DNA of 62,282 nucleotides, counting the filler. It is 6 parts of 6 records of this genome, joined end to end, with 100 filler letters (N's around TTAATTAATTAA, not from the genome) between each part and the next. Parts side by side here need not be neighbours in the genome. Positions count along the whole stretch, not along the records: positions 42,543 to 48,525 come from SRR31147125_44707; 5 more parts are not named here. One strand, written 5' to 3'. A program made the translations under genes and the position numbers. Positions 1-62,282 of this stretch are shown in pieces. A model generated the notes under the pieces. It saw nothing but the letters and a program-made list of their open reading frames with translations. It did no database searches and had not been told where the DNA came from. Position 1 is the stretch's first letter; the number at the start of each line of letters is the position of its first letter.

Positions 1-1
1 G

Positions 2-1072
2 GCGGAGCTATGCCGGATACTGAAAGAGGGCCAACTCCTGTCCCAGGCAAAACGCGTCACCCGATTTTTAACCGAACAGGATGGATTATTGATAAACGGT
101 GCTGTCAGTTATCAGGAATGCTGGCACGATAATCAGATCGGATTTTTTAAATTAGGAGAAACCTGCGCAACAGCATACCTCGTTCGTCTTTTGGATAATA
201 TGCTCAGATTGGATGGACAATCCCTCTATGGGGATATCATGGAAAGGGTCATATTAAATGCCCTTTTTGCCGCGCAATCGCCGGATGGCAGGCGTCTTCG
301 TTATTATGTGCCATTTGAGGGTGAAAAAATCTATTTTGACAAGGATACTTATTGCTGTCCATGCAATTACCGCCGCATCGTTGCTGAGTTGCCAGGCATG
401 ATTTATTATGAAACCGATGGCGGTGTGGCTGTAAACTTGTATACCGAATCCAGCGTTAAAGTTGAATTCCCTTCTGGTGTAAACCTTGGTTTGAAGCAGG
501 AAACGGATTATCCGAATTCCGGTCAGGTCAGCGTTTCTTTGGATCTGTCACAATCAGCAATATTTCCCCTTAAATTCCGCATCCCGCGCTGGTGTGCTTC
601 CAGTGCACGAATTGTCATCAATGGTAATATGGTATTGGAAGAAATAAATGCGGGTTCTTTTTTTACCGTAAAAAGAGAGTGGAAAACGGGCGACGTCATA
701 AAATTAGAGATGCCCATGCCCTGGCGGCTCGTTAAAGGGCGTAATTCACAGGCTGGCCGTGCAGCTGTAATGCGTGGACCTGTTTTGTATACACTGAATC
801 CGGAATTGAATAAAAATGTAAATCCGGAAGACATAAAACTGTTGAGGCTCGATCCTGTGTCCATGTCTGCACCGATTGATAGTAGTTATGTTCGACCTGA
901 TGGCATGGCATGTCGTGTAAAAGCATGGGATCCGAACAGCTATTCTGATACGCCCAATATGGAACTGTTGCTAACCGAATTTCCGGATCCGGATGGCAAA
1001 GCCTCTTATTTTCTGCTGCCCGATCCGTTGGAAAAAAGTGTGGTTGAGGATGAGTTGGTGATAAAAAAATAG
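2..1072 (+). CDS. Glycoside hydrolase family 127/146-like (beta-L-arabinofuranosidase-type), 5'-partial
   Basis: Frame open from position 2; motifs GETCA, YCCPCN, QETDYP, FRIPRW and MRGPVLY are typical of the GH127 C-terminal half. Confidence 0.8.
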   Translation, partial: AELCRILKEGQLLSQAKRVTRFLTEQDGLLINGAVSYQECWHDNQIGFFKLGETCATAYLVRLLDNMLRLDGQSLYGDIMERVILNALFAAQSPDGRRLRYYVPFEGEKIYFDKDTYCCPCNYRRIVAELPGMIYYETDGGVAVNLYTESSVKVEFPSGVNLGLKQETDYPNSGQVSVSLDLSQSAIFPLKFRIPRWCASSARIVINGNMVLEEINAGSFFTVKREWKTGDVIKLEMPMPWRLVKGRNSQAGRAAVMRGPVLYTLNPELNKNVNPEDIKLLRLDPVSMSAPIDSSYVRPDGMACRVKAWDPNSYSDTPNMELLLTEFPDPDGKASYFLLPDPLEKSVVEDELVIKK

Positions 1073-1218
1073 CCATCAAATTGGTACATGAACATGAATT
1101 TGCCTGGTCCATTTTATCAGGATTTCAGGCTGTCAAAATATTCTTTAATGATCCGCTTGACTTTCCTGACCGGGAAAAATAGAACTGCTGTAGCAGACCT
1201 TTTTAATAGGACATAATT

Positions 1219-2505
1219 TTGAAGAGAAGACAATTTATTCGAAAAGTAGCATTGGGTACGGGAACGGTTCTTGCCTCACAGTCGGGATCATTGTCTGCTG
1301 TGTCGGTATCGCCTGTTCAGATGGCAAAACAGTCACTATCTGAACTCCGTAAACCCGTTGCTATTGCCATGTGGGATTTCAGCTGGATTTTAAGGCATCA
1401 CAGATTGGGAGAATTTGCAAACTGGGATAAAGTCCTGGATGAACTTGCAGAACGTGGTTATAATGCCATCCGGTTTGATTGTATGCCTCAATTTGTGGCT
1501 GCAAATCATGAGGGACATATTGTTGAAGAATTTCGTTGCGTTAAGGATAACTGGAAGCCTGCTTTGTGGGGAAATGATTATACCACATCCTTCCGTCCAA
1601 GAGACGCATTGCTGGAGTTCCTGCCAAAATGTTATGAAAGGGGCATTAAAGTCGGGCTGGCTACGTGGTTTCTGCAACACGGAACGGAACGGTCCCGGAT
1701 ATTTATTGAGAGAGATGGCCTGTTCAGAGCATGGGACGAAACCCTGACTTTTTTACATAATAAGGGATTATTACGTAACATTCTGTATGTGGATGTTCTG
1801 AATGAATATCCCTTTTCGCATGGATACGAATGGCTTAAAAACAGATTGAATGAAATGAAAGATGTCCGGCAATACAAACAAAATAATCCGGATGTTTTTG
1901 TCCCTGATTTAAACGAAATGAAAAAAGATGAAAAATTCAATCCTCTGCAAAAAACTTTTTTTAATAATTTTATCACGGATTTACTCACACGCTTGAAACA
2001 AAAATGGCCTGAAATTGATTTTTTCGCCTCACTTGATTCCGGTATGCCATTAAAAGATATAGACCTAACCGCATTTGCCGCACTGGACTATCATATTTGG
2101 TTTGTGCATAATGACAGAATGAGTAAAACCGGTTATAATAAAATTCATTCAATGGTTAACGATCAGGATTTTGATAATGTGTATAAGAATATAAAACAAT
2201 ATTGGCATGAGAACAGATCTGAATTGATACAATGGATGGATAATCGAATATCGACCATTTCAGACTATGCTACAAAAAACAATATCCCGTGTGGCAATAC
2301 CGAAGGGTGGGGTCCAATCATGTGGATTGATCATCCAGCCCTGGACTGGGATTGGGTGAAAGAAACAGGTGAAATATGCGTGGATTTAGCCAGGCAGCAT
2401 GGCTACTCTTTTATTTGTACATCCAATTTTACCCATCCGCAGTTTCCCGGATTGTGGAAAAATAAAAAATGGCATCAAAAAGTAACTCAACGGATTAAAC
2501 AATAG
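1219..2505 (+). CDS. Tat-exported cellulase-like family (GH clan A-like) protein
   Basis: RRQFI twin-arginine signal; AIAMWDFSW...LDELAERGYNAIR; putative catalytic NE (VLNEYP) and TEGWG. Confidence 0.7.
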   Translation: MKRRQFIRKVALGTGTVLASQSGSLSAVSVSPVQMAKQSLSELRKPVAIAMWDFSWILRHHRLGEFANWDKVLDELAERGYNAIRFDCMPQFVAANHEGHIVEEFRCVKDNWKPALWGNDYTTSFRPRDALLEFLPKCYERGIKVGLATWFLQHGTERSRIFIERDGLFRAWDETLTFLHNKGLLRNILYVDVLNEYPFSHGYEWLKNRLNEMKDVRQYKQNNPDVFVPDLNEMKKDEKFNPLQKTFFNNFITDLLTRLKQKWPEIDFFASLDSGMPLKDIDLTAFAALDYHIWFVHNDRMSKTGYNKIHSMVNDQDFDNVYKNIKQYWHENRSELIQWMDNRISTISDYATKNNIPCGNTEGWGPIMWIDHPALDWDWVKETGEICVDLARQHGYSFICTSNFTHPQFPGLWKNKKWHQKVTQRIKQ

Positions 2506-2782
2506 TATAAGAACAGGTTCGTTTGGTGTCTTTATAATAGCTTTGGAAACATTAGCCAACCTTGATCAACGCCAGAGAGCCTGATGTGCCTAAAGTATTT
2601 TTTTGTTTGAAAGGAAGAAAAAGTTTTGTTATTTATAAATGTTCAGGTTCTGTTACCATTAAAATAGTCAATTTGATTGGTATCCTGACCTAAAATTTAT
2701 GATCGTATTTTGGAATGATATTCTAAATTATTCCAAAATATGACGTTATACAGCCTCAGCACTGAATACAGGAAAGATATTT

Positions 2783-4171
2783 ATGCGTATATTACGGCTC
2801 ATTATGTTATTATTGATTTTTATATTATCCGGTTTGCAGGAGAACTGCACAGCGCAGGAATATGAAGATACAGACTATGAAGTCAATATTGAAAAAATGA
2901 GAGTGCCGATTCTTCCTACCGATAAAATGTCAAAATATGCTAATTTGAAGGATGAAATAGCTGTTTTGATAACAAAAATAAAGAAAGATGTGGGTCTGCG
3001 AGGCGTCATTGTTGGCGTTGAACTGGATTCTGCGTTTGTTAATCTTGATAGTCTCATCACTCAAGATATGATTATCGATTTTAAGTGGCTGCAAATATCC
3101 AGAGAAGCTATTGTTGTGGCTGAAGCACAGATGCAGCAGCACTCTGTTTCTTTAAAAAAAGATGAAAATTATTTTACCTCTCAATACCCGGTCCATAAAA
3201 ATCCTGCAGAGCATGATGAAAAAAGTGCGAATAACATAAAGACCGAGGTTTATGTCCTTGCCCATTTTGTCGATGTGGAAACCGGGGACTATCTGGGTTC
3301 ACTGGATGAAAAAATCATTCACATTGGAGGGTCTGAAGAGCAATCAAAGCGGAACGCTTTGAAAGCACTCGGGAATAAAGTGGATAATGAACTCCGGAGA
3401 ATTTATTGGTTATCAGCGGATATTGTAAAGTCAAGGAATGGCAGAATAACAATGCCTTTAGGAACCGGTCATGGAATCAAAAAGGGTGAACTCTTTGAAA
3501 TCGTTGCACCTGCCAGAAGAGAAGATCCGCAAAAAAATCAGGGTGCCCTGGCTGGTGGCATCGTTGGATTAGCAGCTGTTGAAAACACATTTCGTGATAG
3601 CACCCATTTGAATATCATTCGTCAATGGCAGGATTTTTATGCAGGCAGTTGGGTCGTGGAACATCCCAATTCCGTTTCTGCCCTTCAACTTGTTATGATA
3701 CCGCCGCTTCACGACTATTTTAATATCGGTCTGCAATTTGTCTCCAGTCCGGTGACTCAATTTGACTGGGGCCTTGGTATGCATTACAGTCAGGTAAAGG
3801 ATTCTTACGAGGATGAAAATTCCGGTTTAGGTTTTACTGGATTTGGGCTCTGGCGATTTTGGGATAGTCCAAAGTTAGATACAAGTGCAAAACTGGGCTT
3901 AGATCTGGATATACCTTTCAGAAGAGACGATGATGATGAGCTTGTTAATACATTACTCTTTTCTGCCCATGTTGGTATGGTGGCCGAATTTCCGTTGTCG
4001 CAAAAATTTGATTTTGTCTTTCATGCCGGATATCGATTTGGTATCAAGACAGATGATTGGGAATACTCTATAGATGAAGAAACGATTCCGGCTTTTTGGA
4101 TATCAGAGGCACCGGAAGTGGATAATTCCGGTTTTATGTTTTCGGTTGGATACAAATTTTATTTGTTTTAA
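2783..4171 (+). CDS. Secreted/outer-membrane protein with a CsgG/FlgT-like middle region and C-terminal beta-barrel
   Basis: Signal peptide; FVDVETG and LGTGHGIKKGELFEIV segments; amphipathic strands ending SVGYKFYLF. Confidence 0.5.
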   Translation: MRILRLIMLLLIFILSGLQENCTAQEYEDTDYEVNIEKMRVPILPTDKMSKYANLKDEIAVLITKIKKDVGLRGVIVGVELDSAFVNLDSLITQDMIIDFKWLQISREAIVVAEAQMQQHSVSLKKDENYFTSQYPVHKNPAEHDEKSANNIKTEVYVLAHFVDVETGDYLGSLDEKIIHIGGSEEQSKRNALKALGNKVDNELRRIYWLSADIVKSRNGRITMPLGTGHGIKKGELFEIVAPARREDPQKNQGALAGGIVGLAAVENTFRDSTHLNIIRQWQDFYAGSWVVEHPNSVSALQLVMIPPLHDYFNIGLQFVSSPVTQFDWGLGMHYSQVKDSYEDENSGLGFTGFGLWRFWDSPKLDTSAKLGLDLDIPFRRDDDDELVNTLLFSAHVGMVAEFPLSQKFDFVFHAGYRFGIKTDDWEYSIDEETIPAFWISEAPEVDNSGFMFSVGYKFYLF

Positions 4172-4434
4172 TTTTTATTTGATTTTATTCATCATTTGAG
4201 GAATTTTGGATAAAATCACAAAAACGTTAGATATCACAAAGGATAAAGTATCGATTCATGGCCAGTCATGTTAAAATCGCATAACCATTTTGTTTTACTG
4301 ATATTTGCGGTTTGTTTTCGGAGAATAATAAAAAAAATACATTCTTAAAAATAAATATACTATATTAATCAAACCATCATTGAGTGATGTGTTTGCTATT
4401 TATTCTGTTCATTTTTTCACAAAAGGAGAAAGAA

Positions 4435-4725
4435 ATGAATATTTATGTGGGCAATTTGTCTTATGACGTCACAGAGGAAGATTTACGCCAGGCGTTTGCA
4501 GAATTCGGAGAGGTCGAATCGGTCAATATTATTAAAGATAAATTTAGTGGGAAATCCAAAGGATTTGGATTTGTTGTCATGCCTTCTAAAGAAGATGCGC
4601 AATCTGCCATCGATGGATTGACGAGTAAAGAGCTAAAGGGAAGAAATCTTAATGTGAATGAGGCCAAACCTCGTACGGATAAACCCCGGGGTAAGGGAGG
4701 AAAAAGTGGTGGACGTCGGTATTAA
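4435..4725 (+). CDS. RNA recognition motif (RRM) RNA-binding protein
   Basis: RNP2 IYVGNL, RNP1 KGFGFV, Gly/Arg tail; SD AAGGAG before ATG 4435. Confidence 0.95.
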   Translation: MNIYVGNLSYDVTEEDLRQAFAEFGEVESVNIIKDKFSGKSKGFGFVVMPSKEDAQSAIDGLTSKELKGRNLNVNEAKPRTDKPRGKGGKSGGRRY

Positions 4726-4881
4726 TTGATTTATTTCATCACATGTCGATCGATCTTGCTGATTTTATGAAAAGAACCATCGGTAACGGTTAATTAAACA
4801 AAAAATTAAAAGTTATTCTTCGTGAGGTTGTCTACTCGTGAAGAAGAGGCGATGAACTATGGTTAATAAATGGAGGTCGCA

Positions 4882-5574
4882 ATGCAAAAAAATGTCCTGG
4901 TTATCCTTAGTTTTGTTTTTCTGTTCCTGCTATCATGTGGTCAGGAATTAACTGTTCCACCAGCAAGCCATCCCGATGTCAGTACCTGGCAGGATTTATT
5001 TTTACCTGATTTGTCCAACGCGGTTTTTCCAGCAGGTATCTGGACATCTGAAAATGGTATTCTTACCGCAAGTGAAGACAAGGTTATCTGGACTAATAAG
5101 GAGTATAATAATTTTATTCTTGACCTGGAATTTAAAACAGAAGAAGGGACAAACAGCGGTGTGTTTGTTTACTGTAGTGATGTCGAAGAATTTGTTCCCA
5201 ATTCAGTAGAAATACAAATTGCCGATGATTTTGCTGAGAAATGGGCAAATAGTCCCAAAACATGGCAATGCGGTGCTATTTTTGGCCATCTTGCTGCCAA
5301 TAAAAGCATGGTAAAGAAACCTGGAGAATGGAATCGTTATACCATTAGCTGCAAGGATAAAATGGTGTATGTTATGTTAAACGGAGAACTGGTAACGGAA
5401 ATGAACATGGATCTGTGGACGAGTGCTGAAAAAAATCCGGATGGCAGTGAAATCCCATCCTGGTTGAGCACACCCTTTTCTGAACTGCCCACACGCGGTT
5501 TTATTGGTTTTCAGGGTAAACACGCCGGTGCACCCATCTATTTTCGCAATATCAAGATTAAAGAACTGAATTAA
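4882..5574 (+). CDS. DUF1080 (3-keto-disaccharide hydrolase family) lipoprotein
   Basis: Lipobox LLSC; NSGVF, EIQIADD, GEWNRY, GFIGFQGKH, FRNIKIKEL; SD GGAGG. Confidence 0.9.
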   Translation: MQKNVLVILSFVFLFLLSCGQELTVPPASHPDVSTWQDLFLPDLSNAVFPAGIWTSENGILTASEDKVIWTNKEYNNFILDLEFKTEEGTNSGVFVYCSDVEEFVPNSVEIQIADDFAEKWANSPKTWQCGAIFGHLAANKSMVKKPGEWNRYTISCKDKMVYVMLNGELVTEMNMDLWTSAEKNPDGSEIPSWLSTPFSELPTRGFIGFQGKHAGAPIYFRNIKIKELN

Positions 5575-5797
5575 ATCACGATGTAATCAGTTGCTAAACA
5601 AGCTACTTTACTGGTTTTGATGACACAGCTCTTTGTATGTTTAGAGTCATGGCTGGTGAAATGAGCTTAATGTTTAATAAATTCATAATAAAGCCATGAA
5701 TGCGATGAATAAATTTATTTAAGGCTTTTAAACAGGAATACGACTTGACGAACCTGCCACCAGTACATTAATACATTTCTATTGTCTATTCAAAAAA

Positions 5798-6376
5798 ATG
5801 AAAAGCATTCGAAACAAGATTGCCTACATGAGAGCCATTCGTTTTAACAGGGATAAGAGAAGTAAAAGATTTATCGCTGTGATTGAATGTATTCTGAACC
5901 AGAATGCCCGGGATCAGGGTGCAGCCTCATATCCGGCGATGAATGTAAAAATTCTGCAATTATGTATGGATTATGATGTAGGTGTTTTGCAAATTCCCTG
6001 TCCTGAAATGGCCTGTTTAGGATTAGCTCGAAAAAGACCACAGGGACAATCTTTGCGTGCGGCCATGGATACAGAAGCCGGGCATCGATGTTGTCGAAAG
6101 ATCAGTTTCGATCTCGCAGACAGGGTAGAGGATTATTTGAATAATGGATACAAATTTCTGGCTGTCCTGGGTGGTAATGTCGAGAGTCCGGGATGTGCCG
6201 TCCATTATGGGCACGAGGGTCTGGCACATCAATCGGGTATTTTTATGCAGAAATTCTATAAAGAACTGCAAAATCGGCACGTCATTATCCCGTTTCGGGG
6301 TATCCGGGATATCGATGCCAATATGTTGCAGGAAGACATGATATGGTTAAGACAACTATTAGATCCTAAAACATAA
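5798..6376 (+). CDS. DUF523/TudS-related Cys-rich protein (putative desulfidase)
   Basis: CILNQNA, QIPCPE and SPGC motifs. Confidence 0.65.
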   Translation: MKSIRNKIAYMRAIRFNRDKRSKRFIAVIECILNQNARDQGAASYPAMNVKILQLCMDYDVGVLQIPCPEMACLGLARKRPQGQSLRAAMDTEAGHRCCRKISFDLADRVEDYLNNGYKFLAVLGGNVESPGCAVHYGHEGLAHQSGIFMQKFYKELQNRHVIIPFRGIRDIDANMLQEDMIWLRQLLDPKT

Positions 6377-6460
6377 TGAATTTTCACCTCGGTAAAATAT
6401 AAAGGAGTTCGTTCACTGGTAAAATTAATGGTTTTAATTATAGTGAACATCAAACGTTCT

Positions 6461-8347
6461 ATGGCATTAATATCACTTCAAAACATCAATATGGCTTTCG
6501 GGGGTCCTAAAGTATTAGATGATTTAAATTTTCAGATCGAGAAAAATCAGCGTGTCTGTCTTCTCGGAAGAAACGGAGCTGGTAAATCGTCATTGATGAA
6601 GATTATCGATGGCCAGCTTTCACCGGATAGTGGCACAGTTTATAAAGAACAAGGTATCAAAATATCCTGTTTTGCCCAAAAAATTCCTCATGATCTGGAG
6701 GGATCTGTTTTCGAGATTATCGCCAAAGGTTTGGGTATAAAGGGTGAATTATTGGTAAAGTTTCACAAAGAAGAAAAGCGAATTTCCGAAAGCAACAATA
6801 CAAATCAAAGCCTGCTCAATAAATTACACCACGATCTTGATGAGCTTAATGCCTGGCCATCTCTTGAAAAGGTCAACATCATCACATCCCGAATGTCCTT
6901 AAATAGTAAAGATGACTATAAGAATCTGTCAGGAGGGCAGAAAAGACGTGTCCTTTTGGCTGCCGCCCTGGTTTCGCAACCGGATCTGCTTCTTTTGGAC
7001 GAACCCACAAACCATCTGGATATTAATACCATTTCCTGGATGGAAGAATTTTTACTCCGTTCAGGAATTACAATTCTATTTGTGACTCACGACAGAATGT
7101 TATTAAGAAAATTGGCTACCCGTATTATAGAATTGGACAGGGGTCAACTGGTCGACTGGTCTTGTGACTATGATACGTTTTTGCAAAGAAAGCAGGCCGT
7201 CCTGGAGGCACAGGAAAAGGAATGGGATAGATTCGATAAAAAACTGGCAGAGGAAGAAATCTGGATCCGGCGTGGAATAAAAGCCAGGCGAACCCGAAAT
7301 GAGGGACGCGTCCGTGCTCTTTTTAAGATGCGCGATGAGAGAAAAAAACGACGGGAAAGAGAAGGCACAGCCTCTCTCTCTGTCTCAGAGGCACAAAAAT
7401 CAGGAAGACTGGTCGTTGAAGCAAAGGGTGTTTCTTTTGGTTATGATAAAAAGCCGATTGTAAAGGATTTCAATACACTCGTTATGCGAGGTGATAAAAT
7501 AGGTATCCTTGGGCCGAACGGATGCGGTAAAACGACATTGGTAAACCTGTTGCTCGGGCATTTAGCACCTCAATCCGGAACCATCAGGTTGGGTACAAAT
7601 CTGTCGATTACCTACTTTGACCAAATGCGGGAACAGCTGGATGAAGATAAAACCGTGTGGGAAAATGTGCATCCATATGGCGATACCGTTACAATTGATG
7701 GTGTAAACAAGCATATTATATCCTATTTACAGGATTTTCTTTTTACACCGGAGCGCGCCAGAACACCGGTTAAAAGCTTATCCGGAGGTGAGCGTAACAG
7801 GCTCCTCCTGGCCAGACTCTTTACTCAGCCAGCCAATTTTCTCGTTTTTGATGAACCAACCAACGATCTGGATGCCGAAACTCTTGAACTGCTTGAAGAG
7901 TTGTTGGTTGATTTCAAGGGAACCCTTCTTTTGATTTCCCATGACAGGACTTTTATAAACAATGTTGTCACAAGCACGCTCGTATTCACAGAAGATTCAG
8001 CCATAAAAGAGTATGTTGGAGGTTATGACGACTGGTTGAATCAGTCTCAACCAGCTCCTGTCAAAGAAATAAAGCCAGACAAGAAGAAAATTTACAAAGA
8101 AACAAAAAAAGCAAAACAACAGAAAAAACTCTCCTACAAAGAGACACAGGAACTGGATTCCCTGCCAGCTATTATAGAATCGTTGGAAGAAGAAAAAAAA
8201 GATCTCTATACGAAAATGGCAGATCCTGACATTTATCGGGATAAGCAAGCAGTTGTAAAAACAAACGATCGTCTGACAGAGCTTGAAAACGAGCTTTCAA
8301 ACGCTTTTGAGAGATGGGAGCATCTTGAATCGTTGGTACCGGAATAA
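6461..8347 (+). CDS. uup: ABC-F family ATPase Uup
   Basis: Two ABC cassettes (GRNGAGKS/LSGGQ, GPNGCGKT/LSGGE), WIRRGIKARRTRNEGRVRAL linker, KLSYKE...RWEHLE C-terminal domain. Confidence 0.93.
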   Translation: MALISLQNINMAFGGPKVLDDLNFQIEKNQRVCLLGRNGAGKSSLMKIIDGQLSPDSGTVYKEQGIKISCFAQKIPHDLEGSVFEIIAKGLGIKGELLVKFHKEEKRISESNNTNQSLLNKLHHDLDELNAWPSLEKVNIITSRMSLNSKDDYKNLSGGQKRRVLLAAALVSQPDLLLLDEPTNHLDINTISWMEEFLLRSGITILFVTHDRMLLRKLATRIIELDRGQLVDWSCDYDTFLQRKQAVLEAQEKEWDRFDKKLAEEEIWIRRGIKARRTRNEGRVRALFKMRDERKKRREREGTASLSVSEAQKSGRLVVEAKGVSFGYDKKPIVKDFNTLVMRGDKIGILGPNGCGKTTLVNLLLGHLAPQSGTIRLGTNLSITYFDQMREQLDEDKTVWENVHPYGDTVTIDGVNKHIISYLQDFLFTPERARTPVKSLSGGERNRLLLARLFTQPANFLVFDEPTNDLDAETLELLEELLVDFKGTLLLISHDRTFINNVVTSTLVFTEDSAIKEYVGGYDDWLNQSQPAPVKEIKPDKKKIYKETKKAKQQKKLSYKETQELDSLPAIIESLEEEKKDLYTKMADPDIYRDKQAVVKTNDRLTELENELSNAFERWEHLESLVPE

Positions 8348-8449
8348 TCGATTATCCGGACAAAGGAAATATACTCGGAAAATCGATACTAACAAAAACC
8401 TGTGTTTATAAAGATTCATTATCTCACTTTTAAATTGGAGATGATAACC

Positions 8450-9385
8450 ATGAAAATGAATCGTCGCACATTTATTGCGACTACTCTTGCCGGCACGACC
8501 GGTGTGGTTCTGAACCGATCCCTTGCCATGGCCGGAAAGAAGAATCTCTCAAAAACAGATCCTTTTCAACTTGTTTCTTTGGGGCAAACCGGTATCCGTG
8601 TTTCTTTAATCGGATTTGGTACAGGGATGAGAGGAGGGAAACGTCAATCCAACCAGACCCGCCTGGGTAAAGACAAGTTTCACGCACTGTTAAAGTATGC
8701 CTATGAAAAGGGAATACGCTTTTTTGATTGCGCAGACCTGTATGGAACCCATCCTTATCTTGCCGGCGCGTTAAAATCCATTCCACGTGAAAATTATGTT
8801 ATATGCAGCAAAATTTGGGTGCGTCCTGGAGGTATTCCCGAAATAGATCGTCTGGATGCGGATATTATCATCGACCGGTTTCGCAAAGAACTCAACACCG
8901 ATTATATCGATCTGGTTCTTATTCACTGCATGACAAATCCGCAATGGCCTGATCAGCAAAAAAGACAAATGGATATTATGGCTGACCTTAAAGCCAAAGG
9001 AATTATCCGGGCACATGGTGTTTCCATCCATTCAACAGGGGCCTTGAAGACTTGTATCGATAATCCGTGGGTTGATAGTGTTCATACGCGCATCAATGCA
9101 TATGGAGACAGCATGGACGACAAGGATCCAGCCGTTGTTGTGCCTGTTATTAAAAATATTCATCGTTCCGGTAAGGGTGTTGTGGGTATGAAACTCATCG
9201 GCGAAGGCCGATATCGCGATGATCCTGAAAAACGCGATTTATCGATAAAATATGCACTCGACACAGAAAGCGTTGATACAATGATTGTTGGATTTGAAAA
9301 TCCTCAAGAAATCGATGATTTTGCTACCCGAGTGAAGAATGCTCTTTTGTCAAAAGGGGCACATTCGGAAAAGAATCAGGGCTAG
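8450..9385 (+). CDS. Aldo/keto reductase with twin-arginine signal
   Basis: MNRRTFI; LGQTGIRVSLIGFGTG, FFDCADLYG, DYIDLVLIH. Confidence 0.88.
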   Translation: MKMNRRTFIATTLAGTTGVVLNRSLAMAGKKNLSKTDPFQLVSLGQTGIRVSLIGFGTGMRGGKRQSNQTRLGKDKFHALLKYAYEKGIRFFDCADLYGTHPYLAGALKSIPRENYVICSKIWVRPGGIPEIDRLDADIIIDRFRKELNTDYIDLVLIHCMTNPQWPDQQKRQMDIMADLKAKGIIRAHGVSIHSTGALKTCIDNPWVDSVHTRINAYGDSMDDKDPAVVVPVIKNIHRSGKGVVGMKLIGEGRYRDDPEKRDLSIKYALDTESVDTMIVGFENPQEIDDFATRVKNALLSKGAHSEKNQG

Positions 9386-9501
9386 TTCGAGTGTTTGATC
9401 CGAGAGTGGTACTATATTAATGGATCGAATATTCTTTCAAAATGAAAGGGAAATAAACCAAAAAAATAAAGCAAAAGAAAAAAATCTTACAAACCCGGTA
9501 C

Positions 9502-9685
9502 CTGGAATCCCTGCCAGCTCATATAGAATTGTTGGAAGAAGAAAAAAAGGACCTCTACCAAAATGGCAGATCCTGATATTTAATGAAATAAAGAAGCGGT
9601 TGTAACAACAAACGATCGTCTGGCAGAGTTTGAGCTCTTCAAAGCTTTAAAGAGATGGGAGTGTCTTGAATCCCTGGTGCTATAA
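9502..9685 (+). pseudogene. Degenerate duplicate of the uup 3' end (copy of ~8153-8340)
   Basis: Direct alignment about 80% identical by eye, with 2-nt and 6-nt deletions. Confidence 0.9.
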
Positions 9686-9741
9686 ATCTATTTTGTAAGA
9701 ATTTTTAGAGGCTATTCACAAAGAGTTTGGAGAATGTTGTT

Positions 9742-10179
9742 ATGGAACTTTTTGTAAAAGTGCTCGCACTGTTTTTAGGATTGGCGATCGTCCTGGTTGC
9801 ACTCACTTTTGGTTTTGGTTCCTTGTTGTTTAAACTTTTGGGAAAGTTGAGTGGTTTGGATAGACTGGCCCATCTCTATCCGACTAAATATTTCCCGGCT
9901 GAAAATCTCTTTTGTAAACAGCGGATAGGCGTTGGAAGTGTGTATTATAGAAACAGCGCCGATATTGGCATAACCTCTCAGGGCCTGTATATATGGATCC
10001 GGTCCTTTCTTTCAAAATATAAACCTGTGCTGATTCCCTGGAAGGAACTCAAAGATCCGCAGCCAACAATACTGGCATTACGAAATGCCGTGCGATGTAA
10101 AGTTGGTTCTCCCAAAGTGACATCCATTGTGTTACTGAACCCATTGTTTGAAAAAATAAAACCCTATTTGGGAAAATGA
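9742..10179 (+). CDS. Hypothetical membrane-anchored protein
   Basis: N-terminal TM helix; intact ORF. Confidence 0.6.
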   Translation: MELFVKVLALFLGLAIVLVALTFGFGSLLFKLLGKLSGLDRLAHLYPTKYFPAENLFCKQRIGVGSVYYRNSADIGITSQGLYIWIRSFLSKYKPVLIPWKELKDPQPTILALRNAVRCKVGSPKVTSIVLLNPLFEKIKPYLGK

Positions 10180-10255
10180 ATAACAAAACCAAACAGACTC
10201 GTTCCAGAAAACGGATTTGTATTGTTTTAAAACCCTGAATATTATAAGGCTTATA

Positions 10256-11749
10256 ATGAAGAAAAAAAGAATTATACTTGTTAACTTTATGATTCCTTTT
10301 TTAATATTTACATGTGGTCAATCAGGTCCCGGAGAGTTTGAAAATAACACGGATATAGGTCAGATTTCTCTGCAAGGATCGGTCAAATTTGATTCCGGGA
10401 GACAGCAATATCTAATAACCGGCAGTGGCGAGAACATCTGGGGAACACAGGACGCGTTCCATTTTTTATGGCGTCAGGTTTCAGGTGATGTGACATTATC
10501 AACAAACGTGGTATGGCCGGGTGAGAACGGGCATGAGCATCGAAAAGCAGGGTGGATGATCCGGCAAAGTCTGGATCCGGATGCTCCCTATATTGATGCT
10601 GTGATACATGGCGATGGATTGACATCACTGCAATACCGTAAGCAAAAGGGCGGGCCTACTTTCGAGATTAAATCCACGATTCAAGCACCCGAATTGATAA
10701 TGCTGGAACGACACGGAGATCTGTTTACCCTGTCTGTCGCAGAAACAAGTGATATGTTTCATCCTGTGGGTAGTACACTATTGACATTTAACGATCCGGT
10801 TTATACAGGTCTTGTAGTCTGTTCTCACGATTCTACGAAAAGAGAAACTGCCATGTTTTCAAATGTAAAGTTGGAAAGTGCCGGAGTTTATCCGGACAGT
10901 GTGCGAGTGTTAGAGAGCACTTTGGAAACAATCGAGATAACCACTGGAAAACGACACATCGTTCACCGGGTGAAAGATCACATAGAAGCGCCAAATTGGG
11001 CACCCGATGGCAGGAATTTGATTTTTAACAGTCAGGGTAGTTTATATTCAATTTCAGTAGCAGGTGGTACACCTGAAAAAATTCCATCAGGAGAGGCCAA
11101 TCGTTGCAATAACGATCATGGTTTTTCACCGGATAGCAAGTTGCTTGCACTCAGTCATAATACTGAGGGCAGGGGATCGTTGATTTACGTCATACCAGCT
11201 TCCGGAGGCGAACCCAGGCTTGTTACAGAACAGGGACCGTCCTATTGGCATGGCTGGTCTCCGGATGGTAAGACACTGGCGTATTGCGCCAGACGAAATA
11301 ATGAATACGATATATATACAATCCCCATAGATGGCGGTAAAGAAAAACGGTTGACCACGGCAGCCGGCCTGGATGATGGCCCGGATTACTCACCAGACAA
11401 TAAATATATCTATTTTAATTCGGAACGCACAGGCTCCATGAAAATATGGCGCATGCTAACGAACGGCAAGCAACAGGAACAAGTCACCTTTGATGAAGAA
11501 TATGCGGACTGGTTTCCACATCCCTCACCGGATGGCAAATGGATCGTTTTTCTCTCTTACGACAAATCTGTGCAAGGTCATCCTGCAAATAAACAGGTCA
11601 CGTTGCGTATTATGCCCGTTACTGGCGGGCAACCACGGATATTGACGCATTTATTTGGTGGCCAGGGAACCATAAACGTACCTTCATGGTCACCGGACAG
11701 TCAGAATGTTGCTTTTGTAAGTTATCGGCTTTTAGCGAATCAACAGTAA
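10256..11749 (+). CDS. TolB-like PD40 beta-propeller protein with N-terminal jelly-roll-like domain
   Basis: Repeated W/F/Y-S-P-D motifs (WAPDG, FSPDS, WSPDG, YSPDN, PSPDG, WSPDS). Confidence 0.85.
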   Translation: MKKKRIILVNFMIPFLIFTCGQSGPGEFENNTDIGQISLQGSVKFDSGRQQYLITGSGENIWGTQDAFHFLWRQVSGDVTLSTNVVWPGENGHEHRKAGWMIRQSLDPDAPYIDAVIHGDGLTSLQYRKQKGGPTFEIKSTIQAPELIMLERHGDLFTLSVAETSDMFHPVGSTLLTFNDPVYTGLVVCSHDSTKRETAMFSNVKLESAGVYPDSVRVLESTLETIEITTGKRHIVHRVKDHIEAPNWAPDGRNLIFNSQGSLYSISVAGGTPEKIPSGEANRCNNDHGFSPDSKLLALSHNTEGRGSLIYVIPASGGEPRLVTEQGPSYWHGWSPDGKTLAYCARRNNEYDIYTIPIDGGKEKRLTTAAGLDDGPDYSPDNKYIYFNSERTGSMKIWRMLTNGKQQEQVTFDEEYADWFPHPSPDGKWIVFLSYDKSVQGHPANKQVTLRIMPVTGGQPRILTHLFGGQGTINVPSWSPDSQNVAFVSYRLLANQQ

Positions 11750-11816
11750 ATTTTTTTAAACTCCGCAAATGTTTGTGTTATGGAAATCGAATAATCAATG
11801 CTGGAGGGTTGATGTT

Positions 11817-13880
11817 ATGTGGAAAAAATATCCTGTTTTGACCGTTTTTCTGATTGTTTTTTTATTACAACAAATAGTAATCGCTCAAAGTAAGGAATTG
11901 GGTGCCGACATTTATGCTTTTCTGGACAAAAACGTATGCAGCGAAAATACAATCAAAGAAAATTTCACCACATTTGTTGGCAGCCGAATACCATCTCTGG
12001 AGTTTCCCGAACCGGAAAACTATGACAACTGGGCTGATAGTACAAGACAGCGTTTGATACAGGATTTTTATTTAAAGAATGTTCCTCAAGCCTGGATTAA
12101 TCATCCGCTGAATGTTAAAGACGTTGATGTTATTGAATACAAAGAGTACACCATAAAGAAGATTATTTATGAATGTCTACCCGGATTAAAAATTCCGGCT
12201 TTGCTTTATATGCCTAAAATGCTGAATGGCAAAGCACCCATGGTTTTGAATGTGAACGGTCACTTTAGCAAAGAAGGTAAAGCGCTCGAGTCCAAGCAAA
12301 TTCGCTGTATTAACCTGGCGAAAAAGGGTGTGATCGCTCTCAGTCCTGAATGGATGCGAATGGGTGAATTGTATTGCCCGGAAAATTCACATCATAATGG
12401 GTATTATCTGGAATTACTGGGCAAAAGTGGTGTCTCTGTTTTTTATTTACAATTGAAAAAGGCAGTGGATCTATTGTGCCAACTCGAAAATGGCGATCTC
12501 TCCAGACTTGCTGTTACTGGACTTTCTGGCGGCGGATGGCAGACAATTACCATCGGGGCCATGGATACACGTATTACTCATATTATCCCGAATGCCGGTT
12601 ATGATGGCATGCTTGTACGTGTTCTTAACAGTCGTGATATTGGTGATTTTGAGCAGGCTCCCAGTGATATGATGTTGTTCGGCGATTACACACATCTGAC
12701 CGCTCTTTTAGCACCCCGTCCCGCACTTTTGATCTATAATAAATTTGATGACTGTTGTTTTCGTAGTTATCGGGCCAAAATGTCCGTCTATGATCCGATC
12801 TTACCTTTTTATGAGAAACGTGGAGTAAAGGATGATTTTCAGTTTCATGAAAATGTGGATCCGGGTACTCATAATTATGGTCTTGATAATCGACAGCAAT
12901 TTTATAAATTCCTCAATCCGGATTTTGGTACCGGAGATAAGGATTGGGGGATGGAAATAAAGTGCGATAACGAACTTTTAACAATAGAAAAAGCGCGTGT
13001 CGGTGTTCCGGAAAATAATGCCACGCTCTTATCCCTGGCGCAGGATTTTTTACCGGATTTTCCACAAAAACCACTTGCTTCTTCATCCTTACAAAAATGG
13101 ATACCAGATGCATTGCTGGAAATGGAAGAGACAATCCGACTTTTACCCATGTCTGCAACAAAAGTGGAACGGGATAATATTGTTCTAAAACAAAATGAGA
13201 AATCAAAAGAATATTTATCCTTATCGCAGCAGATTTATCAGATTAACCAGCATGAATGGCAGGTCCCTGCTGTGAAAATAGCCAGTGAGAAATCTGACAG
13301 CAGCAAGGTTATTTATTTTATTGCTGATAATGGGAAAAATAAAGTCACCGAATTCAGCGACCCATGGCTGGCAGCGGGATACACTGTTATTGCCCTGGAT
13401 CTGTTCGGATTCGGAGAACAAAAAGTTCCTTATAACAACGATTCTCAGGGTCATATGTTGATCAGTACGGTTGGTGAGCGATCGTTAGGGATTGCTGTAT
13501 CTCAACTAAACGCAATCATTCAGGCAACAGGAGCCGGGGAAACAGGTGTTGTGGCAAATGGAAAAACGTGTTCTGTTATCGGTGTATTGGCTGCGGCTCT
13601 GAATGAGAATACGACTGTTGATTTTGTCGAGGTATATGATATCCCAATATCGCTCAAGCAACTTTTGGCAGAGAATAATTTGTTCCAAAAATACCCCATG
13701 CTGTATTGCTTTGGTCTTCTGGAAAATTATGATGTACGTGAATATCTGGCCATGGCTGGTTCAAAAACATCGGTATCTGTCAGGTCCGTCTGGGGCGATA
13801 AAAATAAACTAGATGAAAATTGGAAAGGAGTGGATGAGGTTTATAAAACATATGGTAATAAAGTATCAATAGCACAGTGA
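11817..13880 (+). CDS. Secreted alpha/beta hydrolase (acetyl xylan esterase-like)
   Basis: Signal peptide; IPALLYMP, GLSGGG nucleophile elbow, LLAPRPALL. Confidence 0.7.
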   Translation: MWKKYPVLTVFLIVFLLQQIVIAQSKELGADIYAFLDKNVCSENTIKENFTTFVGSRIPSLEFPEPENYDNWADSTRQRLIQDFYLKNVPQAWINHPLNVKDVDVIEYKEYTIKKIIYECLPGLKIPALLYMPKMLNGKAPMVLNVNGHFSKEGKALESKQIRCINLAKKGVIALSPEWMRMGELYCPENSHHNGYYLELLGKSGVSVFYLQLKKAVDLLCQLENGDLSRLAVTGLSGGGWQTITIGAMDTRITHIIPNAGYDGMLVRVLNSRDIGDFEQAPSDMMLFGDYTHLTALLAPRPALLIYNKFDDCCFRSYRAKMSVYDPILPFYEKRGVKDDFQFHENVDPGTHNYGLDNRQQFYKFLNPDFGTGDKDWGMEIKCDNELLTIEKARVGVPENNATLLSLAQDFLPDFPQKPLASSSLQKWIPDALLEMEETIRLLPMSATKVERDNIVLKQNEKSKEYLSLSQQIYQINQHEWQVPAVKIASEKSDSSKVIYFIADNGKNKVTEFSDPWLAAGYTVIALDLFGFGEQKVPYNNDSQGHMLISTVGERSLGIAVSQLNAIIQATGAGETGVVANGKTCSVIGVLAAALNENTTVDFVEVYDIPISLKQLLAENNLFQKYPMLYCFGLLENYDVREYLAMAGSKTSVSVRSVWGDKNKLDENWKGVDEVYKTYGNKVSIAQ

Positions 13881-13941
13881 GTGCTTTGTTTTATTTGAAA
13901 ATCCTGCTGCCTGTTAAAAGCACATCAAAGGAAAACAAAAC

Positions 13942-14298
13942 ATGTCCATTCTTCATAACACCAAAGATGCCATTACATCAGGACTAATAAAAAAGGCACT
14001 TTCATCCAAATTGGAAGAATATGGAATTCTGACGGACTTTATTATTAATTCCACAGAAAGAACGATAACTCTGAAAATATTTCTTAAGGAAGAGGAAGAA
14101 AAGACGGAAATATTTGTTTCTGATTTCGAATTAGTAAAGATAAATGAAAAGACCTGGTTTTCATTTGCAGCCCTTCACACATCCAAGGAATGGCTCAATG
14201 TGATGATAAACAACCGGTTAATAAAACCCATTCAGAATAACCGAATAGAGATACCCGATAAATACACCTATCTGGCACAACTTGTATTTTCCACATAG
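13942..14298 (+). CDS. Hypothetical protein
   Basis: 118-aa ORF with SD AAGGA, co-oriented with neighbours. Confidence 0.6.
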   Translation: MSILHNTKDAITSGLIKKALSSKLEEYGILTDFIINSTERTITLKIFLKEEEEKTEIFVSDFELVKINEKTWFSFAALHTSKEWLNVMINNRLIKPIQNNRIEIPDKYTYLAQLVFST

Positions 14299-14351
14299 TG
14301 TTTTCGTCATTTAAATAACAGACTGATAAACTCGAGAAAAGGAGTCATTTT

Positions 14352-15716
14352 ATGACAAAATCACGCCGTAATTTTGTAAAAAAAATGTCTCTTGGATTAG
14401 CTGCCGCGTATTCCTCACCGATATTTGCCCAGATTGCCGGAGAACGTCCACAAAACAAGGCTGAGGACGTTCAGGTGATAAATCCTCAAAATCGTGTCCC
14501 CCTAAGTTTTATAATTGACGATTCAACCTGTCTGGTGAATATGGCTCATTTTGCCATTCCCCAGTTTGCCGAAGTATTTCCCGAGCGTTATAAACAACCC
14601 TGGAAGAGCTTGCCCCGTGAAATTCCGGATTCTTTTGTACGAACATTCGGTGAGTGGTGTCATGAAAACGGGGTGAAAGGCAAGTACAGCATTGTGCCGT
14701 ATCCGGCTTGTGTTGGCTGGGTGGACAGAGATATGCCCGGCTGGTCAAAAAAAGACCTGGAGGCCAGTCTTGATCTGGTGCGCACCCTGATGCTGCCAGA
14801 CTGGGATATCCATCCGGAAATGGTCAGCCATACCTGGGCTATCAACACAAAAACCGGCCGCGCATTCCAGGAACGCACTCTGAATTACATGGAAAACTGG
14901 GGCTGGAGTGTTGGCAAGTCTGTTGATGAATTAGCAGATTATATGCGTTACGCATTAACTATTCTTAAAAATGTCGGATTACCCTGCGAAGGCATTACTA
15001 CACCAGGTGGATTTGGTACAAAAGTTTTAGCCGAACTGGCCCAGGCAACGCTGCATTCTTGTCAAGATGTGTATCAGGCTGAAATACCGCATTATTTCCG
15101 TCATCTTTATACGGATGAAACCAGTGTGGTGCCGCGGGTTGAATACGCGTCCGGTTTGAATAGTGCTGATCCGAAATGTGTGGTGTCCATCATCGGCTGT
15201 ACCGGTGACTGGTTTGGCGGCTGGGATGGACTTAAACCTGGCTCTGTGGATAAATTGATCACAGAAGATTTAAAAGGTGGTCGTCTCCCGGAAATTATTA
15301 AAAGAGGTGAACCAGCCATAATGGTCTGTCACTGGCCAGGTATCTATTACAATGGGGATGAAATTGGTTTTAATATATTCAAAAAAGCTGTTCGTCGGTT
15401 ACAGAGTGGTTATGATAATTTAATATGGATGAAACTAAGCGACATTTCCCGTTACTGGGCTGCCAAAGAGCTCACCCGGATCAACAGGAAAGAGAATGTG
15501 ATTCATTTTAAAGCCCCATTTTCGACATCAAACTTTACAATTAAATTCAAAACTAAAAATAGCGCTGGTCCAAAATTGATCGTTCAGAATCAATCCATTC
15601 CACTTGAAAAAATAACAAATGTTTTGAAACTGAAAAGTGGCTGCTGGTTCGAGGATAAACAAAAAAAGTTGGTTTGTTTTGATTTACCAAAAGGGGAATC
15701 GCAGATAGTTGTTTGA
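14352..15716 (+). CDS. Tat-exported hypothetical protein, possibly NodB/polysaccharide-deacetylase-like fold
   Basis: SRRNFVK signal; SD AAGGAG; IIDD and His-containing (HPEMVSH, VCHW) motifs. Confidence 0.5.
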   Translation: MTKSRRNFVKKMSLGLAAAYSSPIFAQIAGERPQNKAEDVQVINPQNRVPLSFIIDDSTCLVNMAHFAIPQFAEVFPERYKQPWKSLPREIPDSFVRTFGEWCHENGVKGKYSIVPYPACVGWVDRDMPGWSKKDLEASLDLVRTLMLPDWDIHPEMVSHTWAINTKTGRAFQERTLNYMENWGWSVGKSVDELADYMRYALTILKNVGLPCEGITTPGGFGTKVLAELAQATLHSCQDVYQAEIPHYFRHLYTDETSVVPRVEYASGLNSADPKCVVSIIGCTGDWFGGWDGLKPGSVDKLITEDLKGGRLPEIIKRGEPAIMVCHWPGIYYNGDEIGFNIFKKAVRRLQSGYDNLIWMKLSDISRYWAAKELTRINRKENVIHFKAPFSTSNFTIKFKTKNSAGPKLIVQNQSIPLEKITNVLKLKSGCWFEDKQKKLVCFDLPKGESQIVV

Positions 15717-15761
15717 TCTGGGAAAGAAAATAGTGGTTGTTTTTTTCTGCTTTTCTTTGTT

Positions 15762-16796
15762 ATGTTGATGTCTTTGGTTATCTGCCAGAAAAAATTGCAA
15801 CAGACGGGTCAGGATAATAGCGATATTCTGACTCCAAACGGTATAAATTCTTTGGAAAAAATAACATTGGGAGGTTTAGATCAGTGGATACTCATCCGCG
15901 GGTGGGATAAATCCAATCCTGTTTTGTTGTTTTTGCATGGTGGTCCCGGAGCACCCTTGTTTACTTATGCCCGTGAAATTGGTATTCAGTCAAAGCTGGA
16001 ACAGCACGTTGTTATGGTCTACTGGGAACAGAGAGGAACAGGAAAATCTTTTGATCCCTCCATTCCTGAAGAATCCATGACCATCGATCAATTCGTTATT
16101 GATACCTGTGAACTTGCAGAGATGCTGAAAAAACGATTTGGTAAGCAGAAAATAGTTCTTGTCGGACGTTCGTGGGGCAGTTTGATTGGATTACAAGCGA
16201 TTCATCAACATCCGGATCTGTTTTATGCCTATGTTGGTATTGGACAAATGCTGAATCCTTTGGAAAACGATAGTTTATCCTTTGAACAAACCCTTGAAAT
16301 GGCGAATAAACGGGGAAATAAAAAAGCTATTAAAGAGCTGCAGAATATTGGTTACCCGCCTTATGATTATGAGGAATTAATTATTCAGCGAAGGTGGCTG
16401 ACCAATTTTTATCAAAAATTCATGAAAGAAAAATTCAATCAAAATCGACCACACTATTGGAAAAGGTTACTCTCAACACCGGAATATACCTTGTTTGATA
16501 TTTTTAAAATGGGCTTGGACCCGTTTTTCTCCATAAAACATCTGTGGAACAACGATCTCTATAAAATTAATCTGTTTGATCAGGTACCTCAGTTGGACAT
16601 CCCTGTCTGGTTTCTGGCCGGTCGATACGATTTTTTTACGCCATCTGAAATAGTTGAAAGGTATTATCAGGATGTGCTGGCCCCACATGGAAAGACACTT
16701 GTCTGGTTAGAAGAATCCGGGCATGAACCGGAATTACAGGAACCGGAAAAATTTAGTCGTATTATGATCGATCAGGTATTAACGCACGTAAAATAG
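15762..16796 (+). CDS. Alpha/beta-fold hydrolase (proline iminopeptidase-like)
   Basis: FLHGGPG, GRSWG nucleophile, GRYD, ESGH. Confidence 0.85.
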   Translation: MLMSLVICQKKLQQTGQDNSDILTPNGINSLEKITLGGLDQWILIRGWDKSNPVLLFLHGGPGAPLFTYAREIGIQSKLEQHVVMVYWEQRGTGKSFDPSIPEESMTIDQFVIDTCELAEMLKKRFGKQKIVLVGRSWGSLIGLQAIHQHPDLFYAYVGIGQMLNPLENDSLSFEQTLEMANKRGNKKAIKELQNIGYPPYDYEELIIQRRWLTNFYQKFMKEKFNQNRPHYWKRLLSTPEYTLFDIFKMGLDPFFSIKHLWNNDLYKINLFDQVPQLDIPVWFLAGRYDFFTPSEIVERYYQDVLAPHGKTLVWLEESGHEPELQEPEKFSRIMIDQVLTHVK

Positions 16797-17067
16797 AGAT
16801 AAAATCAGATTGCCAACTATATTACTGGTTTTTGTTTTAAAATAGAGCCATAGAGAATATGATCATCCAGCATATTCATGCTGGACGGGTAAATGAACAG
16901 GAATATTAATTCCAACCGGCCTAAAATAGCATAGGGAGTTAAGCCAAACCTGTGAATGCCATCAGGTCTCGTGTCTCTTTAGGCTATAATGTTTTTTCTG
17001 GATCAGTTTGGATAAATATCCGTAATTATTCGTGAGGCCAGGATGAATATCCTGGTCTATCACGTAT

Positions 17068-17167
17068 NNNNNNNNNNNNNNNNNNNNNNNNNNNNNNNNN
17101 NNNNNNNNNNNTTAATTAATTAANNNNNNNNNNNNNNNNNNNNNNNNNNNNNNNNNNNNNNNNNNNN
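17068..17167. other. Artificial contig linker
   Basis: 44 N + TTAATTAATTAA (stops in six frames) + 44 N. Confidence 0.99.
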
Positions 17168-19888
17168 GGATAGGCCTTGCCGGTCGTGTTGGAAATGACG
17201 GTGGTATCGTTGGGTGTCAATACGGCGGATTCCACTTTGGATGCAAAGGGCTCGGCCGCCCGCTCAACAAGTTTGCTGTGGAACGCCGCAGCCACAGGAA
17301 GTTTGACGCCCCTCATTTTCTTTTTTTGCACGCGTTACCGGCCCGCTTGATTTCTTCCGTGGTGCCGGATAAAACGCCTTGCTCGTGGCTGTTACGATTG
17401 GCAAGGATCAGATCCAACTTTTCTTCTTCAATCAGCGTTTCAATGGTTTTCAACGGCGCTTTGAGTGCCATCATGCTTCCGGCATCCCCTCGGGCGGCAG
17501 CCGCTTCAGCCATATATTTTCCCCGGTTTCCGGCAAGGGAGAAGAAGGTTTTGTCATCCATCCATCCGGCAGCACAAAGCGCCGTCAGTTCGCCAAAGCT
17601 GTGACCGCAAGCGGCATCCGCCTCAATGCCGAATCGTTTTAGGATTTTGGCCATGGCCAGACTCACCGAACCGATGGCCGGTTGAGCGATCCGGGTTTGT
17701 CTCAACCGCTCTTCACACGATTTGGGATCTTCCAAATAGGCTGGAGGCGGAAAGATGGCTTCCGGCAGTGTCGTTTCCGCGAGAAGCGGGGCGGGGCCGG
17801 AACTCAGAGTGTTGTGGGCCGCCTCAAGGGTCTTTGACGCTTCCGGAAAAATGGAGATCAACTCCCGGCCCATTCCGGTATATTGACTTCCCTGGCCGGG
17901 AAAGAGGAAGGCCGTTTTTCCGATGTGCTTTCCCGAGCCGAAAAAGATGCCCTCTTTTTCCATGTTGTTGAGATGTTTTGTTATGTCAAACGCGATATCC
18001 GATTCCTTACCCTTTTTTCCCTTTGCGGGATCATTTTTATCGGCTTGAAGATCGGTCAGAAAAGAAATTGCAGAGAGGCATTTGTCAAGGGGATTTTCGA
18101 CATCAGAGATCATCATCAGCAAACGATAGGGATCAGACGAATTGAAAGCATGTCTGCTCTTGGCAGTTTGCCACGCCAGAATCCGGTCGCTCTCCAAACT
18201 ATCCCAAGTGGTCGGGATCGGCTGTGTTGGCGGCGTCAACTCATTTTGGAACTGATGGACGGCGGTTTTCAATCCGTCCAACGTCTCATTGGAGAATGCG
18301 GCGATCTGAATTGTGCCGTCCCAGGCAACATGATCTTTCAGATTTGAATATTCCTCCAATACCGCATGGAAATTGCTGCCGCCGAATCCAAAGGCGCTGA
18401 CGCCCGATCTTCTGGGATGCTCCCCGGATGCGGTCCATGGCTTGGAGCGATCATTGAGATACAGTGCGCTGTTTTCAATGCCCAGTTCCGGGTCTGGTTT
18501 ATCCGCTTTCAGCGTGGGGGGAATCACCTGATTGTAAATGCTCAGCACCGATTTGATCAATCCGGCAACTCCGGCAGCGGCTTTGGCATGTCCGATCATT
18601 GATTTTACGGATCCTAAAGCAGCTCTATTTTTTTTCGTTAGTTTGAGAGGTTGCGTCGTTGTATTTGAAAGAGTTTTCTCGTCCGTTTTTTCGGATGCCG
18701 TTTCTGGGTTATCGGGTGCTGTTTTAGATTTTTCGGGTGCGGTTTTTGATTTATCAGATCCCGTTTTAGAATTTGATTCGGAAACGAGTTTGTTAAGGGC
18801 GGAAAATTCGATTTTGTCCCCCACACGGGTTCCTGTCCCATGGGCTTCGAACAGCTCGACTGTCGAAGGATCGATCCTGGCCCGTTCATAAGCGGACGTC
18901 AACGCCCGGAACTGACCATCACTGTCAGGCGCATAGATTCCCCCGGTCTTTCCATCGCTGGATGTGCCGATTCCCCGGATGACGGCATAAATTCTATCGT
19001 TGTTCCGTTTTGCATCTTCAAGGCGTTTCAGCACCACCATCCCGATCCCTTCCCCAAGCACGGTACCGTCGGCATCTTTGGAAAAGGGCTTTGCATCGCT
19101 GGTGTGGGAGAGAACGCCGGTTTTTGAAAAGCACATATGCATGAAGATGTCGTTCAGCGTATCGACGCCACCGGTCAGGGACATGTCACATCGGCCGGTC
19201 TGAAGCTCAAGGCAAGCCGTATGAACGGCACTCAGAGAGCTGGCGCATGCCGCATCCACGACACTGTTGGTGCCCCCCAGATCAAGGCGGTTGGCAATCC
19301 GTCCGGCCACCACATTTCCCAATAGGCCCGGAAATGAGTTTTCCTGCCATTGGGGAAATTTATTTGATATCCGCTGGAGGATTTCACATCGCTTCTCTTC
19401 GGGAATGTCGGCTTCTTCAAGTGCCTTTTTCCAGTGCGGATGGTAGAGCCGCGCCCCCAGGGGAATGACTAGTTCCTGAGTCCCGGTGACCCCTAAAAGG
19501 ATGTTGGTTCTTCGTTTAAGTTCTTGAGTGAACTGCGGGGACTTCACCGGGTATCCGGCATCTTCCAATGCCATTTCAGCCACCGTAAGTCCCAACAGCT
19601 GAGACGTATCCGTGGCATCAAGATTATTGGGGGAAAGCTGTATCGGGCGGGATCGAAATTGATTTTCGGTAAAAATCCGCCACGGGTGCAGTAGGTGCGA
19701 TCCGGTGCGGAAGGGTTTTCATCAAAGTAGTCCTTCAGGGCCCAATGGCTCTTTTCAGGGATATCGGTAATGGCATCTTTACCGTTGAACAGCAAGCGCC
19801 AGTATTGTTTCAGTCCTATCGCTTTGGGAAAAACGGCTCCCATGCCGATGATGGCAATGGCGTCGGTATTGGGCAAAACAGTCCTCAT
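17168..19888 (-). CDS. pfaA: PfaA-like iterative type I PKS/PUFA synthase (KS-AT), 3'-partial, two homopolymer frameshifts
   Basis: IAIIGMG, DAACASS, HGTGT, GSVKSMIGH, FPGQGSQY, GHSFG, AAFHS; frames rejoin at G5 19629-19633 and T7 17321-17327. Confidence 0.85.
18687..18770 (-). repeat. 4 x 21-bp coding tandem repeat (SKTGSDK/SKTAPEK/SKTAPDN/PETASEK) inside the KS domain
   Basis: Units start at 18687, 18708, 18729 and 18750. Confidence 0.85.
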
Positions 19889-20402
19889 TTCGGGGAGTTG
19901 TTGAAGAAATCAGGTTAAAATCAATCGAAGTAAAGTCTATCGTTCTTTAACGATCAGTCATGTCACTGATACAGTGCAACAGCTCAAAAATTGATCTTAA
20001 ATTTAATAACTATTTTAAAATACCTTCATCCTTATGTAAAAAGGGGAGAAATTTGTAGGGATAAGAGGGGATTTGACAAAAATTTTACAATGGAAGACAA
20101 TCACCACATTTTCGGCATCGGTTTTTGAACTTTTTAAAAGAAAGCGCTGCCGATCCATATCGTACTATGCCTGCCAAGGATTTGTATTGCATGGGCCACT
20201 TTGGAATTCCATGTACCGGCGCTTAGTCTCATCCAGGATAGTGGCAAATCATATTTCACATAATCCCCTTTATTATCCCCGGTAATCTCCGATTCCAGTC
20301 AAATATTTCCACCTGTGCAAGTTCATAAAAAAAACGGCCTGGTCACAAATGGAAGCACAGGCCGATTGAGTTGATGAGAAAATTTCGGGGCTGAAAATGC
20401 GC

Positions 20403-22222
20403 TTATGCACTGAGAGCTCGAAGCGTCTCTTGTTCCATGGGACGAAATGTGCCGCACTGTCCATCCAATTGAACCCCCTGGCTTCGAAGCCAGCCCATAC
20501 GGGTACAAACCGAAGCCCCAACCAATAGGTTCAATGCAATGTCCGCCACGTGTCGGTTCTCGCTTTTCTCCAGGAAAGATCCCTTGACCCACTGATTGAA
20601 CGCTCCCATGGCAGGACCGCACCAGATTTGGTAATCCATGCGTCTGTCCGGATCACCGGATATGGACCAGCGGGAAGAGAGCCCGAGATAAGATCGAAAC
20701 ACCAAGGACATTTTATGACGGGGATCTGAAGCGGCCCGCTCCAGCTCCTTGGGATTTCGGGCTTTAAAAAGGCTTCGGTTTCCACCCATTTTTCCTTAAA
20801 GCTCGATTGCAGATACTTCTCTTCGATCTCCTGCTGAAGTTTGGGAGGCACCGCCTCAAATGAGTCATAGGCTTTATAGGTCTGATAGAGCTTTTCCGCC
20901 CTGATGGCAAACATGGTTCCCCGTTTCAGTACCTGCACCTTGGCACCGATTTCGAACATGTCTGCAGCAGGGGCCATGGCCACATCCGCTTGTTCCGCCT
21001 GGGCAAGCAGTGTCCGGACAATCTCCGAAGTTCCCGACTCCACACATGATTGATTGATGGAGCCGGTCAAAATATAGGCGGCGCCCATCTGAAATGCGGC
21101 AGCCGCAGATTCCGGTGTGGCGATTCCACCGGCAAGTCCCACACAGAGTGGTTCCCGGTATTGGTATTGTTCATTGAATTCATCTCTCAATGCCAGCATG
21201 GTGGGAAGTAGGGCAATGGCCGGTCTGTTGTCTGTATGTCCACCGGAATCGGCTTCGGCAGTGAGATCCTGGGCCATGGGAATGGATGGGGCCAGAGCGG
21301 CTTCATGGGGGGTAATCAAGCCCCTCTCAAGCAGTTCATTGACCAGTTTTTCCGGCGGTGGTGCAAAAAATTGTCTGGCCACCTCAATCCGGGATACCTT
21401 GGCAACAATCCGATTGGGCGTGTGGATTCGCCCCTCCATGTCCCTGTAAATCCCCTTGAGTCGAAAGTAAACAAGGGGCAGAGTGATCCGCATGAACGCC
21501 GCTGCACTGATGCAGCGCACCCCATAACGAAGGTAGAGGTCCACCACTGCCATCTCAAGTTCCGGATCACCATGGGAATGAATCAGGTTGAATCCCCAGG
21601 CCGGTTCCCCGGACGGTTGGGAAAGGGAGTCGTTTTCCGTTTCTGAGTGTTGGCAATCGTAAGGCTGCATGGGGGGAAATGATGATGAGGATGGGCCTTC
21701 CAATGGCAGCCCTAAATTTTGTTTCATTCTGATGATCGCCTTTTCCACATCCGATAGAGAAAGGCCGCCGGAGCCGAAAAAACCCATCATGCCGTTTTGG
21801 GCCATGGCTTTAACCATTTGGGTCGAGGTGATGCCGTTGGCCATGGCACCGGCAATATAAGGATACTTAAGACCATGTCGTTGTTTGAACCCACTGTCGC
21901 CCAATTGCTCCAAGGGAAGGGGAGGGGCATAGGCGAGAAGATTATAGTGGGGAGGATACTTGCCATCGCATTGGTTCGAAGGCTTGGGAGCTCCATTTTC
22001 ATCCAAATCAGCTGTTGCGTTTTGGGACGATCCGCCGGATGGCGTGTGATTTAAAATTGCTTTGCCGTTGGTAGCTGCTGCAGGATCACCGTTGTCATCG
22101 ATGATAAATATGGGATCGTTAAGTGCCAGAAGTGCCTGATTGATGCCGTCCGCATCGGTACGGATTACTTCCCGGTTTTCCTGAAACCAGGTTCCTTTCG
22201 ATAAAACAGATGGTGGGGTCAT
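20403..22222 (-). CDS. pfaD: PfaD family FMN-dependent enoyl reductase, one homopolymer frameshift
   Basis: YIAGAMANGI, AEADSGGHTDNRP, APAADMFE.GAKVQVLKRG, DYQIWCGPAMGAFN; frames rejoin at A5 20766-20770. Confidence 0.92.
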
Positions 22223-22480
22223 GTTTAATAACTCTCTCTAATCAGTTTTAAATCGTTACCACTGAAGCCACGGCATCTCAGCCCGGCAAAACAATGATGA
22301 TTTTTTAAAAAACATTTCTATACCATTAATTTATAAGCTTCGAAACACTCTTAAAATGATCCTGTCAAAGTTTGTTGAAAATATTTTGCCCATGCAGGCG
22401 TTTGTGAGTTTCGTTTGACCTTGTGAAAGGTGCTTTCATATTGATCGCGAAGATGCCGAGGCTTTTCAATTGGGGGAGGG

Positions 22481-23788
22481 TTAGATGTCTTTAAGCAACC
22501 GGGTTCCGGCAGACTTACTCCCAATGTGTGTCATGCTTTCCACCGCTTCAGCCAATGCCTCGAACTCCAGATTTGCAGCAACGGAAATGTCTTGATTCCC
22601 AGACTCTTCCAATGCCTGGACAACCGATGAGATGGTCAGTTGATGAATATCTTTGGCCGGCTGCCATGCCGCGCCAAAGGGGGTATGCACTTGGGATAAA
22701 ATGCCGCTTTGTCTCAGATCATCCAAAAGGGATCTCACTAAAGGAACGGGAATATCGATGGCAAGGGCAATCTCTTCTTCCGACAAGGGGGGCTTTTCCT
22801 GGGCAAAACGCCTCACACAGTTTAGGGCAATGGAAAGGGATATCACCTTTTTCATCTTGAAACTGATATTATTGATATCTTTGTCTTGACGTTCCAGAAG
22901 CTCGGAGTGCTCCCAAGCATAGGCGAAGTGAGCGCCAAGCAGCACAACACTCCAGCTGAGCTGCAGCCAGATGAGAAATAGAGGGAGGGCTGCAAAGCTC
23001 CCATATATGGCATTGTAGTGGGAGACCCCCACCTGAAAATTGATGTAAATGAGCTGTCCTGCCTGGTACAGAATCCCGGTGATGGTCCCTCCTGCAAGGG
23101 AGGCTTTGAGATTGGTACGTCTGTTGGGAATAAAAAGGTAGATAAAAACAAACAGGACACCCATGGCAACGAACGGCAATAGCTTCAGGAAAAAGGGAAT
23201 GGTGGCTTCCAGAATCAGCAGATGCCCTTCCTGGGAGAGAATGAAGGTCAGGCGCGCTTTGATGTAGACCGTGACACTACCGGCAAAAATCACCAGAATG
23301 GGAGCGGTAAAAGATAGGGCAATGTAATCGCTCAGCTTCCTTAGAAGTGATCGTCCTTTTTTGATCCGCCACACTTCATTGAAGGCAAGTTCCATGTGGT
23401 TGAGCATTCTGATCACAGCCCAGCCCAATAGAATCATACCCAAAAGGGCCATGATCCCCCCTTTGGTCTCTGACAATAGTTTTTCGGCAAAGTCGATGAT
23501 CTTCAAAGCAACGGCTTCCTGCCCGGCCAGGCTGTTGAGCAGTTCGTTTTTCAATATTTTTTCAAACCCGAATCCTTTGGCAATACCAAAGGCCATGGCC
23601 ATCACCGGAACGATGGAAAGAAGTGAGTAAAAGGTGAGTGCAGATGCCCGAAGGACAGCATTGTGCTCATTGAATCCCCGGATTGCCAGAATCAGGCAGC
23701 GACAACTTTGGGTGGAGATCGTTTTGGAAAAACCGAAGACTCCGATCAGCTGAAGGGCTAAAGCGTGAATGAATTGATCAAACGCCAT
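22481..23788 (-). CDS. YihY/BrkB family membrane protein with C-terminal HTH
   Basis: RASALTFYSLLSIVP, YNAIYGSFAALPLFLIWLQLSW. Confidence 0.9.
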   Translation of the reverse strand: MAFDQFIHALALQLIGVFGFSKTISTQSCRCLILAIRGFNEHNAVLRASALTFYSLLSIVPVMAMAFGIAKGFGFEKILKNELLNSLAGQEAVALKIIDFAEKLLSETKGGIMALLGMILLGWAVIRMLNHMELAFNEVWRIKKGRSLLRKLSDYIALSFTAPILVIFAGSVTVYIKARLTFILSQEGHLLILEATIPFFLKLLPFVAMGVLFVFIYLFIPNRRTNLKASLAGGTITGILYQAGQLIYINFQVGVSHYNAIYGSFAALPLFLIWLQLSWSVVLLGAHFAYAWEHSELLERQDKDINNISFKMKKVISLSIALNCVRRFAQEKPPLSEEEIALAIDIPVPLVRSLLDDLRQSGILSQVHTPFGAAWQPAKDIHQLTISSVVQALEESGNQDISVAANLEFEALAEAVESMTHIGSKSAGTRLLKDI

Positions 23789-23802
23789 GGCTTCAATCCT
23801 TA

Positions 23803-24759
23803 CTATCCTCTTGGGTGATATTTTTTATGCATATTCAAAAGGTGCTCTTTTGAAATGTGGGTATAAATTTGTGTGGTTGAGATATCGGAGTGCCCCAGCA
23901 TGGTCTGAACCGAGCGAAGATCTGCACCCCCTTCGATCAGGTGAGTGGCAAATGAGTGGCGGAAGGTATGGGGGCTGACATTGCCCCGGATGTCTGCCAG
24001 CAGACAGTACTTTTTCACGATTTTCCAGAATCCCTGCCGGGTCATGGGTTTACCTGCCCGGGCCACAAAGAGATACCTGCTGGCAATTTCTTTGAGCATC
24101 CTGGGACGACCTTCCTGAACCCACTCCAATGTTCGGTTTCTTGCATGGGAGCCCACCGGTACCACTCGTTCCTTGGAGCCTTTTCCAAAGATTCGGATGA
24201 ATCCTGCATCAAAGTGAATATCCTGAACTTTCATTTCAATCAGTTCCGACACCCGAAGGCCTGCGCCATATAGAATTTCCAGCATGGCAGCATTACGAAG
24301 TTCTCTCGGTTTGGTAAGATCCGGCATGGCCAGAATTCGCTCGATCTCCTCCAGGGATATGACCGAAGGGAGGTAGAGTCCGGTTTTAGGGATATCCACA
24401 TGTTTGATGGGATCGGTTCGGATCAGATCTTCGTTGATGAGATATTTGAACAGTCCCCTGGCGGCAATCAGATGTCTTGCTCTGGATTTTGCGGAAAGCC
24501 CCTCTTTTTTCAGATGCACCAGCCAGGCAAGGATGGCTGTGGTGTCCACATTGTCAACTCGCTCCATACCGTTTTTAATCATAAAATCGGCAAATCGAAC
24601 CAGATCTCGGCTGTAAGACTCCAGTGTGTTTGATGAGAGTCCTTTCTCAAGCACCATGTAGTCTGTGTATCGGCCGATCATCTCATCGAAGGGGGAGCCT
24701 TTTGAATATGGGGGGATTGCTGTCTCCATAGATTGACTTTCACTTGGCCAAAGGGTCAC
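23803..24759 (-). CDS. xerD: Site-specific tyrosine recombinase XerD
   Basis: GLRVSEL, GKGSKER, MTRQGFW, HTFRHSFATH, LGHSDISTTQIY. Confidence 0.92.
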   Translation of the reverse strand: MTLWPSESQSMETAIPPYSKGSPFDEMIGRYTDYMVLEKGLSSNTLESYSRDLVRFADFMIKNGMERVDNVDTTAILAWLVHLKKEGLSAKSRARHLIAARGLFKYLINEDLIRTDPIKHVDIPKTGLYLPSVISLEEIERILAMPDLTKPRELRNAAMLEILYGAGLRVSELIEMKVQDIHFDAGFIRIFGKGSKERVVPVGSHARNRTLEWVQEGRPRMLKEIASRYLFVARAGKPMTRQGFWKIVKKYCLLADIRGNVSPHTFRHSFATHLIEGGADLRSVQTMLGHSDISTTQIYTHISKEHLLNMHKKYHPRG

Positions 24760-27124
24760 TGTTGCTTCATGGAAAGGGAGATGCGCTTTCTTTCAATATC
24801 CACATCCAGCACAGTCACGTTCACTTTTTGGCGCACTTTGACCTCATCTGCCGGATTTTTCACAAAATGATCGGCCATTTGACTCACATGGACCAATCCG
24901 TCCTGATGGACACCGATATCCACAAATGCGCCGAATGCCGTCACATTGGTGATGATACCGGGTAACTTCATACCGGGCTCGAGGTCGGTGATCTCATGGA
25001 CTTCGTCTGAAAATGAGAAAATTTTGAAGCTTTGTCTGGGATCTCTGCCTGGGCGGAGCAGCTCCCGGGCGATGTCCTTGAGCGTGGGGATCCCGATTTT
25101 ATCCGTCACATAATGGGAAAGATCAATTTGGTTCACAAGTGTTTCACTTCCAATGAGATTTGTCATGGAAATCGGTTTTTTCGGATTTGCCGGATCCATC
25201 AGGTTTGCGGCCATTTTTTCGACAACAGGATAAGATTCCGGGTGAATGCCGCTCGAATCCAGGGGATTGTCCCCTTGATGGATCCTCAAAAATCCTGCAC
25301 ACTGCTCAAATGCCTTAGGCCCAAGCCTCGGGACTTTCAAAAGCGCTTTTCTCGTTTTGAACGGTCCATTGGCATCTCGATAACCAACAATATTCCCAGC
25401 CGTTGTCTTGTTCAATCCTGCCACCTGGCAAAGCAGCTCTTTACTGGCCGTATTGAGCTCAACCCCTACTTTGTTGACGCACAGGGTCACCACATCATCC
25501 AATGACTGCTGCAGCTTTTTTTGATCCACATCATGTTGATACTGGCCAACCCCGATGGATTTGGGATCGATCTTCACCAGTTCCGCCAAAGGATCCATGA
25601 GGCGCCTTCCGATGGAGACCGCCCCTCGAACCGTGATGTCATAATCGGGGAACTCCTCCCTTGCACATTGGGATGCGGAATAGATGGATGCGCCGCTTTC
25701 ATCCACCATGATAACGGGAATTTCAAATGGAGAGAGTGGCTTGTTATCCGGGATCCCTCCGCCATTTCCGACGCTGGTGGATCTGACGGGATTTTCGGAG
25801 ACAACATCTGTTATCCAAAGATCCGAAGTCAGGGAGAGGGAGCGAAGGAACTGTTCGGTCTCCCGTCCTGCTGTGCCATTACCCACGGCAATGGCCTCGA
25901 TCCGATGTTTCTTCACAAGATTTCGAATTGTTATGGACGCCTTTTCCATAGCCCCCCCGGATCCCATGGGAAAGATAACATCATGATCCAGCAATGCCCC
26001 TTGCCGGTTGAGGCAGACCACCTTGCAACCGGTTCGGAATCCCGGATCAACGGCCAAAATCGCCTTTTGGCCCAAAGGAGCCGACAGCAGCAGCTCTTCC
26101 ATGTTGGAGGCAAACACCTGGATGGCCTCTTCATCGGCTTTTTCCTTGAGATTTTTTATTGTCTCGTTTTCCATAGCCGGACCCAGCAGGCGTTTGTATC
26201 CATCCTTTATCGCTAGATTGAACTGGTCCATCCAATCAGAGGGCGTGGTTTTCTGAGGGTTGGAAGCACCGTTATTCAGGTTCAGGTAATGCCTTGAAAT
26301 CAAGTCGACCGCCATCTGTTCGGGGGGAAGGGCGTGGAGATTCAAAATCCCTTCGTTGACGCCTCGAAGCATGGCTAATACGCGATGGGACGGTGTCCGA
26401 CTGGCTAACTCCGACCAGTCAAAATAGTCCTTGAACTTAAGTCCCTCATCTTTTTTCCCTCTTTTGACTGCAGACACAAACGTCGCCTCTCGAGTGAACA
26501 GGCCACGCATTCGAGCTCTTATTGAAGGATCTTCACTGGTGATTTCGGCAACAATGTCTCTTGCTCCGGAAAGTGCATCCCCCCCAGAGATACCGACACT
26601 TAGATCTGTCGTTTTTCCATTTTCCCTTTCTCTTCTTTTAAATGGGATACTTTGGATGCGTCGGTGATAAATTTCAACGCGACCTGCTGGGGAGAATCAT
26701 TTGGTACGATCCGTCCGGTAGCGGCATCTAAAATCATCTGTGCAAGCGGGTCAAGTCCCTTTTGCCGCGCAATCATGGCTCTTGTTCTTTTTTTGGGACG
26801 ATATTGCTGATAGAGATCTTCCAGCTCTGTAGCGGTAGCCGCTTTTTTAATTGCTGATTTCAATTTATCCGTCAGCAGTTCCCGCTCTTCCAGGGAGTTT
26901 AAAATTGATTCCTTTCGATCAACCAGCTCTTTATGACGGGCAATGGCATCTCGGATAGTGGTGAGGACCACCTCATCCAAGGATCCTGTGGCTTCCTTTC
27001 GATAGCGCGCCATAAACGGAATGGTTGCGCCTTGATCCAGAAGATGGGCCACGGCTTGGATCTGTTTGCTTGCAATGCCGGTTTGGGTACTGATGGTTTC
27101 AAACATATATAAAAAACGCTCCAT
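24756..27124 (-). CDS. tex: Tex-family RNA-binding transcriptional accessory protein, one frameshift near 26610-26640
   Basis: GATIPFMARYRKEATG, DPGFRTGCK, IDPKSIGVGQYQHDV, C-terminal S1 domain; two ORFs join. Confidence 0.92.
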
Positions 27125-27133
27125 GATATTATT

Positions 27134-29561
27134 TTAACGAGGGCTTTCAAGGATCTTTGCCAGGAATTGACCGGTGTAGGATTGCTCACATTGGGCCACC
27201 TCTTCAGGGGTGCCGTATGCAACGATTTCTCCCCCTTTTTCTCCCCCTTCGGGCCCTAAATCAATGATGTGATCGGCATACTTGATCACATCCATGTGAT
27301 GCTCGATGATCACCACCGTATTTCCGGCGTCCACTAAACGGCTCAAAACCGACAGCAACCGCTTTATATCATCGGTGTGTAGGCCGGTGGTGGGCTCATC
27401 CAGAATGTAGATGGTCTTTCCTGTCCCCTTTTTGCTAAGTTCCCTGGCCAGCTTGATACGCTGGGCCTCACCGCCGGAGAGAGTGGTGGCGGATTGCCCG
27501 ATTTTAATGTAACCTAACCCTACATCCACCAGGGTCTGAAGTTTGGTTTTGATGGCAGGAATTTTGTCAAAGAAAACCAGGGATTGATTAACTGTCATAT
27601 TCAGCACATCGGCAATGTTTTTACCTTTATACTTGATATCCAGGGTTTCCCGGTTGTACCGTTTGCCTTTGCAGATATCACAAGCAACATAAACATCGGG
27701 GAGAAAATGCATTTCGATTTTGATGATTCCGTCTCCGGAACATGCCTCACACCGTCCCCCTTTCATGTTGAAGCTGAAACGGCCCGGCTTGTATCCCATG
27801 GTTCTGGCTTCATTGGTTTTGGCAAAAAGTTCCCGGATGGGGCCGAAGATGTTGGTGTAAGTGACGGGATTGCTTCTCGGGGTGCGACCGATGGGGGACT
27901 GATCAATATGGATCACCTTATCTAAGTATTCAAGTCCCTGAATATCCTTGTAGGCCCCTGCCGACAGTTTGCCTGCAAATAGATGGTTGGATAGCGCCCG
28001 AAAGAGGGTGGTGAGTACCAACGTCGATTTTCCGGAACCGGACACTCCGGTGACGCAGATCAGGGTGCCCAATGGAAAGGAGACATCGATTCCTTTCAAG
28101 TTGTTGCTATTGGCCCCCCGGATGAGAAGAGTGTTCCCATTTCCCTTTCGGCGACTATCCGGAATGGCAATACGTTTGCGTCCCGAGAGATATTCGCCGG
28201 TCAAAGAGATGAGAGGCGTATCGGCGGCGCAGGAAGTGACGACGGCGTTGGAGGTAACGGAGGCGCTTGTGTTGTCGGAATGAGGAGGGGGCGATTCCAA
28301 TAACAGCCTTGGAGGGCCGGAAAAGACCACCTCTCCACCGTTTATTCCGGCCCCAGGTCCCATATCGATGAGATGATCCGAAGCGAGCATGGTCTCTTCG
28401 TCGTGCTCCACGACAATGACACTGTTACCGATATCCCGCAGGTTGATGAGCGTATCCAGAAGGCGCTGATTGTCCCTCTGGTGAAGTCCGATACTGGGTT
28501 CGTCCAGCACATACATGACACCGGAGAGTTTGGAGCCGATCTGAGTGGCCAGTCGGATCCGTTGACTTTCCCCGCCGGAGAGGGTGGACGCCGACCGGTT
28601 CAATGTGAGATATTCCAGCCCCACGTTTTCCAGAAAAGAGAGGCGGGAGATCAGTTCTCTGACAATCCCCTCTGCAATGATCTTTTTTTTCCCTTCAAGA
28701 TCCAGGGTGACAAAGAGCTCCAGGGCATTCTTGACCGAGAGTTCGGTAATGCTTTGAATGGGGTGCCCATTGACCTTGACAGCGCTGGATCCCGGGTTGA
28801 GCCGGCTTCCATGGCACCTGGGACACACTTTGAAGGTCATGTAACCTTTTACCTCGTCTCTGGAGGCTTGGGAGTCGGTCTCTTCGTAGCGGCGTTTTAA
28901 ATTGGGGATGATCCCTTCGAAGGGCTTCTTGTAAGTGACGCGCCGCTCGCCTTTTTCAACATAAAAGGGAATCTCTTTTTTGCCGGAGCCGTTGAGCAGA
29001 ATTTTTTGAAATTTGGAAGAGAGATCTTTATACGGAGTGAAGATATCTTCACCGTAAAATCGGGTCAGGGCATCCAGAAATTCCACAAATTGCACGGAAT
29101 CCCTGCCGCTCCAAGGCACTACGGCCCCTTCCCTCAGGGAAAGATGCTTGTTGGGAACAATGAGATCGGGATCAAATTGGGTGATGGCCCCCAACCCGTC
29201 GCAATGGGGGCACGCCCCCCGGGGAGAGTTGAATGAGAAAGAGGCCGGAGTGAACTCTCCGTAGCTGATGCCGCAATGGGTGCATGCCGCAGTTTCGTTG
29301 AAAAGGACTTCCCGGTTGTCATCCATCAGTAAAATTTTGGCCATTCCCTGGGAGAGGGAGAGGGCAAGCTCAAGGGAGTCTGCCAGTCGTTTTTCAATCC
29401 CCGGTTTGATGATCAGCCGATCCACGACAGCGTCAATATCATGTTTGGCGTTTTTGTTGAGGGCCGGAATCTCTTCTGCGGGGTAGATGTCGCCATCGAT
29501 GCGGATTCTTGCGTATCCTTCCTTTTTGAGTCGTTCCAACAGCTTTTGATGCCCTCCTTTT
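27134..29561 (-). CDS. uvrA: Excinuclease ABC subunit A, 5'-partial
   Basis: FSFNSP.GACP.C, LSGGESQRIRLATQIGS, GVSGSGKS, LSGGEAQRIKLA. Confidence 0.97.
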
Positions 29562-29661
29562 NNNNNNNNNNNNNNNNNNNNNNNNNNNNNNNNNNNNNNN
29601 NNNNNTTAATTAATTAANNNNNNNNNNNNNNNNNNNNNNNNNNNNNNNNNNNNNNNNNNNN
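29562..29661. other. Artificial contig linker
   Basis: N44-TTAATTAATTAA-N44. Confidence 0.99.
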
Positions 29662-29692
29662 TTTTTCGTCGCGTACCGGATGGGCTTCGGTC

Positions 29693-30091
29693 CTACCAGT
29701 ACTGCATTGCATACTTGAACAGCCCTGCCAGTTCATCGAGGCCGGCCGAACGCGGGGAGAGCTTGGTCACCCGATGCTGGGGAAGCGTCCCTTCAACCAG
29801 TTTGGGGATATCGGCCTCGGTGAAGACGACGTCCTTGAGTCTGTTGGGCAGGTTGAATTTCTTGAAATAGTCGATCATCGTCTGGGCGAGCACCTCGCCG
29901 CCGTCCTTCTCGTCAATGCCGTCGACATCGGCACCCAGTGCCCGGGTCGTCTTGCTACCGGTGCCGGCTGTTGTCGGGATCGCGAACAGCGGTTTGAACG
30001 GGTCAGGAACGGGTTCGCCCTTGCCGATCGGGGCATTTACGTAGAGCAGGAAATCATCGGTCGGGTAGGTCGAGTTGAGGTTTGCCGGCAT
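29693..30091 (-). pseudogene. Hydroxyacid-oxoacid transhydrogenase / Fe-ADH remnant lacking N-terminus and central part
   Basis: YVNAPIGKG...IPTTAGTGS fused directly to C-terminal LVEGTLPQHRVTKLSPR. Confidence 0.8.
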
Positions 30092-30559
30092 CGCTCATTC
30101 ATCGCCGCGGTACGGGAGCTGAGGGTGACGCACACGACCGTTGCGCGGCGCATCTTCGCGCTTGAGTAGGTGCTCAACAGCAGGCTGTTCACCCGTTCGG
30201 AGAAAGGCTGCATACTGACGTCTGCGGGAGAGAACCTGCTCGTGTATGGCGAGCAACTCGAATGCACATTCAGCACCGTCACCGCCAACTTTCGCAGTTC
30301 GACAGTGGTCGCGCAGATGCTCGCGGTAGCCGCCGGCGCAGGCATCGGGGTGATCCCCTGTTTCATGGCCCGAAAGGTTCCGGACCTGGTCCTCATCCTT
30401 CCCCATATCCACGTGGAAAAATCCTACTGGCTGCAGGTCAACCCAGACTCGCAGGAACTCGCACGGGTAAGGGCGACAATCGATTTCATCGTGGAGCAGA
30501 CCCGGGAGAATCAGCTGGTGTTCAAAACCATGGGTGGTAATGATAACTGTTCTCAATGA
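30092..30559 (+). pseudogene. LysR-family regulator remnant
   Basis: HTH SFIAAVRELRVTHTTVARRIFALE, in-frame TAG 30167-30169, LFTR...LTSAGE, then jump to C-terminal AGAGIGVIPCF; no start. Confidence 0.8.
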
Positions 30560-30743
30560 AAGGGAAAATCATCTTTGAGAAACACACTATAATACCTTGC
30601 AAATTTATTATATTAGCATAAGTATGTGCGATGTTTTAGTGAGGTAGCTGATCTTGAATCACCGCTCAAAAGGGATTTCGATCGAAAAATCTCGAAGCGC
30701 CGCTTTGAACATCTACCAAGACCGATGAACCGCACATGACTAT

Positions 30744-31965
30744 ATGAAGAAAATATCGTCTGTTCTCGCCGCTTCGGTCATCGTTCTCTTTTTCAATTTC
30801 CCATTTTTTGTGTTCATCTGAAAATATTGATATCATTGATGAAACAGTGGTTTTGCTGGTTGGCCAGATAAAGGAGCAGGGTGCCATAGAAGGAATATAC
30901 CTGCAGTGTTCACCGGATAATTTTTTATCACCAACCGATTTGTCCAGACCACCCATCAGGGTGTTCGGTTTTCTGGAAATATATGATGAGGTGATCTCAA
31001 TCTCCCTGGTCGTTCGGAGGATGGAAGAGCGCGGAAGTCACAATCTCGCAACGGCGCAAGCTTCAATACCGCGAGCGTCCGTCCCGCCAGGCCTGCTGGC
31101 CATATCTGTCAGCGACCTTGCTGGACAGCTGATACGGAAAATGGAAATGCAGTTCAGCAATAGTTCCGGGCTCCCTGTCCGTGTGTCTGCCCCGATACCG
31201 GCTAAGCCTGGCCTCCCGACCTTGGAGTTCGGTCGGATGTTGCAGGATGAATTGGGCATTACCATTCTCGATTCTGAGGTTTTCGGGGGAACCGAGGTGA
31301 CAGGTTCCATGGGGAGCTCACTCGCTTTATCAACGAGGTATGAGGTCGGTGATGAGATCGTGGTGAGAACGGCCCTGACGAATAACCGGAACCGGGTTGT
31401 AGCTCGGGCCGTTGCCCGGGCTCCGCGCCATGGGTTCCCCGAGTATTTTTGGGAGCTGGCTCCTCTCGCTGCGCAGGAGGTCTGCGTCAATATTGAGGTA
31501 GAGGGAGCTCGTGACGCATCTCAGTACGTCGAGCGCTCACTCGTGTCGGCACTGACGGGTGTGATCGACAAGGCCAGCGGCATTCTTGTGCCGTGTTCGC
31601 AGGGTTCACAGGAGACCAGGATCGACGTTTCGCTCGCTGTCAGGGAGAAGTTGATGCATGAAGGGTATGGAATACTCTCCGGTGACCTTTTGGTGACAAT
31701 TGGAAAAAATCGGGAACTGCGGGGACAGATTGACTCAACTGGGACCTATCCCTTTACGGATGATGTAAAAGGTGGTATGACCAGCCTCGTTAGGGTTTTG
31801 GTGGATGAGGGGATCAAGAACTATATAAATACCAAGCTGTTAAGCACTTCCGGCACAAGTCGGAGAATTGTGCTTATCTTTCGTGACGGTTTAAAGGATG
31901 CTACGTATATCGAGAGTTGTCTTTCTGGCAGTTCTGTTTTTCCTTCCAGAAGTGCTGTCTGCTGA
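30744..31965 (+). CDS. Hypothetical exported protein (probable frameshift in T-run near 30805)
   Basis: Signal-like MKKISSVLAASVIVLFF from ATG 30744 is out of frame with the 385-aa ORF starting at 30808. Confidence 0.45.
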
Positions 31966-32562
31966 AATGTGGGTCGAAGGTGATTTTGAAAAAGTCTGGA
32001 AAGATTCGACTAAACCCACAGGTAAATACTATGTGGAACCGATTACCGGAATGAAGTTCATCCTCATCAAGGGGGGTGTTTCACGATGGGAAGCGCTGCC
32101 GGAAACGTGTCCGCAGATACGGATGAGAAACCGGAACACCAGGTATGCCTGAACGATTTTTACCTGTCCATCTTCGAGGTGACCAATGATCAGTTCGGTA
32201 CGTTCAATACGAACCACCGTTCCGGAAACTTCAAAGGCGTCACTTTAAACTCCAGTGATCGACCGGCGGTAAATATAACCTGGAACGAGGCGCGGGAATT
32301 CACTCGATGGCTGTCGAAGAAAAACGGAAACCAACTCAGGCTGCCGACCGAGGCTGAGTGGGAGTACGCGGTAAAAGCGGCGGGAGGAGACGACTTCTTC
32401 TGGGATGAGGACGAAAAGAAAATCTGCGAGTATGCAAATATCGCCGATATCTCGGTCAAAAAGCGATTGAAGCTGGATTGGGAGATTTCCGGGTGTAACG
32501 ACGGGTATCCCGTCACCGCACTGCGGATGGATATTGTGAAGGCCCTTGGGCATTCGCTGTAA
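31898..32562 (+). pseudogene. Formylglycine-generating-enzyme (SUMF1/FGE-sulfatase) domain protein, frameshifted and C-terminally truncated
   Basis: DEKPEHQV, FEVTNDQF, RLPTEAEWEYA, ANIAD, DGYPVTA then abrupt end; G6 frameshift near 32071-32076. Confidence 0.8.
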
Positions 32563-32624
32563 ACGAGCTTTCGGGGAGATGTTCTGAAATACCTGACCTC
32601 CCCGAGTGTTGGGAAAAATCCATT

Positions 32625-33233
32625 TTAGACGAACGGCAGAAAAACCCCAAATACCGCAAGAGCAACGCCCGACACTTTCTCCACATAGTAGATTCCCCTT
32701 CCAAGCCGTCTCTTGATATTTTTTCTGTTGATGACGAGCACCACGCAGCAGTCCCAGACAAAGACGATAGACATCATCCACAGCGCATAGAGTAGCCGCA
32801 TGATCAACCCGGTTTCGGCAGAAACCATGGCGGTGAACAGGGACAGGTAGAAGATTGCGTTCTTCGGGTTGAAGAGCGCTGACATGAAGCCGATAAGAAA
32901 CTGTTTCCGTACGCTTCTGCTATGCAGAAATGAAGTGTCCGGCGTATTGCTGATCTCAACCAGCGGTGCTCGCAGCAGCATGATCCCGATGAACAGCAGG
33001 TAGCCGGCCCCCAGGTACTTGAGCAGTACGATGAGCCACCCGGTCTCCCGGATGACCTCGAGGCCCAGGACCGCACACACCAGGTACAGTCCGTTGGCCA
33101 GCGCGATTCCCGCGCAGATCGAGAAACAATAGCGCAGCGGCAGTCTCAGCGAAGCCTGCATGATCAGGAAAAAATCGGGCCCCGGGCTGAGCAGCGCGAG
33201 AAAGTGCGCCGTTGCGATCAGGATGAATTCCAT
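32625..33233 (-). CDS. LysE family translocator
   Basis: LSPGPDF, KYLGAGYL, FNPKNAIFY; SD GGAGG. Confidence 0.92.
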   Translation of the reverse strand: MEFILIATAHFLALLSPGPDFFLIMQASLRLPLRYCFSICAGIALANGLYLVCAVLGLEVIRETGWLIVLLKYLGAGYLLFIGIMLLRAPLVEISNTPDTSFLHSRSVRKQFLIGFMSALFNPKNAIFYLSLFTAMVSAETGLIMRLLYALWMMSIVFVWDCCVVLVINRKNIKRRLGRGIYYVEKVSGVALAVFGVFLPFV

Positions 33234-33283
33234 GTGCTATCCTCCGTTTGTTTCGGTGGAGCATAGCCGGGTGGAAACCTGAT

Positions 33284-34108
33284 TTATTGTACAAAATTGA
33301 CGCGGTATTCCAACGGGGTGACAGTCGTCATCGCCTTGAAGGTGCGGTGAAAGTGGCTCTGGTCGAAAAATCCGCAGATCAGCGCAGTGTCTCCGATATC
33401 ATCACCTTTTCTCAAGAGCCTTTTCGCCTGCTCGATCCGGCAGTTCATACGGTAGGCGTGCGGGGTTATTCCGGTGAGTGATTTGAAGCGCCGGATAAGA
33501 GAGTAGGGGTTCACGCCGAGGTCGGCGGCAAGTGCAGCAATCGGGAGATCGTCCTGCAGGTCGGCGGCGAGCAACTGCTTGAGGCGGACAACTGTGTGAT
33601 CCTCTATGGTGCAGGTTTCCGCCTGTTGAGGGCAGCACACGTTGGTAAATACCTGGACGGCCAGGTCGAAGATGAGCTGTTCTTTCTGCTGGAGGTGTAC
33701 CTGCTCGTCCATCAGCTGCACCATGGTGTGACAGTAGAGTTCGTAAAGGGCGTCGTTATCGATGCGGATTTTTCCCATCGGGATGAAGTTCTCCGTCTCC
33801 CAGAGGGACTGCTGCACCTCGGTGCACCAGCCGGCATCGAGGTAGAGCATGTAGTAGCTCCGGCCGGCCCCGGAGACCGGGTTGCAGGCATGAAGCGTTT
33901 CCGGATTCATTACGGCAAGAGAACCGGGCCGCAGGAACGCTTTTTCATCCTCTACCCGGTAAAATACTTCACCTTCATCCACCGCACCGATGGACAGGCT
34001 CTGGTGCATGTGCATCTTGAACGGAGCACTGCTGCCCTGCGAATAGCGCAGCTCCGCAAACGGGAGAAGGGCGTGTTTGAAGAATCGTTCGGTTCGCATT
34101 GTTTGCAT
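33284..34108 (-). CDS. AraC family transcriptional regulator
   Basis: Cupin HMH...LHAC; C-terminal GFFDQSHFHRTFK. Confidence 0.93.
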   Translation of the reverse strand: MQTMRTERFFKHALLPFAELRYSQGSSAPFKMHMHQSLSIGAVDEGEVFYRVEDEKAFLRPGSLAVMNPETLHACNPVSGAGRSYYMLYLDAGWCTEVQQSLWETENFIPMGKIRIDNDALYELYCHTMVQLMDEQVHLQQKEQLIFDLAVQVFTNVCCPQQAETCTIEDHTVVRLKQLLAADLQDDLPIAALAADLGVNPYSLIRRFKSLTGITPHAYRMNCRIEQAKRLLRKGDDIGDTALICGFFDQSHFHRTFKAMTTVTPLEYRVNFVQ

Positions 34109-34713
34109 TATGAGTCCGGAGCGCTTTCCCTGAGCATGACCTGGTAGACCGCCCCGGTGGTCGGTTCCTGAATCTCCTTGATGCTCCGGTACCCGAAGCG
34201 CTCGTAAAAGGACACGTTTCTCGGGGTGAAGGTCTCCAGGTAGGTCGAAACCTGCAGACAGTCGGTCTCCTCGAGAACCTGTTCCAGCAGCTCCGCCCCC
34301 AGCCCTTTTCCCTGGTATGCGGGCAGGATGCCGATGATCGACAGGTACCAGGCGTCACCGGTCACCACCTCCCCGGTGGCCTGTGCCATGAAGGCGACAA
34401 TTGCCCGGTACGTATCGAGGCTGGAGTGCCCCATGTGCTGTTCGAGGAACTGCTCTTTGTCGTGATCTTTCTGTTTCTGCAGATTATCCGCGAGCGGTTT
34501 TGACCAGACCGATACGCCATGGGCATGACTTTCGGGGAGGACCATCTTCCCGAACTGCCCGGCCTCCCTGATCGAGTAATCAAGATAGCGGATCATCGCC
34601 TCTTTCGGCGAACCGTTGTCGACGGACTGTTCCATAGTCGTGTAAAAGGCGTCTACCTGGAGCGCCTCGTAGAGGGCCTCCGCATGGGATCGATAAGCAA
34701 ATTTGTAATGCAT
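34108..34713 (-). CDS. GNAT family N-acetyltransferase (start uncertain)
   Basis: WYLSIIGILPAYQGKGLG, YLET..RNVSFYERFGY. Confidence 0.88.
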   Translation of the reverse strand: MHYKFAYRSHAEALYEALQVDAFYTTMEQSVDNGSPKEAMIRYLDYSIREAGQFGKMVLPESHAHGVSVWSKPLADNLQKQKDHDKEQFLEQHMGHSSLDTYRAIVAFMAQATGEVVTGDAWYLSIIGILPAYQGKGLGAELLEQVLEETDCLQVSTYLETFTPRNVSFYERFGYRSIKEIQEPTTGAVYQVMLRESAPDS

Positions 34714-35020
34714 GTGATAGTGTCGTGGGTAGTGTCGTGGGTATATGGGGACCACTTCTCCTTTTTCTAAATGCTGCAAATGTAAGGCAGACGAACTGGG
34801 TGTGCAAATGTTTTCCTGGATATGTCAGGTCATGTCAAAGTAATTGCGCAGCTATACCTGTGCGTGTACAGTGATGCTGGTTTTCGATGCCTTGAATAGA
34901 ACCCGCAGCTCGTCCGTATCCGAAGAAGAGGTGAGATCGATCTATTGATCATCTGTCGAGTTGTCGGGACGAGCGAGAGGATGCGGTGAACAATCCAACA
35001 CAGCAACAGTATCTCATCAC

Positions 35021-35353
35021 ATGAAACTCAACGATCCATTCGGCCGCATGGAGCGGCGGCACCAGGTAGGGTATGAGGCGGTCCGGGACTCTCTGCAGCG
35101 CACCGGCATCGATACGGAGGAGGCCGCGCGGAAGGTTATCGGGGATACCGGAAAACGGGCATTGATATTCATCGCCGTTGCGGTGGCGCTGACGGCTCTC
35201 ACGAAGCTGTTGTTTCCCGCAGCGCTGCTGCTCGTCTCAGCCTTCTGCCTGCTGCTGTCAGCGTGGGTGATCAGCTGGACGATAAACGGCAGACGCTACG
35301 TCGAACGCTATATACGGGAAGAAATCAACACCCCGCAGCAGCCCGACGACTGA
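35021..35353 (+). CDS. Small membrane protein with two TM helices
   Basis: Two hydrophobic segments; intact ORF. Confidence 0.6.
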   Translation: MKLNDPFGRMERRHQVGYEAVRDSLQRTGIDTEEAARKVIGDTGKRALIFIAVAVALTALTKLLFPAALLLVSAFCLLLSAWVISWTINGRRYVERYIREEINTPQQPDD

Positions 35354-35370
35354 TGGGGCGGTCCCGAGCC

Positions 35371-35733
35371 TTATTTGAGTGATTTTACGAGGCGCGGCGC
35401 CCAGAAAATCTGGCCCGCAGTCTCGTATTCCTCAACCAACTGTTCCCCGGTCCATTTGCGGACCTGATCCAGGTATCCCCGTCTCATCACTTTAAAGGTT
35501 ACAGTCGTGTCGTCGTTGAGTGAGGATGAGTCGATCATGGTCACTCCCTGATACGGCGTGACGCCGAGGTAGATCCATGGGGCGTCCTGATCGTCATTGA
35601 CGCGGTAGACGATATGGGAACCCTCAGGGTCGGTGTGGACCTTGAGGTTTATGGCTTCTTTGGAAGCACAGGACGTGAGCAGGATCGCTGATGCGAGACA
35701 GATCGTGTACAGCAGACGTTTCATGGAGGACAT
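35371..35733 (-). CDS. PEGA-like lipoprotein
   Basis: Lipobox LTSC; VHTDPEGS...YLGVTP...RRGY. Confidence 0.7.
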   Translation of the reverse strand: MSSMKRLLYTICLASAILLTSCASKEAINLKVHTDPEGSHIVYRVNDDQDAPWIYLGVTPYQGVTMIDSSSLNDDTTVTFKVMRRGYLDQVRKWTGEQLVEEYETAGQIFWAPRLVKSLK

Positions 35734-35753
35734 GACTCCCTCTTCCGGTATGG

Positions 35754-36077
35754 TTATTCTTGTTCAAGCTCTTTGTATACATCAATTGAGTTGGCTCGCG
35801 CGGCATCCTCGCTCTCATGCCGCTTGTTTACCCAGAACGACGTAATCGATGAGTGGTACCCGTTCTTGTGCAGCTGGATGGTCACCTTTTCTGAGCCATC
35901 GCCGCTCCACACGACCTGGGCCGGAGTCCTGCCGAGGTTGGTGTTGTCCTTGATATTGATAATATCCGCGCCTTCCGGATCGGAGTTGATATCGGCGGCC
36001 CCGTAATGGGTACCGCCCGAGCATCCCGTAACGAACAGAAATGCTGCGCAGGAGAGGGTATAGAGCGTTTGTTTCAT
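35754..36077 (-). CDS. PEGA-like lipoprotein
   Basis: Lipobox VTGC; INSDPEGA...LGRTP...KNGY. Confidence 0.72.
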   Translation of the reverse strand: MKQTLYTLSCAAFLFVTGCSGGTHYGAADINSDPEGADIINIKDNTNLGRTPAQVVWSGDGSEKVTIQLHKNGYHSSITSFWVNKRHESEDAARANSIDVYKELEQE

Positions 36078-36394
36078 GAGCGTGATCCGGTTTTCAGTAT
36101 GCATGTTTATCACAGATTGAGTGGTATGATCGGGGGTAAAATTCTCGTTAGCTCTACCTGCTTTTCCCTGATACGTCAACCGTTACCTGTCAGAAAATGA
36201 GCGGATTCCTGTGCAGACCGTTCATGGGATATCTGGTGCAAAGGTTCAGTTGCCCCGTAGCGTGCTTCGGTGTCTGAATTCATTCGCTTTATGTGAATAC
36301 GTTGACTCGTCAGGTCCGAGTATTTAATGCTATTGTTAGCCGGAGCAATTCAGCTCCGAATTTCACTAATGATTATATCCATATGGGGTGATAA

Positions 36395-36640
36395 ATGAAG
36401 AGAGCAAAAAAGGCGTTTGCCGGGGCGCTGATCGCGGGAGCGGCACTTATTGCCGTGAACCCGGTTCTTGCCGCGGATAAACCGAATATCCTGGTTATCT
36501 GGGGTGATGATGTCGGCATGTATAACATCAGCGCCTACCACAAGGGTATGATGGGGGGGAAACCCCGAATATCGACCGAATCGCCGATGAGGGTGCGCTC
36601 CCTGGCTGACACTTCAGACGCTATTGCCGGATCATGGTGA
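36395..36640 (+). pseudogene. Arylsulfatase N-terminal fragment
   Basis: Signal + [24 protein letters not shown], then frameshifted [13 protein letters not shown]; homology ends near 36600, before the CxxxR motif. Confidence 0.85.
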
Positions 36641-36906
36641 GCCATTTATCGTGTTTGAATGAGTAGTATTTTTCTCTTGTGTTGGCATTTTTAAGAAATT
36701 TCAGAGATCATAAAATTGGGAAGGAAGGTCTCTTTCAATTAGTGCATTTGATGTACCGAGTAATGGCTGTAAGATCAGAGAGACTGTTTGAATCGGCAAT
36801 GGCCCTCGCTTTTCGATGGGTAGTGATGATTGTTTGATCCTCACAGTGATGTCTGGTATGTTTACTATGTGGTAGTGTGGCTCGAACGTTTTCCTGTGAT
36901 GTGGAG

Positions 36907-37281
36907 ATGGAACTGAAACCTGGTTGTGTCATAACTGTTGAAGGCCCGGTAATGAAGATTACCTATTCATATCTGCCGAGCCTGGACGATTGTATTCTCG
37001 GACTGGATGTAACTGCCGAAAAGTATCCTTCGAGATTACGAATGTGGGTCTTCGCTGAAGGGTTGAAACTGGACACAGAAGAGATCAAGGCAATGTCTGC
37101 GCATGCCCGGTCACTGTTCTCATATCCGTCAAAGCTGGCAATCGTCTCTCCCACTGATCTCGGGTACGGGTATGCACGGATGTACGAAGTCTACCGGGGA
37201 CAGGATTTTATTGAGTTAATGGTTTTCAGATCGGAAGAAGAAGCTGAGACATGGCTTTTGCAGGGAGTTGCTCCGGTTTAA
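36907..37281 (+). CDS. STAS/SEC14 (SpoIIAA-like) domain protein
   Basis: KLAIVSPTDLGYGYARMYE...VFRSEEEAETWL. Confidence 0.7.
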   Translation: MELKPGCVITVEGPVMKITYSYLPSLDDCILGLDVTAEKYPSRLRMWVFAEGLKLDTEEIKAMSAHARSLFSYPSKLAIVSPTDLGYGYARMYEVYRGQDFIELMVFRSEEEAETWLLQGVAPV

Positions 37282-37321
37282 AAGAGGACATGAATTTCAA
37301 CTGATTGCCGGTGATAGGGGA

Positions 37322-37714
37322 ATGGACTTAATACCAGGGTGTGAGATTTCTGAAGAAAAGCCTATTCTGAAGATCAGATTCTCCAATCCGCCCAGTTCCG
37401 AGGAATATATTCATTGTCTGGATGTAGTGGCTGAGAAGTATCTGGTCAGCGGGGACTATTATTATTCGCTGCGGATGTGGGTATTTGCGGAAGGGGTAAA
37501 CTGGAGCACAAAAGAGCTGCAAGAGGTTGCCGCTCATGTCAAGTCCCTCGATTTATCACAGTCCAGGGTTGCACTGGTATCCAGTGATGATCTGGGATTC
37601 GGCCTGGCACGTATCTATGAAGTCCTCCGCGAACAGCAACACATCGAGACTATGGTGTGCAGGTCGGAAGATGAAGCCCAGAAGTGGTTGCTGGAAGGGG
37701 ACGTGCCGGCTTAG
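37322..37714 (+). CDS. STAS/SEC14 (SpoIIAA-like) domain protein, paralog of the upstream gene
   Basis: RVALVSSDDLGFGLARIYE...CRSEDEAQKWL. Confidence 0.7.
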   Translation: MDLIPGCEISEEKPILKIRFSNPPSSEEYIHCLDVVAEKYLVSGDYYYSLRMWVFAEGVNWSTKELQEVAAHVKSLDLSQSRVALVSSDDLGFGLARIYEVLREQQHIETMVCRSEDEAQKWLLEGDVPA

Positions 37715-37741
37715 AACTGTCGGGCAACGCTGTGCAATTAC

Positions 37742-37818
37742 TGGCGCGCCCGGAGGGATTCGAACCCCCGACACCCAGGTTCGAAGCCTGGTGCTCTATC
37801 CAGCTGAGCTACGGGCAC
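37742..37818 (-). tRNA. tRNA-Arg (anticodon UCG)
   Basis: GTGCCCGTAGCTCAGCTGGATAGAGCA-CCAGG CT TCG AA CCTGG-...GGTTCGAATCC...GCGCGCCA, 77 nt with encoded CCA. Confidence 0.97.
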
Positions 37819-37978
37819 GCGGTTACGGAACGGCTTATATACCAAGGGATTGCGGGGATGTCAAGGTGAGCCGGTGAAATGGTGAAGTCTGCGCTCCCCC
37901 CATTGTCCCTTCCCATATGAATTGGTCGTTTCTTCAGAGTGAGGTCGTAATCCTTGCTTTGGTATTGTGGTTTGGGAG

Positions 37979-39001
37979 TTATTCAGATCCTTTTGCGGGA
38001 TCGTTTTCCACTATTTTGCCGGTCTGGAGATTATCCCTTGTTCGTGCTGCAACCGGGGTGTCACGCTCGTTCACCAAGAGTTGAAACACATCTGGTCTTG
38101 CGTAGTGTCCTACCACGTCAAAATCATACTTACCCCTCGCTATTTCAGCCATATCAAGGTCGGCCATGAGGATGGTTTCACTTCCAAAGTGAGGTTCAAC
38201 CAGAAATTCGCCAAAGGGATCAACGATACAACTGCCACCACGTGAAATTACTTCATCAGGATCATTCGACGGGCATACGTCTACTGGATAATCTTTTGCT
38301 TTCACAAATTGATTGCATGCGAGCACAAAACAGCGACCTTCCGTCGCAATATGGCGCATACTGGCATGCCAGGAATCCCGAAAATCAGCGGTAGGGGCAC
38401 AATAAAGTTGAATTCCTTTACTGTACATAGCCATTCTCAATAGTGGCATGTAATTCTCCCAGCAAATTACTGACCCGAGTTTTCCAAGTGCAGTATCGTA
38501 AACAGGTAAAGTGGAACCATTGCCATACCCCCATACAAGCCTTTCAGAGGCTGTAGGCATTAATTTCCGATGCTTTCCAAGATATCCATCCGGAGAGAAA
38601 AAGAGTACTGTGCAATAGAGCGTTCCACCGTCACGCTCGATAACACCTATGACAAGATGCACTTTATGGCTCTGCGCCGTTTTTTCCAGTTTATCAACTT
38701 CGGGCCCAGGTACGTCTATAGAGCTTTCCCAATATCGACGAAACATTTCTCTTCCCTCATCGGTACGTGAACCAATTACCGCACCGAAATCCATGCCTCT
38801 GGGATAGCCTGAGATAAACGCTTCCGGAAAGACAATAAGTTCTGCGCCTTGAGCAAAAGCGTCCGCAGCTAGCTGTATGGTCTTTTCAAGTGACCCGTCT
38901 CGATCAAAAAATATTGAAGATGCTTGAACAACCGCTGCCCTGACAGAATCTTTAACTATTGGCATGTGTCTCTCCACTGGAATCTGGCTTCCTTCGTTCA
39001 A
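37979..39001 (-). CDS. Nitrilase (carbon-nitrogen hydrolase family)
   Basis: E-K-C triad: FPEAF, KHRKLMPT, ICWENYMP; DVVGHYARPDVF. Confidence 0.92.
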   Translation of the reverse strand: MNEGSQIPVERHMPIVKDSVRAAVVQASSIFFDRDGSLEKTIQLAADAFAQGAELIVFPEAFISGYPRGMDFGAVIGSRTDEGREMFRRYWESSIDVPGPEVDKLEKTAQSHKVHLVIGVIERDGGTLYCTVLFFSPDGYLGKHRKLMPTASERLVWGYGNGSTLPVYDTALGKLGSVICWENYMPLLRMAMYSKGIQLYCAPTADFRDSWHASMRHIATEGRCFVLACNQFVKAKDYPVDVCPSNDPDEVISRGGSCIVDPFGEFLVEPHFGSETILMADLDMAEIARGKYDFDVVGHYARPDVFQLLVNERDTPVAARTRDNLQTGKIVENDPAKGSE

Positions 39002-39067
39002 TTTCTAAGAAGAATCGATGGAATCATTAGTATATGCCTGGTGATTGCCCCTGGTAACAGGAATTTT

Positions 39068-40221
39068 TTATACAGAGCTAAACCGCTCAATCGTGTCCAT
39101 TCTCACCTCGATACCCAAACCCGGCCCACCGGGTATTGCAACCATCCCATCTTGTAATTCAATTGGTTTGGTAATGAGTTCCCGGCGAAATGGATGAGAA
39201 GAGCAATCGTATTCAAGGATAGGCTCTCGAGCAAATACCGAAGCATGCGGTATTGGTAAATTCGCCATTACCTGCAAAGAGGCCGCCTGCGCGACGGCAC
39301 TCCCCCATACGTGGGGATTAACATCCACGCCGCCTGCATGAGCGATTGCGGCAATGTCTCTTAATGCGGTGATGCCTCCGCAGGATCCGACGTCAGGCTG
39401 TGCTACATCGATTGCTCCCGCTTTAATGAGTTGATAAAAGCCGAAGGATGTATGTTCATTTTCTCCTCCGGCGATTGGCACCCGCAACTTGTTTCGCATC
39501 TCAACATAGCCTTCAATATCTTCCGGAGCTACAGGCTCTTCAAACCACCTGAGGTTTAGAGGCTCAAGTTCCTTGCCCAGGGCCAGGGCTTCGGATCGAC
39601 CGTAGGCATGGTTGGTGTCGACCATCAGTTCAACATTTTCATCACGTAACGCATCATGAATTGCATGGATGACAGCAATATCGTCAGTAATTCCAAAACC
39701 CAGCTTTACTTTCATGGCTTTAAACCCGGCCTCCTTGTGACGCAGGGCTTCTTCTACCAACCGATTTTTTTCATCTTTTCCATAAACACGATAAAATCCA
39801 GTAGCATAGGGCTGTAGATGTGTCCGAAAAGCTCCACCAAGCAATTGATAAACTGGAAGCGAATAATAATGACCTGCAAGGTCCCACAAAGCGATATCAA
39901 CTGCACTGATAGCAGAAACTACAGACCCCTTGCGACCGTAATCGCGAGTTTTGCTGTACATTTTATGCCACAACACCGATGGTTTTAGCGGGTCCTCACC
40001 AATCAGCATCGGTTTAAGAGCATGCTTAATGGCAGCTGCAGCAATTTCCGGCGGTTCCAAACCCTGAGCGAAGGCCTCCCCCAGCCTGCACTACCGTCAC
40101 TACTGGTGACTCTAACCAATGTGGCGGAACGCTGAGAAACCCAACCTTGTGAAAAAGCAAATGGAGTATCAAGTTGGTTTTTTAAAACAAAGATATCGAC
40201 ATCTGTGATAATCACAAGCAC
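39068..40221 (-). CDS. Mandelate racemase/muconate lactonizing enzyme family protein, frameshift at C5 40078-40082
   Basis: AISAVDIALWDL, KAMKVKLG, MVDTN, WFEEP, GGENE; N-terminal GWGEAFAQG restored by +1 G. Confidence 0.9.
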
Positions 40222-40488
40222 ACCTTCCCAATTTAGGACAAGACAATCTTATTAGTTGAATTTCACTATACTCTAACTGTTTCATCATGGACACTCCTAC
40301 CACCGAATCTGTCGTTAATCAAGGTTGGTAATATTCTGGTTTGACGGGATGTTGTACGTTCTTTGGGACTAATTTTATCTCGGAGTGTCTCTTGATTTTT
40401 ATCCTGTTTTCTCCTCTCATTCTGCAATATGAAACCGGTCTGTTTGACTCTGTCCACGGGATGAGTTTTGTATAGTTGATCGATTAAA

Positions 40489-40527
40489 TTTCCAGGGAAC
40501 CTTGAATTATTCAAGGTTCCCTGGAAA
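40489..40527. repeat. Perfect 19-bp inverted repeat with 1-nt spacer
   Basis: TTTCCAGGGAACCTTGAAT-T-ATTCAAGGTTCCCTGGAAA. Confidence 0.95.
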
Positions 40528-40689
40528 ATGGTGAAGATTGCCGATACATATGGTAACAGACTACCTCTTTAATGTGATTAATATAACAATTCATTCAATT
40601 CCTATTTATCAGGAGTCTCTATTGAGTCCCTCTGGGCAAACCGTTCCCTCTAATCACCGTTCGGGCACTGTCCTGCATTTGACGGTGAT

Positions 40690-41580
40690 ATGGCGCTGTG
40701 GACTGAAGTGAGTGTTAAACCCAGGGAAAATCGGACAGCGAGCGGTGTGCTGGTCATGGCGCTGGCAGTCGTATGCTTCACTTGTATCGATACCTCTGCT
40801 AAATGGCTGACAATCGCAGGTTTCCCGGTCTCCCAGATTGTCTTTGCCCGCTATGCCGGGCACCTGATTTACACATTAGCCCTTTATCTGCCTCAGGAAG
40901 GGCTCGTGATGTTCAAGTCCAATTCTCCGGGAAAGCAATTTCTTCGGTCTTCCTGCCTTTTAATCGGGACGTTTCTGAATTTTCAGGCACTCAAATATTT
41001 GCCGATAACGGTGACGACAACGATCATGTTCGCCGGTCCTATCGTGATCACCTTGCTAGCGGTTCCGTTGCTGAATGAAAAAGTTGGCATCCGCAGGGTA
41101 GTGGCAGTCTGTACTGGTTTTCTTGGAGTTCTGGTGGTCATCCAACCATGGGGAACAGCCTTCCACCCTGCGATGTTTTTCAGCCTGGCGACACTCATAT
41201 TGTCTTCCTTGTACTTCATTATGACCCGAATGCTGGCAGGAATTGAAAGTAATGCGACCCAGCAGATATGGTCCGCCACGCTGGCGACAATCGTCCTGTC
41301 GCCATTTGCGTTGCACGTATGGGTTTGGCCCGAAACCCCGGGACAATGGTTTGTGCTGTGTGCGATCGGCTGTTTTGGCGCTTTGGGGCATATAGCGGTA
41401 ACCACTGCGCATAGATGGGCGGCCGCATCCATTCTTGCACCGCTGATTTACTCTCAGGTCTTCTGGGCGGCGTTGGCCGGAATTCTGGTTTTTGGCACTT
41501 TCCCAACGGTATGGACGCTGGGAGGCGGTGCCATAATCATCACGTCCGGCCTCTATATCTGGCAGCGAGGAAACCGTTAA
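40690..41580 (+). CDS. DMT/EamA family transporter
   Basis: About 10 TM helices; QIVFARY, LLNEKVGIRR, ASILAPLIYSQ. Confidence 0.9.
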   Translation: MALWTEVSVKPRENRTASGVLVMALAVVCFTCIDTSAKWLTIAGFPVSQIVFARYAGHLIYTLALYLPQEGLVMFKSNSPGKQFLRSSCLLIGTFLNFQALKYLPITVTTTIMFAGPIVITLLAVPLLNEKVGIRRVVAVCTGFLGVLVVIQPWGTAFHPAMFFSLATLILSSLYFIMTRMLAGIESNATQQIWSATLATIVLSPFALHVWVWPETPGQWFVLCAIGCFGALGHIAVTTAHRWAAASILAPLIYSQVFWAALAGILVFGTFPTVWTLGGGAIIITSGLYIWQRGNR

Positions 41581-41970
41581 CCTGAACATTTCGTAGAAAA
41601 AATATTTAAAAACATAAAATATCACATAGTTGGATACTGTTTATGCGGTTGTGACAAGGTGACAACTTGCACTTTTAGAATCAATGATAAAAAAACAGAA
41701 TTTCCATCCGTGAAATATCCAGGTTAAGAGGAAAAGGCTCTGGCTCAATGACGGTTCCTGTGTATCCAGGAATAGCCTTCAAAGTTGATTCCAGCAGGTA
41801 CCAGCAGATACGCCCGCATTATCCAGGGCAAGCTCCCAAAGTTCCATTCGCTGCATTGTTCCATTTACTAGTTAGGTACTTGTGTCTACCTTTTACTCAC
41901 TCGTAAGCGCATGGTTCCTGCCACATAGATTTAGTTATTTTGGTCAATACATAGCTCAGTGAGGTGACAA

Positions 41971-42403
41971 ATGGCTGTAAAACAATTGAGAGGCGGTGAA
42001 TATCTGCTTGTGGATATGCCATGTGAACGTGTGTTTACGCCCGAGGGAGTGCTCCATTTCAAAAGTGTTTTGCAGTGAAGTCCTGGACAGAACGGTTGAT
42101 GAGGTTCTGCAGATTCACGGGGGGTATGGGTACGTCAGCGACTACCCGGCAGAACGTTATTATCGGGATGCCAGGATACATAGGATCGTGGAAGGCACCA
42201 ATGAAATTTACCGCCTCCCTATTCCCGGAATAATCCTGCGCAAGGCCGAAAAAGGTGAATTGCCGCTTCATTCTGAAGCAATGAAGGCCTTTGAATCGCT
42301 GATGACACCAGGTTTTGACGAGATTGACGAGTCCGTTCCGTTTGCAGCCAAACGATTACTCACCGATGCCTCTTGTGAGGAAGAAAAGTATCTGTTCCGT
42401 TAG
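41971..42403 (+). pseudogene. Acyl-CoA dehydrogenase remnant with internal deletions
   Basis: MAVKQLRGGEYLL...VFTPE joined out of frame to ECSISKVFCSE...QIHGGYGY...YRDARI.RIVEGTNEI. Confidence 0.85.
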
Positions 42404-42442
42404 GACTCTCATCGGGGACAGAATGATTTTCGCATAACCCGC

Positions 42443-42542
42443 NNNNNNNNNNNNNNNNNNNNNNNNNNNNNNNNNNNNNNNNNNNNTTAATTAATTAANN
42501 NNNNNNNNNNNNNNNNNNNNNNNNNNNNNNNNNNNNNNNNNN
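42443..42542. other. Artificial contig linker
   Basis: N44-TTAATTAATTAA-N44. Confidence 0.99.
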
Positions 42543-42544
42543 CT

Positions 42545-45500
42545 TTTGTGCATGCCCAGGGCGGTGACGTGACTGGAACTGTAACCAGTTCTGAAGATGG
42601 TACGCCAATACCAGGCGTATCTGTAGTTGTAACAGGCACTAATATTGGCGTCGCTACAGACATTGATGGTAAATACACTCTAAGCTTACCTGAAGATGCG
42701 ACTTCGCTTACATTCAGTTCTATTGGTATGCGAACTCAAGTTGTCGAAATAGCTGGACAAAGTGTAATTAACGTAACGCTAAATCCGGATGTCGTAGGTC
42801 TGGAAGAAGTTGTTGTTGTAGCTTATGGTACAGCAACAAGGGAAACCTTTACAGGAGCAGCGGCAGTTGTTAATGCAGAAACTATTGAAAAAAGACAAGT
42901 TTCAAATATTTCTCAAGCATTAACAGGCGTAACGCCAGGTATTCAGGTGGCTAGTGATAATGGTCAACCCGGAACCTCAGCAAAAATCAGAATTAGAGGA
43001 GTTGGCTCGTTAAGTGCTTCAAGTGCACCTCTTTATGTTGTAGATGGTATGCCATACGGTGAAGATATATCTGCTATTAATCCACAGGATATAGAATCAA
43101 TAACAATACTTAAAGACGCTACTTCTGCAGCTTTGTATGGTGCGCGGGGTGCAAACGGTGTAATTCTTTTGAATACAAAAAGACCTCAAGTTGGAACGCT
43201 TAATGTTAACTTTGATATCCGGCATGGTATCAATCAACGTTCCGTTCCTGAATATGATATTATGACTGATCCTGCTATGTATTATGAAAAGTATTATGAA
43301 GGGATTTATAATAACCAATTAAATGGAGGCGCAACTGCAGAACAGGCAAATAATAATGCTAATACTATTTTGTTTGGTGATCAAGGATTGGAATATAATA
43401 TCTATACAGTGCCTGATGATGGCAATTTAATTGGGTCTAATGGTAAAATTGTTTCTGGAGCAACTCTTGGCCGGGTATGGGATGATGACTATTATTTAAT
43501 TAGTGATGATTGGTATGACGAATTATTCGGAGAAAACCAAAAAAGGCAAGAATATAATTTATCTGTGAGTGGAGGTAATGAGAGACAAACAACATTTCTC
43601 TCTTTGAATTACTTAAATGATGAAGGAATTATATCAAATTCCGGTTTTGAACGCTATTCAATGCGGTTAAAGTCTGACTATAAATTAAACAAATGGATAA
43701 AAGTAGGTGGAAATATTGCCTATTCAAGTTCTGAAAGTAAATATCCTGATGATCAGGAAGGGTTAAGTTCTAAAAATTTATTCTATGTTAGTAGAATTGT
43801 GGCTCCGATATATCCTTTATATGTAAGAGATGCTAATGGTAATATTATTGTCGATGAATTGGGGCATACACTTTATGATTATGGTACAGGAGAGTACCCC
43901 GGTTTAACTCGCCCTGTTATGTCTATTGCTAACCCTGCATCAGATTTAGCATTGGATGTACAACGGTTTAATTCGGATGTTTTGTTTTTGAAAGGTTTTG
44001 CCCAGTTTGATATTTTAGATAATTTAAAATTAGCCCTTAACGCTGGTTATGATGTTAAAAACGAGAAGTACCTGGATAAAGGTAATGCTTATTATGGGCA
44101 AACTGCTGATTTTGGCGGGAACATCTATAAAGAAAATAACCGATATGGAGCTATGACATTGCAACAATTATTAAACTATTCGATAGATATTAATAATAAC
44201 AACATTTCTATTTTGTTTGGCCATGAAACGTACGACAGACAATGGGATGAAGAGTATGGTATAAAATATAATCTATATGATCCGGAAAGTGAAGAATTAT
44301 CTTCAGCTATTCTTCGACAAGAAACAGGTTCTGAAAGTAATGCTTATTTTGTAGAGGGGTACTTCTCAAGCCTTGAATATAGCTATAGCGGAAAATATCT
44401 ATTCTCAGCAAGTTATAGAAGAGATGGTTCATCCAGATTTCATCCTGATAATCGTTGGGGAGATTTCTGGTCTTTGGGGGGATCGTGGTTAATCTATAAA
44501 GAATCTTTCATGAGCAGTCTTGACTGGATTGATTTTTTAAAGTTTAAAGTAAGTTACGGTTCACAAGGTAATGATGCATTACTTTATAATGTTGGTGCAA
44601 ACCCTGCACAAAATTATCAACCTTATCAGGATCAATTCGAGGTTAAGAATTCAAATGATGATTTTGCTATTGAGCTTACATATAAAGGAAATAAAGACAT
44701 AACCTGGGAAACAAGTTACAATTTCAATGCTGGATTTGAATTTACATTGCTCAAAGGTTTATTAGATGGTAATTTTGAGGTTTTCAACAGGAAAGTTGAA
44801 GATATGTTGTATTACATCCCTGTACCATCTTCAGCTGGTTACAGCGAATATCCTGATAACATTGGTTCTATGCAAAACAGAGGTCTTGACGTAAACCTTA
44901 CTGCGAATATAATCCGTTCTGCTAATTTAAAATGGTCCGTTAGTATTAACGGTACACACTACAAAAATGAAATTCTTTCACTACCCGAACAATTTTCTGA
45001 TCCAGAAGGATTCGTAAAAGGTAGAAGGATATATAAAGTAGGTGGTAGCATGTACGATTATTGGTATCCAATTTATATGGGGGTAAACACTGAGACAGGG
45101 GCTCCGCAGTGGCGTATTACAAATGATGATGGAACATATGGAACAACAGAGGATTATGCGACAGCCTCATTAAAAGAAAATAGTGGGAGCCCAGGAACTT
45201 CCTTGCCTGATATTGCAGGTGGATTTGGTACCATTGTGGAGGCGCATGGAGTGGATTTATCTGTGTCATTTAGTTATGGTATTGGAGGGTTAACATATGA
45301 CTATATCTACCAACAAATGATGCATGGAGGACAAGCAAGTGAAGCAGGGACTAACTGGCATAAGGATATCCTTAATTCCTGGACTCCTGATAATACCAAT
45401 ACTGATGTGCCAGCGGTTGATTATGGACATCCAGATATTGGAAGGGCATCCAGTCGCTTCTTGGTTGATTCTGATTACATAAGCATTAATAACATTACAT

Positions 45501-45694
45501 TAGGATATACAATTCCACAAAATATCTTATCGAAAATCAACATTAAGACGGTTAGGATATATGGAGCAGCTGATAATGTAGCTTTGTTCTCGAAAAGAAA
45601 AGGTCTTGATCCACGTCAAAATTTCAGTGGAACTACTGATTTTATTTATTCACCAATTCGAACAATGTCTATTGGAGCGAAAATTAGTTTTTAA
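42545..45694 (+). CDS. susC: SusC/RagA family TonB-dependent outer membrane receptor, 5'-partial
   Basis: LEEVVVVAYG, IRIRG, PLYVVDG, DIESITILKDA..AALYGARGANGVIL, RRDGSSRF, C-terminal F. Confidence 0.96.
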   Translation, partial: FVHAQGGDVTGTVTSSEDGTPIPGVSVVVTGTNIGVATDIDGKYTLSLPEDATSLTFSSIGMRTQVVEIAGQSVINVTLNPDVVGLEEVVVVAYGTATRETFTGAAAVVNAETIEKRQVSNISQALTGVTPGIQVASDNGQPGTSAKIRIRGVGSLSASSAPLYVVDGMPYGEDISAINPQDIESITILKDATSAALYGARGANGVILLNTKRPQVGTLNVNFDIRHGINQRSVPEYDIMTDPAMYYEKYYEGIYNNQLNGGATAEQANNNANTILFGDQGLEYNIYTVPDDGNLIGSNGKIVSGATLGRVWDDDYYLISDDWYDELFGENQKRQEYNLSVSGGNERQTTFLSLNYLNDEGIISNSGFERYSMRLKSDYKLNKWIKVGGNIAYSSSESKYPDDQEGLSSKNLFYVSRIVAPIYPLYVRDANGNIIVDELGHTLYDYGTGEYPGLTRPVMSIANPASDLALDVQRFNSDVLFLKGFAQFDILDNLKLALNAGYDVKNEKYLDKGNAYYGQTADFGGNIYKENNRYGAMTLQQLLNYSIDINNNNISILFGHETYDRQWDEEYGIKYNLYDPESEELSSAILRQETGSESNAYFVEGYFSSLEYSYSGKYLFSASYRRDGSSRFHPDNRWGDFWSLGGSWLIYKESFMSSLDWIDFLKFKVSYGSQGNDALLYNVGANPAQNYQPYQDQFEVKNSNDDFAIELTYKGNKDITWETSYNFNAGFEFTLLKGLLDGNFEVFNRKVEDMLYYIPVPSSAGYSEYPDNIGSMQNRGLDVNLTANIIRSANLKWSVSINGTHYKNEILSLPEQFSDPEGFVKGRRIYKVGGSMYDYWYPIYMGVNTETGAPQWRITNDDGTYGTTEDYATASLKENSGSPGTSLPDIAGGFGTIVEAHGVDLSVSFSYGIGGLTYDYIYQQMMHGGQASEAGTNWHKDILNSWTPDNTNTDVPAVDYGHPDIGRASSRFLVDSDYISINNITLGYTIPQNILSKINIKTVRIYGAADNVALFSKRKGLDPRQNFSGTTDFIYSPIRTMSIGAKISF

Positions 45695-45711
45695 ACGTAA
45701 AGAATATTAAC

Positions 45712-47490
45712 ATGAAAAAGATAACATATATAATAATCCTGGCAATTTGTTCCACATTTTTTGGGTGTGAGGATAGATTAGATGTAAATCCAGATGGAGA
45801 TACTCTAACTGAAGATCAGGTAAAAGAGATAATTAACAAAGATGCAAAGAAATTACAGTCTGAAATAAATGGTTTGTATTCTATAATGAAAGCATTTCCC
45901 GCAGCAACCGGTGATGATGACAATCAAGATGATTTCGGGATACCTGCTATTTATACCAGGTTAGATCACAATGGACAGGATTTAGTGGGTGATGTTACCG
46001 GCTATAACTGGTTTAGTGGAGAACAAGATTTAACCAATCGAAATTTTACATACCGTTCTCCCCGAGCAGTTTGGAATCAATTTTACAAACAAATAAGAAC
46101 AGCAAATTCAATTATTGGTAAAATTGACAGAGAAACCTCTGATCCTGTAGGTAAAAGTTACCTGGGGCAAGCATTGGCTGTTCGCGCTTACGATTATTTT
46201 AATTTGGTACAATTGTTCCAGTTTACTTATATAGGAAATGAGGATAAACCAGCGATTCCTATTGTTACAGAGGTAACTACTGCTGCTGAGCTTGTTAATA
46301 ATCCCCGTAAAACAGTTCAGGAAGTTTATACACTTATCACACAAGACCTAGATGATGCTATTGCTTATCTCACTGGAGATGACATCCAAGAACGACCTGA
46401 TGTGTCAGCAGTAAACCTTGCGGTTGCTTATGGTATTCGTGCGCGTGTTAACCTTGTTATGCAAAACTGGAGTGAAGCAGCCTCAGATGCAGATATGGCT
46501 CTTCAACTCAGTGGAGAATTACCAATGTCGATGCAAGCTGTATCGGTTCCAACATTTGATGATGTAACCGAACCTGGTATTATATGGGGGGCTATTATTA
46601 CTACAAATGATGGGGCTACTACTTCAGGTATATGTAATTTTACCTCAATGTGTACCAATCTTTGCTTTGGATATGGTGGTTATACTACGATTGTAGGAAC
46701 CTGGAAAAAGATTAGTAAGTTGCTTTACGATGAGATACCCGAAACGGATGTCCGTAAAGGTTGGTTCCTTGATGAAAACTATGAAGCTTCAGCATTAACA
46801 GCATATGAAGAAAGCGGAGAAGCTGCAGCAGCATTTCTTGAGTGGATGGAAGAACCATTTACTGATACTTCTGGCTTTGGCCCAACATATTGGAGCGGTT
46901 TTGGTTTAGAACCTTATACAAGTGTTAAATTTGCCCCAACCAACAAGGAACTTACTTATCCGGAAAACTCAAATGATTTCCCATTGATGCGTGCATCAGA
47001 AATGTATTTAATAAAAGCGGAAGCTACTGCAATGGGTGGAAATCTTGCCGGAGGTAAAACAATTCTTGAAGAGTGGGCACAAACATATCGAGATCCTGAT
47101 TTTGTAAGTGAAGCTGCTTCACCTTCAGAATTACAGGATGAAGTCTGGTTACACCGTCGTATCGAATTTTGGGGAGAAGGTATGTCTTGGTTTGATTTAA
47201 TGCGTCTTGAAAAACCAATTGTTCGTTACAAAGAGGATGGTGGCCAGATAATTACAAATTATGGTGCACTAGCTATCTTTAATGTGCCAGCGGATGCACC
47301 TTATCGTTTATGGCCTATTCCTCAACCAGAAATACAGGCTAATGATGGAATTTCAAGTGGTGATAATAATATTATGGGTGACTTGCCTGAAAGTTTGCCC
47401 CTTCCTGAATCAAGAGTTGGCCATATGCTTATTCAAAAATTATCGCCTAACAACATAGGTGCTGGATTTAAAAAAACAATAAGGTATTAA
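45712..47490 (+). CDS. susD: SusD/RagB family nutrient-binding lipoprotein
   Basis: Lipobox FFGC; RAYDYFNLVQLF, MRASEMYLIKAEA, RRIEFWGEG..WFDLMR, WPIPQPEI. Confidence 0.95.
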   Translation: MKKITYIIILAICSTFFGCEDRLDVNPDGDTLTEDQVKEIINKDAKKLQSEINGLYSIMKAFPAATGDDDNQDDFGIPAIYTRLDHNGQDLVGDVTGYNWFSGEQDLTNRNFTYRSPRAVWNQFYKQIRTANSIIGKIDRETSDPVGKSYLGQALAVRAYDYFNLVQLFQFTYIGNEDKPAIPIVTEVTTAAELVNNPRKTVQEVYTLITQDLDDAIAYLTGDDIQERPDVSAVNLAVAYGIRARVNLVMQNWSEAASDADMALQLSGELPMSMQAVSVPTFDDVTEPGIIWGAIITTNDGATTSGICNFTSMCTNLCFGYGGYTTIVGTWKKISKLLYDEIPETDVRKGWFLDENYEASALTAYEESGEAAAAFLEWMEEPFTDTSGFGPTYWSGFGLEPYTSVKFAPTNKELTYPENSNDFPLMRASEMYLIKAEATAMGGNLAGGKTILEEWAQTYRDPDFVSEAASPSELQDEVWLHRRIEFWGEGMSWFDLMRLEKPIVRYKEDGGQIITNYGALAIFNVPADAPYRLWPIPQPEIQANDGISSGDNNIMGDLPESLPLPESRVGHMLIQKLSPNNIGAGFKKTIRY

Positions 47491-47516
47491 GTATATAAAT
47501 AACCGAATAATTTGAA

Positions 47517-47558
47517 TGAAGGGGTAATACAATTAATTATATTGCAACTACCCCTTCA
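47517..47558. terminator. Hairpin between convergent genes, probable intrinsic terminator
   Basis: TGAAGGGGTA...TACCCCTTCA perfect 10-bp stem 27 nt after the susD stop. Confidence 0.65.
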
Positions 47559-47605
47559 CTTATTCTGACTGGTATTATATTTTTATCTTCAACCTCCCAC
47601 TTAAG

Positions 47606-47815
47606 AACTTTATCATTGCAACTTTGAAGTACCCTATTGATGTTTTTAACACGAACGTTGTGGGTTTGAAGTACCCATGTTATGTTATTAACTGCAACAT
47701 TCAAGTTCGGAACTCGAACGTTGAAGCTTTGAAGTGGGGGAGGGTACTTCTTAAGTGGGTAGGGGTACCTCTGAAGTGCCCCCTATAAAGATTTAACTTG
47801 CTTTTTTTGAGTCTT
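47606..47815. repeat. Degenerate array of ~10 phased 21-bp units
   Basis: AA(C/G) starts at 47606, 47627, 47648, 47669, 47690, 47711, 47732, 47753, 47774, 47795; T at unit positions 4, 18 and 20 in 9 of 10 units each. Confidence 0.85.
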
Positions 47816-48252
47816 TATTCGAAATGTTTTGACAAGTCAGCAACAATAGCATCTGTCCCCGGTACTCCCATTTTTGAAGCGTTTTTAGCTGCATTGTAGA
47901 TACTAAGGGCGGCTACATAACTGTCACTGCCGGCGGCAACCAAAGTGTCGTCCAGCATTTCGTTGAGCCTGTTCACTTCCCGGGCAATGCTCTTTAACTG
48001 GTTAAATAGAGCCAGGTCTTTTTCAACCTCAGCTAAATCAATATAAGGAGGCATTATTTTAGGCTCACTTTTACCATAATTGATAGCTTTTTCAACAAAC
48101 GGTCTTCGTGAATCATCAATCTTTGGAAGACTTTGACGTTGTGAGGGTTCGAGATTGATTAAAAACGGGAGGCTTACTTTTGCTGTGTTAATTGCGCTTA
48201 AAACTTGTTCCTGTACTTCGTTTGTAATACTTTCTGAAATTAAATTTGACAT
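47815..48252 (-). CDS. Conserved-looking all-helical hypothetical protein
   Basis: 145 aa; LPFLINL...RQSLPK...PFVEKA...DDTLVAAGSDSY..AL..Y..AK...GVPG pattern I recognise from uncharacterised Bacteroidota proteins. Confidence 0.8.
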   Translation of the reverse strand: MSNLISESITNEVQEQVLSAINTAKVSLPFLINLEPSQRQSLPKIDDSRRPFVEKAINYGKSEPKIMPPYIDLAEVEKDLALFNQLKSIAREVNRLNEMLDDTLVAAGSDSYVAALSIYNAAKNASKMGVPGTDAIVADLSKHFE

Positions 48253-48525
48253 GATAAATGTTTTAGTTGTTTATAATGAATATACAAACTCAATAGAATG
48301 GTATTTATTGTGTTGTATTTGTTGAAATACCGTGTTTATTAAGAAAAAATAACCAAATTCAGAGAATGGCAGGGGAGCAAATCCAAACACCAGAAAGGTG
48401 CAACTAGAAACATTCTTCCTGATTTCATTAGATAACAGAGAGAAGCAATTAATTGCAGAAAAGTAAAAAAAACGTTCTAGCTCACCGGAACAACTACAAT
48501 ATATTGCTCTGGATCTTCTTTTTTT

Positions 48526-48625
48526 NNNNNNNNNNNNNNNNNNNNNNNNNNNNNNNNNNNNNNNNNNNNTTAATTAATTAANNNNNNNNNNNNNNNNNNN
48601 NNNNNNNNNNNNNNNNNNNNNNNNN
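48526..48625. other. Artificial contig linker
   Basis: N44-TTAATTAATTAA-N44. Confidence 0.99.
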
Positions 48626-48778
48626 TTTATGTTCAATATGATTATATAAAGACATAGCTTGCACGTTTAAAGCTTTTGATAGTTTTCTCATCGATAAATC
48701 TTCTAAGCTATGTTGATCTGCATATTCAAATGCTTTTTGTATAATCATATCTTTTGATAGTTTCTTTACTATACTCAT
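48626..48778 (-). CDS. TetR/AcrR family regulator, 3'-partial
   Basis: LSMRKLSKALNVQAMSLYNH HTH; SD AAGGAG at 48787-48792. Confidence 0.9.
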
Positions 48779-48792
48779 TTAGTCATCTCCTT

Positions 48793-48835
48793 TACTTACG
48801 GTGTATATTTTATACTTACACTGTAAGTATGTCAA
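48793..48835 (-). promoter_or_regulatory. Sigma70 promoter with overlapping palindromic TetR-type operator(s)
   Basis: TTGACA (48830-48835), 17-nt spacer, TAAAAT (48807-48812); palindrome ATACTTACA-C-TGTAAGTAT 48812-48830; second imperfect copy 48793-48805. Confidence 0.85.
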
Positions 48836-48879
48836 GCGTAATGATTATAATACATAAATTACATGAGATCATATCCATT

Positions 48880-48912
48880 AAAAAAACTCATTTCACAATT
48901 GAAATGAGTTTT
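48880..48912 (-). terminator. Rho-independent terminator of the ABC transporter gene
   Basis: AAAACTCATTTCA-caat-TGAAATGAGTTTT; ends in a T7 run on the minus strand. Confidence 0.8.
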
Positions 48913-49030
48913 CGTTTATTCGTGAATTTATGCAGCAATTGCTAAAATATCGTCATCAAAACATTCTGTTTTTTTATGTGACGTTATAAACCCTAAATAC
49001 CTTTAATTTTAGTTCCCATCAAATAAATGA

Positions 49031-51673
49031 TTACTTTTTAGATTGCTTAATAATATCTACGGGTCTTAATTGAAGTAGTTTTCTTAAAGGAAAAACTGCA
49101 GATATGACTGGTAATATCAGCGAAACTAACAACACAACAACGATACTTAAACCATTGAAACTATAAATATGCAAATCAACATACATATCCTTTGTCATCA
49201 CTGTATTTAAACCAAATATCGCGACAACGGATAAAATCATCGATACCACAAATGATATCATACTCATCATAAGCGCTTCAACGATGAATATTTTACTGAT
49301 ATCTTTTTTACTCACGCCTAATGCACTAAAAATACCAACATCTTTAATACTAAGTGATATTCTATTTGTCATATTTAATTGATAAATTAAAAAAGTTAAA
49401 ATGAAAGCTAGAAAAGATGCATATAAAAAGACTTTACTAAAAATTTCAGTTGCTTCACTTAAATGTCTAATACCATCATTGTAAATATCTACCGCTTCAT
49501 AAGTATAAATTAACGATGAATCACTTGGTATTTTTCTCATATCAAATAGCGTATTTATCTGATCATCATCTGTATTTATCATATAAATATGTCTAACCAT
49601 TGGATTACTAAATTTACTTAATGTCTCAAATAAATCATCTGATACATAAAATTCATAATCCATAATCACATGATATATACCACCTACTTGAAACGTTTCT
49701 TGATACTGATTAATATCATCTGTATAACTTATGGTGATATGCATATCTTCTTGTTCTAAATACGATGACAGGATTTCTTGCTCTGCTTTTTTATCAAATA
49801 CTTCTCTATGATTTATGGGATCATATAAGTTTTCATCATTAGTTAAAATATAATTAATGTAATCATTAACATCAAAACCATCAGGAATACTATCTTGTAA
49901 ACGATCAAAGTTTTGATTTGCATATGTGGAAACTAATGCGATCAAACGTTCTTCAATGTCATCAGATAATGTTGTTTTTATTGAAATATCTAAGCGATCA
50001 AATGGTATCACGACATATGCATCATCTAAATAATTTCGATACACGATATCATCACGTTCATCTAGTAATATATTTATTCTTCTTTCACTCATACCTACCA
50101 ATGGTTGGTCATAGCTTATCCATTTTCCTTCTTGTAGAGACATTTCATATGTTTGACTATCCAATATTTCTTCTTGGTAAAAATCTTTATAAACAAAAAA
50201 AGATAAATGTATATCATTATTTAAAGAGGTATTCAGCAAAGTATGCAAATTCCCCATTTCCTCTGTTAATGGCCCGTCTTGTTCAATTGATTGAAGAGGT
50301 GCAAACAATGTAGAATCAAACTTCGTATCCACAATGCCTGTTATCTTAAATGTCTCTTGATCAATTGAAAATGTCTGATCAATTAAATCCTCGTAACTAT
50401 GTATATCTTCTGATATTGTAGATATACCATATTTTACGCATATATCTGCAACATATGAAGATATCATGATTTCTGTAAACTCGTCATTTTGATGTGGTAT
50501 ATCTCCATTGATCACATCTAATTGATAGATGTTTAATAAATCGCTTGATATAGGGATATACCCTTCTATAATAAAATTGTCATAATAACTATTAAACACA
50601 TTCTCATTTGATTTTATTGTATATAAGTTATGTATGTATCCATCAATCTTATACATAACTTCTTGTTGGTATTTTGATGCTAAAAATGCAAGATCATCAT
50701 CATTAAAATTTAAATCATAACTATAAACATCCCCAATTGAATCTGTTAAGAACACATCTTTTTCTATAGGGAAATAGACAATCTGATTTTTATCTATTGT
50801 ATGTAGGTATGCCTCATCTTCATCATAGCGTGATGATACAATTGATATTGAAAAAAACAATAAAGTAACCATCGTTAAAATCATCGTCCAAATGCTTCTT
50901 GATAAACGAATATTAATATTTGTTCTCACCATTTTCAATATATGGAAAAATCTTAGTTTTTGATTTCTATTTTGAAGTATCTCTACATTAACTTTATCTA
51001 ATGTACTTAAAAGTTTATCTTCAACAACCACACCATCTTTAAGCCTAATGATTCTATTTGCATATAATTTTGCAAGTGACTCATCATGTGTCACCATAAT
51101 AATCTTAGAATGATTGCTATAAGTTTTTAAAAACTTCATTAATATATGACTGGTAGTTTCATCTAGTGCTCCAGTTGGTTCATCTGCTAAAATATATGAC
51201 GGTTTCTTAACAACTGTTCTAATTAATGCAACTCTTTGTCTTTGACCTATAGATAATTCTTTAGGAAATCTATGTTTAAGATGACTCACCTCTAGTGTTG
51301 TCATCATTTGATCAATTAATGCATCATCTACATTTAAATCAATAAGTTGTAATGAAAATATTATATTTTCATACACTGTCATTGATTCAATCAAATGATC
51401 ACTTTGGAATAAATATCCGATATGATTTGCTCTAAGTTTTGCCAATTCTTGATCACTTAAGTCTTGTATACGAGCACCTAATATCTCAATAGTACCCTCA
51501 TCAAAATCATCAAACCCTCCGATACAATTTAAAAATGTGGATTTTCCACATCCCGATGGACCTAATATTGCATATAAACCTGGATGACTAAAATCTAGAT
51601 TGATATCTTTGAGTGCGTGAACAACTTCGCCATTTAATGCATAATATTTTTTATTTAAATCGCATATTTTCAT
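49031..51673 (-). CDS. Fused ABC transporter ATP-binding protein/FtsX-type permease (MacB-like)
   Basis: GPSGCGKST, LSIGQRQRVA, LADEPTGALD, VTHD; C-terminal KDVGIFSALG and TM helices. Confidence 0.9.
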   Translation of the reverse strand: MKICDLNKKYYALNGEVVHALKDINLDFSHPGLYAILGPSGCGKSTFLNCIGGFDDFDEGTIEILGARIQDLSDQELAKLRANHIGYLFQSDHLIESMTVYENIIFSLQLIDLNVDDALIDQMMTTLEVSHLKHRFPKELSIGQRQRVALIRTVVKKPSYILADEPTGALDETTSHILMKFLKTYSNHSKIIMVTHDESLAKLYANRIIRLKDGVVVEDKLLSTLDKVNVEILQNRNQKLRFFHILKMVRTNINIRLSRSIWTMILTMVTLLFFSISIVSSRYDEDEAYLHTIDKNQIVYFPIEKDVFLTDSIGDVYSYDLNFNDDDLAFLASKYQQEVMYKIDGYIHNLYTIKSNENVFNSYYDNFIIEGYIPISSDLLNIYQLDVINGDIPHQNDEFTEIMISSYVADICVKYGISTISEDIHSYEDLIDQTFSIDQETFKITGIVDTKFDSTLFAPLQSIEQDGPLTEEMGNLHTLLNTSLNNDIHLSFFVYKDFYQEEILDSQTYEMSLQEGKWISYDQPLVGMSERRINILLDERDDIVYRNYLDDAYVVIPFDRLDISIKTTLSDDIEERLIALVSTYANQNFDRLQDSIPDGFDVNDYINYILTNDENLYDPINHREVFDKKAEQEILSSYLEQEDMHITISYTDDINQYQETFQVGGIYHVIMDYEFYVSDDLFETLSKFSNPMVRHIYMINTDDDQINTLFDMRKIPSDSSLIYTYEAVDIYNDGIRHLSEATEIFSKVFLYASFLAFILTFLIYQLNMTNRISLSIKDVGIFSALGVSKKDISKIFIVEALMMSMISFVVSMILSVVAIFGLNTVMTKDMYVDLHIYSFNGLSIVVVLLVSLILPVISAVFPLRKLLQLRPVDIIKQSKK

Positions 51674-51999
51674 ATATAATCCCCCATAGAATTAATTGTT
51701 TTATTAATACTATTTTACTATAAGTAAAGTCTATACTCAAACGCTTTTCACGCTTAAAAACGTGGATGACTAAATCATTATTGTTTTATCACGTTCCTTC
51801 TTGAGGGAAACATTTCTACATTTTCTTTCCTTGAATTTGATATATCATAGTGATTACCCTTTTGGCATAATCTATTTTAGATATATTTGTATCTCATAGT
51901 AGATCACATTTTTCTCAACGACTAACTGATTAGACTGATATAGACATCTTGATTTCACGTGTTGTTTGGGTGACACTTAATCAATTTTATATACTATTT

Positions 52000-52983
52000 T
52001 TACTTCTTTACATATCTTTGGTTTCTACTCATTGGTTTATCTGGAATAGTCATTTCAATCAATCCTGATTCCAAAAGAGGATCCAAATAATTCATTTTAA
52101 AAGATGATCTTGACTTTATACCCACCTTATCCATAAGTTCTAATGTTGTATATGGTACGCCTTCTTCAATAACATGAAGCAATTTTTTCGCTTGAATAGA
52201 TAGACTTCCTTTTTCTATATTTGATTGTTTTAAGGTCTCATTCATCGTTTCAATAATCGCATCTAACATAAATTCTATAAATACATTTGATGAACCTTCT
52301 AGATTTGATTTAGATATAGCATCATAGTAAGACTGTTGTTTCTTCTTTATGATGGATTCAATGGGTAAATAGTAAAAGAGTCCTTCTTCCCTAGCCAGCA
52401 AGCATGTTTGAAAAAGTCTCCCCATTCTACCATTACCATCACTAAAGGGATGTATAAATTCAAACTCATAGTGAAAAACACATGATTTGATCAATATATT
52501 TTCATCATAATTACTCAAGTAATCATAAAGGTGATTCATTAAAGAAGGTACTCTATCTGCTGGTGGTGCCATAAAAATAGATTTTTTGTCATCAAACACA
52601 CCAACTTGTCCTTTTCTGTATATGCCTGCATCAGGTATGAGTGATTCCATAAGTAGTTGATGATACTTGAGCAAATCTTTTTGAGCATATGGATTAATAT
52701 CTTGTATCTTTTCATAAACCTTGATTGCGTTTTGAACTTCTAGTATATCTTTTTGTGGGCCTAAGACAAGTTTACCATTGATTAAGTCCTTGACTTGAGA
52801 TTCAGATAATTGATTATTTTCAATAGCTAAAGATGAATGTATTGATTTAATTTGATTTTTTCTTCTTAATAATGGTTGACTACTTAAATTATTTAAAGAT
52901 GAAAACTGGCCAATCATTTTCATAATAATAGCAACTTTGTTAAGTAGTGATGTATTAATCTCATATGGTGGTTTGTAAGTCAT
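52000..52983 (-). CDS. Fic family protein with C-terminal winged-helix
   Basis: Canonical Fic motif HPFSDGNGRMGR; SLAIENN; PDKPMSRNQRY tail. Confidence 0.93.
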   Translation of the reverse strand: MTYKPPYEINTSLLNKVAIIMKMIGQFSSLNNLSSQPLLRRKNQIKSIHSSLAIENNQLSESQVKDLINGKLVLGPQKDILEVQNAIKVYEKIQDINPYAQKDLLKYHQLLMESLIPDAGIYRKGQVGVFDDKKSIFMAPPADRVPSLMNHLYDYLSNYDENILIKSCVFHYEFEFIHPFSDGNGRMGRLFQTCLLAREEGLFYYLPIESIIKKKQQSYYDAISKSNLEGSSNVFIEFMLDAIIETMNETLKQSNIEKGSLSIQAKKLLHVIEEGVPYTTLELMDKVGIKSRSSFKMNYLDPLLESGLIEMTIPDKPMSRNQRYVKK

Positions 52984-53028
52984 GATCTATCAACTCCTCT
53001 TTACTATATTATACCATGATTGTATTTA

Positions 53029-53064
53029 TCTTATATGTTTTCTTATATGTTTTCTTGTATGTTA
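53029..53064. repeat. 3 x 12-bp direct repeat upstream of fic
   Basis: TCTTATATGTTT, TCTTATATGTTT, TCTTGTATGTTA. Confidence 0.8.
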
Positions 53065-53349
53065 TGTGTAAACATATAAAACACTTTTCATACATAAGAA
53101 AAGATATATGGTTGAATTTTTTGCATTTAATTAGTGGCTCAGAAAACCAATAAATATTGATTTGAAGTAATTTAGAAAAAAACCTTCCCGCGAGTGAGAA
53201 GATCATTTCATAATCATATGTCGAACCAAGGGAATTCACATTATTTTCAGTGTGTAACAATCAAGACTGATACAAATGTTTTTAATTTACGGACTATATA
53301 GGCAAAGACCACTATTTGTATAGATGGATATATAAACATTGTTAAATCG

Positions 53350-53655
53350 TTATAAATCTTCAAGATAATCAACTCTTGAATAGATTCTAATTATTTCAAT
53401 CAATTTGTCTTTCCCATTATAAAAATACACGGTCATGTAGTTTTGAACAATGCATTTTCTCAAATCTATTTGAAAGATGAAACTCTAAATAATTGGGTAT
53501 GCTAACGGAAACACTAGAAGCTCATTAAATTTATCCTCAAATTTGTCGATTAGATTTGAAACTGCTTCTGGATTTACTAATTCTATTGCAATATAAGAAA
53601 ATATATTTTCCAAATCCTCTTTAGCTTTAGGTAATCATACAATACTATTTTCCAT
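53350..53655 (-). pseudogene. RelE/ParE family toxin with two premature stops
   Basis: MENSIV*LPKAKEDLENIFSYIAIELVNPEA...FPLAYPII*...RKCIVQNY...IEIIRIY; TGA 53635-53637, TAG 53485-53487; overlaps the antitoxin stop. Confidence 0.85.
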
Positions 53656-53908
53656 ACTTAGTTTTCATATCATTTAAAAACAATGCTCCATCAATCTTTT
53701 GATCAGATTTATCGATGTCCTTGAGTGAGTCATTGATAAGTTCAATCATCTGTCTTTTGGCAATCTCTTTCTCATAAACTTCGATACTCATAATAACCAT
53801 AGACCCATATCCATTTTTAGTGATAAATACAGGTTCTTTTGTTTCTTTAACGTATTTTGAAATTGAAGCAGTGTTTTTCAATTCTCTTATTGGTATTATT
53901 TTCGGCAT
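53645..53908 (-). CDS. Phd/YefM family antitoxin
   Basis: IIPIRELKN...EPVFITKNGYGSMVIMSIEVYE; SD AAGGAG; extended -10 TGGTATAAT upstream. Confidence 0.92.
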   Translation of the reverse strand: MPKIIPIRELKNTASISKYVKETKEPVFITKNGYGSMVIMSIEVYEKEIAKRQMIELINDSLKDIDKSDQKIDGALFLNDMKTKYGK

Positions 53909-54175
53909 AATAATAGTCTCCTTTTTATACCATAATTATACCATTTAACTATGTTTTTTGACTAATATTCATATTTATTAGCTCATTTTCACTCTTCTGT
54001 TTATCTTATCTTTAAATATTTTGTGTGTTATTCATAATATAGCGATTAGAGTTTTATAATCCAAATAAAATACCATGCAATTATAAAAAATATGATATAT
54101 TACAAACTACTTTATACATCATTCTCTCAACGACCAAACGCAATGATACAAATGGTAATCTAAGAATACCCAATA

Positions 54176-54275
54176 NNNNNNNNNNNNNNNNNNNNNNNNN
54201 NNNNNNNNNNNNNNNNNNNTTAATTAATTAANNNNNNNNNNNNNNNNNNNNNNNNNNNNNNNNNNNNNNNNNNNN
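54176..54275. other. Artificial contig linker
   Basis: N44-TTAATTAATTAA-N44. Confidence 0.99.
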
Positions 54276-56534
54276 CATGGCAATAATCTTCTTACCCATT
54301 GCCTTTCGGAGTGAATCAGAATCACCGCGCGTAAAGTTTGCAAGATGGCGGGATAGTAACATCACCTGTTCTTGAAAAACCGTAATTCCATAAGTGTCAC
54401 TTAAGTATTTTTCCATCATCGGATGATCATACTCCACTTTTTTACGACCATGTTTCCGGTCGATAAAATCAGGAATATATTCCATCGGTCCCGGACGATA
54501 AAGCGCATTCATTGAAACCAAATCCTCGAAACGGTTTGGTTTCAGGTTACGCAAGTGCTTTTTCATACCGGGAGATTCAAACTGGAAGATTGCGGTGCTA
54601 TCTCCACGGCTAAACAGTTCAAATGTCTTCTCATCATCCCCGGGAATCTTGTCAATATCAATCTCTAAGCCTTTCGACAAACGAACGTTCTCAATAGTTT
54701 CTTTAATAATTGAAAGCGTTTTCAATCCCAGAAAGTCCATCTTCAACAAGCCGATATCCTCAACGAAACGCCCATCGTATTGGGTCGTATATAAAGCCTC
54801 TTCTTTAGTCGGCATAACCGGGATATGATCCGTCAATGGATCGCGACTAATTAGAACTCCACATGCATGCACACCTGTTTGACGAACAGAACCTTCAAGT
54901 GTTTCTGCAAATTTCAAAGTGCTTGCTACCAACGGATTTGGCGATGTTTTCTCTTTTTTGAGTTCAGGGCTTTCCTTGTAAGCTTTTACAAAACTCATTT
55001 TGGGTGCTTCGGGAACCAACTTTGCCAAACGGTCAGCTTCGGGAAGTGGAAGTTTCAATACTCGCGACACATCACGAATTGCCAATTTAGTAGCCATTGT
55101 TCCAAATGTACAGATGTGCGCTACTTTATCCTGTCCATATTTTTCAGTTACCCAGTCTAAAACAAGTTGGCGACCATCATCATCAAAATCGATATCGACA
55201 TCGGGCATTGAGATACGATCCGGATTTAAGAAACGCTCAAATAGCAAATCGTACTTTATAGGGTCAATATTAGTAATACCTGTACAGTATGCAACTACTG
55301 CTCCTGCAGCTGAGCCACGACCTGGCCCAACCAAAACGCCCATGTCTTTTGCTGCATTAATAAAATCCTGTGTAATTAAGAAGTAACCAGGGAAACCCAT
55401 TGTTTTAATCGTATCCAGCTCAAAATCGATACGTTCCAGTACATCTTCGGAAAGAGGATCACTATAACGAGCTTTCGCACCTTCATAGGAAAGATGTTGA
55501 AGGAAATCAGCTTCCAGCTTAATCCGAAGTACCTTATCATATCCACCTAATCGTTCAAAAGCAGTATCTCCAAATTCTTCTCTCAATTTATCTTCAGGAA
55601 AATCTTCAAGATACTGCTCCTCTGTTCCAAAATCTTCGGGTATCGGGAAAGGCGGCATGATCGGGGCAGAATTCAATTCAAAATCTTCAATCTTTTCAAC
55701 AATTTCGGCGGTGTTGCTCAATGCTTGAGGAACATCACTAAAAAGCTGATTCATTTCTGCCGTTGTTTTAAACCACTCCTGTTTCGTATAGCGCATCCGG
55801 GTTGGATCATCAAAATCTTTCCCGGTATTCAAGCAGATTAGCAGATCATGTGCATCAGCATCTTCTTCATTAATAAAATGAACATCATTTGTAGCAATTA
55901 CTTTCACCTGATGCTTTTCAGCCAGCTGCAAAATTTCTTTATTTACAAGTACCTGGTTCTTATAAACATCCTCATTCAATTCAGGTGATTCAGATTCATG
56001 CCGCTGAAGTTCTAAATAATAATCTTCTCCAAAAACCGACTTATACCACTCAATGGTTTTACTTGCCTCTTCAAGAGTGCTCTTCATAATCTTTTGAGGA
56101 ACTTCTCCTCCCAGACAGGCAGATGAAACAACGAGCCCTTCACTATGTTTTTCAAGCAAGTTCTTATCAATACGCGGTTTATAATAAAACCCGCTTGTAG
56201 TTGCTTCAGAAATCAGTTTAATTAAATTTCCATATCCTGTTCTATTTTTTGCAAGAAGAATTAAGTGATCACCGGAACGGTCTTGCTTTTCAGATTTATC
56301 ATGAATTGTTCGGGAAGCAACATAAGTTTCGCATCCTAAAATAGGCTTGACTCCTTCTCTTTTACACACATCGTAAAACTCTTTAATACCAAACATCATT
56401 CCATGATCGGTAATTGCAAGAGCGGTCATGCCGTCCTTTTTAGCTTTCGAAACAAGCCCTTTTACACTGGCAGCTCCATCAAGAATGGAATATTGTGAGT
56501 GAACATGTAAATGCGTGAATGGAATCATTTTCAA
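54276..56534 (-). CDS. dnaE: DNA polymerase III alpha subunit, 3'-partial
   Basis: HLHVHSQYSILDG PHP domain, GPGRGSAAG, FERFLNPDR.SMPDVDIDFD, KMDFLGL. Confidence 0.98.
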
Positions 56535-56665
56535 CCCGTTTAATCAATCGTCATCAAATCCTATAATAGCGTTTTCAGCAAGTATAAAAATAAGCTTTTC
56601 ATTCCTGCCCTGAAAAGGATGTTGATTAAATGTGAAAAAGATTAATTGCCAAAGAGAAAATATGA

Positions 56666-57154
56666 TTAATAATCAATTAGGACTTGCTCCATCGTCCTGA
56701 AAATCAGATCGCTTTCGAATCCACGCCCTTGAGCAAAACGAGCAAGCTTTGCCTTTTTATCATATTGATTAACCGCTTTTATTTTAGACGCTTTTGACCG
56801 AAGAATTTCTCTTAAGGTTTCTTGATAGTCAGAATCCTTGATTTCTTCTAAGGCCGATTCTATAATTGATGAAGAAATTTTATCAGCTCGAAGTTGATAA
56901 GCAATTTTAATTTTGCCCCACTTATTAAATCGAAATTTATCACGCACAAAACTACGTGAATATCGTTCATCATCAATGTATTTTTCTGAGATCAACATTT
57001 CAAGAACCGATATAGATTCTTCTTCCGACAAACCCCAATCCAACAACTTTGTTCTTATTTTATTAGAGCTTTTTTCAGCACGGCTACAAAGAAAAGCAGC
57101 CTTTTGATAAGCATCTTTTTGTTGTTGATTCAATTTCATTTTAAAAGAATACAC
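56666..57154 (-). CDS. recX: Regulatory protein RecX
   Basis: CSRAEKS, YIDDERY, NKWGKIKI, RFAQGRGFE. Confidence 0.9.
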   Translation of the reverse strand: MYSFKMKLNQQQKDAYQKAAFLCSRAEKSSNKIRTKLLDWGLSEEESISVLEMLISEKYIDDERYSRSFVRDKFRFNKWGKIKIAYQLRADKISSSIIESALEEIKDSDYQETLREILRSKASKIKAVNQYDKKAKLARFAQGRGFESDLIFRTMEQVLIDY

Positions 57155-57175
57155 GAGTTAAAGTGAAACAAAATA

Positions 57176-59919
57176 CTATTGCACTTTATAATTAAAGAAA
57201 CTATTGTCCTCATTACCTACTACCAAATTAAAATATGGGTTCGATTTATTAAAATATCCAATACTGAAATCGGTGTTTCCATGAAGAGGAAATCCATCGT
57301 AAATATTACCATTTGAATTGATCAGATAAACCCGGTTTTCATTGCTGCAAACTATCCCAATTTTTCGATCAGTGCTCGAAAACTTATAAATATTAGGGCA
57401 ATTGGTAATTGCACCCTTAACAGTGTAATCAAGAATCTTTTTACCTGAAGCTGAATAAACATGCAACTCATTTTCATCAGCAAATACATAATCTGTTTTG
57501 CCATCGCCATTCAGGTCTCCGGTTGTGAAGTGATGCTTGCCGCTATAACCACTAACATTTAAAGTTTTGCTTGTTCCATTAAAATACTGAAGATGGATTA
57601 AACCCTTGGTGTCAGTTGTTGCTAATGCAGGTAAATCTCCTTTGATCAGATATACATCATTTTGCGAATGCTGAAAATTATCGGTGGTTTTTATTCTTAC
57701 ATTCCCACGCCTATCAAGTATATAGGTCTTATATTGATCGGAACAGACGATATAATCTTTCAAATTTACCCTAATATGTTTTATTGGATGCTGAACAGTA
57801 TGGTCTGAGCCTTCGAACTTCCAACCATCTACTAATTTCCCATCACGGTTGTAGGCAAACACCTTTTTATTTTCACAAGCAATGAAAAAACGATAATTAC
57901 GATTGTTGTCATAATCAAATACAGCTATTCCATTTGTTGCAGGCGAACGAAAATTAATTGGAAAACGAGCCACATTATTCCCATTCCGATCAATTAAATG
58001 AAGCTGGTTCTTCGTATTAAATAAATACTGTAGTTTTCCATTGCGATAATAATCAACCTGATGAATCTCTCCCATTATCTTACCAGATAGTTTAACCTTC
58101 CAACTAGCAACTCCTCCTTATTGATCAGGTACAGATTGTTTTGATCGTCTTGAATAACCACTTCCTTGTTCTTTAGATCAAGATGATTATCAACAAACTG
58201 GGGTTTGATCGCAACATTGCCTTCCAGCTTACTTTGCCAAACCGTTTGAGGTTCTTCTTTTAGCACCGGATCATATTGCAAATACAGGTTATTAAGAAAC
58301 TGGTCAGAGTTGGCTGAAAACTGCCAGCCTAATGCATAAAACTTTCGAGTAGCTTCTTCATTATTATCCAATAATTCTGAAAGTTCTTCACTTAAATAAT
58401 GATCTTTTAAATAGAAACCCTTTGAAAAATTTAGAAACAAACTAAAACTTGCCCGTGAAGCCATCTGCTGACTAAACTTCTGATAATAAATATCTTTTTC
58501 AAGGGTCTCATTCAAAACTAAATCGTGAATATATGCTTTAAGCGACACCAGGTTATCTGCAAATAAAAGGTGGTTGCCATAAAAACATAAGTAATTACTA
58601 GCTACCCCTGAAAAGGCCTCTCCAAAAAGCAACTCTGCCAAATTCGAAAATGGAAATTCATAAATTTCAAATTGATTATTGTTTTGAATTTGATAGGTAG
58701 TTTTCGAATCGTTTAAGTTCTTCTTATTTGCTTTCGCATAATTTTCAAGCATCTTTAATAGTTTCTCACGTGCTTGTGACTGACTTTTAACTTCAGCAAT
58801 AAAAAAGCGATTATTTACAGGATTATTGCGGGTTACATTGCCAAATACAACAGCAAAATTTTCATCTGAAATTTCAGCAAAAAGCTTTGTAAAGCTTGTT
58901 TTGCTGTATCGTTCTATCTTCTTTAAATTGGTTTCTCTTGTATAAAAATTCCCTTGTTTTTTTAGGAACTCCTCATAGTCTTCAAAGAATGAATCCAGAT
59001 TGTTTAAGTTCAAGTTAATGTAGAAACTGGCATTTGCCGAAATCATCTCCTCCATATTGGAACGACCAGCTTCTTGCCGGCGAAAGACATTCAAATAATT
59101 AACATTGGAGTCGTTTGAGAAACTAAATCCACCCATTAGGAGTGAAGTCTCGTTAATTGTTAAATCCAATTCTGTCCAATCTGCAAAATAGCCAAATGTA
59201 TCAACCAATTTTCGAAAACTTCGGGGTACTGCACGTTGTACCAACCGTGGAAACTTTCCATGATTGATGTATACGTTTAAATCAGAATTCGTACTTACCG
59301 TACTATATAGGTTCTTAAACTGGTTTTGATCTAAAAGGTTGTCAACTGAAATTTGTCGTATTCCTTCCTCAACAAATAAGGCATAACGGCTAAATAAAAA
59401 GATTCCGTTCCTAATGCCAAAATGATATTCTTCCTGATTATTAGTCCATTTGTAAATATCTTCCCCGTCATAAATACGCTTGCTAAGCTTACCATTAGGA
59501 AAATCATTTAATAAACTGATTATTTGCGTTTTCTCAGATCGATCGTTTAAACTAATTGCAATTAACGAACCTATTTCATCTTTCCCAGAGAAGTTATAAG
59601 CGATTACTGCGGATTTATTTTGAAAAACCTTTTTTGCAGTTGTATTTTCAACAAAAAGGGTTTCAATTGAATTTATTTCATGAAATAAAGAAGAAATTGC
59701 CTGAACGGATTTTAATTCATCAATTAACGGTGATTTTTTTTCCAATTCAGCTTTGAAGTTTTTTATAGAAGGAACCTCAACCACCAAAGGCGAATGCAAT
59801 GGAACGGCCTGAAACGCTGAGTTTTCTGAGTAATTTTTAGTTTGAGAGGTCAGATAGTACCCAATACCTAAAATTATCAATACTATTACAAAAATTGCAA
59901 GGAAAATTGTTTTGCGCAT
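57176..59919 (-). CDS. Large membrane-anchored protein (DUF3352-like N-region plus beta-propeller C-region), single gene split by a frameshift near 58112-58118
   Basis: Adding one base gives NKEGVASWKVKLSGKIMGEIHQVDYY, joining both ORFs; N-terminal TM anchor. Confidence 0.7.
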
Positions 59920-60011
59920 AGAACCGTGTTTTGACTCAAAAATACAACGTAGAATATCCAGATTAAATATAAATTATTTGAACAATTAACTGCTCAGTTT
60001 AGCCAATCAAC

Positions 60012-61271
60012 TTACTTCCGTTGATGAACTTCGCTGGCATCAACAATTTTATAAAGCTTGTCTGATCGCCTAATTTTTTCATCCAACTGAATGGAAAAGA
60101 ACTCTCCTTTCTGGGTTTCATCAACAGGCTTTAAATCAACCCGTATCTCTTTCACCTCAGCTTCAACCACTCCGGTTGTAGGACCAGTTACTATTATCTG
60201 ATCACCAACACGTAGTGTTCCGGATTCCATTTTGAATTCGGCAACTTTCATTCTCGAGAAGTAGTTCATGCCCTTGCCAATGTATAACTTACGTTGACTG
60301 GCTAGCGAACCATAATTCTTGCTCCACTCGCCCAAACGCTGACCCAGATAATAGCCATCCCAAAACCCCCGATTGAAAACGGTTTTCAAACGTTCGTCCC
60401 AATTTTCAATTTTCTCATCGCTAAATTCATCATCAAAATAGGCATCAACTGCCTCACGATAGCATCGCGATACCGTTTTAACGTATTCTGGAGAACGTGC
60501 CCTTCCTTCAATTTTAAGTACCGATACTCCAGCATCCAACAGCTTATTTAGGAAATGAATCGTTTTTAAATCTTTGGGCGACATGATGTATTCATTGTCA
60601 ATCTCCAGTTCAGCCCCGGTTTCATTATCGGTAACCGTATAAGCACGCCTGCAGGTTTGCATGCAGCTTCCCCGGTTTGCCGACGAATTCATTTCATGTA
60701 AGCTCAAATAACACTTCCCGGAAACGGCCATACATAGCGCTCCATGCACAAACATTTCCAAACGAACCAATTCCCCTTTAGGGCCGGTAATATTTTGCTC
60801 TTTAATTTGTTTGCTGATTTCCCAAACCCGCCCAATATTCATTTCACGGGCAAGTACAACCACATCGGCAAACTGTGCATAAAACTTAACAGCTTCAAAA
60901 TTGGTAATATTCACTTGTGTTGAAATATGCACCTCAACATCAATAGACCTGGCATAGGAAATGGCTGAAATATCGCTGGCAATAATTGCTGAAATTCCGG
61001 TTGCTTTAACTACATCAATTATTCCATGAAGTTGCTCAATCTCATTATCAAAAATAACGGTGTTTACTGTGAGGTAAGTTTTTACACCATTCGAATGTGC
61101 TTTTTCAGCAATGTTCTTCAAATCTTCCAAGGTGAAGTTATTGGATGAACGAGCTCGCATATTTAGTTGCTCGACCCCAAAGTACACCGAACCGGCACCT
61201 CCCTGAATGGCTGCTGCAAGTGATTCGTATGAACCAACAGGCGCCATTATTTCAACATCTCTTCTTTCCAT
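60012..61271 (-). CDS. Peptidase U32 family protein (RNA hydroxylation-type)
   Basis: EIMAPVG, HISTQ, EMFVHGALCMAVSGKC, NRGSCMQTCR, LKIEGRAR. Confidence 0.92.
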   Translation of the reverse strand: MERRDVEIMAPVGSYESLAAAIQGGAGSVYFGVEQLNMRARSSNNFTLEDLKNIAEKAHSNGVKTYLTVNTVIFDNEIEQLHGIIDVVKATGISAIIASDISAISYARSIDVEVHISTQVNITNFEAVKFYAQFADVVVLAREMNIGRVWEISKQIKEQNITGPKGELVRLEMFVHGALCMAVSGKCYLSLHEMNSSANRGSCMQTCRRAYTVTDNETGAELEIDNEYIMSPKDLKTIHFLNKLLDAGVSVLKIEGRARSPEYVKTVSRCYREAVDAYFDDEFSDEKIENWDERLKTVFNRGFWDGYYLGQRLGEWSKNYGSLASQRKLYIGKGMNYFSRMKVAEFKMESGTLRVGDQIIVTGPTTGVVEAEVKEIRVDLKPVDETQKGEFFSIQLDEKIRRSDKLYKIVDASEVHQRK

Positions 61272-61341
61272 TTAAAAGCAAGTTTAAGCCGCAAAATTAC
61301 ATTTATTTTGAGCACGCTCCAATTAGTAGAAATAAGATATT

Positions 61342-62282
61342 TTATTGTGCCAAAGTAAAGCGGAAACTCATGCCGAAATTGGTATTTGAAGTTGGGAATG
61401 ATAATGAAGTGAACGGTTTATTAATCACCTTATCGTAGAACACACGCAACTGAAACCGATCACTCAACATATAGTCGGCTGTGGTTTTTATAGTAACTGC
61501 ATTTTGCCCGGCAGTTAGCTGATCATCGCCTTCAACCAATTTTCGCAAGATAGTCTTGTTCTTTCGGAATGAAACATCTGCACGAATATTCAAATCGTTT
61601 GAATACGCTTTTTGAGAATTTCTGGTTTTAATAATCAAATCCATTCGTTGAAATCGATATCCCATTCCAAAAGTATACTCGTTACTTAACACCTCTGTTA
61701 GCTGGTTATTTGCAAAGTTAAGGGTCAGGTTTCGACTTCTTTTTATTTCAGCCCGGGTTGTTAAATCATTCAGCCAGGTAACATCCATATTAATCAACGG
61801 GCTAAACTGCTCGTTAATACTTACTGAATTAATATCGAAGCGGTTCATAAAATTACTGTTCAGTTCGTTAATCACATAACTAAACCCATCACCATAAACA
61901 GAATCATCATAACCTAAATTGGAAATGAATGAACCAACATTGTAGGTAGAACGATATGAATGATTGAAGTTTAAGGTTTTAACAAATTTATTTAATCCTT
62001 TAATCTTTGAAACCATTCCATCATAAGTTATTCGCCAGTTTGGCCTCATGTGTTTAATAGATGGAAATGGACTTAGAGATACCTTACTTGCATCTTGCCC
62101 TGTATATGCTGCAATAAACGCAGGAATTAACACTTGTTGCGAGTTTGCTCCATACCCATCAGGGAATTCCTCAATCCCCTTTGTATAGGCAGCTAAGCTA
62201 TTCAGTACCCTTTCGTCTGCCAATCTATTTGCAATAACAATCCGGTTGGCCATCATTGTTTGGAAAGCATCAGACACCTGAA
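61342..62282 (-). CDS. sprA: T9SS outer-membrane translocon SprA/Sov, C-terminal part (5'-partial)
   Basis: QVLIPAFIAAY, PNWRITYDG, SINEQFSPLI, NNQLTE, TAGQ, FPTSNTNFG..FRFTL. Confidence 0.9.
   Translation of the reverse strand, partial: QVSDAFQTMMANRIVIANRLADERVLNSLAAYTKGIEEFPDGYGANSQQVLIPAFIAAYTGQDASKVSLSPFPSIKHMRPNWRITYDGMVSKIKGLNKFVKTLNFNHSYRSTYNVGSFISNLGYDDSVYGDGFSYVINELNSNFMNRFDINSVSINEQFSPLINMDVTWLNDLTTRAEIKRSRNLTLNFANNQLTEVLSNEYTFGMGYRFQRMDLIIKTRNSQKAYSNDLNIRADVSFRKNKTILRKLVEGDDQLTAGQNAVTIKTTADYMLSDRFQLRVFYDKVINKPFTSLSFPTSNTNFGMSFRFTLAQ

Follow-up and report, generated by a model that had tools for sequence, protein, structure and literature searches.

Beside the gene of a 145-aa protein from a large, mainly Bacteroidota family lies a non-coding array of dyad-symmetric units with a fixed period and without strand bias, and gene and array stay together at most of the loci that we compared. 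We propose, tentatively and with a probability of about 40%, that this array works at the DNA level as a set of phased dyad sites for docking and is coupled to the neighbouring protein, which is predicted to be dimeric; the identity of the binder, cooperative binding and the role of the complex are the parts of this proposal that we infer. The gene-plus-array module appears to match no described system, and its layout resembles that of plasmid centromeres.

The window, meaning the whole stretch of 62,282 nucleotides that was analysed, consists of contigs chained by N linkers, and the locus lies on the contig at 42543-48525. Its features are listed below in the order of their coordinates; the susC and susD labels rest on the earlier note and on a reading of the translations, and not on a family search.

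42548-45694: susC-like ORF that precedes the susD-like gene
45712-47490, plus strand: susD-like gene, convergent with the module
47517-47558, no strand assigned: hairpin between susD and the array (47517-47526 pairs with 47549-47558)
47567-47605, no strand assigned: weak leftward extension of the 42-bp periodicity (lag-42 segment 47567-47758)
47606-47815, no strand assigned: ten-unit array, 21 bp per unit, in which AAC and AAG units alternate to give a 42-bp super-period; clearest units at 47627-47794
47732-47794, no strand assigned: the three G/C-rich units closest to the gene, with the motif GAAGTACCCC/GGGGTACTTC on the gene's strand
47815-48252, minus strand: gene (ORF) of the 145-aa, predicted all-helical protein of a large, mainly Bacteroidota family
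48253-48525, minus strand: sequence upstream of the gene, 273 nt to the contig end, with the N linker from 48526

The array was found as the earlier note had listed it: 47606-47815 comprises ten 21-nt units in phase with zero indels, carrying A at unit positions 1-2 and C or G at position 3 in 10/10 units and T at positions 4, 18 and 20 in 9/10 units each, and it abuts the gene such that the end of the tenth unit, 47815, is the first base of the stop codon (47815-47817). Its self-identity was 0.47, 0.50 and 0.47 at lags of 21, 42 and 63, and the 21-nt periodicity held up against shuffling, with the observed lag identity matched by 0 of 2000 mononucleotide shuffles (lags 5 to 70; none above 0.41). 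The array region was also the top scorer among 1212 windows of 210 nt across the 62-kb stretch, and lag-21 identity over 47561-47815 was 0.45. Tandem Repeats Finder reported just 2.3 copies within 47606-47815 (47730-47778), and this array ranks among the more degenerate copies that we saw, with weak first and tenth units; the earlier judgements that it is too divergent for a recent duplication and not CRISPR-like (a period of 21, not a repeat-spacer length of ~60-79 nt) were both sound. While the 21-nt spacing thus stood, the symmetry had gone unremarked: the units are imperfect palindromes, often in alternating orientation and with a 42-bp super-period, and several of them contain quasi-palindromes centred on AACGTT or AATGTT. 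The G/C-rich motif GAAGTACCCC/GGGGTACTTC is found again at 47627-47635 and 47669-47677 and is kept in the arrays of several orthologs despite differing other units (L001-L004, L008 and L009); in some orthologs it forms a terminator-like hairpin, which in L066 and L077 is positioned past the array. A coding repeat was ruled out, given 1-5 stops in each frame of the window array, a stop-free frame in only 17/62 arrays and an open frame that is not kept between related arrays (units compared by eye).

The central suggestion of the earlier note, a coupled protein-plus-array module, was borne out by comparison of homologs. We compared 81 non-redundant loci that encode relatives and have 300 nt or more of downstream sequence, counting arrays with a period of 20-22 or 42-44. 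An array lies beside the gene in 70: in 68 it is downstream, no farther than 700 nt from the stop codon, and in the other 2 it is exclusively upstream. By source, 9/10 genome loci and 34/36 metagenome loci carry the array, as do 8/8 extra paralogs from five genomes. In many loci the array starts at the stop codon or within tens of bases of it, and in two (L027 and L040) it lies immediately upstream of the gene. The adjacency persists in paralogs as distant as E 1e-23 and in very different neighbourhoods; different genes flank the module at every related locus. In the same loci, beyond 1 kb from the gene, the background amounts to 1 array per 183,690 bases, so that arrays are enriched about 200-fold beside the gene.

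It would still be conceivable that 21-bp arrays are general in Bacteroidota gaps and that gene and array merely share permissive gaps, with no functional coupling between them. Arrays without the gene do exist: G003 carries two such orphan arrays, L056 and L057, with the unit of L008 (three arrays there in total), and G306 and G310 have an orphan array of unrelated sequence. L008 is a locus of the cultured Breznakibacter xylanolyticus DSM 6779, and G306 encodes three paralogs of the family. Yet the ~200-fold enrichment, the persistence of adjacency among distant paralogs and in differing neighbourhoods and the tight spacing to the stop codon make coincidental sharing of gaps a very improbable account. 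The orphans mean that the module idea stands on linkage and fails on exclusivity, and we count both sets of them against DNA docking.

Where the family occurs, it has 1-6 copies per genome, on chromosomal contigs that reach 5.2 Mb. Its distribution is patchy even in close relatives, with 0, 1, 3 and 4 matches across four related genomes, and the metagenome contigs closely related to the window locus did not encode a relative. No clean empty site could be defined by synteny for G001 because its close relatives lose similarity directly after the upstream neighbour gene. In L009 the gene is interrupted by stop codons while the array is intact.

An open scan of lags 8-35 returned 21 as the best lag in 49/52 detected arrays, 22 in two and 10 in one, and further arrays repeat at 43-44 bp. 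This period is constant though the unit sequences are unrelated and the split into arms and spacer varies, with spacers of 0 to 7 nt. Units are imperfect palindromes in which constant arms flank variable 5-7-nt cores, with arms kept and spacers differing within single arrays (L130, L132), and two sister array types are told apart by a change that affects both arms symmetrically (TAAAC/GTTTA versus TAAGC/GCTTA); from the kept arms and the symmetric two-arm change, it seems that the palindrome symmetry is under selection. Mismatches at paired positions (G:T 78, A:C 72, other 248) showed neither an excess of G:U wobble nor a strand bias, stem positions pair in only ~60-89% of units, and the orientation of units flips inside arrays. 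Both strands fold far better than shuffles (z of -1.6 to -10.9 in 10 arrays). Loci whose proteins are 97-99% identical differ by a 21-nt deletion, which points to turnover in whole-unit steps.

Strong folding on both strands and palindromic units that often alternate in orientation within a 42-bp super-period are also what a REP/BIME-like repeat would look like, that is, a row of alternating hairpin units that is selfish or serves as a 3'-end hairpin stack, with the protein either its preferred host gene or a RAYT-like factor that makes and maintains the repeats. Such an origin would suit the orphan copies with identical unit elsewhere in one genome, the intact array beside the broken gene of L009, the array change by whole units, the patchy family among relatives and the position of the array within the likely 3' UTR of some orthologs. 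We consider it unlikely, however, given that the dispersal expected of REPs is absent: in G001 and G002 the unit motif occurs outside its own array at control level only, and the two paralog motifs of G002 are each clustered only in their own array. A hairpin role leaves the fixed 21-bp period unexplained, considering the unrelated units and varied stem and loop sizes, and sits poorly with stems that pair so incompletely and with mismatches not enriched in G:U; moreover, a role as the gene's 3' hairpins is impossible for arrays that lie upstream of it or past a classic terminator. Like REP/BIME-RAYT pairs, the modules have short palindromic units in alternating orientation clustered beside a small gene, and, according to the part of the RAYT literature covered here, several gene-repeat pairs with distinct repeats are possible per genome (PMC3733652). 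The differences are that RAYTs are HUH/Y1 transposases, whereas our protein is unrelated and has neither an HUH/Y1 signature nor a Pfam match (its conserved columns contain no histidine, and tyrosine Y119 is nearly invariant), and that REPs are dispersed in many copies with GTAG/CGTC tags and no fixed 21-bp register, whereas units here occur in one array (G001, G002) or three (G003).

Folding and position directly after the gene could likewise speak for an array that acts as RNA, transcribed into protein-bound hairpins or unit-length small RNAs in the manner of a type III antitoxin or a TIGR/VIPR-like guide, with the information in the variable cores between constant arms. Transcription of at least the first units can be deduced for one clade, in which the periodicity begins within the coding tail, and in some orthologs the array is placed between the stop codon and a terminator-like hairpin and is therefore probably transcribed, which we count against DNA docking. 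Several copies also lie among defence or mobile genes, for instance between cas9 and cas1-cas2 or ahead of a reverse transcriptase gene and one for DUF4365. We nonetheless regard an RNA array as quite doubtful, since a G:U excess and strand asymmetry are absent, orientation is mixed within arrays, some arrays are upstream of the gene, and a terminator-type GC hairpin with a T-run separates stop codon and array in at least 6/8 extra paralog loci (judged by eye). In 9 related loci nothing reached the gathering score of an Rfam family, and 47300-48520 of the window gave sub-threshold chance hits only, while PADLOC returned for 5 family members nothing beyond a weak Csn2 hit (E 0.0091) in 1/5. Cores of this length are too short to serve in targeting; where proteins are 97-99% identical, they are conserved instead of newly acquired.

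Comparison with known RNA arrays leads in the same direction. Type III toxin-antitoxin systems have near-identical RNA repeats upstream of the gene of a ToxN/AbiQ-type endoribonuclease, and the ToxI repeat has a period of 36 nt; the arrays here are mostly downstream, their units have diverged and no toxin was matched by PADLOC among the 5 members. No ToxN-type or Nop-domain match was obtained with Pfam for the 145-aa protein or among 129 members, and we take the protein to be unlike ToxN-type toxins or Nop-domain Tas proteins. Novel protein-linked periodic RNA arrays keep emerging, and a recent account, as far as it is used here, gives periods of ~60-79 nt for CRISPR, 18 (36) nt for TIGR and 5 nt for VIPR (10.64898/2026.10.21.760802), all of them different from the period of 21 that prevails in our arrays; the 5 members searched with PADLOC gave no Cas-type match other than the weak Csn2 hit. 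Arrays of UG27 reverse transcriptases, described with units of ~150 nt (10.64898/2026.09.22.753630, in the part drawn on), are distinct as well.

Turning to the protein, the description as an uncharacterised gene proved apt. We found 24 homologs at 41-57% identity and a family of 3229 representatives of 50%-identity clusters at E<=1e-3, with members of 145-160 aa, present in 24/301 sampled Bacteroidota genomes. The 145-aa protein had no match in Pfam or NCBIfam, PDB sequences contained no match for the family protein, the ESM Atlas returned unnamed Bacteroidota clusters and no named match, and among PHROGs only phrog_8848 was hit, in 6/25 members with a best E of 0.0031. The fold search that the earlier note had proposed succeeded by half: AlphaFold2 yielded a confident, all-helical model (pLDDT 92.3) with residues 1-10 unstructured in the monomer, but a known fold was not found, with nothing at E<=1e-3 by Foldseek against PDB and BFVD and a best Z of 5.8, covering the long helix only, in a wide VIA-align search.

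Modelled as a homodimer, the protein scored 0.74, compared with 0.00 for the best of three controls; this mark was reached by 21/30 solved one-chain pairs and 0/23 solved single chains. Contact agreement between runs was at least 97% with a partner pLDDT of at least 88, and the long helices run antiparallel, centred near residue 93, from which we predict an intertwined symmetric homodimer. Two properties count against DNA docking. With a median pI of 5.55 and a median net charge of -2, the family is mildly acidic, and no recognisable DNA-binding domain emerged from Pfam (129 members), PDB sequence or fold searches; at E<=10, the 25 most frequent Pfam families among the 129 members included no HTH/ParB, RHH or Rep family.

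Of the three mechanisms that had been offered for the array, phased DNA-binding sites fit best, while a small-RNA or antitoxin-RNA array found no positive support. That the array acts as DNA rather than RNA is indicated by the lack of wobble excess and strand bias, the intervening terminators, the upstream arrays, the flipped units and the lack of Rfam matches. In our preferred reading, the array would act in cis as DNA; it would not be a gene and would probably not work mainly as RNA. It would consist of ~6-30 imperfect dyad-symmetric sites in a row, one per 21 bp; as 21 bp correspond to two helix turns, these sites would all face one side. The helical protein would most likely dock on them as a symmetric homodimer, and docked homodimers may build an extended nucleoprotein complex with a role in positioning, as a roadblock or in silencing, or in self-maintenance of a semi-mobile module. 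By analogy, this would be the layout of a centromere- or iteron-type array straight after the gene of its binder, but on the chromosome, without a motor or initiator gene and in several differently sequenced copies per genome.

The relation between proteins and their sites speaks in part for such a coupling, with one array per gene in G002. Median motif similarity was 0.29 below 30% protein identity and 0.88 above 90%, suggesting that related proteins tend to have related motifs, which shared descent alone could explain. L066 and L067 count against DNA docking, having 94% identical proteins and arrays with different half-sites; the proteins differ in their C-terminal tails and by substitutions scattered over residues 1-146. 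These substitutions do not follow array type; only the tail, which is encoded by array-like sequence, does. A further point against DNA docking is that a copy of the unit is absent from the gene's own upstream 400 nt in 16/17 loci, and an autoregulatory operator was rejected on this result. The window locus agrees: its gene sits 273 nt from the contig end, and this upstream sequence contains no copy of the array unit (best profile score 6.3 versus a median unit score of 15.8).

We also entertain a more far-reaching version, which we think unlikely, in which the loci are a hitherto unrecognised class of chromosomal "address tag" modules of Bacteroidota: paralogs would be obligate dimers that each polymerise on their own 21-bp arrays into private nucleoprotein bodies. 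These bodies might act as centromeres or anchoring points without a motor, or else as heritable roadblocks or insulators, and the family would in that case supply the missing factor for unexplained arrays in 21-bp register across the phylum. Bolder still, the protein itself might write or homogenise the arrays, leading to fast sequence turnover at constant period.

Whichever of these applies, a large unannotated family shows one of the tightest linkages between a gene and non-coding DNA that can be measured from sequence, and this linkage offers a concrete candidate protein for the 21-bp-phased arrays of Bacteroidota. In the literature covered, which excluded supplements that could list arrays, we found neither 21-bp phased arrays nor this family described in Bacteroidota. 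Should the protein bind the array, its DNA-binding fold would be new, and the family would supply a natural collection of protein and site-array pairs, each distinct from the others, that would be interesting both to chromosome biology and as orthogonal tools; should it not bind, the strict period and fast symmetric turnover would point to an unknown process that generates or maintains repeats.

The closest parallels for DNA docking come from plasmids. Iterons (R6K, RK2, pPS10) are direct repeats of ~19-22 bp that recur about every two helical turns beside the gene of their binder, and in P1 the incA array lies directly downstream of repA. The spacing here is iteron-like; however, Rep initiators are winged-helix proteins of larger size, and palindromes are not a feature of iterons, whereas our protein has 145-160 aa, is predicted to be all-helical and lacks a Rep family match, and its setting is not a replicon. 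On the F plasmid, sopC directly follows sopB, the gene of its binding protein, and SopB, an HTH protein of the ParB family, acts together with the ATPase SopA. The arrays in our loci share with sopB-sopC the tandem direct repeats with inverted-repeat sites and a period of whole helical turns, sopC being described as 12 units of 43 bp, each with a 16-bp inverted repeat (PMC3177203, in the part consulted), and some of our arrays having 42-44 bp; they differ in being chromosomal and in a protein without a match to ParB or another DNA-binding family. The 20 neighbouring ORFs scanned at 9 loci proved to be unrelated genes without a partition NTPase (ParA, ParM, TubZ) among them, and no NTPase gene is conserved beside the protein's gene.

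As in other partition centromeres (ParR-parC and ParG-parH as well as sopB-sopC), phased dyad repeats adjoin the gene of a putative binder. In type Ib and II centromeres, small dimeric RHH proteins coat tandem repeats by their own operon (PMC5016525), and the complexes are portrayed in the sections of these sources used here as superhelical or filament-like (PMC5016525; PMC2241845). In the RHH systems compared (ParG-parH, omega-parS and ParR-parC of R1 and pSK41), arrays lie upstream and overlap the promoter, and the systems need ParA or ParM, in contrast to our mostly downstream, motor-less arrays with no unit in the promoter region, and an RHH was not detected in the family protein (AlphaFold2 model; Pfam, 129 members).

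A few observations concern the surroundings and the family at large. The hairpin that had been read as the susD terminator was recovered with a perfect 10-bp stem (10/10 bases paired); it is likely the terminator of susD and possibly terminates the convergent transcript of the 145-aa gene too. A small-terminase relationship was considered and rejected, as one Sf6_terminase match in 1/129 members and a Z of 5.0 to 3txs are both at noise level; tblastn gave no phage matches. A distant homolog, aligned over 72% of the query at 32.7% identity, is encoded on a Thiodictyon plasmid and lacks a periodic array. An N-terminal ribbon-helix-helix found no support from Pfam at E<=10; the N-terminus of the family has a conserved ISATFS-like start followed by a helix.

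The locus at 47606-48252 joins a short minus-strand gene to a run of phased repeats:

42543-48525: contig carrying the locus; the gene lies 273 nt short of its end
47606-47815: array of ten in-phase 21-nt units
47815-48252, minus strand: 145-aa ORF, its stop codon abutting the array

Re-reading the array returned units identical to those listed in the earlier note, and the base preferences claimed there hold, with all 10/10 units opening on AA plus C or G, and T present in 9/10 units at each of positions 4, 18 and 20. Self-identity is 0.47 at lag 21, 0.50 at lag 42 and 0.47 at lag 63, which 0 of 2000 mononucleotide shuffles reached over lags 5-70 (shuffle maximum 0.41), and the segment ranks first by periodicity score among 1212 segments of 210 nt across the 62-kb window. 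The observation is real; this copy is degenerate, and Tandem Repeats Finder recovers just 2.3 units. Alternating AAC and AAG units create a 42-bp super-period, and a perfect hairpin with a 10-bp stem stands between the array and a convergent susD-like gene.

The 145-aa ORF is a genuine gene, one of a large family that carries no annotation. A word-indexed search returned 24 homologs (41-57% identity), all "hypothetical protein" or unnamed, and a profile built from them matched 3229 cluster representatives (50% identity) at E<=1e-3, 1758 of them at E<=1e-10. Family members occur in 24 of 301 genomes sampled evenly from the phylum to which G001 (the Bacteroidales genome holding locus L003) belongs, with 1-6 matches each; one distant homolog sits on a Thiodictyon plasmid. 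No usable match emerged from Pfam, NCBIfam, PHROGs, PADLOC, PDB sequences or the ESM Atlas, Foldseek gave no usable fold match for the 145-aa protein in PDB and BFVD, and the best VIA-align hit among 48,161 chains (Z 5.8) was confined to one long helix and not usable. The family is without known relative, and the same family and fold searches revealed no known DNA-binding domain. AlphaFold2 models the 145-aa protein as all-helical (pLDDT 92.3) with a 55-residue helix at 73-127. Its homodimer model scored 0.74 against 0.00 for the best of three controls, in a benchmark whose mark was reached by 21/30 proteins solved as one-chain pairs and 0/23 solved single chains; model runs agreed in at least 97% of contacts with pLDDT of at least 88, and the modelled interface is intertwined, antiparallel and centred near residue 93.

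The earlier note had proposed a coupled protein and array module, to be tested by looking for periodic arrays downstream of homologs, and such arrays were found. Across species-representative genomes, a period-21 array directly follows the stop codon in 9/10 full-length loci (all except L004) and is the sole such segment per ~12-kb locus, barring one extra in L006. Eight further paralogs from five of these genomes, as distant as E 1e-23, each have their own array (8/8). Under a strict criterion, 14 of the 29 phylum-sample loci have a downstream array; in 3 an array comes immediately before the gene, a period of ~43 bp is seen in several more, and no array was found in L028 and L041; on metagenome contigs, 34/36 loci with enough downstream sequence have one. 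Pooled and de-duplicated, 68 of the 81 loci whose downstream sequence reaches 300 nt or more carry an array (>=140 nt, period 20-22 or 42-44, start <=700 nt from the stop), 2 more have one upstream only, and 11 have none by this criterion. Because the same loci yielded only 1 array in the 183,690 background bases beyond 1 kb of the gene, a chance meeting of gene and array is very hard to credit, and their co-occurrence strongly supports coupling of the two. An open scan of lags 8-35, using a stricter window than the pooled count, gave a best lag of 21 in 49/52 detected arrays, 22 in two and 10 in one. Arrays hold 6-30 units (median 12).

The units are imperfect palindromes whose arms are separated by 0-7 nt without any change in the 21-nt total. 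Their sequence differs between loci and even between paralogs within one genome, with examples being GGTGAATTAATTCACC, GTAAAC-NN-GTTTAC, GATGCGCA-N5-TGCGCATC, GGAGTGC-N7-GCACTCC, TAGGAWWTCCTA and GCTCC-N3-GGAGC. In many arrays adjacent units are inverted relative to each other, which results in the 42-bp super-period. The clade nearest the window has a second unit type, GAAGTACCCC/GGGGTACTTC, which is kept across genera and punctuates arrays as a terminator-like hairpin; L066 and L077 have this hairpin after the array, whereas it comes first in L001, L003 and the window. A coding repeat was ruled out, since just 17/62 arrays have a stop-free frame and all six frames of the window array contain stops. 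Palindromic units, alternating orientation and gene-specific repeat families recall the REP/BIME-RAYT system as outlined in PMC3733652, but the transposase and dispersal of that system are absent here and the fixed register is foreign to it, so we consider a REP/BIME-like hairpin repeat unlikely.

How such arrays evolve can be followed in L066 and L067, whose proteins are 94% identical yet adjoin TAAAC-type and TAAGC-type arrays, respectively. Substitutions in residues 1-146 are scattered and do not track array type; the C-terminal tail alone does, and it is encoded by array-like sequence. The two array types differ by an identical base change in both arms, and although flanking sequence on either side is still 89-93% identical, blastn no longer detects similarity between the arrays, so arrays turn over fast under a constraint that keeps symmetry and period. 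Loci with 97-99% identical proteins are separated by an exact 21-nt deletion, a unit-sized step. Between L067 and the closely related loci L066, L071 and L073, insertions of 1.1-1.6 kb sit directly behind the end of the array, and insertion or recombination may occur preferentially at its edge.

Both array strands fold much better than shuffles, as arrays of palindromes must. At mostly paired positions, the non-Watson-Crick cases (G:T 78, A:C 72, other 248) approximate the 1:1:4 ratio predicted if wobble pairs are not selected for, and strand bias is absent. At least 6/8 distant paralogs show, by eye, a classic GC hairpin with T-run between stop codon and array; in L027 and L040 the array immediately precedes the gene; A- or T-rich spacers flip orientation within arrays; and the arrays have no Rfam family match. 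Apart from the folding, these observations speak against an RNA array, which we regard as quite improbable even though in one clade the periodicity starts within the coding tail and the hairpin comes after the array, so that these arrays are probably transcribed. A fixed period of two helical turns despite varying arms and spacers would fit phasing on one face of duplex DNA, for which hairpins give no reason, and an element acting at the DNA level is favoured from these sequence patterns.

We propose, with a probability of roughly 40%, that the array would serve as a DNA-level docking array for the neighbouring, predicted dimeric protein. The tightness of gene-array linkage would count in favour of the neighbour as binder, as would the apparent correspondence of one array to one gene: two paralog motifs in G002 cluster exclusively in their own arrays, and G001 behaves likewise. 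Related proteins also tend to carry related motifs, with GCACTCC|GGAGTGC common to L130 and L022 at 53% identity, and the predicted intertwined homodimer would suit dyad sites. Against the neighbour as binder stand the mild acidity of the family (median pI 5.55) and its lack of a known DNA-binding domain, the finding that 16/17 loci have no unit copy in the gene's own upstream region, and, to judge from sequence, the different array types beside the 94%-identical L066 and L067 proteins.

Among known systems, the F-plasmid centromere sopC, located right after sopB, is closest in layout, and iteron arrays such as P1 incA are close as well. According to PMC3177203, sopC is a direct repeat of 43 bp in 12 copies, and SopB binds a 16-bp inverted repeat contained in every copy; PMC5016525 describes similarly arranged centromeres in which small dimeric proteins coat uninterrupted tandem repeats. 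Membership in partition centromeres or iterons fails, as the module protein is not ParB, RHH or Rep by sequence and the setting is chromosomal; for partition centromeres, there is also no partner NTPase among 20 neighbouring ORFs scanned in 9 loci. CRISPR, TIGR, VIPR and UG27 arrays differ in period and protein (10.64898/2026.10.21.760802; 10.64898/2026.09.22.753630). No description of these arrays or this family was found in full-text literature, supplements aside, and the module fits best as a new form of the "small protein plus phased site array" type, its protein family having no known relatives.

Arrays also occur without the gene. Breznakibacter xylanolyticus (G003) has orphan arrays in other gaps (L056 2072-2300, L057 2253-2480) with no adjoining family gene, and their units, GATGCGCA-N5-TGCGCATC and GGGGTACCC, are those of the gene-linked L008 array. 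An unrelated 21-bp orphan array of 15 units (AATATTGAAT...TTCC) in G306 (L100 2729-3108) and G310 (L101) fills the gap after a 7TM-HD receptor gene, with no family gene within 1.5 kb; in G001 the same receptor gene precedes the module instead. Elsewhere G306 carries three family genes, no two of them with the same kind of array; G307, whose neighbour gene shares 97% identity with its G001 counterpart, has no family match at all. In L009 (6001-6466, G004:C9), the family gene is broken by 1 TGA and 1 TAA and matches in two pieces, with an intact 42-bp-periodic array that is among the most regular seen. The distribution is patchy and semi-mobile.

Module neighbours are otherwise unrelated (asparagine synthase, vitamin transporter, SNF2 helicase, susD), and a number of copies are found in a defence or mobile context: in a cas9/cas1-cas2 gap, ahead of a reverse transcriptase or a DUF4365 gene, or next to a possible transposase ORF without Pfam match that may be IS110-like, reading its N-terminus alone. 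The cas-embedded module comes from a single genome, a Marinilabiliales MAG (L002 1397-8881; L060 and L061 are identical copies), where the gene (6001-6477) and array are flanked by cas9 on one side and, on the other, by an unknown ORF of 214 aa with cas1 and cas2 beyond it. Just after the array, the G005 paralog loci L020 (~2251-2320) and L023 (~2262-2335, both in gene orientation) share ~70 nt that are near-identical by eye, with an exactly matching 21-nt core, next to different arrays and proteins ~50% identical by eye. This stretch occurs at these two places only in G005 and contains TAnnTTTG, the Bacteroidetes -7 promoter consensus, facing a reverse-transcriptase gene in one locus and a DUF4365 gene in the other. 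G172 has six family matches, including two convergent pairs on contig C1 (at ~1.99 Mb and at ~3.46 Mb) whose members lie ~4-5 kb apart; in L040, the single copy looked at, the array is upstream of the gene.

The window is made up of at least six contigs, as its five N-linker blocks show:

17068-17167, 29562-29661, 42443-42542, 48526-48625, 54176-54275: N-linker blocks

The linker read at 48527-48626 has TTAATTAATTAA between its N runs. Beyond 48626 the DNA is low in G+C with a large ABC-type ORF and looks as if it came from another organism than the susC/susD contig, so linkers should not be crossed when features are interpreted. A second period-21 segment at 18635-18817 is coding and not a module-type array, encoding a KSKTAPE-like heptapeptide linker inside a 760-aa ORF (17313-19595, minus strand) that looks like a polyketide synthase. 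Another contig has a weaker period-21 signal at 49474-49662, inside an 880-aa ABC-type ORF on the minus strand (49031-51673); this too is presumably a coding repeat.
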